The notes: generated from the letters alone by a model not told the origin. A stretch of 64,000 nucleotides of DNA from Fimbriosthenelais zetlandica (GCA_977030845.1 OZ365111.1:7688001-7752000); one strand, 5' to 3'. Numbered from the stretch's first letter, positions 1-64,000 are shown. Translations and numbers: made by a program.

Positions 1-275
1 TTACAATATGATGATAAAATCAATTCATCAGGAACTAATTTCCATTTCCTTAATTTCCTAATTTCCTTAATTACAATAATGATAAGATCAATTTATCAGG
101 AACCATTTTCCATTTGCTCCTTACAATGATGATATAGGATCAATTGATCAGGAACTATTTTCCACAATGATGCTACTCACAATGATGAAAACATGTATTC
201 ATTGAATCGTTTTCCATTTGCTACTTTCAATGGTGATGACATTTAAATGCATCAAGAGCTATTACATGTGCTACA
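1..275. repeat. Degenerate ~50-bp tandem repeat (about 5 units, truncated by the window edge)
   Basis: Units begin ttacaat(a)tgatgata...atcaatt.atcaggaac.a.tttccattt at about 1, 71, 121, 178 and 225. Confidence 0.7.
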
Positions 276-2318
276 TACAATATACATTTTGAAATAACTT
301 TTCATTTAATTAATAAAAATAGTTGGGTCATTTTTTGGCGAAAAAAAAAAGATAATTTCAACATTGTGGTCTCTCAAAATAGCCTTACATTTTCCCTGCA
401 GAAGATGATTAGCACTTGTCAATCACCCTGGCTTTTGCACATAATCACACAAATCTTCATTCTATTATTAGTAAGGCGAATGATCTAAGTCAATTTATAG
501 CGATTACAAAGCATTGGTGATCGCATAAAACTGGGACATTTTGCATTGAAAGTGTTTACCTTGCAATTCTTGTTTTGTGGCAATTTCTTACTGAAATAGA
601 ATGGGGATGTTGATAACTTCTCATGATGGGTACTTTGACTTTTTGAACTTGCAAAATAACAGCACTTGAAAAAGACGGTGCCTATTCTAACCTTCAGAAT
701 TGCACCCAAAACACATGGTCTGTGCTGAAGCACGACTGAGCTAACTAGCTTCATTTGTGACATAATATTCAATATTCAGCACATTTCTACCCAATCTAAT
801 TAAAAGAGAATTGCAATCACGTTTCTTGAGAGGGTAACATTAAATTTGCAAGGATTCTCACGAATGCCACACATTTTAATTGGATTTGCAATATAAGAAT
901 TGAACAGTTTCAGTGCAATTCGCATTACCTTAGTACCTAATCAGCAAACAATTTATATTCTGCACTTCTCCTTTTTCTACATGATGAAAGAAAAGTAATC
1001 TTTCAGAAAATATGATAATCAGAGCTGTTTTAGACATGTTCTTGATGACATTAGCTGAGGGAAATAACACCTGCTATAATCGACGATCCTTGAGATTGGT
1101 GAACCTTTAAGGGAACACGTGCCACTTTGATATTATTAACCATAATTCTAAATTTCACCTGCCCTGGGCTTCTTAATTTGTAATAAATCCCAAATTATAA
1201 TGTGGAGGCGAGATATTTTAATCCCCGATGTCTTTCATGTCGAAAAAGCATTTGCCATCAGGCATGGAGAGCTATGCTTGATACTGGTATACTGCACATT
1301 GGTCACACCCCCAAAAGTGCACAAATGTGCTGATCCGGTGAATTATCTACTGATAGACACCTTTCAAGATCCGCTACGTGCACCATTTAGGGATCAGGTC
1401 CGGACTGTCTTGCCTCTTCAACGGATATAAATACGACTGGCCTGTTTGAAATGGAAACCGTGCTGCTTTTCCCAGTCGTCAGCAGGCCCATAAACAAACG
1501 ACACTTTCACCAAATGCCAATGTGAGGTTTAGCGATAAAGCTAAAAGTCATCATCAAGAATTAGCCCCCCATTCTCACCAAGTAACAACCTGTGGTGTAC
1601 ACTCATCACGCTGACCCAACACGATTGGTGTGGTTTGTAAAATAACAAATTGGCGTAAAAGATTTTTCACCATCCGACCTGTCTTTGCCACTTTCATGCC
1701 TTTTCAACCAAAGTCCAAACCGAAATGCTGCCACCATGGCCACCATACAATTTTAACAATGTCAATGATCTGAGACCTGAAAATGTGTATAATGCAGACT
1801 AGGGATGTTTTGATATTGGTGGAAAAGAAGTCTATGTCCTATAGCATACATCAATAGTGAACTATGACCATGCAGTAAGTGACATTTTTCAGTACTGCAA
1901 ACAACTGTCGTGTACCCAAGAATGTTGGATCTTTAAAGGAACATTTGTGATTTTCTAACTTAAGTTACTTAATTTCTATTGTACATTTCCTATATAGATT
2001 GATTTCTTCATAGAAGTAGAGTCCCTCTATTTCTATAATCTTACATAATTCTCACTTGACCTGGCACCTATACGACTATAATACCACTATTGTCAGGGTA
2101 TAATTAATTAAAGAACAATGAATTTTATTAAAAAAAGCTCTGGACAAAATTAAAATATTGAATAATAATCTTATTATCCCGTGAGAATATCCTATCTCCT
2201 AGTGTCGAACCCAGCACCACGCTTAATACGCCACCATACGGGAGTTGGGGGAACTATAAATGAATCGTACAACTAACTCTCCTCCACTGATGGCAATGAC
2301 CAGAAGTTCCTCGGTTTA

Positions 2319-2529
2319 AGCCTGGAGCACACTAATCCAATTTTCTATCTGGCTCCATCCGATAGCTGTCCTAAACTTTATTTCTATTTACATCAAATGC
2401 TTGTAATACAGACCTTTACATGTAGCTAGGTAAGGCTAACGACTGACAAAATTTTAATCATTGGATGCCATTAGAAATCGGGGATCGGAGGGCCACAGAT
2501 TTGAGAATCGGATTAGTGTGTTCTAGGCT
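2319..2529. mobile_element. MITE, 211 bp, PIF/Harbinger-like (TTA target-site duplication)
   Basis: Imperfect TIRs AGCCTGGAGCACACTAATCC / AGCCTAGAACACACTAATCC extending about 45 bp; TTA directly flanks both ends (2316-2318, 2530-2532). Confidence 0.7.
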
Positions 2530-2597
2530 TTAGTATGCATGTGCTTGCCCGATTTCCTCTGAGCAAAGAGCATGCAGCTCTATATTGAATATCATAT

Positions 2598-2876
2598 ATA
2601 GAGAATCGCGTTGAATTGTACGAAGTGGAATACCCCAATGATTTTACCAAAGGATGGTCCAACATAATTAAGTTATATCACACCATATAAACTCTTTATA
2701 ATTATATAAAATTGACTTCAAGTTACAGACATTATTAATGAAGGATTTGATAAATAATAGGACATGCTATACAGTAGCACTTATGACTTATTATGCAGTT
2801 CAGTCAATGCCTCAGCCGCTTTCAATACCATAGAGAATCGCGTTGAATTGTAGGAAGTGGAATACTCCAATGATTT
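2598..2876. repeat. 47-bp direct repeat pair (2598-2644 and 2830-2876)
   Basis: atagagaatcgcgttgaattgta(c/g)gaagtggaatac(c/t)ccaatgattt, 2 mismatches, 232 bp apart. Confidence 0.8.
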
Positions 2877-4480
2877 CAGTTCAATGCAAGTCACCTCAAT
2901 TAAGAGGCGAAACATGAAACATGCAATAGTTTGTTAGCTGCAAGATTAAGCTGTGTCTGTTATGATCGAATCCCTGTAGAGATTATCAGCTGTGAAGAGC
3001 AGTTACATTAACTGAATTCTCCAATTACAAGACATTAGCTCTTAACAATTAAGCAACCGTGTTGGTGACACAAAGAGCAAAAATGATGATCGCGTGGGCA
3101 GACAGAAGATATTCCTGGTCGATTGGCAGTGTTGAGAAGGTACCTCGTGGCATTTGGCCCTACCACTGGCCGCCTAAATGTTCAGAAAACGTAACAAACT
3201 TAGTTTACAGCTTCTCGAGGCACTTGCAACTGTTAACTAATGAAGATGAACTTTTTTTGGCTGCTGGACAAGCTTTCTTAGATAAACATCTTTTTGAGGC
3301 ATTACTTCTGGCTATAGTTGTACGGCACTCTGCTGCCCCCTGTCAATAACAAGGCTAATAACTGGTGGCGTTTTATTTCCAGGAGTGAACAATGAAACGA
3401 AATATCCCTTAATGCGCATCTTTTTGTAAGGAAAGCTGCGAAGCCAGATGCGTTTGTGGAGATTCCCTCCAAGGCTTTGGAAAGTCTTTTGAACCCACCT
3501 GGTGTTTGATTGGGGAACCACGCAGGTGATGCGGGACGGCAGTAGCAAAGTCTTGCCTTGATCCGCATGAGCCACTTAGCGGATATCAAAAGACCAATAA
3601 AGCAATGGCTAAAAGAAAAGCCCTTGGAATTGTTCGCAATTACAGGTGCCATTACCAGGTACAACTGGAGACCCCCATACCTTCCCGTGCCATTTCACTT
3701 GCAGAGAGTGACAGCCTTCTACGTTTGAAGTGCCCTACTTTTGGAGAACTTCAAAAAAGGGGCAGCGAAGAGCACAAAGGCAAAAAACATACACCACAAA
3801 AAGATTTAAAATACTTTTGTCGGGCATGTGCAGCTTGCCTCAAGACGAAGAGGCAATGATGCAAATAAGCTTCATGAGGCAACTTGTGATCTTTTCAATT
3901 TGCACAGATAGCGGGGCTTGGGTGCCGCAGGAAAAAAGGTAATTCCCTCAGCCTCCCGTTGCGGCCGACCTGTGAAGTCTGAAACAGTGACTAGGCAACA
4001 AAGTTTATCACGAATGTTATTGTGCAGTAATGAGGCAAAGTTTTATATGTTATTGAGATAATAGGCATCTTCTGAACATATAGGCAGCACTCTGATAAGC
4101 TTTGTAAGGCCTTGCTCGGCACCGGGTGCTTTATTCCTCGTTTTTCTTTTATCATGAATAAGATGGTTGCCTTGGTAATCGTGATTTTCTTGTGAAGACT
4201 CTCCTGCCCTCCTTGACATCTTCATTCCTTGTTCCAAGCAGATAACTCATTAATGTAACTTTGCTGTTTCTCATTACCCATTCAGCCATTCAGCACGTGA
4301 ATCTCTTTGTATGTGACACTTGTGCACATAGCTACTTGGTGCAATGAGTTCATCTATATTCCCATTTGAGTATAAGTAGTAGCTGTGTAAGCTGTGATAT
4401 TCATATGTATATACTGCTTATGAATTTAAATTGAACAGTAATAAGATTACTACAATTCAAATTAATTCGCGATTGAACTG
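2830..4480. mobile_element. Possible decayed TIR DNA-transposon remnant (~1.65 kb)
   Basis: Patchy inverted similarity between about 2835-3020 and 4240-4474 (aatcgcg..ttgaattgtag..gttcaat; agagatt; gttacattaa) around a GC-elevated core with broken ORFs. No recognisable transposase motif. Confidence 0.3.
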
Positions 4481-4826
4481 TATGTGTTTTAACTTAAAAG
4501 GTTTTTACTGTAGTTCTCAGTAAATTTGTGTATATTTTAGATTTGTTCTGATGCAAGACCAATATTCTCATTTTGTGCCCTGTAGGTAGTCCCTATGCAG
4601 TGGAAAATTCTGCCTGCTCCACAAACAAAACAAAAAGTCATCTAACCAACCTAACCAGTATCCAGTTGATGACGGGGCGACCATAATCTTCTGGGGACAG
4701 GTTTAAGTACTGTCTTTAAGTACTGTCGTTAAGTACTGCATGTCTGTCTTTAGAAGACAGTATCCCTTCCCACAAACAGGACAAAATTAATAGTCAGCTA
4801 ACTAACCAGTCTCATGGGGCGACCAG

Positions 4827-4886
4827 GGGCCTGTTTGGGCGTAAAAATGTCCCATAGACTTAGCATGGCTGTTCTGAAACAGGCCC
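4827..4886. mobile_element. Mini MITE family A copy (60 bp), PIF/Harbinger-like, TSD CAG
   Basis: CAG|GGGCCTGTTT...GAAACAGGCCC|CAG; internal catagacttagcat shared with the other copies. Confidence 0.75.
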
Positions 4887-7800
4887 CAGTTCTGTCTGTC
4901 CTTATATAGAAGATGCAGGTCTCCTGCATGCAAACAGTAGCACATCTTATGTACATTAATTGCACTGGGGATTTATTGCGAAGAAGCAAAACATGCATCT
5001 CCAACGAAAATTCTTTCAATCTCTTGCTTCCTGATGGCATGGCAATTCAAGATTAATCAGTCCCCTGCTCCAAACATGGTGACTAGCATGCACATGTGTG
5101 TTGTGGCCTTATAATGTTTTTATCTTGTCTGCATAAGTCTATTATTATATATTGTTGAAAGGTCAATCTATGACATTGGGTATCCCTACTGAAGACTACA
5201 AGTATAAGGGATACTCGTGCATGAGTCATATTCGCATTGAATATGGAAGAGCTCGTTTAAACTGAAGTTAAGAATAATACTTAGGTCAACGTGGGATGCC
5301 CTTTGCGGTTGAATTTGTGGTAAGCTCATCTCCATATTCGAGCCATTAGAGTCTTCTTTCTTGAGTGATGGCCAATTGAATCTTTCTGCACATGCGTGCT
5401 TTTGCCCAGATCTGTTGGAGTGTCAGTTGATTGCTCTGTAAATGTCTCTTTAAGAAACAATCCATGGAAGTTCACAAAAATGGAGCCAAATTTAAAAAGG
5501 AATTGCCAATTTGCCTCAAACCTCGTCGGTTGTGTTCTATTACCCCTTGCCACTTCTCCCCCTCCCACGTAGAAGAGTTGAAAGTTTACTCAAGGCACGC
5601 CTTCCAGCTTATTATCTGTGACCATTAGTTTATTGTCCTAATGGAAATAAGGAAGTCTTCACTCAGTGGTTTTATTTTCGTGCTTCCTGGATGTAATTAA
5701 TCTATCATCGATCTAATTCAGGCCAAATAATCCAAAGATGTTTGCCTCATCAACTTTTTACCCACTTAAGTCGCAATTAAGAACGAAAGAGGGACCAATT
5801 GGCACTTGGAGTAGACTTTGTTAGTTCACTTTTAAACTTTCTAAATGTCAGCGAACCAGGTTACCTGCCGCAGGGTCTAAATTTATGCTAGCCAGGAACG
5901 TGCATAGGAAGGAGACATCACAGAAAAAGGCCAATACAGCTGAGCTTTTTGGTTATTTTTATGAGATATCTAGGGCCTCGATGCTATTTGTGAACTTCGA
6001 CATATGACTCAACCTTCGGAAATAAGGTGTACTTGACTGCTAGAAACTTTAATGGGCAAAAAGCGAAATGTTATGGGATTTTGCTATCCCTTGAACGGGT
6101 AATAACAACAGGCATGGTAAATAATGTAACGGAACAATAGTGCCAATTGATGATTATTTGTTCTCCCTGGCGTCATTAGCGTGGTATTTTCTTTGCTATG
6201 TTTGTGACCATTTCTACGTGTTAGATGAAAAAAGACACTGAGTTTTCTATTTCTATACCGCCCATGTTCCCTTTTTCATACAGGTTGCAAGCATTTCTGG
6301 AACTACGTTTTTGATGACATTGCATTAAATTTAGATGTCTTCTCAAGGCGCTACTTGGCACATTAAATGAGATAATTCTCATACGAAAGTATGATTTATG
6401 GATAAGCATCAGTATAGTCTGTAGACAACAAAAATTATCTCAGAAAAGGTTGTTTCAACCCCTTGCGATAAATGCATGTACATGTATAGATTTTTGACAG
6501 TTCGTCTTAAGCCAAATCCTCAATTTTAGTCCTCCGTGTATTTTGATTTGAGACCCAGTCAATCTTGGGAGAATGTCTTGACAGATCTTTTCAGTGAGTG
6601 ATGTGCCACTTTTTTGATAGGCCTAATTGCCTATGTTGTCGGATGTAAAAGTGAACACCAGAAAATGAGGCATTTAAGTTGGGTCGAATGCGATAAAGAC
6701 TTATTATGTGCATGCATTTTATTTATGTAGGCAGATAAAACTTTATTTCTAATCTATGACAGTGGACTGTAATCTTGTCTTATTTGTTTTTTTTCTCCAT
6801 GGAGACAGTGTAACAGTATATGATATTTACCACTGTTTAGGGTTTAAACTTCACTTAGTTCATATAACATATTCTGGTATTAGCCTAAAACGATTTGTAA
6901 TGAATTTGATAAAATATTGGGTTGTATATCGTAGGGAAATGCACCCATGTTTGGCCATCGCTCAGTTTGCGTTTCCTTCGCTAAAACACTCATCCCTTGA
7001 TGCCTTTTATTCACAGCACCTCCCATAATGTTAAAATATTGAAGCTATATAATAAATCAATCTATACGTGAAGAGATATAATTGATCAATATGCTGAATA
7101 ATTTATGGTCCAGTATATTACGGCACTTATCAGCATCAGTTATCAAAGCTGTAAAAGACATTGAAGATAAAAGGACATCAGACTCATCAGTGGTACATTA
7201 CCAACAGTAGTTTAATAAATTATGAAGTATACATTAATCATTTACAAATTTATATATCAACTCTGGTTTTTTTCATTACATATATATTATCCATACTGGC
7301 ATTATTCGATGCAAGAATCGTGAAATGCAATCAGTACGAATCAATAGTTCTTCTGTAAAGTGACAGATATCTTAAATGCATTTCAGGCTTGTTTATATTG
7401 GCCTATACAATCTAGTCATTTTCTCAGTTCGATTCTTCCTTGGCATATTCACTTCACTGTTACATACTTTGAATTTTCTTCCAGGTAAATATGGCTCCAC
7501 TATTCATTATCTTTCGTCAGTGTTTCTCAGGGATAATATGTTGGATATTAAATTAAATTCATTTTATAAATTGTTAGCTTTTCCTTGAGTATTCTCTATA
7601 ATGTAAAGCAAATCAAATGACACCAGGCGGCAGTAGTGTCGTTCATGTTTGCCAAGGTATGGAGTGTTGCCATAGCTACTGCTTGACCGAAGCAACAGTT
7701 CCGTGAATATGCCCAGGTAGTTTCCTACCAAAATATCCTGATGGTAAAAACTTATATTTAATGCTGGACATCTAAGAAATTTAATAGATTTACTCGGAAG

Positions 7801-8558
7801 TAAATTGATTGCCTCATAAATACAGATGAGTATACATTTTTCTTATCCAGCTGATTGCAAATCGTTACCAGACTTAGGTTAATGTTGAGACCCATTAACA
7901 GGAATATGGGTGAAAAGTTTAATTGGCATTGTCGTAGGATCACTTGGAATGAGAATAATGTTTTATAGTATATCATAATTGTGACAAATACATACACACA
8001 GGGAAATGTATATAGATGAATCAAGTTCCTTATGTACATAAGATGCAACACAGATTGATGATTAATCCAGTAAATTTTGATCTGCGATGTTTTTATACCA
8101 GGCAAAAATCCTGGACCCTCTCACAAAGGGGTCTATCTAAATTGTATGGATTGATATAGCTTGTTAAGGTGAAATATATGATGCAAGCCTTTATATCTTT
8201 GATGCACACGTTTGGTCTTCAGCCAGGTTTGTTGTTCCGAAACTACTTTTTAATTCGGTTTTTGTAAAGTTGTTGGTGTATGTATGAGGGGCCAAGCATG
8301 AAGATGCCAGCTATCTGGACCAATGGAAACAGAACACATTGCTGAACTATCTCATAGGCCTACTCGAGATCATGGATCTCATTTTGTAGTTTTTCTATAA
8401 TGCATAACATTCAAAAAGATCAACTGGAAATTAATCTATAAATAATATTTATGGATGAGCCATAAATATGAGGAGTCAGTCAACACAACGCCATAATTAT
8501 TTAATAACCGATCATTACATTTAATACAAAAATGAACTGAACTGAAGAATCGTTATTC

Positions 8559-8564
8559 TTTATT
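8559..8564 (-). promoter_or_regulatory. Candidate Vsx polyadenylation signal AATAAA
   Basis: AATAAA on the minus strand 130 nt after the stop codon, followed by U-rich sequence (ttcagttcagttcatttttgtatt). A longer 3' UTR cannot be excluded. Confidence 0.45.
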
Positions 8565-8694
8565 CAGATAATACCCTAGTATATCCTAGAGTCATCAATA
8601 ACATCAATGGGTATAATAATCATATACATATCAAAGGGTAAGAAAGAAAAGATAGTTTCGATGCCCCTACAAGTCAAAAAGTGGTGTTTTTTTG

Positions 8695-9044
8695 TCAGTT
8701 TGCTGGATCGAGTGGTTCACTGTCACAGCTGTCAGACTTGTTAGGCGTATCGAAACTACTGGAAAACGCAGCTTGTTCTTGTGATGATGGTGGTGGTGGT
8801 TGCGGTGGCTTCACATTGGCTTCGGCTTCTGAACTGTTCAAGGTGATGGCTTCCCTCATTTTGGCCGAGTAGCTCTGAGCTTTAGCTCGCAGCTGGGCGA
8901 TGCTCTCGGACCGGAGCTCTTCCTTGTCGATAGGGGGAGCAGGGGAGTTTGTCTTCTCCCGCTGCGAGTCCTGGCCGTCGGTAGATTTATCATCGTCGTC
9001 CTCGTTCAGTTTATGCGCTGCCTCTAGGGACTTCTTGTGCATAC
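8695..9044 (-). CDS. Vsx: Vsx last coding exon (end of CVC domain [10 protein letters not shown], acidic linker, OAR motif, stop)
   Basis: Acceptor (ct)n...cctacctaaaccccag|GTATGCAC; matches ORF 8695..9042; contains [18 protein letters not shown] (OAR); stop TGA at 8697-8695. Confidence 0.95.
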
Positions 9045-12000
9045 CTGGGGTTTAGGTAGGGAGAAAGAGAGAGAGAGAGAGAAAGTGTGAGATTAGTTTT
9101 CTTTCCTAGTCAGGAGAGTATTATTGAATTTTATGCATGGTAACTGGTCAGACCGCCTAGTCTCGGTCATTCTGAATATATCATGATTCAGCATTATTAT
9201 TAATCTTGACTTTAGGGGCCTATTTCAGCGTAAAAAATCTCATAGACTTTGCATTGCTAATGGTTGTTCTGAAACAGGCCCCAGGGGCATGAGGGTAGTG
9301 TCAGGATCTTAATTGGGGAGGTATTGTAGATTTGTGAACGATTTGATAGTAAGAAATGTACTCATAATAGTGTAGAAAATAATTAATATGTAATTAATTA
9401 TAATTATAATGTAGACATATCTCCATGATAGGTCATATTGACCAAGAGAGGGACCACGGGCCTGTTTCAGAACAACCATTAGCAATGCTAAGTCTATGGG
9501 AATTTTTTTTATGCTGAAACAGGCCCCACGAATCTAAATAAATAAATAAATATTAAATAACTTCAGCTGTAATTTCTGACTGTAACAAACATTGAGCTTA
9601 AGACTTTAATACAGTACATAAAGACTGTGGTCTAGGTTAGAATAGATTTATAAAAGGAAGGATTACATACAGTTTAGACATACTGAAATGATTACATCAA
9701 GCTGACAGATAAAAAGAGGTGACCATAAAATTAGTAGGTAACCATTGACACAGAAGCAATTGAAAAGATATCTTATAAATATAATATAAGTTGTTCAGTT
9801 TCCTAATTGTTCAAATACCAGGGGCTAAAGATATTCTCTCAACGTTTGTGATTCGAGCTATTAGAGATCAAAATGTAGATTATAAGGATGAAAGGCAATT
9901 GCTTTTGTGTCAAGAAATAACATGGAAAAGGCATAAAAATGGTGACTAGTAACATACCTATGGGCACGAATGATAGCATACCATACAAGTTGGCAAGGGA
10001 AGTAGGCGGCTGCAGAACAATGGCTTCAAAATGGCGCATCCAGAGCAAAACGTAGCAATCAAACCTCAAAAAACATGCATCCATGAGAGAAACCTCACTC
10101 TACATGGGTATACATCTGCGCAAGGCACAGAAGGCTTATCTTCTAGCACTGCCAAATTGGGCTATTAGCGCAAGGGTGGCGGGTCTCTTGAATTTAGATG
10201 GGGTAGAGGAATATGATAAAAAGGCATCCCCCAAAATGGGGTAATATAATGTATGTATGGTCTAAATACACATAACACACAGGCTTGGTCTAAAATGACT
10301 CAAAGCTATATCTCCAAAAATCAGGGGATTGAAGTCTCAGAGAAGGAAAATCCAAAAAAGCCTCGAAAAGGAGCAAGATTTGCTGTGGATGTATGTGGGC
10401 AATTTTCCTCTTTTTAAGCTTTTTAAGACTACTTACTAAGTAGCCAGGGAGCGCAGGAATCGAGGATGCCATCTTTGGCTGAAGTGAGGATGGAGTCAGG
10501 GAGAGGAAGGGAATGGCGGACCATGGCGCCATATAAGCCATATTCAGCCATGATGCTTCCGCGGCCCCACGTTTTCTCCGTTTTGCGCCATTTTGCTCGC
10601 CTGTTCTGGAACCAGACCTAAAGCGGAGAGGAGAAAAGGAGAGGAGACGACTAGATGAGCAAGGTTTAGCTTCTGTTTATATTTTAGCCTTGTCACTGAA
10701 AACAGTGGTCATTTAAGTACTTACTGATTAACCAAGGGGCACACGACTCGACTTCTCCATCCTTTGCTGACTTAAGTATGCTTTCTGGCAATGGTAAAGA
10801 GTGTCTAACCATTGCCCCATAGAGACCATACTCAGCCATTATGCTGCTGCGCCCCCATTTCTTCTCTGTCTTACGCCATTTTGCTCTTCGATTTTGGAAC
10901 CAAACCTAAGGAACAAAATTCATTTATTGTGGTTATTTTAAATTAAAAAAATAGTTTTGTTTCTTTGTTATAAAAGGGGCAAACGTTGTATGGTAACAGT
11001 CCGCTAACAGGCACTTTGAACGTTGAGGCGGCGTCCTTGCTTCAAGTCTTTTGGAACCTAAAAGGCAAACCTGAAAGACACTGACACTAATGACAGATAA
11101 CAAAGGGAAGGTGTGTAATGTATTATTTGTTTTGATATGTCTATTACATCCTGCTTAAATTACACTGGAAATGGTGCATCTAGTGGTAAAGAGTAGAGGA
11201 AATTATGAAATTTACCCTCAGCTAATGATGAAGTCATTCATGCAATATTAAGCGAGGCCTCGTATAGAGAACCCGAGGCTGTGACTTGTCTTCTGCTTTA
11301 TATCAGTCCTTGTCTAGTTGATATCGTTAGCGCCGGAAAGACAAACCGATTCGTTACATTTCCTACTCATTAGCTTGAAAATCACCGATGGCCTGTGACA
11401 GCATGAAATATAGGAGGATGGGCAACATCCGCTTAGTGCGCCTTGCAAACGTGTTCAAGCCGCGGGGGCCGCCCGTTGTGCACCACGGGGTGCCAAGACT
11501 GTCCCGCACCAAATCTCGTCATTTTCCCGATTTGAGCATTCAGAGAGGCCCGCTAATGGTTTCGTGTAAACGGTTTCACATTTGTATGATTCTTTTGTCT
11601 CGGGCTTCGTGCTAGCCCCCAAGTACAAGTCCCCAATTTGTAGATTTCCTATAATTAAGTGTGACAGACTTGCTGGTTCAATTAGCCCTGCAGCGAAGAA
11701 ATAATTAGAGCCACAATGTGTAATTAAACGTGGCAGCCTATCGTGCTTTTATTCCTGCTCCTGCTTTGACATGTGCCGGTATTGACCCCGCGTCCTAAGA
11801 CGACAGATCAAATAACACTTTCCTAGGCCAATTGCATGCCGAGCTCTTACAGTGTGCACTTGCAGAGCTGACCTCTGTGGCAAGATACATTGCCTTTTTT
11901 GCTGGTCACCCATTTATTAGATCTAAATGAGCGTCACAAGCAGATGTAACTAGACTTTCTGGATTGGATAATTGCAATTATGAAGAAGTGCAAGCGAATG

Positions 12001-15000
12001 TAGGAATCACAAATTATGTAGTGTATGTGATTTCAGTTAATGAAAACCTCATACAGACCCTTCAACTTAACTTCATCTTAACTTGTGAGGACTTCATCAA
12101 TTATAATTTCCTGAGAGTTGAAAATCAATTCATAATGTGACCTCTGCATAATAGTGAGTTAGCACGCCTCTATGTGGTATAATATATGGCTATTATTGTA
12201 CTGCTAGGAGGCAACAACCCTCCAGAAAGTGAAGTTTTAATGCCTAATATCATGATCCACGCGAGGCAACGCCAAATCTCGTTTCCGTCTCGTGAGTGGC
12301 GAGACTATGCCTCACGTGACCCTGCATCGCCTCCTGATTGGCCGAAATGGTTCTACGTTCCCCTTAATGCCAATTGGTCGTCGATGTGTCCCTGGAGCCT
12401 CATTCGGGCGAGCGCCTCTGCATATGTATAATCAGACATTAGTAGGAAATTTGCTCTTAAAATTCTCACGCTGGTGTGCCCGGGGTGCCAGCTCGCACAA
12501 TCTGGTTTCTGCCTACGTAGAGCGCCAGTGGGATAAGTTGCTAATGTGATCAGCCCCGTCAGATAAGGGAGTTGATGTAATTAACCAGACAAATGAATGA
12601 TGACACATAATAGGCAACAAATTGCCTGCCGCCACCATGCAATTCAATTATTTTGTTTTCCGCAAAATTGTTGATTAAGGAAGGCTTGGGCCACATGAAG
12701 AGAGAAGGGGACGAGGAGTGACTTGACATCAATAATGGTTGATTTATCTAGCCACCCCCCCAGTGACGAGAACGCCACTCTTCGCTGAAATACAGTGTCA
12801 CTATGACTGCTGTCAAAACAGTATTCTCTGTGCAGGGCCAGCGGCAGAGGAAAGAGTCAACCCAATATAAGTCATATTTACAAGCGTCAACATCAGAAAA
12901 GCCTGTCACAGGCCTCATACCCATCCGCTGCAGATCAACTGACTTACTTACAACCCCCTACATGTTATAGTTCCATATATAGGCTACTTGGAACTGTCTT
13001 GAACCAAACCTAAATTTTAAATGTCCTTAAAGTCTAAAACCTTTTAAGAAATAATGTATCGGGTAGGCCTATACACTGTTACATCCACAGAAATGTATCA
13101 AACAATTTTTATAATGTTGCGAATGACATTTTGATTGCAACGTGACAGCTAGGGCACTTAGGAAGAATGTCTATGGAAGAAACAAAGTTGCTTCTTTGGT
13201 AAGATTCTCATTGGAATGGATTCCTATTGATCCATTAACCCACCGGCCTCGTTTTAGAAACCATGTGTCACTAATCAAAAACAATCATGGCACCATGACG
13301 ACACCTCTAAAAGCCAGAGATTAAATACAAATATCCTGCTCTACTCCCCATTATCTTTAATCATTATTCCCCCTCCATACGTGATCTGCATCTGGAAGAA
13401 AACTAAATACAGTCTGAATTTGGTGCCCTTCCTAATCATCGGAAATGGCTCCCGGAAATGATCGTTGGAGTGATACCGAACGTTTCCGACAGGCGGCTCA
13501 TGTTGCGGCCTGCCATCTGGTGTCACATGATCAAAACAATGAGGACACCTAATGGGCTTATCCTGCCCCGATCCGTTATGCTTCACCCGATACGGTGAGA
13601 CTTTCTCCCCCATCACCCGACACTAATTTCACAAGTGTTCATATTCTGAGCATATTTAATTCATGTCTGTGATAGGGGCTCCCTTAGTGCCTCAGCTCGC
13701 GTCGAACAATACAAAGGGACCGGGGTGAGATTTCGATTGCGATAGGTCAAGCCTCCTTGTGCAAGTCAGCGTGACGCTGTTGTATGTGCAGTGAAGGGTG
13801 ACGAGCCAATGTACCCCTGGGCCTGGGCAAGTTATGACCGAACCTCTCTCAATATCATCAATTATAGAAACAATTTGCCACGACCGGGGCGAAAGCAATA
13901 GTGATAAACGCACCGAAAGGCTTGCTCCTCCATGCACTTCACAGCTACGACTCAGCACCAAACTACTTTGTCATTCAGTCGTGCAGTTTCCTGCCGCCTC
14001 GCAATAAAAGCATGGATCATTGATGAGATCCGCTAGTACTCTAACATGGCTAACAAAAGGCTCCAAGTTGGCCTACAGTGTAGTGTTCAGCTCGTCTGGG
14101 TGTTCACCACCCAAATGCCAACCATATGTTGGTGGGTGACTTTACTACCTCCCGCTCAATACAAACTCCATCTCCCCCAGGGCTCAGGCATTAGCTGATG
14201 GGTTTCATCTGGTCAGGCAATATAGAGACAAGTAGCAGGCAATACATTATAGCCATCGCCTAAATTAAGTAATTGGCTCTACCACTATATGCTCCATTAC
14301 TCTCTCTACCATACCCCTAAACTTGCCATATCTAACGATTTCTCTAATCCAGACAATAACCAGCGCAATTAGAGCTAATGCAATCGGTCTCATGGGACTT
14401 TATCCTCTCCATCGGTTTTTGTCATCCGGATGGCAATCAAAAGGAGCTTTTAATTTACCTCCATCCAGGGTCAATGCTTCATTTCCATAGACTACTCACT
14501 CTGACCCACTATTAGAGGCAATGCTTCAATTGAGAGCCATAATGGTCATGACAGGTTGAAGTTCAATTGCTTGTTTGTGGTGAACTGGTAGAAAAACGTT
14601 GGGGCTAATTGGACCATATGGTATGCATGTACTCCGAAGACTGGGGCTTATTTTGTTTGATACTTGAAACCCCATGGGACAGTTACAGGTACAGATAGTA
14701 CTCTCCCATTGTTAGTATATTTTTTGTGGTCCAAATTGAAGTTAGTGTCATCTGAATATGATGGAAGTTTGCAATTATATTGGTCTACACAGGTCTACAC
14801 AGTGTACTATGAAAATGTATACATATGCAGTTCCTGACGTTGCTTGCATCTTCATGAGCCCAGGGGCCTGTTTCAGAACAACCATTAGCAATGCTAAGTC
14901 TATGGGAAATGTTTACGCTGAAACAGGCCCTTGATAAGGTTTCGCATAGGCGTAAACAATCATTTCTTTTCACAGTTAAATTGTATGCATTGTTATATAT

Positions 15001-18000
15001 ATTTAGAACTATGATTGATAATCAAGCCTACATTATATATAAAATATTGCTCAAGGTCCTACATAATATATATATATGTGACCCAGATTTTAGAAGCAAG
15101 CAATGGACAAGTTCAATGTTTATATTTCAGGTTTGGGTGTATGTTAATACCCTGTGTAGGTATAACTCTTTTGTTGATGATTAAGCTGAATTGTTTATTG
15201 ATGGGAGTATAATCCTTGATGAGTAAAACTCCAGCCTTCCATACTAACATCGCATTAAGCTCATATAGTGGAAACGATCCTTCAATCATGAAAGGCGGGC
15301 GAGTGAAATTAATTCAATTTTCACACGAACCGATAAAGAGCTGTTTATGATGCAGGAGATAATAGGCATTGAGAGGTAATTGATATGGTAATTACTTTCT
15401 AATCTGAAGCAAATCCAAGGAGATAGGAGATTAATGTGACAATCTAAGCCAAGAGTACTGTGATCCTATGGTCTATTGACTTGCTACTGGCGCGGAAGAC
15501 TGGGATGGGAGAGGGAAGGGGAAAGGCCTTCGTTCTACTGCAGCACATCAAAGGTGACTATGGCGCCCTGTGGATGGGTAATAGGATGGAGTCTTGGTCA
15601 TAAATCAGCGTTAGCCTGAAGTGTTCTCAAAAGACCCATCATGGCCCACCTGTGGCAAAAACTAATGGGGGTGGAACTGACGGTCTGCCCGAGCTTACCA
15701 AGGCAGGTGTGACCACAGGCTATGTCCAGCCTGGCTGGCCAAACTCAAAGAGAGATGAGCACAGGACAATTGAGCGCGAGCACACGATAATCGCACAGAA
15801 CGTTGGAAGTTGATCCAAGCCATTGGAGGTGTTCACGGTTTAGACAGACCATGAAATCGTGCCGGTTTGATGTCCGCTACCGTTTTTGTCCCGCGATTTC
15901 ACACCACTTTAAATCAGAGGTCATCATTTCTGAATTGTTGCTGAATTGGAGGGGAAAATCCCCCGGTGTCTATGTTTTTTCTGGCAACCAACCGTTTATG
16001 CAGGACCCTAATATGAAGCACTCACCTAATCATAATGCACAAAGAAATGGCGTTAGAACTAAATACAATTTCTATTGTTACGGTTTAGCTCCACAACTGA
16101 CACTGCATGCATCAGGCTGTGAAATCGCTGTTAATTGTATTGCCTTCACGATTGTTTGTTCGCTCTAATATAATCGCTCATCAGTAGGGGTCTTGGCGCG
16201 AGGCAAGATGGAATGAAATTAGTCTGAGCATGGATTCCCACAGCTAGGCTGGTGCTCCACCATTTCACCCTCCATGATCCATAAGACAAGGGAGGTTCTA
16301 TCAACCCCCCGGGGCGACCGAGTGTCAGAACAGTGAAAACCTCTTCAGCCAATAACTCATGTGTCTTATTCCATTAGCTTACTCGGCTGGGTTGGAGCGA
16401 GGCAGGCCTGACGCTGTGGACCACTTAGGGTGTCTTTTTAACTTTGGCGTGCCTTGGCGGGTCCGTTGTTAAATCAAGAGGGACAGGCTGTTTCCTCCAC
16501 TCAATAAATGGCGTGGAAAATGGGTAGGGAACCTTGGCGAGAGGGTGTTGAATATGGAGATAGGGCAGCTATGAAATATAATGGGCGATATAGGCCAGTG
16601 TCATTCATATTGTGCAACACTATTAACATGCTGGTAGGTCTCCCTTTATATGGCACCTCATGCATGCTTCCTCTATTGTATATAATAATATTTTGTAATA
16701 TGGATAGTACTACTGGTACTTCCAAATTTTAACTTAATTCTCACTCATATAATTATGAATGCTTGTGTGAAAGGTGTATTTATTATTTAAGATACATGGG
16801 GAAAGGAAAGAAGTACACTGAATAGAGTGAGCATGCATGCAGGCCAAAATTTTAACTTGAACTTCCTTCTCTCCACAATCATCAACCAGGCATAGCCAGG
16901 TGAAAAAGAATAAATCCTGACGTTCGAGAATTAATTTTGGCACGGTACAAAAATTATCTCTTGACATGACTAAGACCGAAAGGAAAGCAGCGGCAATCCT
17001 TCGTTGGGCTAAAGCTTATTATATCTGATTGCCTCAAACATTTTCAGTGTTCTCGGCAAAAAAGAAAGACAGAGGTATGTTAAAGGAAGGCCACAAATTT
17101 CATGAGCATGTAAGCAGGTTGTTTTATTTCGTCTTAAACTTCCGAGGTTGTTACTTCGTGTTTCCAGCAGCCTAATTTGGCAAGTCCCAAGGTAATTCTT
17201 TCAAGCGCCCATTCTCGTTTGCGGTCGATCCTGGAACTAAGCCGGCGCGGTGGATTCTATGCAAACTGTTTTACTCCCTAATTGGGTATTTTTAATTAGA
17301 CAACTAATTTAAAGATAATGATTTCTTCAACTGACTGGATCGTGCTGGCATAATACGGCTTAATTTGGCAGAAGCTCGTTTGGCCGATCAACAAGGCTCG
17401 ATCATGACATCTCTTTGTTGTAAGAGATAATCTGGCTGACTTTGAGATTGTTGGGAGAAGAGAGCTAATATAATCTTACTTAAATCCCCCAAGTCATCAC
17501 TCCAGTGATAATCCCTCGTGCTATTTTGCTAAACTCCATCCCCAGTCTATAGCTGCTGCGTATTCAGTATTTTCCGGAATATCCCTCTGCATGCACCTGC
17601 AGCAGAGTATACTATTGTGTTATCACTTGGGGAAACTAACTGTAGCCGGGTGGGGTTACAAAGATCGACAGAATAGTAATTGCTACTTGCTTATCCCTTT
17701 TTCCTCCAGCCTGATTAACTAAACAGGCTTCTAATTAAATACAACAGCGAGGACAGTGGCAAACAAATGAGAGCATAAATATTGTGAATTGCTTCGCATA
17801 GTGCCTGCGTTTATGATGCGTACCCTGTACTCTCATGGCTTTGTCGGTCGACCAGTGGAGGTCCAATCTTCCAGTTGCTCTCACAAACAGTAGTGACAAA
17901 TTAGTTGGCAACTATGTGCGCTATTTCTGTTATTAATACCCACGCGGCGGGTGCTGGATGCAGCCCTGGCTTTGTTGGGGGAGATGGGTCCTGAATCAAA

Positions 18001-21000
18001 TGGACAATGTCTCTCTGGGGTGGTCGAACCTCAGTGAGATGGCGAGCTCGCACGAGGCAATATTGTCATTTATGGATAAACCGCCGGGATAGATGAAAGA
18101 TTAATTGGAGTGTGATATAAACCGAAGTAAGATTAGATGGCTGATGGAAACAGGCCACAGCCTCCCTCCAGAGTCCGGTTCCCAACTGGCTTTACTCTTT
18201 ATAATAAAGTCAGGATAATAGCTTTACCCTTTTTCTACTGCCATCCCACTACTAAAGGCAGTCTCCGACATTTATATAAACCCTCGATGTGTGTGTCTAT
18301 AGCCGGGGATAAAGTGGCCCCACTCCCACGGTCCACTCAAATTGGATGCTTTCAATCGAACCACACTGCACAAGAAAGAAGCACGCCAACCGTGCTACAC
18401 GATTAGTTCTAATTGAAAAATTGCCCCAATGCAAAAGCTGACATTTAGCTAACAAATCTATTAATTGGAATCAAATTTGTCGCGTGAGGAGCACAGTCTG
18501 AATGTGGTGTGGGACTGGGGAGGAGGGAGTCCATAGGGCGCAGACGTAAATTGGTAAATATCCCATTCTGCTGCGAATCGCTTTCATTAGGTTGGATCCT
18601 GCGGCCCGGTGCTCAAATAGTCCCTGAGGGAGGCATTCAAAAATTAATACACGGGTAATCGTAACGAGGACAAAATAGTTCGCGGCCCGGGCACGAGGAA
18701 AATTAATTTTCTGGCGTGTATAAACACGTTAGGGTATATTCAGTATTCATATTTTATGAGCGGATCGCGGGGTAGGTATCGCTGTGTGGCGCACTCACCT
18801 CTCCCCAGGGGCAGCACTGGCGACTCTCAACGACCATCAACACCCCCATTATCGCCCTGATTTCTACATTATCGCCCACATTTCCTTAAATTCACCATTC
18901 ACTTGCTTGACCCCGTGACATTTCTCTATTTGACTCTCAGTGACAAATGTCTACTGCGACTGCTCGGGTCTCAGGAGCGGTGCCTGGTGGCCGTATTTCA
19001 TTGCTTCCTTATGCCCTCTTCTGTCCAGAAAGTAACCGGCTACTGATGTACACCAATAGCTGGATGATGTTATCACTTCGTGTCCTGAATCTTCATTCAG
19101 TCCTCACTGTATGTAACAAGCATCGCGTAAACCATCACATTTCTCACATATTTTCTCACATTGCTGCTCGGAGCAGTGACCTCTGGAGTAAGGGGGGGGG
19201 GGGGGGTGTCCCCTGACTATTACCATGGCCATCCAACCAGCTTCTGCTGAAAATCCAGTAGAGGATTTTGATCCAGAGCTTTAGGGCGATCAAGGAGCCA
19301 CAAAGGCAGGTCTAGAGGGCAGGGCAGGTCCCCATTGTGAACCCGGAGTTGAGGCGCTTTGGTATATAGATGGGATCTGAGGCCACTCTCCATCCTCAGA
19401 CTCCAGGGTGGGGGGAGTATAGTGGGAACACTATAGCGCCCCACCAGCAGCCCCCTTCCCTCCCTCTTTACTCACATCACTAACCTGCTTTCACCTTGGA
19501 GACTTCCCCACCATTGTAGCCATAGTTACCAATGGACTCTGGCTCGTGGCTGACCTTCACCTCTCTAGGGAGAAACAGGAGCGATGACCTTGACCCCAAT
19601 ACAAGATGTGAATCAAGGTGACGATCCTAGGCTCAAGGGTCAATGAATTTATTTAATGTCTTCGCTATTCTCTTCAGCCTTGCTGGGATCGAGATGTTAC
19701 ATTATCCATTAGGTATTATGGCTTTTATGTGAATAGGAGGGAAAAAATGCTCCACTCACAATGAAAGATAGATTGGGGTGACGGTGATATCATGGCCATT
19801 GTCAGGCCTACATTGTTGTGGGTAATATTTTAGAAAAACATGCAGGGGAATGCTCAAGTATACATTTCCCATCTCTTTCAAGAGCATTTCTATCTGGTAT
19901 ATTGGCCAGGCTTCGAGAGAATTTGGGTCAGTTGAATAGAACAGTCAATAAGGATCTCTTGCAAGCAGTTAAAGGTTAATATTCTAACTTAACCAATGAC
20001 CTTTAAGCACAATTCAATTATCATTGTCACAGCTTACCTTTCTGAGAATTTATTACAAAACACAACCATAGTTCATATTACGTGCAGTTTTTGAACTTGA
20101 TTCTTCAACCATTTTAAGAGACATTCCGAGATTATCATTATATTTTTACATGCATTTACTTCTATTTATTTCTGTATGAGTATTATGTCAATAATAGGCT
20201 CTCACCTGGATTCTGTCTTCAGGGAGGTCGGTCTTTAGCGATAGGACTTCTCTGGCATAAACATCGGGGTAATGCGCTTCTTTAAAAGCTTTTTCTAATT
20301 CTTCTAATTGGTACGACGTAAACATAGTTCTGCAAGACAAAAACACCACCAAGATTATAAATACAAACCAATTATTAATAGGTCTGGTAAAAAGTCACAG
20401 ATAAAACAGATGCAAAATAAGCACAAGTAAAGCAGAAACTACCAACATGAACACCAAAATGTGATTACTTAAATAGGTGAATACTTTTTTCACATATAAA
20501 AAATTGTTGTAAATATATAAGCACGTGATTATATAAAATAACCTATATGGAATAACCACCAACCAGATGTGAAACTAATGAAGATGTGGTCAAATATTAA
20601 AATTTCACCACTGGGTCTGTCATTTGGTCTTTAGAACCTCCGTGTAGTATTATTAAAGGTCAGAATGTTTTTCTCTCTATTGCCACATTAGTAATGGGAT
20701 GGCAAGCCACACGTCACAGTAGAAAACACACACGATGTGGTCTGGTATAATGCTAATATCATTTTACATTTGCCCTTTTCTAGGTCACTTCTTCTGACAC
20801 GAGATTAGAGCGCGAGATCTGGGTGGCAGTGTTTCCTATATCCAGCAGACTAGCAACATGGCAAGCCTCGACACGGAAGGGCCCTCCGTCTGCCGTGCCA
20901 CACGAAATCAACCTTTATTGGAGAGGTCACGCCTATTGGAACAGCCTAGAACGGTGGGTCAATCTGATCGTCTATACTCTACCCCGCCCCGTCCCTCCCA

Positions 21001-24000
21001 CCCCTTGTGCTCGAGCTGCTCGGTCCAGCTAAATTAATGACCAGGGCAGACCCTATTGCCATCAGTAGAGCCACCCCAAACCTGAACCCTATCCATGCAT
21101 CGTCCAGAAGCAATTTTCCATGACTTTTTCTGAGCCCCCTTCTCGCTGCCACCTTCACTGCAGAAGGCAATGAAATTTTTCTGCCAAGTATTGCCAGTGA
21201 AAAGGCATGGAAATCACATCACATAGTTGGACGGATGGTCCCAGACGAAATTGCCAATAAGCAGAAAGGATATGGCCAATACAATACACGTAGCCGTTAG
21301 CAGGCCCGTTCATTGGTAGCACAAGTATAGGCAGTCGCTTGCAGCCATCTTGCATTGAATTATCCCATATACTCTCGCATGAGAGATAATACCCACTAAT
21401 ATATTATAATGGTAACAATTAGTTCATAAGCAGCCCACTGCCATAATATATTTCGATGGGATTAATTGAAAGCATAATAAGCAAATTGATGGGATCGGAT
21501 GAATAGAGGCAATAACTTGGTATGAGGGGGCCAGGTTCGGTCATATAGTCAATTATGCAGGATGCGGTTGGGCCTTTAGACGGCCACACTATGTCCTATG
21601 GCACACGGATACATTCATAACCAAAGGCCGGTGCACGCCTTGACAGGAGACGACAATCGAAGCGTTCCCGCGCGAATAAATCCCGCGCCACCACGGTGCC
21701 ACTTTTTAGCTCATGCTTCATTCAGCGCCCGCTTTTCCATAGATTCCACTAATTTGATTATGTCAAGCGAGGATGCAAACATACGCAGCGGACACTTCAA
21801 TAAATTTAATCTCTTTCGACATCAATTATGGATCGAAGGAGACAAGAGGGCGGCTATGAAATATTCAGGGCGTACTGGTGGTGATACTGGGGAACGCATT
21901 GTTTGCTTGGGTGGGGTGAGGTTTGGCAGAGGAGCAGCAGCAGCATCAACAACAGATGGACTCATCTCTGCCAGCTACTATCACTGTTGAGTGTTGACAG
22001 CAGTGTATACTGTAGACCTCATATAACCCCCTATTGTCCCATTATTCAGGCCTGGATATATTATTTGATCCATGGTAACACTATACACTATCGGATCTAT
22101 CTAACCTACCTTAGGCAGTCTTTGAAAAAAAGAAAGAAAAAAATCCAACATGATACGTCACAGTCATTATTACTACATATATATTCTTATCTATTTTTTT
22201 TTGTGCGAAATGTGCGATGAACCACAACCCATCACCATTTACAAATTAATAAAAACACCCCAAGTGCATTCAAATAATGTCTATTGAATGTCATTGTGAA
22301 TCATGGGCTGCAACTGCCACGTCATTTTCAAAGCCGACAACAACTGTAGTTTCAATGTCTCTTAATCGACGGATGGTTTAACCCCGGATATTAAAATCAA
22401 ACCAATAAGCCTTTTCCCTGTCAAACAAACCGATCTTTCTGCTCCCCGCAGACACATACTTATCAATTCAAGGAGAATTAGGCCTTATTCCCAAAGTCGT
22501 CTGGGCGAGTTGCCTTACAGAAGACAATACCCCGGACGCCGTAATTAGATCGATCTCATACGGCGATATAATGTAGCTTTCAAAAGAAAAAGAAACCAAT
22601 TAGTTAAATTAGGTAGTCCGATACGCCCTCGGGACTGGGCATTTCTTTTGGCGGTAATCTGCCGATCCCTTTCAGACGTTCGCCTAATTAGATCCGTACT
22701 CGCTGTTAGGGGATCACATGATCAAAGCCATGTGGTTTACACTCGTCATCTGACAGCAAATGGCTTGCCACCCCCAGGGATGGGTGGGGGTGGGGGGGGG
22801 ATGATAGGGGGAGCTGCTTTCACAGCCAACCTCCACAGTCAAAGACCATGCAGGTGTTATTTGATATGTGATCTGTCTGCATTGCTTGTCACCATACTTG
22901 CTTCTCTGGCATGGCCGCCTCCCGATCTAATGCCTCAGCTCTGTATATACAGTGTCAAATTAGCTATTATACCAATCTGCCTTATGGTGCAAGTATTCAA
23001 ACTTTTGAATTGAAAACCAATTTTGCCAGGTTTGTACATTTTGGTATCCTCATTTGAAATTAAGGAATCGATATTTGATTTGACACCAGTCTATTTGAAT
23101 TAGTATAATATTCTATATACGTGTATAAGTGCTTTTAAAAATTTATACCAGGTGTGTTTGTATACAATGGAAATTCCTGGTTAAAATAAATTCCTGGAAA
23201 ATCCAGCCTTAATGCACTGACTCATGCAATGCGACTTACTCAGACTCTCAGTCCACCAAGTGAGTCTGGTGTAGACTGCTCTAAAAACGTTTCATGTTCC
23301 CAATTAAGCCCATAACCTGAGCAAAAACAAGAGTTGAAGGCCTTAGAGAAGGCGCCGACTGCTGAATTGTTTGCTGAGGCCAGAATGCTTTCTTTGCTTT
23401 CCTTTAAGTCTTGCAAAAGCAACGGCTGAACTCTGCACCAGGCTGACACGACTCATTCATGTCCCTCCGTTCAGCACACCAAAGACCCCGACACCAATTA
23501 TAAGCAAGGGAGTAAAAGGTGGTGTGTGCATGCGTGTGTGGGTGAGGAGGGGGGTGCGGTTGAAGTGTGAGGTTTGGAATGGTTGGGGGTGGAACTGATT
23601 TTTACTTCCCCCTCCTCCTTTTTACGCCTTTTCTCCCTTCCCACGTCCCCCATGCCACCCCTTTTCCTTCCGCCCACCATACTCTTCCTTCTGGCCTTTT
23701 CTCGCCCCTGTAAAATCCCCTTTCCGAGCCCTTGTCACTAGTCTCTGCCTTGCTGTAGAAGGGGGAGAGTTCTACAGGGCCTGTCATTGCTTGTCAGGCG
23801 TTAGCTAGCATGCATGGATTCCCCTTGCCTTCCGTAGGAGGAATTATCACCAAGGAGAAAGCAGTCCTCTGTATTCTGCATGGCTACAAAGCCCACATCG
23901 AGAGATAAAGTACACAAATGTATTACTTCTAAAATAAATACAATATACGCCAAAATATTTTAGAAAATGCATTATTTTATGCTATATATTTAGAAGGTCA

Positions 24001-27000
24001 CGCAACAGTACCCTTGAGAATATCCTGCATGACATAAATAGCATAAATAAACTGGAGTGACCACCACATCCTGCAGCAAACTGGGAGGCTGACATTTCTA
24101 AGGGACCACAGTCATGGAAGCTAGGAATTGTAGCTGCTTCACTCTCTGCAAAAGCTTTGCCCAACAGTTGCCTGGGGATTCGAATTTTGTCACGTATGGT
24201 CAGATGTGTATTGAGTCGGAGAGAGACTCAAACTGTGAAGCCGCCGCCTAATTGGGGGCTAATCTTCCCCAGGAGGAGGGCTGCTGGACCGGAGGACTGC
24301 CTCACCCTTCCACAACCGCTAACTAGCAATTGCCCTCTCCAGAAAAGCACCATCGATTGGGCCACTCGGAAAATTGTATGTACCACTCAAGCCATGTAGG
24401 GTACATTTTGGTTTCCTCAACACGTTCCTTGCCATAGCAAACTAATCATTAATGCCATATATCTTAGAACATCTGAGGATATTCTCATAATGCTTTGCCA
24501 TGACATAGGCCTATATATAGTGCAGTTATTCTACCACATGGACCCAAATGAATATAGTCAGACCATACCTAGACCAGAGTTAAAATGGATAATGCAGTAT
24601 TTGAACCGGGAAGGAGGTTTTAAAACCAATGCAGGCTACACATAATGATTAAATTCCCGTTGACAGTATCCAGTTACAAGTGCTGACACACATTTACTAC
24701 TTAACCTTATTTGTTCACTTGACACTTAATTGTGCCATCGATAACGACCCATTTCCATATACTACCCGAGAGCCTACCCGAGTATATTATAGAAGGCTCT
24801 CGGGTAGTATATGGAAATGGGGCGTTATCGATGGCACAATTAAAGTATAACTATTCATTTCCATACTCTACCATACATAGGCATAGTAAGGTCTCTGGTA
24901 GTATATGGAAATGGGTATTTATTGATGGCATGATTAAATATCGACAAATAAAGGCAACTTTCTGATAATGATTGCCAATTTACTCTAAAGAAAATTTGAG
25001 TGTGGAGAAATTGCCCGGGCAATTTGATCATTTTGATTGTTGAAATAGAATATTAAAGTTCCATTCTTAAGCGAAAAAGAGTCTTTGGACGCTTCAAATT
25101 TGCTATTTACATATCTGTGTGCAACTAGCAGCCACAGAGAATGGCGACTAGTTCACTCAATCCTTGGTTAAATTGCATGCGGCGTTGCGAAATCAATTTA
25201 CAGAAATTCAATCGGGCCTCGATTAAGTTAAACTGTAATCTTCATTACACTTGATGAATATGCAAGTACTTGGAAACTAAGTGGATGTATTAATGGAAAT
25301 CAGTGGCAATTGCTGCAAATTAATTACAGCAATCATGCGTGGAATGCAAGGTTTAAATCCTTACCTATGTCTCCGCTTCTTTTTCTTTTTTTTACTGTTG
25401 TTTCCCCGGCCGGGGAATCCATGCTCGTCGTCACCCTCTGAAAGATGATAAAAAGAAAGAGAAAATAGAATTTGTTTCCACTGTAAATACATTGAGCAAT
25501 GATGGCGGGCCTCAGTCTAAATCCCCTTAACATCGATTACCAAGGAGCGTTAGTTGATGTTCAAGTGTTTTCTAATGAGTGCTCTATGATAAAATTGCTA
25601 TAAAAAGAGGAACAGTTGGCAAGCTTCCGGATGGTGGAGTGTCTTACAATTGCTCGCCCGACACGCTGACAGTGCCTATAAAGGAAACCGAATTATGTGC
25701 TGCAGAAATTGCTCATCGCTCGGTGTGAATATTAATTGGTTCATTTGAGGGGCCCAGCAAGCAGCAGTTGGCTGTATAGATGAAGCCAAGCAGAAAAGGA
25801 AACAATCATGGCCATTTGGCACCAACCGGGGCGAGTTAGAGTGGCGGCAAAGTCATTATATTATCGCTCAGATCACGGGGTGGAGAGGAAGTGCCCAGAT
25901 ATGCTTTTATCACTGGCTGAGTGAGTTGATGGCCGATCAAAGAGCCGGAAATGACGTACCAATGGCATCATTTGTGACTACTCCCCTATCCTCTCCGCCT
26001 TTTATTTCTGTGGCAATACCTCACATAACCCTCCAAAATCTCACGTTGTGATTTGGAGCTCTATTTTGCTTGGTAAGCCCAGCCTTTCCTAAACGGAGAT
26101 AAGGACTTATAAATAAGAGGACTTATCACCCCTGGCTTAACCCTGTCCATTAGGTTAGTTATTCCATTACTCTCTACATGATGACCGACTAACGAACCTT
26201 GTATCAACTGATTATCGCTCATCGACCGGGCGTTTATCCGGGTAATCCTCAGAGCTAACATGGCCGACTTGACTCTGACAGAGGGGCAACGGGGAGTGGC
26301 GTGTGCTCAAACACAAGCCAAGGGCTTGAACCACTCTCAAATGTGTTTACATTGTAACAATATTTGAGACCATCAGCAAATTGAAATCCCGCTGTGTGAG
26401 CCATTACGAAAACAACTTGGGCTTAAGACCAGTTTGAGATAATGAGGTGATGTTTATTGGCATGAGAAGAAATCAGTGTAGATTGACGTAAACAAAGCCG
26501 TTTTCTAAGGACTCCCGACTGATCTTAGCCCATCCCCAAGAACTCTTGATCAGACATATTACATTTGTTTTTCTGCGGTTAATTATGGTTCAAAACAGAA
26601 TGCGAATTCATAATTATTGTGTATCCATTCCAAATTTGCTGTCACATGACACTTGTCTATGACTGGTATTCTTATGTATGTGACACTGATATACGATGTT
26701 TGTTTAAGGTCTAACAGAATGGATCCCGGAGTCAACCTAGGCTAGCTAGTATTCATTTTACTACTGTATATAGGTCCTTTAATAAGATATATAGTGGCGA
26801 GTCTTTGCGACTGTAGCCTACTTCTATTACCTCATTATACAATCCTCTCACAGAGACCTCCATTGACCCCAGCAGAATAAACCCCATTGTTAATCCCCAA
26901 TGGAAATTAACCAATCAGCCAATGATAATCAAACATTTGCCTTTCAAGAGGCTTACATGATGAATACCACACGAGTGTGCTCTCGGTCTTATTATGTGGA

Positions 27001-30000
27001 ACAGGCCGCAACAATAAATTAGCAAATCCTCAGCTCTATGGAGGCGGTACTAATTTGACTAATGTGTGGTATGGGATGAGAGGACTTATACCGGACTATT
27101 ATATTAGATAACAGACTGCTGTTGGCTTATCGGCACAGTTCTATGTACATGGAAACCAGTCGGTATTCATAGGCTTTACAGCAGCCTCTTACTTTCACTT
27201 CGATTGGTTAAACACTGAGGGATGACAAGAAGCCCATCTGCACACACAAGAAACGGTGTCGGGTGATCCCTTTGAAAAGCACTTGCTGGTGACTTCGCAT
27301 CGGGTCTCTAGTCATAATATAGTGCCAATCATGTTAATATTGCCCCCTGTTTGCTCTCAAAATACTCGCTTCGTGGCTCCTGTATTTTCTTTGCCACGAC
27401 AGGGGAGATGGGTAGGAGTCAATGAAAATAAGCCGCATGGTCCATGAGCCTCAATCAACGGTTCAAACTTTCATGAGCAGACAGACAGTAGACCTGTATA
27501 TTCCCCGTGCTGGGAGCTTGAATAAATCCTGCGCGGTATCTCTTTCCAGATGATGAATGTGCCCTGAATGCCAGTGTCTTCAGAGTATATGACACATCTC
27601 AATTCTTTCTACATCTCCAGCCTAAATTGATAATTTAATATGATTGATACTAAGTTGTATTTTACTTGTGAATACGCCCTGTTTCGATTGTTGACAGAAC
27701 AGCAACTACTCTATGATGACCCGATTGATTGATATCTAGATAAGATATTTAAGGCACCTGTGTACCAAGTACATCAAAGATTAAGTCTTGCTTGATCATA
27801 AACCATGTGAAGCATACAAGGTATTTATACTATCATAGTCTGAATGTATATGCCGTCTATGTAACCTCTTATAGAACTTGAGACAGCAATCATGACAGTT
27901 AGAACCCTTATATATGCATTGATTCTATGCCTATACAATTACATCAATTATAAATATATTTCAAGTGTCTACCCTGACGACAGTCATATGAAATATTTAT
28001 TGATCAATAATCGTTCTTTAATGCATAAAGGTTTCTTTTCGGTTTATATTTCAATATATAATGATAAGACATTTATCTTTGAAACAGAGACCTTTTTAGC
28101 CCCGCTATGTATATAAATCCCAGCATCAAAATATTATGACATTGCACTCACTGAATTGCCCCACAATTACTACGCATCACAAAGGCAGGGGTAGAAGGCC
28201 CTTGGGAAAGCATTAGCTTTGTGTCAGTATTGCATCTGAGACACGCAGTTTCATTGAAGAGTGTCTCCTACCCAAGCCAGCTGTCAGTGGGTGGGTGTAT
28301 ATATATACATGTCTATGTAGGACCCCCAATGCCCTCCTCCTCCTCCTCCTCCTCCTCCCACTCCCTTTCCTTTTCTATAGCCAAGTACAAATTTGTCACC
28401 TTGACTATCTACCTCGGCCCCCCAGCAATGCGTGTGAAGAACATCACCGCTCAACACCAACATTGTCTCTTTGACTTGCTCGGCCTTTATGTTGGGCCTT
28501 CTACCAACAAAGCACCGTGCAGTAACCCACTTGTCACCGGCCACTTGAGGACCATTGGATGGGCATTAGCTGGCCGTGACATTAGAACACAGGCTGTTAG
28601 CAGCCCACAGGCTTTGCCTTCCCCGGTGCCCATATTGTCTGTGTGCTGTCACCAGTTGGTTGAGTTACGGCGCTCCCAGGTCTTGTTAGCTTGACAATTA
28701 GCGCGACAAATGACCCACTAATATCGGGGTGTATTAAATGCCTTTGATGTGACTCCTCCGCCTTGATGAAAGTTTGATCGCAAGCTGGACGTAGCTTGAT
28801 GGTTTGTGGGAGGGGCAGTCCATCTATTCCTATGTATCATCCCCTCCCCCAAGCCCCCCCAACCCCCAAGAGGATGGAAACCAGACTCTCCCCCACCCCC
28901 TGTACTCTCCTTCCTCCCCTCCCCACTCGGCCATCACTATCGCTACCCAACCCATCAATATTGTAGGGAATTCCACCCATCTTTCCCCCACACTATCAAC
29001 AGCCTTTACTTCGACATATAAATGCCACACACATAACCCAACACTTTGACGATACACACTATGAGCAAACCAGTGCTGATATTACAGGGCTCTCCCGTCC
29101 AGTCCTATTGCTGTCACCTACCCATCTCATCTGTCACGTTGGCAAGGGTGACAAACAGGGAACACCAACCATGACATTTCTCTCCAATTTGGAGAAGAAC
29201 CCCGCTGCTCGGTTCGTGCCAGTTCCCTAGCTTAGACTGCAGCCCCTTTAAAACAGTGCTAAAGGACAATGGGCCATGGTCAGAACACCTGTTATTAATT
29301 TGTAGTTTACGGAAGGCCTTTGTGATGCCATAATTCCCTGAGCCGATAATTGTAGACCTTAAGTACGTGCTTAACTCAAGTGACTCATGTAGCGCCATTA
29401 CAAGTACATGTGTTGGTTAGACAGGAACATATTGTAAAATATGTTCTCTTTGAACTTCACCCCAGTGCACAACATGTTGAGATGGTCACTTCAGATAGCC
29501 ATGCAATCTCCACACAGATGTAATCGCGTTTAATCCGATTTTCCTATTTGGATTTTCCACTGGATTTACTCATGAACATGGAAACCATTTCATAATGTTT
29601 TCCAGTTTCTGGGAGTATACAGTGATTTGTTTCCATAAAGCTTTTTTTTCATATTCAAAACAGCAAAACTCGAAGACAAGAGTTCTTGACATCGAGGTGG
29701 ATTCTAGTTGGTGAAGTAGTGAATCTCTGCCTATTGTGTTGGGATTGGACATTAATGTTAAAAAGACACGGACTCTGCACTGTTCTAATGCCTCTTAGCT
29801 GGGCACTGTTCCAGGATGGAGCGTGTCCGTGCAGCTTATTAGTCCTTTAATGTCTCTCATCTTCACCAATGTGAGCTCTTACATCCGACATGAAGGACCT
29901 GTACTATACCTGGTCCTAACCTTTTTTAACCTAGGTTAGCTCACGTCAGTCTACCTCTTCAGGCAAGCCACCAAAAGGTCAATAAAAGCACCTGACCACA

Positions 30001-33000
30001 AACACCACAAGATCTTTATTAACCACTTTGATATCGGCCCTAATGCCACAACCCTGAACCACCCCACACCCTGCCTCGTCACCCCTACTAGGAGACTTGC
30101 ATTTCACTGAAATTAGCCCATCGACTAGTCATAGTCTCGTATTACCTGGCGCCTTACGAGATTCAGCGAGACTTCAGCGAGTTCTCGTTTTGATTGCACG
30201 ACACCAGAGGGCTTGGTGGTTGGTTGTGGCGGAGCACTCTTCAAAGGTGGTGAATTTATCCTGGCACACTCATTCTGGCCACGGGAAATGTGATCTTGGC
30301 TCATAATTTGATATGACATGTTTGTTCGCATTTTTACAGCTCTTTGTCCTTGTTAACGACCAGGGGCTATCCTCCCGCTTGGGAATGGGTTCCTGTAGCC
30401 ACAGGGCGAATCAATTCAATAAAAGATTTCAAGGGACAGAAGTGAATTTCTAACCCTTAAGATTATGTCTTTAAATAGTCCTTTTGGAAATTGACACGAG
30501 GTAAAGGCTACAGAAAGTGGTATTGTACTATGACAATGCTACCGCATGTAAGCATCTATAGTGAATAGCATTGCTAATGGTTGTTCTGAAACAGGCCCCA
30601 GATGAGTGAATACTGCTATCTCGCTCATAACTGACCTAGGTTTTAAGAATGATCAAATCGGAACTCCAATTCAAATTTCTGCCATCAGTGGTCTAATCTC
30701 TATGCCACATCGCCTTGGCATGGGATGCCACAATATAGGAAGCTGATATTCATTGCGCAGACAGACACATCAAAGCAGACAGTAGTCCCCCAACATGGTG
30801 GATAGCACTAAGAATATCCAGGAAATCCGATAAGCTCTTGCGCCCGGTCATTGATATTCAACCAACATTCTTTGTCCGTATTACATCAAAAAGTTAATTA
30901 CCTGACCAACCAAAGGCACCGGGCGGCCATTTGCATTGAGGAGGCCGCTCTAATTGGGGTAATCAAGCATTAAGCGGACCCGACAGACCTTTACATGCAA
31001 TTACCTCAAATGACATGTAACGGGAGACGGTGCTAAGCACCTTTGATGTGACCACCTATTATAGGTTCGCTTGGTTGCTTCCCGGCGTGTTTATGTGAGA
31101 CAAACTGTCCAGTACCTCCTCCTACCTCCTCCCCCTCCACCTCCTTTATTATACCAGCAAGTTGATGACAGTATTTTAAGACCTTCATTCATTTACTCCA
31201 AGTGGTGTGGGAGACAGGCATGGAGAAAAGGGGACCACCGTGGAGGGGTCTATTGCAAAGGCAATCGCCACCGATGCATCGGGGTCGAGCCGCCAGCAAA
31301 GTAAAGGCAAGCATAATTAGCTAAGGGGATAGATATTATGCTTGGATGGTATGGCGGGGCAGGCGGGCTAGGCTTGCAGTTCTGAGATTATGGTCACAGT
31401 AAGTGCCAATATGGATGCGAGTTTCATTCCCTTTGTGGCCGCTCGCCGGCGCTGTAATTCGCCTATTTGGCCAGAAAACACCCTTCATCTCCTTGGTTCC
31501 CCAGAATAATGTTACAAAATGGAATGAAAATATTATTGAAGCGCGGGGAGCGGCGGGTGCGTTGATTTATTATCACAATATTTTATTAGAGGCCGACATT
31601 GGCGAGTCTTGCCGGGGCTAACTCAGTCACTCGTGGGGCCTTGTCAATCCCCCGACCAATAAGACCGTCAAGGGAGACAATGCATAAGCAACCCGCACGA
31701 AAGATTAAATGTTTCATGGGCACTGGGCACGTTATGCTTGCGGATAAATTATTTCCAATTTTCCAATGATTTTGTTCTAGAGACGAGTGATGAAATGGAA
31801 GGCAGTGACAGGAGTGTGTCGGGGCGGGGCGAGGGGGTGGGAAGAAGGAAGCAGGGTGAGGGCCAGAGATTGTGGGGCGCTGGGAGACGGGCTCCTGACA
31901 TGGCAGGGCCATGGAAGGGTTGCCATGCAAAAAGGCAACCGTTCCAAGATGGGAAAATTATTGGCTTTTCCAGACCCTCGACTGGCGCGGGGGGCTTATG
32001 CATGGATGCTTGCATACAGTGAGAAGGCAGGCAAGCTATAAGCCGATGGGTTTTATAATCATAAATCTTATAATTGATCATCCCCGGTTGGCCATTATTG
32101 CATAATTTTTGAAATAATGCTGGGTATGAATAAATCGTGAGCATATTGTGATCGTATAAAATAATGCGACATAAATGCCTCCTCAGGACATAGTTTGATC
32201 ATGTTTAATCTCTAAAAGGCTTCAAAATGTACTTTATTTCCATCATGGCCGCGGATTCCAGAGGAGGGTTGGACTCATGAATTGCATTCCGAGTGTTCCT
32301 GATGCATTTTAACCCGAGGGAACTGCCCAAACAATACTCGATCACTATGGTAACAAACCTAAGTTGCCAGGTCAACGGGGGTCAAATGGTCAATAAAGGT
32401 GATGTGATTGCTTTGAGGAGAGGAGAGGGACACCAATATTGGGCTGCGTTCACATCAATAGTCACTACCGACTGCTGCGCTGATCCGATTAAACGGGTGC
32501 CAATACAGCCATTGTCGCGCCCGGAATCGGCAGCGTAATTGTCGCGATTTCTGGGCACAATTCCACTAAATGGGCTCCCGCTGAGCTAATATTATTTAGC
32601 CTAAACTTGTTACCATACTAAATGTCTTATTTACATGAGTTGATGAGGTCGAATAGGGCCAGTTCTGTGAGAGGAATTACCATTGTTTTAGCCGGTGATC
32701 CAGGAGATGCTGCACCAATACGGCTCATATAGTCGACAGCAAGTGTATACTACATTAAGGGAAATGGCTCCGTACAATATACCCAGGGATATTCCCAATA
32801 CTCCCAAAATCATCTAAAAGGAGTTCAGAGAGAGATAACATGTCGTTTTCTTTATCCATGGATTCTCATTACATGATTACTCATTAATAATAATCACAAA
32901 TTCCTGTTATGCGTGAAGCAATATGAATTAATTTCTGGGATTCTGATTACTCCATGAGTTCGTACTAAAATTGCCAGCTCTTTGAATTAAGAGAATTCAA

Positions 33001-44695: not shown

Positions 44696-47600
44696 CCTTC
44701 GCCCACACAAGGGGCCATTCAAAAATTATGCAATGTGGGAGGAATAGGCCTATTCCTTTCAAGATTTCATACGAGGGTCTACTTCAAGAGAAAGGGATCA
44801 TGTGTAAGTGTCACTTCTAGTTGATTAAACACCTTATAAATGTTCAGAAAATTATTACGATGCTAGTTGGTTATGAGGGTCTGTCCCTCACTCCGGTGTT
44901 CCAAATTTGTCGCTGTAATGCACTTTGCCCATTCATTGCCTGCAAATTGGGAATGTCAGTTAATTCAAGCCATTCACCAGGTCCTCTCGGCACCCACGTT
45001 CATTTTCTAAATATTCCATGTTTTAAGTCATTTAATCGGCATACCATCAATCCTCCCGATTACCTGCTTATAAGGCGGCTGACATGCCTCGCTTTCAATC
45101 TGCCCCTACCAATCGCCTCTTTGACGACAGCAAATTTCAAGTAATTTTGATTAATTTTCATTGCCAATTTTCTCAGCGAAAAGATGGTGGTTTATGGTGG
45201 GAAATCACACACAAGTTCTCGGTGAGATAAGGGGATTTTTCCATTTTGAATGCCTCCCCGGTGGAGAAGGTGGGTGAATGTGAATATGGGTGTATGGGGA
45301 GGTGGGGAGACAGAATGGGAAGGGGTGGGTGTCGCGCGCCATGCATTGTGGGCTCGTTATTCACTCGCCATCCTGAGTGCCTTCAACATGCGACCGCCGC
45401 ACCACCAAGCGGCTTTAACAAGCCAATATATTTTGATATTTTATTATTTTCCAGGCGGGAAAAATGACAGGCTAGTTCCGGCGGTGTCGCGGGTGATGGA
45501 CGGGGGTAGGAAGTGGTGGTGCGTGTGGAGACGTGAAGACAACTTGTTAACAGCGAATTAGAGGCGGGGGGCAGGAAGGGTGTGGGTCCAGCGAGAAAGG
45601 GGTAGGTGTGAGAGAAGAAGGGGGGGGGAGGGGGTATAGGGGTAGGGGGATTAAGTGAAGACCCCCTGGAGAAGATGGAGTCAGCCCAGGATGGAGTCAG
45701 CATTCTTGATTCAGGTGTATAAACATTTCATTGCATCATTTGGCTCCCAATTTGGAGAACTGTATCACATAGACCTATTTGACCCCGCAGGATGCCTATA
45801 CCAGTATCGTTGTTATGGGGTAAAATTGGTGGTAGGGTGAATGGAGAGGGTGGACTGGATGGTATTGAACTGATTCATGTTGACCATTGTCTGTAGTGCT
45901 CCGGTAGCCTTGTAATCAGGTGCTAGTAAATAGAGCCTCGCCAATGGCGATCATAAAGTGAGCAAGGCGGCGACAGGAACATGTCGCGATAGCGTGAGGC
46001 AATGTAATACATGGCAATAGGTAATCCCCTGGATCAATTATAACTGGTAGTGGATGGGAAGAGGTGAGGGGAGGGGGTTGGGCAGGAGGAGGAGGACGCG
46101 GGGGGGGGGGGGGGTGATGGAGAAGAGTGTTAAATCATCACTGATCGAGCTAGGAGATGGGTTGGAGGAGCGCCAGGCGCGCACAATGCCCACCATTGGC
46201 GCGATTGTTGAGCACGATCGGGACGCGATCAGCGTTTATTGTCCGTCCTATAGTTTCGCGGGGAGCACGCGTCGCCCGATCAACCACCAGCGTATCATTT
46301 AATAAATGGTGCTCGACCGACTAATGGGTGTTTAACGCAAGAGGCTCGCTGCTCCTCCGATATCACTTGGCGTGTGGGGCACATGTGGAAAAACCATGAC
46401 ACGGTCCTCCATTGGGGGCTTCTCTCCCGGCCCTCCAGACGTCTCCCATCCATTTAGGCAAATTGAAGATCAATTGTGAGTTGGGCGCGTGTTCATCTAA
46501 TCCAGTCGCGCGCGTCTCAAGGGAGAAAAACTTATCTAGTTGAGGGCAAACATGCGGTGAGAGGCGTGGACTGGGACCGGCCTGGCCTCACACCTAGAAT
46601 CGATGCCTTCAACACGTATTGTGCTCTGCAGCCGAAGCAATTACTAAACAAATTTGGTGGCCATGCCGACTGTAATGCCTCCTAGGCCTCGGCCATGATT
46701 AACACTTAGCTCTAGTTATTGGTCTCGCTGGGAATCGCCTCGACGTCCTCTTCCTTTTCTTACGGGCCTCCACCGCCCTGTTTCCTCTTGTTTTAGCACT
46801 CCGTCCGCACTTCTTAATGTCACTTTCCAATCCGGAGAGTGACGGACTTAGTCAAGCATTCAAGTCGTACCCCCTGCCCCTTGACTCTCTAATACATATT
46901 ACCAAGCAAGCTCACTTCTCTACTCTCCTTTCTCTATGCCCTTTCTCCTCCACACTTCTCCTCCTGATACTCTCTTTTTTACCTTGAATAATCGGCCGTT
47001 TGTGAAGGAGGCTTGATCCTGCTTGATTAGTGGTATAAAATGTGGAGAATCTATTCAGTGGGCGGATTTTCTTTCTTTAATAGGAACTAAAACACTTTCT
47101 TCACGTGTAAGAAGGGGTCACGTCTGCTTTGAAGCACGGACCGATTAGGCTGCGAATTTTGTAAATAGAAAAGGTGACATTCAAACCTGCTTTACTTTCC
47201 ATCTCTTATTTCTTTCATTAAAAAAACTGAGTCTTTTTTCTCCAGCAGGCGAATGTTGAAGTTGATGAAGAATAACTTTGTTGTTATTTCCTGGTTAAGG
47301 GCAAAGTTCGCAAATACAAAATAATGCCACGTAAACATTCAACTGCGACATGTAATTTAAAAAGCCCCACATAAAGTACCTTAAACGTGACTCTCTTGCT
47401 AAGAATCCTTCCACTTGTTTCCGTATCCTACTCACAGTAAACAAATCTACTTGTAGACTCGCTTTACTCTTGCATGATGGAATATTTCCAGTTAATTTTT
47501 AAAAAATCATTTCCTTTTTAAAAAAGTTTTTTTGGGACACTTACTGAACCAATTGCTCAATTTCTGAGTATTTTCAGGGGGTCAATATCATAATACAAAT

Positions 47601-48625
47601 TTTGAAATTTTGACAATACAGCAACGGTTGTTACTGGGTGGTTGTTCGCTAACCGACAATGCATTTCTAAGATTCAGGGACTGAAATGCGATACATATTA
47701 TAAAAAGTTAACATACCTCCCTTGCATGGCCCAAATCATATCTGGGAATTAAGATTAGGCATGCGATGACACGTGCCCTGCACTTAAAATAATGATAGAA
47801 ATCTAATCCCATGAAATTCTATATGATTAAGCCCCAATTTACTTCTCTCTGTATATAATCATCGCTAATCCAACACCCTAATCCCCAAAGCACCACCCCA
47901 CCATGCAACGTCACCGGGGATTAGAATCTGCTGCTCTGGGAAAGAATAAGCTGTAGCGGTATGGTGAAGGAAATACCAGAATGCCACATATCTCTGTAAT
48001 CTAACGCCCTCAAATCAGGTCCTATTGGCCCTGCTGTCTCCCATTCCTCCCATAGTTAGCAAGGTTCGTAGTGTAACACACTTATCCTCACCCACGTTAG
48101 CATGTCAACCCATGGAAGTTTCAAGTGTCGAGACCTCCCGAGGTGCAGACTCCAGGACGCGTGTGGACGTTGAAACAGGAGTTGCCCTTGGATTGTTTTC
48201 TTAAGGCTGTTAAGGGTGAGAGTGGGCACTGACAGCGCACGCCCCGGCCAAGCTAAATAAGTTGGTTAAAACCCAAAGTGACGGTCATACCTATGGGGGG
48301 TCGATGTATTGTCTGCGACTTGGGACAGAGACTGACAAGTGTAACGATGTTGACAGGTTAGCCTATACTGTCCTCTACCGACAACAAATGTGGTGGGAAG
48401 AGGGTTTCAGCTTATGGAAGTGCAGAGTTATCTAAACTCTAAAGTCCATCTGTCATAATAGTAAATACACATTGTTCATGAAATTATGGAGAATTCATTG
48501 TCCTGCAGCATGTTTCAAAAGAAAAGTTAGCAATGAGTACTAAGTCTACGGCTAATTTTTGTTATGAAATGGACCCAGAAGGCCTATACCTTGGCTATGT
48601 TTGTTATGAGAGAGTCACCTGCATG

Positions 48626-48692
48626 GGGCCTGTTTCAAAATAAATATTAGCAATGCTAAGTCTATGGCTAATATTCGTTTTGAAACAGGCTC
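48626..48692. mobile_element. Mini MITE family A copy (67 bp, diverged)
   Basis: ATG|GGGCCTGTTTCAAAA...attagcaatgctaagtctatgg...TTTTGAAACAGGCTC|CTG. Confidence 0.7.
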
Positions 48693-51600
48693 CTGGGGTC
48701 CGTTTCAGCGCAGCAATTCATCAATTGCCAATAAGGACAGCGGCTTTTCAAGGGCAAGATCGGTGTGTCTGGACCCTTTTAAAGAAAACTTTCCTCTGTC
48801 TGCATAAATATGTCATGTGTGAATCAAGAGCATCATTTTGAGTTTTGTAACCAGCTGATTCATCAATAGGAAAAAAGATGTTCTTTTGTTCTTATCGATT
48901 AAGCCATTAATGAGGATCTATTTTCATCTTAGGGGGCGTGTATATAAGAATGCGGATATGATCCTTCTTCAGCAGTAATATGTGAGAAGGCCTAAAAGGG
49001 TTTGAAAACGGGGGTAACTAGGGACCTGTAGGCCTGACTTACAAACCCTGGGCTGACGGCCAAAATCAAATTCCAAATGGTCGTATCGCCTGACAGGGTC
49101 ACATATCTTTTGATCATTTCAATCAGAATGTCAAGGGAGGTAGACACACCTAGTCAGGAGTGTCTTTTTGTCGGCAGTTTGCAGCCTTACCGAAAACTAT
49201 CGCAAGCTACATAAGGCTTAAGCTACGTATAGCTAGTAGCCAAAAACTTGCATGGACAGAAGGTAAAAAGTGGTAACTACTACACGTCTTTATGGCTGGA
49301 ACAGACTTCTGAACGCCTCCAGTTGGTTGCGTTTAAAACCCATACCAACACTTCAATTCCACATCTATGTATACATCTTCTACATAAAGACAGAAAAGAC
49401 AAATTTTCTTCTTTTCAAATTTCAATCCTACCGGAAACCTTGGGTGGCAGTGGCTTTCTGCAGGAAACCTTGGTCACATCTAAAGAGAGGGTCTTAAAAG
49501 TAGACCTGCGTCAGAGCCTGGCAATATGGCAACTTGGCATGCTTTATAAATGGCCTTCTTCTGAGACCTCTCAGCCGATCTGTAACATTGCAGGCACTCT
49601 CCTGGCTTAGGGAGAATAAGGGAGTGGGATTAAGTTGGGAGAGTGGATAGATCCATTGGACGGATGGCTGGTGGCGTCCAGTCCCTTGGTGGTTTACGGT
49701 TTCAGGCTACTTCAGCAAATTTGCAGGCATCTGGAATTTTTGCTAGATTGGCGCCAAATTGGAGTTTAGACCAAAGTTAGATCCACTTCACTCCAATAGA
49801 TCACTTACCTCTGTATCTATTGTGAAAGACCTGTCTTACAGATTAAGAATCATGGAATATCAAAATTTTCATTATTTGGACATGGTCTGACATGTTTCAC
49901 GAAAATCCTGTAGAATATGTTATACATCTATGGACGCTTCTTTCCTTTGATGACTGGACTCATTCGAACCATTGACTATATAGATTTATATCTAAATGCA
50001 ATGGTAGAACACCATATTTACAATTCGGCTTCCATGACTCGGTAGACCACCAATGGCTGGTCCAGTTATCCTGGAATGCCTGCCCCTGTTAACATCATCT
50101 TACATGGACGTCACGATCTAGCCTGAACGATACGGTTACCCCAATGATTAGTTTATTTCCCTGCCCCTCAATCCGGAGGCAAGGAACTTGCAGGAGCACT
50201 CGTCTGTCCACAGTAAATATTTTGATTACCATTAAGGGGGCGGACCGAGCGGTCAGTATAGAAGATGCACCGGTCAACTTTCCACCCTTATCAAGTGGTT
50301 AGCCCTCTAATTCAGTCTGACATAAAAGTAATACCTGTCCGGAGTAAGCCCATCAAGGGCAAGCGCCCAATTGAATTAGGTGGACAGGGTCGGTTGGGGG
50401 CTAGTCGTGAGGCCACGGAGATCACACAGCGTCAGCCTTCCTTTGAACCACCATTAGAAGAATGTCTATATTGACTCTGCTTTGGCTTCTGATCCCACGT
50501 ACGTTCCTCTGCAAAGGCCTCAGACACACATTATATGGAAGCCATATTTATAATCTACCTCATCCTTTATTCCGTGTTCAAGCGTCTGCAATATGGAATA
50601 GGAACAGAGAAAACATCATCATCGTTTGGGGCCAATATCATAATAACCTAATATAAAACTCACTGGTCCGAGTTGTCAGGCCCCGAGGCCATGGCATGTG
50701 TCCCCGCCCTAGTTAGGCTTTGTCTTGTCTAATCCTCGGCGATAGGCCTAGCCTGACCTTAGGGCACGAACAACATGGTTAGGGGCAAGTCCACTGGGAG
50801 CACAATGATCGGCGTTCAAGAGGGCATGTAAAGGTTCAGAGAAGTTTGTCTTATGTTGTTTTCAGCGACTGTTTTTATCCCGATTTTCTTTGTAGTGAGA
50901 AAAAGAGGGATAGACAGATAAGGGCTTTAATTGTGTGTTAGTTCTTTTGTTAAGTCAAGTCGAAAATAGGCAAACCTTGGACGGAAAGATTTTTTTCTCC
51001 TTGATGTTTTAGCAAGAGATTCTCGAGTACATTTCACTATCGTTTTTCTTTCATAACATTGTATACATAGTCAACATAATTTTAGTTCTAACTTTATTAA
51101 TAGTAACCAGAAAAGGTTAGGATTCGCAACGTCCAGATCCACTCTTTCATCGGCTTTGCTGGGTGAGAGGACGGAAGGAAGTTGTGGTGGCGCGTGCACA
51201 TGCGCAACGGGAGAGTCTGGCACGCCATCTGTCGAGGCGATATAAACTTATTAAGCAGCAATCATGATAAAGACCTTTAGGTTTCAGCTTTGTTTCCGCC
51301 AATTACTTAAGATATTAGCCCAGTTGACAGGTAAAGGGAGGGAACGGGCTGAAATACAAGTGACACATATTAAGCTCGAATAGCTTTAACAATGGCAGTT
51401 GATAGGTACTCTGAATCCATGTTAACGTGTGGATTTATTGGGAGGGGATTCAATTTGGATCCTTTGCCCACAATATCACCTTGCGTCACAATTATATGCC
51501 AACTACAATTATGTCTCCCGGGTAACACCCACAGATTGCAGCACGCGGCCAGGCAGCAGGTTTTGATAAGCGATTAAAACGTCATTTTCCATAGACATCC

Positions 51601-54600
51601 ACATGGAGGCAATGGGGAGCAGTTTTTGAGGAAAAATCTAGATACTTGCATGTTAGGATAATCGGAATTAACTTGCAATGATTCTTGCGTCATATAATGG
51701 AGCCAATGCCAATGGTTAAATAACTTATAATTCTCAGCTATCCAACATGCATGGAATTCAAAACCAGAGTTGAGAATCATCAGGGATACTTGTATTATGC
51801 ATTAAAATGTTGGGTGTTTGTGCGGGCCCGGGCTTCATAAGCATATTGTTTATTGAACTTGTGTGTAGCCCTTAGTAGCTGCCTTAAGCATTAAATTTTA
51901 AGCAAAAATTACATTATACCCCCATGAAGGAACGGGTCCCCCGACTGTAATTGTAAGGTAGGCCTACTCTTTGGTTTATACTATGTACAGTGTAGCATAA
52001 AAGTACTCTGCAAGAATAGGTAACAACATTTTTTAAATAGGTTAAACTGTGTCTATAAATATGACTAATAGATGAAAGCTATTAAGAATTAATTTCAATT
52101 TCACCCAAAAGCTCGCTGTGCTGCATGCCATAGATACAAATAACATAATAATTTTTAGTGTCTGGGGTATGGAAACTAGATAATAATTGCCCCCTCCATG
52201 TTGAGGGCTAGAAGTTAGTGGTCTTTAAGTAGATGTCTGCTTGTCAGAACATGGACTGTTTTTAGTAGCCGGAGAATCAAATTGTAGCTAATCCTAACAG
52301 ACAGTCATTTGCTAGTCCTACTATCTGCCGCTACAGAGGGAACAATATGCTGCATAATGCCTGCATCTCGGACCAGCTGGTGTACAATATGGTGAGGGAT
52401 AACCCCCTGTGGAGCTGCGGAATCCTTGACAAGAGATGGCCGGAAAACATTTCCAAAATGGCCGCCAACCGACGTGAATGCAACTGAAGTGCGACTGACA
52501 TATCAGGAGAGCATCAGCGCGATTACCTTGTATGGGACGCAGGAATTCTAAACCCCTCTAGGCACCCCCAGCAATTAGTAAATTTGCTGACAAGCTTCTT
52601 GAATGTCCGATTCCTTCTGTGGGGAGGTTTTCATGCGGTCTCACACGCGCGGAACAAGTGACAGGCCGTTTACATTCAATCCCAAATTACTTCTAGTGGC
52701 AGCCAATTGAGGCTTGTTAGGAACCTTTTGCGATGACATGACAACCCGCTTCTGATATACCATCATTGATGTACATTTATCAGCCCGTGTGGGAGAAGAA
52801 AATTGGCCATTTTCTTTGGACACAACTACCAGGGACACACAGGTGTTCCCTATTGTTAAACATAGACGTATAGGGGAGAAGATAGTTTATACTATTCCGA
52901 AGCCCCCCTCTTCTACCACATCCTGCAGCCACCGCGTGAGCTGCAATTTCAATATTTTTGTGCCGTTTTTAAACGTGGGCCGCTGAAAGCTTTGCCTCGT
53001 TGAGGTTGAAGCGGAGAACCAATTTTCTCCCGAATCGCTGCGAAATAAGACACTAATTACTCAATTAAGACAGCTTTTCTCCTTCGTTCGTATCAAGTGC
53101 CGGCGAGAAGTGACAGAACTGCCGAACGCTATGAATGTTCACGACTCTTGAGAAGCACAAAGAGGCCGGAGCAATAAAACGCTTGTTTAACACTGCGTGA
53201 CAAGGCTGATGAAAGCACCTCAGTTTGAATGGACATCTCACCCATAAAATACAGACAACAGATTGAATACAAAACTTATTTGAACATGACTTGCTATAGA
53301 AAGTTCAGTTCATCTCGAAAGTTATATTTTCAATTTCGGTGGTCTTTTTTGCTTTAAGCTTTTTCGTGTTATCAAATCAGACCCAAAATCAGTTACGGCT
53401 ACTTGTGGATATAAAGTGGATGGATAAAGATAATTCCCTTTAATATTGGTTTGTTAATGTTAGTACAAAAACTAGGCAAAATTAGGCAAATGAAATGTTC
53501 CCATTGCAATATTCATGCACGGACGACCTTGCACAATCTATATCATTTACCATTAGAGTGAGACCTTTGTTATTGTACACAATTGATAGATTGATAAATG
53601 TAAATGTCCATTGTTAATCAAAGTTCCTTTTTAGGTTATCATCAGCTATATAGCTGTCTGTACCCAAACATCTCACATCTCAGCTGCTTCGAAGCGAAAG
53701 GATCCTTGGGCAATCATTTATCTTTGAATTCCCTGATCTCAGCTCGGGCCACAGAGGCTGCCAACAAGATCAGCTTTTGTCTAAATCCCCATCACAAGAC
53801 ATCTAAATGGAGATTAGTGTTTCTGTCATGTTAATCCCTAAATATCCATTATTCAACTGTCACGCGCTTGAACTTGCATAGACCCAGAACATGCCAAGAG
53901 GATTTCTCGGATTATGTTGGGGCTGCAGACATGTACTGCTACCATGGCAACCACAGCCTTCAACCTTCTTCTGTGGCCACCGATTCCTACTGAAATGTCT
54001 GGAGTAAAATTTTCATTCCAAGGACGTCTGAACAGGCAGATTGTAAAGTTGTTGGGCACTTTTTCTTTTGCTGAATCTATACATTGGTATTTCGAAGTAG
54101 CTCTTAGGAAAATTAATTAAAACTTGTTATTTTACCGATGTTTGTTACTCCTAGAGCTTAATTGAGTTTACATATGTATATATACGACTTTGCCTGCCTC
54201 TGTGTGTGCCGACATGGAGGAATGCCATCTAGATCTATAACCTCTACGTTTTCTAAGTGATTCCAAAATTAATTTTAGGGGAAATACAAAATGTTGGGGA
54301 TTAGTGAGGGCTGAACATGAAGGGAGTTATATCACACTAAATATATACTCAACTTGAACTCATTAGAAGGTTTTTAAAACTGCCTAATACATCAAGATGC
54401 AAAAGCTCGCTACCAATTAAAGCAAGCATCAACTGCAATAGCCATGGAATTGTGATCATTCACGATATAAGCATGGCAAACCTTGAGAGAGCAAAGATCT
54501 AGACATTTCCTTGTTACATTTAGCGATATCTTTGATGATCGATGCAAGATGACAACACGGAAGAGGCGGATGACAAAGGCCTGCCCAGGGCTTTTTTCCT

Positions 54601-57600
54601 GCACGTGTAGGTGGCCAGTGATTAGCCGTTGGCAAATAAGTCGTCTTGTTTTGAAAATCTGTTTTCTCAAATGGTTAATAAGTTAAAGATCAAGATTCTT
54701 AAATCGAGGAGGGAAGGTCTCGTAGTTTCATGACACTCTGACTCTGCTGGAGTAATTTAGAGGTACCAGAATTTAGTCTTTTGAAGTAGACCAGTCATGT
54801 AATTGCCCTAATTCATGGCTACTTTTCTCTTTCTAATCGTCAGTCAGCAGGCAAGCAGTGTTAATAGAAATGCTAGACTTTTTCATAAAACCAGTTATAT
54901 TGGGTGGACTCCATGGCCTGGTTTTCTGGTGAGAATAAATGAGGGTGACGATGTGTCGATCGTTAAATGAATTGAATAAAGGTTCTATATATTTCATCCC
55001 TATCCTGCTGTAAATAACAATGTATAAGAAGATGATTATAATAGGCATATACTTATATATCTGCATAAACATGGACCTACTTAATTGAAAATCAATTTGT
55101 AATTTCCAGCTAGGATATATAGGAAGAAATCCCACATGAAAACTTCCCTAATGCACTAATCAGTAGCATGGACAATTATTTATGTAAGATTTAAGCTTCA
55201 CCTATTGCCAAGCTGTATCTACAAGGTCTATTTATCCAATATGGGATTACCAGGTCCTTTTACCTCAGTAATCAACCCCTGCCTCCCATGGCGAATCTTA
55301 ATAAAGCCAATTTTCAAAATCCTCATTAACTCAATTAAATCATTTCATCTATCGCCAGTTATACTAATTATATTTAATCCCAGCAGTTTGTTATCCACAA
55401 ATATTCCGGACCTCATCAGTAGAGGCGGTAGATCAGCCGTCTGAAATGGTGGGCCACTAATCATGTTTTTTTCTTGTTAAATAAAAGGCCCTTCGTTGAA
55501 GTTGCAGTGAATACCAAATGAATACTTCTCACACTTGATCCAAGTAACCTTTCCTCTCGTGGAGCAGGGTTCCTATATAGTGATACAATACCCCTGATGC
55601 GGTCTGTCATCTGGCACTCTGTTTGCACAAACAAACAGGTCATTCCACCTAGTGGATCTCTTGTTACCTGAACAACGCTCATTGCCTCAATAAGATGGAC
55701 CCCCACTCAGACAATTTAAATGAACTTGCAGTCTGGGAATTCTGGAAGCATACAAGCTATCTATTAAGATTGTAGGTATGAGATATAAATCCATAACCAG
55801 CTATAAACTGTGACGTAAATACAAAGTACGTAGAAACCACTTAAAGTTGAGAGAATCTGTGAGGGGGTTTTGCAGAAGCAGCTCCAGCCCATCAGCCGCG
55901 AGTCTAGAACTCTGGGGTTAGTTTCGGACGAGCAATACTGTATTCATCGTCATAATTATGTTGTATTCCAGGGCATTGATGAATATTGATAATCTTTCAA
56001 TAACATTAGACCGATTTTCAACCATTTCTTCTTTCTTAACATCAAAATAACTCTGTTTTTTCCCTCGGCAGTTCCTTCAAGTTCCTGCCTGCAGCCAAAC
56101 CGAAACCACCAAAAGCCCATGTGTGCAAGTCCAATTCACCTACAGTAAGTACAGCCTATACTCCTTTTCGCTTATTCGCCCCATTGCCTGTTATCAAAGG
56201 CAATGATCACCTGGTCTCATCATTTGGTATGATTTCTCTGTACCTGGGGCATTATAGCTTGTACCTCACCACCCATTTGTGTTGAACAGCAGTTTAACCC
56301 CCCTACACCACCTGTCCTCAGTGGGGATAGTCCTTGTTAAGTGCCTTTCATATGTATGACTGCAAATAAATGAAGGGTTAACAACCTCTCGCTCTGAGCT
56401 CACAAAAGTACTTGCTAAAGCACACCAGCCACTTTCATCACAAAGGAACACAGTTAGGCGACGTTTGATCTTGCTTCTGTCCTCCTTACAGAACCTTTAA
56501 GTATAGATGAGCTGAGTATACACAGTTAAGGAGGTGGAAGGCCTCGAGAGATTGTGGTCATCTCCTGGCAACTAAAGTTAAGAACTTAAGAGTTGCTTAG
56601 TAAGAGATATTCGACAGAGAAGCATCTGGCCGTTTTCGTATGACATACATATTTTGCATTCATTGCAAGTTTATTCGGAATTTGGGGTTTCAATAAGTAT
56701 GTACATACGTTGGTATGGAAGAATAGGCTTGTTTCCCGATAAATGATTGTCAGTTTGAGCAAGGTTCATGCAGCACAGCTTGGCAGAATGGGCAACTGCA
56801 GCGGCTAACATAATGACTGCATTTGAACCAACATCAGCCAACGTCATGAAACCCTATAAAAAGTTCCTTTGCCATCTTGTATGCTCTAAAGACCCATCCA
56901 GTCAATAGGCTCAGCCCGTTTCTGAGCAATGCCAAGGAGAGCGTGATATTCTTGTCCCTCAAACTTGCTTAATCGAAACAGAATGAGCAAGAATGGCATG
57001 TTTGGTTCGGCACAAAAGGCCTCTGTGGCAGATCCCGAGGTAATTTGGAGTTCTTCTGGAAACAGGAGGGAATGCTCCTAATACCTAGTGTGCAATGTGG
57101 ATCTTTGATGATTTGGATGAGGGAGGAGGGACTTTTTTGTCAGGACAAAAGCGTCAGTATTTTGACCTGGCATAGTGACGGCGCTAGGCTTTGAAGCTTG
57201 TTCGGGAGGCGCGTGGTATATTAACCTCGTTAGGGAGCCAGAAACCATGAGTCAAAGGCCCACAACAACTAATGATTCCCTTTCATGGACGTTTAATACG
57301 TGTTTTTCTCATGCTCAACTTAGCACTCTCGTAGCTGTTCAATCGGTACCGTTGTGCGAAAACCAACCACAAATTAGTTTATCAGTAAAGGCAGTGGGAG
57401 CTGGGACGTTTTCCCAACCTACAATTAGGATGGGGCCCGCTAGGGGGGACTGAATGGAAGCTGTGCTCACAGGGCTGTAACGCAGCTACTAAGATGAGGG
57501 AAAAGCAAGGCTTGTAAAGCATTATGTCCTCAGGCCACGAACGGTAAAGGGGCTCAGATCATGAGCCAACAACTCATGAATCTCCTAAGGTATTTTTCCT

Positions 57601-59295
57601 GGCGTCACCCTAAAGAGACATATTAATATGGCATAACAGGAAAACTGTGAAGGGCTTTAAGGATTATGATAATATTTCTGTTAGCAATGGCTTGCATCAT
57701 GTCCATGGTTGGTTTTCTTTCGCTGCCCCCTCGGTGTTCATAATTGTATGTAAAGTGTCAAAACCCTGTCATAAAGGTGTCATTTGTGACACAAAGATCA
57801 CGACGTCTTAATTAGAGACCACCAGGACTCTGGCCTTGGACAGCAGGAGCACATTGAAGCAGTCAGTTCTTATTGTTGCCAAATTGACTAATAGCTTTCC
57901 CCTTCCCTGTAACACAAAGTTCTCCTGGGGCAAACCATAGCTGCCCAGAGGGCATCAGTCCAGGCAACAATGCACCATAAGGCAGGGCCATTTGGTAGAA
58001 GACCTAAGGGCATAAGCTAAACACCCAATCACATAATTTAGCCCCACCTTCCTAACCGATAGCTTTATGTAGAATTCAGTTCCAGCGAGACCACCAGAGA
58101 TATTACCCCTAAAAGGGCCCAGGACCATCAATGATGGTTCAGCCCCTAAATCTTTGGGAGCAGGACCTTTTCCATGTATAGCATTATAGTACAAGGCCAC
58201 CCGGGTGCGCGAACAGTGCCTGTAGGTTATGTCAGGAGCAGAGATTGTGCTCAAAGAATACACCTGTGTCGGTGGTCTCCCAACCACCAACTACACCCTG
58301 CAGTGATGACACTCTTTGGTTCAATAGATCACGATGTTTTAAATGCATTGCCTCAGGGTCTGGGTTCAAATCCCTCAGGTTATATCGCAGCAAAGGAAAT
58401 TCACTTCTTTTGTAAAAAGCACCATGCCATTTTAGCAAATAAACCACCAATTATTCGGAAGAGAGAATTTAGCCTCTTGCCATGAGACTAATACAAACCA
58501 AACAGATAATGATGAGAAACAAAGGAAATGCGTGGAAAACGGTTTTTACCATCTTTGAGGAAAGTATATATGCAAACTATGTATATGTTTTCCTTGGTTT
58601 ACCTTACTTCTCTTGAATTAAAGCACCTACCGAGTACCACCTAAATGAGAAAATCCCACAACTGTGCACTTAGCTTGTATCTAGGGAATCCAATCCCATT
58701 CCAATAGCAGTGATTTCCTATTTCCATCATGTGAAATTACACAAATCCATGTTTGAGGACCCTGATTCCATGCCCCTGGCACAACTTTACGAAGAGAAGT
58801 TCCCTCGTGCACTTTTGATAAATCAATTATACATATAAACTCTCTACTTTCGGCAATTGCACATTGAAGTCAATATCCAAACTTCAAGAAAAAACGCTGA
58901 ACACTTTTGGCACATGGGCTGCTGGCTTAAAAGCAAATAAAGTATTTATTTAATAGAAAGAACGTGGAAAAACAAAGGCTGACATTGAATTGGGTTGATT
59001 ATGATTGAGCCCCTCAGTCTGAACAACCAAATACGGACCAGAATTTAGTTCTTAATGCATTACTCGAGCACTGCTATCTAATTATAACTATCCTGAGGCT
59101 CCAAGGACTGAGCTTTCCCCCAAGGGTTCGCCTTTTCTTACAAGACAATCACACTAATGTCTAACACGTTTTCCTCTTTTGCTTTTCAACAGATTTAGCA
59201 ACCCGGGCCGAGGTGGATACAACCGGATAGGACATTCAAATGAGTTTTTCGGGATATTGAAAAATAGGGGCCATCAGTTATGAAACGAGACCCTG

Positions 59296-59345
59296 GGGAT
59301 TGTTTCATAATAATACTTTAGCCAAGAAGATTATGAAACAGGCCC
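59296..59345. mobile_element. Related mini MITE (50 bp), TSD CTG
   Basis: CTG|GGGATTGTTTCATAAT...ATTATGAAACAGGCCC|CTG; same TIR class as family A with a different core. Confidence 0.6.
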
Positions 59346-62300
59346 CTGAACCATGGACTAACTACACATAATTGATCTAGAGCTATAGAAATTATCTCAC
59401 CAGGTCAAATATCTCTTTTCCTTTTACACTTGGGCTAAGACAATGTGTTTACGTTTACGACATGCAATTTCATACCATGGAAAGCATACATTAAAATCTT
59501 CCTGAGAGTCTCGAGATTAGGCGCATGTCAATTGCTCTGTTCTGTAGTAAGCTTTCTGGGCTTTAAAGGCTTTTACCCTTTTGAACCAAATATGAATTGA
59601 AGAAAAATATTCTATTTTCAATACTGATTTACGCAATACTTGGATGTCATGAGATCAGAAAGGGCCTCTGGAAGTGATTCACTTTGATTTAATGCTGACA
59701 TATGCGAAAACCACCCACTCAGTTTGATGACTCCCTACAACTTGTACAAGGAGGAGAAGGGATATCTTTGACAACCAGCTCGTAGGATTAGAGCAATAAA
59801 TGAACCAGTTCGTTAGGAAACGATAAATCCATTTCAATGTATTCATTGGGGAGGAACAATAGACAGGGTTTAACCTTGCTGAAAGATTAACAATTATAGA
59901 GACGACCCCTGGAAATGACCCATGTCTTTGCATCATTATAGAGTATTACAGAGCCAACTAAACAAAGCATTAACTTTTGATCCCAGCATAAAACCATTGG
60001 CTTGTGACCTTGTAAGTCAGGATTTGCCCGACATAAAGACTCCACAACTTCATTAGCCCGGGTTGTTATTTGGTCCGCCTCTAGGGGGAGTGGGGGTCGT
60101 GTTGCGTCTCGCGCTCTTCGAGAGCCGCCATCTTGCCCGAGACTACTATGACATCACGACACCCGCGCGGCCCCGATTGGCTAATGAAGCTACTTAGAGG
60201 AACTAATGAAGAAATATGAACGCACGTCAGGCCTGAACGTGGCGTGTGCTACCCGTGCAAACGGCCCCTCACCACTTCTCAACATACAAACAAGCGGAGG
60301 GCTTAAGATAGCAGGTCGTGGTGTCACCTTCAACCTCTCTAATCGCCGTTGTCGAGATCTGGAACTTTCCCACAACTCCTCACCCTAGAATGCAGCGCTT
60401 GCTGATATAGGGAGACTGTATATAGTACTCACTACGTTACTGTACAGTAAATCAAAATGAGAAAATACAAGACTCAATCTCACTTCAGTTTTATGCATGA
60501 GCAAAGTATCATTAAACTAAGATGCAGTTCCTTATAGTGCAGTGGATAACGTAATAAATGACGTTTTTTATTCGTTGGAAATATTATGCTTGTTTGAGCA
60601 GGAAGCTTGGCTAAGAGGTCGTATGAAACAGGAAGGTATCTCAGAGAACAACCACCACATCCTCATCCAATTAGTCATTAGAGATAGAGGAATAAAGAAT
60701 AAATCACTGTGACATATCAGTGCACGGTGATGGGGCGAGGTGCCAGGTCCTGCCATGAGTGATGTTTTGTCAGTAGAGAAAATATTGCTGATCGCACCAA
60801 GAAGGGCCCATTAATACCATCAACTAACGTGAGAAGGTTGTCTATCATCTACAACATGCCCTCGATATTTGGATGACTGGTGAGAAAACCTGTGTGCCGT
60901 TTTTTTTTGTCATAGTCTACCAAAAGAATTTGGTTTCAGAAAACAATAATTAAACATCACTGTGATCACAAAACCAAAAATGTCATCATCCACGAATTGA
61001 CCCATTTCTGCTGGATGTTGAAAGGCATAATTTTTGCTCATTAATTCATACATCAAGAATGTTACTTCCAAGAATTACTACATAATATGGCCTGTTTATG
61101 TATAAGTATAGATGTCAGTAGTTGTGCATTAATGTCATGATTGTCACAATATATTGTCATGACTAATTTTCTGCCATAATTTAACCACAACCTAAATATT
61201 TCCACCGAGTATTCTTCCACATCGTATAATGTCAATTAGAATCAGCAAGAAATATGAGATTCTAATTGTAATCCCCCTGAAGAAATGATGATCCTCACAA
61301 TATCTAATTAAATCCAGGCGAGGAATAAATCAAATCTAATTATCCAATTAAGCAGCGACGAATGGATGCATGGGTATATGGGGCCTGCTTGTGAAACAAC
61401 CAGAGTGGTGCGATCATAGAGATAATCTATTCCCCAGTCATTATAATGCCTTGACAAGACCATTGATTTGGCCGTTAATCAGAGCAAGGGGAGTGAAATT
61501 CATCCAGCTGCTTTCCTGCCCATGCCACTCGACCCCTGGCCCCGTGCTCCGGCTCCTTACCTTTAATCAAGTGTAACGTTAGCCGCCACTTGTGCATGGT
61601 CTCGGGCAAGATACCTGTATAATTACAACCTAATATGCTGCCTATACCTGACCCCCGTAACCTTCAGTAACTTGAAGACAGCCACTGTCTGCCAATGACG
61701 TCATGAGCTATATGTGGTGTTAGACAGGTTTTTGCTCATGATCTTGGAATCTACGTGAAATTCCCTAGCTAGAAAGTAAGACCTTATTGTCTTATAGCCC
61801 TATATAGCTGTTCATCTGTCTACGCAAAGGTACTTGTCGCGAAAAATCTCACTGTTTCAACGCTGTCACATTAGTAAAAATGATAGAAAGAATGCCTATA
61901 TGATGCAGGGTATATTCCCGTTTGACATACATGTATACAGATTTCATAAAGCTGCGTATAGAGTTATTGAACGCAGGACAGAAATATGTGTTATCGATCT
62001 TTGTAGGTCCATACCAAATTGTAGTAAACATGCGGTGTACAAAGAAAGGGAAGGTAAAATGAACGTATAAAACCCCAAGGTATAGCATATGGTACCGCCC
62101 ATGCATAGGCAAGGCTGGGGAAGGACATGGCTGCCGATACGTCATGTATGCAGTTAACAATCCATCGTTCAAATAAGCTTATTGCGTGTCTAGGGATGAT
62201 CCCACCCATTGGAATAAGCCCCGACCTTCTACCGCCCTAATGAGCATCGTGACTGCCTTGTAGGAATAATACAAGCTTATTGTTTTAACAACGCGACGAT

Positions 62301-64000
62301 TGTATCGGTCACTGAGATGTGCGCAGACGACATTTGACATGACGAAGTGCCCCGGAAGTTGACTGATTGCATGACTTGCGAATGTCGCCCGCTCACCTGA
62401 CTGCTGTGATTGGCTTTGTTTGAACATATCTTGCGGCCCGCCACCCAGCTACACTGACTGACGACTGCAATTAAACTGGGCGTTTACTAAGTCTTAGTGT
62501 TTACAAAGAAAAGAACAACCAGGGTCTCTAAAGGTCGAGGGGCAGAAACACGGTCTGGTTTTTTTTACTCTCCTTGGAAGAAGTACTCAAGACATGCAAG
62601 GGGAGTCACCTGTATTGGCTGTTGTTGCACTTATAAGCTCTTTGATAACTCTTGGGCTGAGACATGACGTTAGGATAATTGTGAATCTCCTATTTGACAA
62701 TGTACCACACGCGCTCCCTCAAAGGGAACTCCTTATTATCAGTCTGAAAATGATGCGGGGTGCATGCAAAATTTCCCGGGTTCAGATTGTCTATGAACCC
62801 TCAAAGCACCCGAGAAACCGATTCCCTCTTTTTTATTTTTAATGAGCGACTTCTTATGATCTAATTGGATGTACTGCTCGGCAGTTTGCCCTTTTAATAA
62901 AATCTCCCCAAAAGATTTTGCATGGAACCTTTCCAAAAAACTGGGCTACCTAACTGATGCAGGTCTAGATGATGGATGCATGCATATAGTGGGAAAAAAC
63001 TATCGTTAATTATATAAGGTTTTGTCCGAATTAATATAACATTAAAAATATCTATTTAGTTTCCACATTCAAAATGTCTCACCGAATTAGGAAGTTAGAT
63101 TTATGCTGATGTAAACCATACCTCTAGTTTTATACAAATTTAACAGGAAGTTTCTTCCTGAGTAACTTCAATGGAATGGTTAAATGTTGCTTCTCTTGTA
63201 ACCTTTGGTTCTAGACCCTTTATTTTTGGTTGTTCACCCATCGGTCTTTTGCCTTGACCGCTGGCCGGTCCTTGTGCCCAGGTCATTTGTCACTGCTGGG
63301 GTTCTCCTGTCCACTTAGTGGTCAGCTCCGGTCATCATCCCCGGCTACTGCTGGCCACTACTTCTGGGCAATGATGGATGACCCAAGCCAGCCTTGTCCT
63401 TCTCCCTTTCCTCCTATTTTTCTCTCTTTCCACTCTCTGCTTCAATGGTGCAGGGTTCATATAGCTAAAATAGAGGAAGGGGTGTTTAAGGTAACCACAG
63501 ATTGCAGACATAGATTGTAAAATCAGTTTTCACCGATTCCATTATCCATTTAGGTAACCATTAAGTCCTGGCCAATATAACATTAACCCACGTACAAGAT
63601 AGTCTATTCAAGATTGTACAACCCCACTGTAATTTTCCCAGCAATTAAAAAGTACAAAAAGTTTGAACGTTGTACTCACCAATGTAGAATGTATTATATG
63701 AACCTTACCAAGAACCAAAGCATGATTAGAACCGAAAAATAATTAATGATAGACATAATACTTTCCTGGGTTCAAATTGGGTTCTGAACCAGCACCTGAG
63801 AAAATCGCCTTATGTATAGGCCCAGTGAGCATTCATTTCTCGCACATCACAACAGCGGAGAGCGAGTTTACTCCCTCCAATTACCGATTAATATCATTAA
63901 GTAACATGCCTAGCAAAGGAAAAACTCCATCCTAATTGGACTATATGTCTTTGTGCTCTCTCTACTAATTAATACTGACCGTGTTACGATGAATGCTTAC

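Follow-up and report, generated by a model that had tools for sequence, protein, structure and literature searches.

Two adjacent copies of one exon, 4a and 4b, in a Vsx gene of the annelid Fimbriosthenelais zetlandica are very probably ancient mutually exclusive exons, conserved across annelids and both in use, that would supply two variants of the CVC domain of Vsx. Each mRNA would carry exactly one of the two copies. Throughout the animals, Vsx/Chx10 genes have a core regulatory role in establishing eye and interneuron identity. The window, which is the whole stretch of 64,000 nucleotides (64 kb) that was analysed, carries a Vsx/Chx10-class homeobox gene on the minus strand (38474..8695). 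This gene was rebuilt with five exon positions, namely exons 1, 2, 3, either 4a or 4b, and 5 (Table 1). The resulting coding sequence comprises 1218 nt and encodes 405 amino acids, and its length is identical with 4a or with 4b.

Structure of the locus

The features of the locus are collected in Table 1. Exon 3 was the sole such homeobox exon within the 64-kb window, and it must therefore be shared by 4a and 4b. It was noted that the plus strand opposite the two copies holds just short chance open reading frames, and that Rfam gave no match inside the Vsx gene, with two tRNAs located upstream of it. Intron 3 contains two conserved non-coding blocks; the one closer to exon 4a is most likely a transcriptional enhancer and is treated here as putative.

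Table 1. Positions of the Vsx exons and of associated features in the window
Feature	Position	Strand	Length	Remarks
Exon 1	37985..38474	-	490 nt	ATG at 38474; octapeptide-like FAIQELLGL; GTAAGG donor, phase 1
Exon 2	25365..25437	-	73 nt	N-terminal arm of the homeodomain
Exon 3	20206..20329	-	124 nt	homeodomain positions 5-45; ends ...EDRIQ, phase 0
Second conserved non-coding block, intron 3	12420..12748	.		79-86% identical in three other genomes
Conserved non-coding block, intron 3	11311..11841	.		rich in TAATTA-type motifs; 73-89% identical in three other genomes
Exon 4a (upstream variant)	10725..10905	-	181 nt	end of helix 3 and CVC domain; weak, A-rich acceptor tract
Intron between 4a and 4b	10618..10724	-	107 nt	3' half is a long C/U-rich tract preceding 4b
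Exon 4b (downstream variant)	10437..10617	-	181 nt	end of helix 3 and CVC domain; strong polypyrimidine acceptor
Intronic block	9927..10085	.		conserved in the closest relatives only; holds a 12-nt complement of exon 4b
Exon 5	8695..9044	-	350 nt	including the stop; begins in phase 1; weak OAR motif

Assignment to the Vsx family

The assignment of the gene was examined through its domains, its closest named proteins and its intron positions. Exon 3 matched the Pfam Homeodomain model (E = 4.5e-11), and the first 12 residues of 4a and of 4b each continued this match over homeodomain positions 46-57, the homeodomain being of the paired-like type with Gln at position 50. Both copies carry a CVC domain directly after the homeodomain, and they were 83-93% identical to named Vsx2 / Chx10 proteins, with Vsx proteins as the best hits. 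The invariant Arg of the MVRH motif, which corresponds to human R227 (PMC3447932), is present in 4a and in 4b. The OAR match in exon 5 reached 17.8 bits against a Pfam cut-off of 20.1, and FAIQELLGL is found in exon 1. The gene also has introns of the Vsx type, one in phase 0 between homeodomain positions 46 and 47 and one in phase 1 after ..APWLL, and these two boundaries are identical in Owenia, Lineus, Octopus, Capitella and the window.

The earlier note on this DNA had framed the locus as a single Vsx gene. This agrees with the window itself, since only one Vsx gene was encountered within its 64 kb. However, the framing is doubtful beyond it, because annelids have a second Vsx gene: spiralians, including Capitella, possess Vsx A and Vsx B paralogues (PMC6118893, supplement).

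Comparison of the two exon copies

We compared 4a and 4b at the nucleotide, codon and residue levels. Each copy is preceded by AG and followed by GTAAGT, encodes 60 residues without a stop and ends in ..APWL(I/L), and either of them joins exon 3 to exon 5 in frame. The earlier note had described two intact 181-nt exons with these splice sites, a spacing of 107 nt and in-frame joining, and its coordinates, translation and counts were reproduced exactly. The copies share 52 of their 60 residues and 126 of 181 nucleotides (70% identity in DNA). Of the 60 codons, 17 are the same in both copies, 35 show synonymous differences and 8 carry replacements. The comparison of dN and dS between the copies, which had been proposed earlier, was carried out with NG86 and gave a dN of 0.128, with dS saturated and too large to estimate. 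The introns flanking 4a and 4b are unrelated in sequence.

The differences between the copies are confined to one part of the protein. The recognition residues of helix 3 are identical in 4a and 4b, and the 8 replacements are all found in the CVC domain, past helix 3. At residue 20 of the exon, 4a possesses a Ser, as do the outgroups, and 4b possesses a Gly. At residues 50-52, 4a is acidic or polar (EVE, EVD, VEE, PEE, or EMS), and 4b follows a hydrophobic-hydrophobic-acidic pattern (ILD, IMD, VMD, or VME) that is also seen in the outgroups. The states at both sites are stable across species, so that, relative to the outgroups, each copy has one derived and one ancestral site. While the copies differ at 8 residues in F. 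zetlandica, the number is 8-10 in the relatives compared.

Occurrence of the pair in other genomes

An exhaustive HMMER search with exon 4a as the query returned Vsx proteins and three entries that matched twice. One of these double-matching entries is the Capitella teleta model CAPTEDRAFT_227181, which artificially fuses the first half of 4a to the whole of 4b. The ordered pair, with AG acceptors and GT donors, was found in seven genomes, comprising that of the window and six others (Table 2). At all pair-bearing loci the order is constant, with the ..WG(R/K)SS.. copy upstream and the ..WGRGS.. copy downstream, and the intron between the copies spans 67-176 nt in the five other loci measured (all those of Table 2 except L011/L012). 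Both copies are also present, between diverged introns, on genomic contigs from a relative. Of the named groups compared, annelids alone carry the pair, and this distribution would by itself most likely place the animal of the window among the pleistoannelids. A further check proposed in the earlier note concerned stops, frameshifts and lost splice sites in the orthologous copies, and none were found in the seven pair-bearing genomes.

Table 2. Loci outside the window that carry the exon pair, with changes relative to the window (nucleotides / amino acids)
Locus	Source	State of the pair	Exon length	Changes in 4a	Changes in 4b
L001	Capitella teleta	both exons intact	184 nt		
L002	metagenome contig	both exons intact	181 nt	53 / 9	51 / 9
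L007	Logan ERR14368248; 90% identical in exon 5	both exons intact	181 nt	17 / 0	13 / 1
L008	ENA assembly	both exons intact	181 nt	41 / 2	37 / 7
L009	ENA assembly	both exons intact	181 nt	37 / 3	34 / 5
L011/L012	NCBI GCA_013332975.1 and ENA scaffold	both exons intact	4a 181 nt, 4b 184 nt		

Other genomes carry one exon at this position. A single exon with the same boundaries was identified in Owenia fusiformis, in the nemertean Lineus longissimus and in Octopus sinensis, and Dimorphilus gyrociliatus possesses one exon of the 4b type that is fused to exon 5. Among the contigs, only L010 has a 4b-type exon joined directly to exon 5; it carries an in-frame stop and is thus flawed as a candidate for a spliced form. 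An arthropod-like locus with two matches (L013, entry P0001) was considered as a parallel duplication and rejected, as its copies are 180/181 identical and lie 5.4 kb apart in a gap-rich assembly; they are probably an artefact.

Near-identical tandem exons of artefactual origin, probably including those of L013, do occur, and the annelid pair could in principle be an assembly artefact as well, or a recent duplication whose similarity is kept by gene conversion. The two copies in the window, however, diverge in DNA to the extent given above and have unrelated flanks, and the pair is encountered in independent assemblies of several species with its copy-specific residues stable across them. Conversion would also homogenise the synonymous sites, which are instead saturated between the copies within every species, and gene conversion from a working copy is therefore ruled out. 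We regard this explanation as refuted and its probability as negligible, and the earlier statement that the pair is neither an assembly duplicate nor a recent copy is borne out.

Purifying selection on both copies

The changes separating the window from the other loci were counted for each copy (Table 2) and compared with a neutral simulation, in which the same numbers of transitions and transversions were placed at random 20,000 times per comparison. For either copy and in each comparison, none of the 20,000 random placements gave as few replacements as were observed. The random placements produced a mean of 9-33 replacements, and 47-91% of the replicates created a stop. Both copies are under strong purifying selection at the protein level between species, as the earlier note had claimed from the codon differences within the pair. 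The changes between species are mostly silent, and a pattern of this kind excludes a never-translated frame for either copy.

These results bear on the proposal that only one copy is used and that the other is a dead or dying pseudo-exon which has stayed intact by chance. Such a proposal would fit the protein collections, which give no transcripts showing both copies in use, and the annotated annelid models, in which a single type is used (in Owenia, and in Dimorphilus, where it is 4b). However, the genomes of Owenia and Dimorphilus have one exon only, and their models are uninformative for species with two. The open frame, the AG and GT signals and the exact length have been kept in both copies in seven genomes despite saturated synonymous sites, and the scarcity of replacements in either copy was never matched by the simulations, most of which give stops. 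A pseudo-exon is highly improbable on this evidence, and we retain the reading that both copies are in use.

Origin of the duplication

Protein trees of the exon 4 copies were examined, which rest on 60 alignment columns and thus constitute good, not decisive, evidence. The downstream copies of all species and the Dimorphilus exon formed one clade (support 93/88 with fragments included and 88/90 in a cleaner set). The upstream 4a copies fell outside this clade together with the single-copy outgroups, and they did not form a clade of their own. A clade joining 4a and 4b was rejected for the window's group (AU test; p = 0.010) and marginally rejected for Capitella (AU test; p = 0.047), while a 4b clade that leaves out Dimorphilus was not rejected (AU test; p = 0.09). 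The simplest history would be one tandem exon duplication in an early annelid, after the Owenia lineage had branched off, followed by a later loss of 4a in the miniaturised genome of Dimorphilus.

It was also noted that the constant order of the two exon types provides independent support for a single origin.

Reading frame and exon choice

Since 181 nt cannot be divided by three, an mRNA is productive only if it includes one of the copies and not the other. When both copies are included the frame shifts and a stop is reached 24 codons into 4b, and when neither copy is included the frame breaks at once; joint inclusion and joint skipping both lead to early stops before the last junction. As judged from the sequence, mRNAs with two copies or with none would be targets of nonsense-mediated decay. 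The earlier claim that both copies are functional and serve as alternatives is supported by the presence of the pair in seven genomes, by the selection on both copies, by the single clade and by this frame rule; the exclusivity itself is something we infer. In the protein collections, which were queried with the Capitella model, exon 5 of the window and P0274, no annelid transcript was found in which either copy is spliced to the exons on both sides, gene models aside. The hits were limited to ORF fragments of genomic origin and to models from other phyla.

The sequences preceding the two copies differ in composition. Over the 40 nt that precede each copy, the pyrimidine fraction was higher at 4b (0.65-0.85) than at 4a (0.55-0.70) in all six of the genomes examined. 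In the window's group a long C/U run precedes 4b, and the donors of both copies are near-consensus. This pattern suggests that 4b, with its strong C/U-rich acceptor, may be the default exon and that 4a, with its weak acceptor, may be the regulated one. A repressor could then occupy the C/U tract before 4b when 4a is chosen. Branch-point-like motifs were encountered in the intron between 4a and 4b at 48-69 nt from the donor in several species, and L008 has a single consensus motif, at 11 nt from the donor. A steric block by this short intron, of the type known from alpha-tropomyosin exons 2 and 3, could not be demonstrated from intron length and branch-point motifs.

An alternative is that the pair acts as a dosage device, one copy making the working protein and the second chiefly making mRNA targeted for decay, or that the choice between the copies is leaky and not strictly exclusive. 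The premature stop that double inclusion creates upstream of the last junction would suit this, as would the 67-176 nt intron, which has usable branch-point candidates in most species, so that splicing from 4a to 4b is not obviously blocked. A poison exon, however, needs no conserved protein in frame 0, and both copies are selected along their entire length, including the copy-specific residues. We consider this alternative unlikely, and two translated, mutually exclusive variants continue to be the reading we favour.

A separate question is whether exclusivity is achieved by competing RNA base-pairing between a docking site and selectors, as in the systems of Dscam exon 6, 14-3-3 zeta and Ate1 (PMC6071210, PMC7797038). 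In the window, the intron after 4b does hold a 12-nt stretch that is perfectly complementary to exon 4b (27 nt at 74%) and lies inside a block conserved in the closest relatives, and another stretch shows complementarity to one position common to both exons. Against this, the perfect complement is absent in L007, L008, L009, L001 and L002, and the block is without detectable conservation beyond the closest relative. In L008 and L009, the conserved intron sequence next to the exons extends no further than about 13 nt from the splice sites, and by our own estimate chance alone would give about 0.1 such 11-mer matches. The docking and selector structure was dropped as a candidate because the complementarity is found in the window only and is absent in the five other genomes, and this route to exclusivity is very unlikely.

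Relation to known systems

Mutually exclusive exons from tandem exon duplication constitute a general class that has been reviewed several times (PMC9013439, PMC9741552, PMC8373072), and the Vsx pair very probably belongs to this class. Like other members of the class, it comprises adjacent homologous exons of equal length and phase, both conserved and derived from an ancient duplication, and the isoforms would be identical save for one homologous segment. It differs from the class in that for Vsx we infer the use of one copy or the other from the genomic sequence. Among frame-enforced exclusive pairs, the exon length is likewise not divisible by three, and double inclusion or skipping likewise leads to premature stops before the last junction; for Vsx, by comparison, decay of the aberrant forms is predicted, and control by acceptor strength or by a repressor on the C/U tract is only suggested. 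The comparison with Dscam made in the earlier note holds for the outcome, since Dscam exon 6, 14-3-3 zeta and Ate1 each involve the selection of a single exon from a set of tandem homologues, as Vsx would. It does not extend to docking and selector pairing, since no conserved complementary intronic elements were found in Vsx.

A related case is known from another annelid homeobox factor. In Capitella teleta, exon 9 of Meis has been duplicated in tandem and is used in a mutually exclusive manner (Irimia et al. 2011, PMC3140891), and its copies, as those of Vsx, show few residue differences (5 in Meis and 8 in Vsx). Meis is a TALE factor whereas Vsx is paired-like, and the duplication affects another region, the Vsx pair altering the CVC domain that follows the homeodomain.

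In our full-text search of the literature, no Vsx gene was described as having alternative or duplicated exons. Barton-Owen et al. 2018, in their supplement, label the Capitella model a "weird HD half-repeat" and list "Vsx B1" and "Vsx B2" of Platynereis on one scaffold with the tag "weirdrepeat"; the words splice, isoform and alternative do not occur in the main text (PMC6118893). The Vsx repeat was noticed in this supplementary table of 2018 but was never explained. The earlier suggestion that such an arrangement was undescribed for Vsx therefore stands as far as a description is concerned, with the qualification that the repeat had been remarked upon without interpretation. In homeobox surveys the copies have been entered as odd repeats or as additional genes, and at least one annelid gene model, CAPTEDRAFT_227181, is wrong here. 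Where expression or single-cell work on Platynereis and Capitella treats Vsx as a single product, two isoforms may be merged.

Implications for the CVC domain and the Vsx family

The CVC domain contributes to tight DNA binding by the homeodomain, and links to protein stability and to partner proteins have also been proposed for it (PMC3447932); none of the solved structures covers it. The most likely functional consequence of the exon pair would be a difference in DNA affinity or in partners between the two predicted proteins. Vertebrate Vsx1 and Vsx2 (Chx10), as 4a and 4b, have the same recognition helix, and they diverge most strongly over the same part of the CVC domain, namely residues 44-53 (one version reading ..SI(I/L)NSAK(S/N)G(L/M)(V/M)GS..). 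The vertebrate proteins come from two genes produced by gene or genome duplication, each under its own regulation, whereas the annelid has one transcription unit and presumably a choice in splicing.

We tentatively propose, at a little under even chances, that an exon switch, probably of early Palaeozoic age, in one annelid Vsx gene gave rise to two factors with the same recognition helix and different CVC domains, which would serve different neuron or photoreceptor types through their affinity or their partners. This would be a solution at the level of exons to what vertebrates have achieved with two genes. The locus would then represent a case of exon duplication standing in for gene duplication, with the variable stretch being the one that separates vertebrate Vsx1 from Vsx2. 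If this is true, the function of the CVC domain becomes testable through a natural variant pair that differs at 8 residues, and the locus, as a long-conserved pair of this kind inside one gene, would offer a ready-made experiment on the role of the domain.

Base composition and conserved non-coding sequence

We compared the base composition of the two tandem Vsx exons, 4a and 4b, and found that third-position G+C was higher in exon 4b than in exon 4a in six of six genomes (window 10437-10905 and its orthologues), with values of 0.62 versus 0.45 in the window itself. Both long blocks in intron 3 were 73-89% identical in L007, L008 and L009, three other loci carrying an intact 4a/4b pair, a conservation on par with that of the coding exons. 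The first block is packed with TAATTA and TAATTG motifs, a content that would be expected for a homeodomain-bound enhancer, and this putative enhancer is possibly autoregulatory. It was also noted that the two tRNA genes have equal scores and lie 309 nt apart.

Features of the window and of related Vsx loci
Feature	Location	Strand	Source or basis
Conserved non-coding block 1, intron 3	window 11311-11841		identity to L007, L008, L009
Conserved non-coding block 2, intron 3	window 12420-12748		identity to L007, L008, L009
tRNA gene, upstream of Vsx	window 42135-42207	+	
tRNA gene, upstream of Vsx	window 42444-42516	+	
Mis-annotated exon pair, model CAPTEDRAFT_227181	L001:13963-14448		Capitella teleta, GCA_000328365.1
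Single 4b-type exon	L005:7758-7944		Dimorphilus gyrociliatus
4b-type exon and exon 5, no intron between	L010:1-260		JGI 3300060324
Two exon 4 copies, arthropod-like Vsx locus	L013:25053-30671		NCBI GCA_014220965.1

Related loci and gene models

The public Capitella model fuses residues 1-32 of exon 4a straight onto exon 4b. The exon pair accounts for this mis-annotation, and PMC6118893 tags the model a 'weird HD half-repeat'. The arthropod-like copies show 180/181 identity and are separated by 5.4 kb on a contig that includes 6,639 N; this pair, unrelated to the annelid one, probably arose through an assembly artefact or else by a very recent duplication. One further contig from the relative's runs (~2.09 kb) matches the window solely over the 38 bases at 10870-10907, in helix 3; its sequence to either side is unrelated, and it probably comes from a homeobox paralogue, for instance Vsx B.

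Contig L010 (903 nt) opens precisely at the boundary of exon 4, and its 4b-type exon abuts exon 5. A TAA stop interrupts the contig at codon 16, and it also shows a Trp-to-Arg change; L010 could represent either a processed pseudogene or a transcript laden with errors. In Dimorphilus, where a second homeobox gene lies ~1.5 kb downstream, the lone 4b-type exon is continuous with exon 5, so the intervening intron has been lost, and the presence of this single exon implies that 4a was lost in this miniaturised genome.
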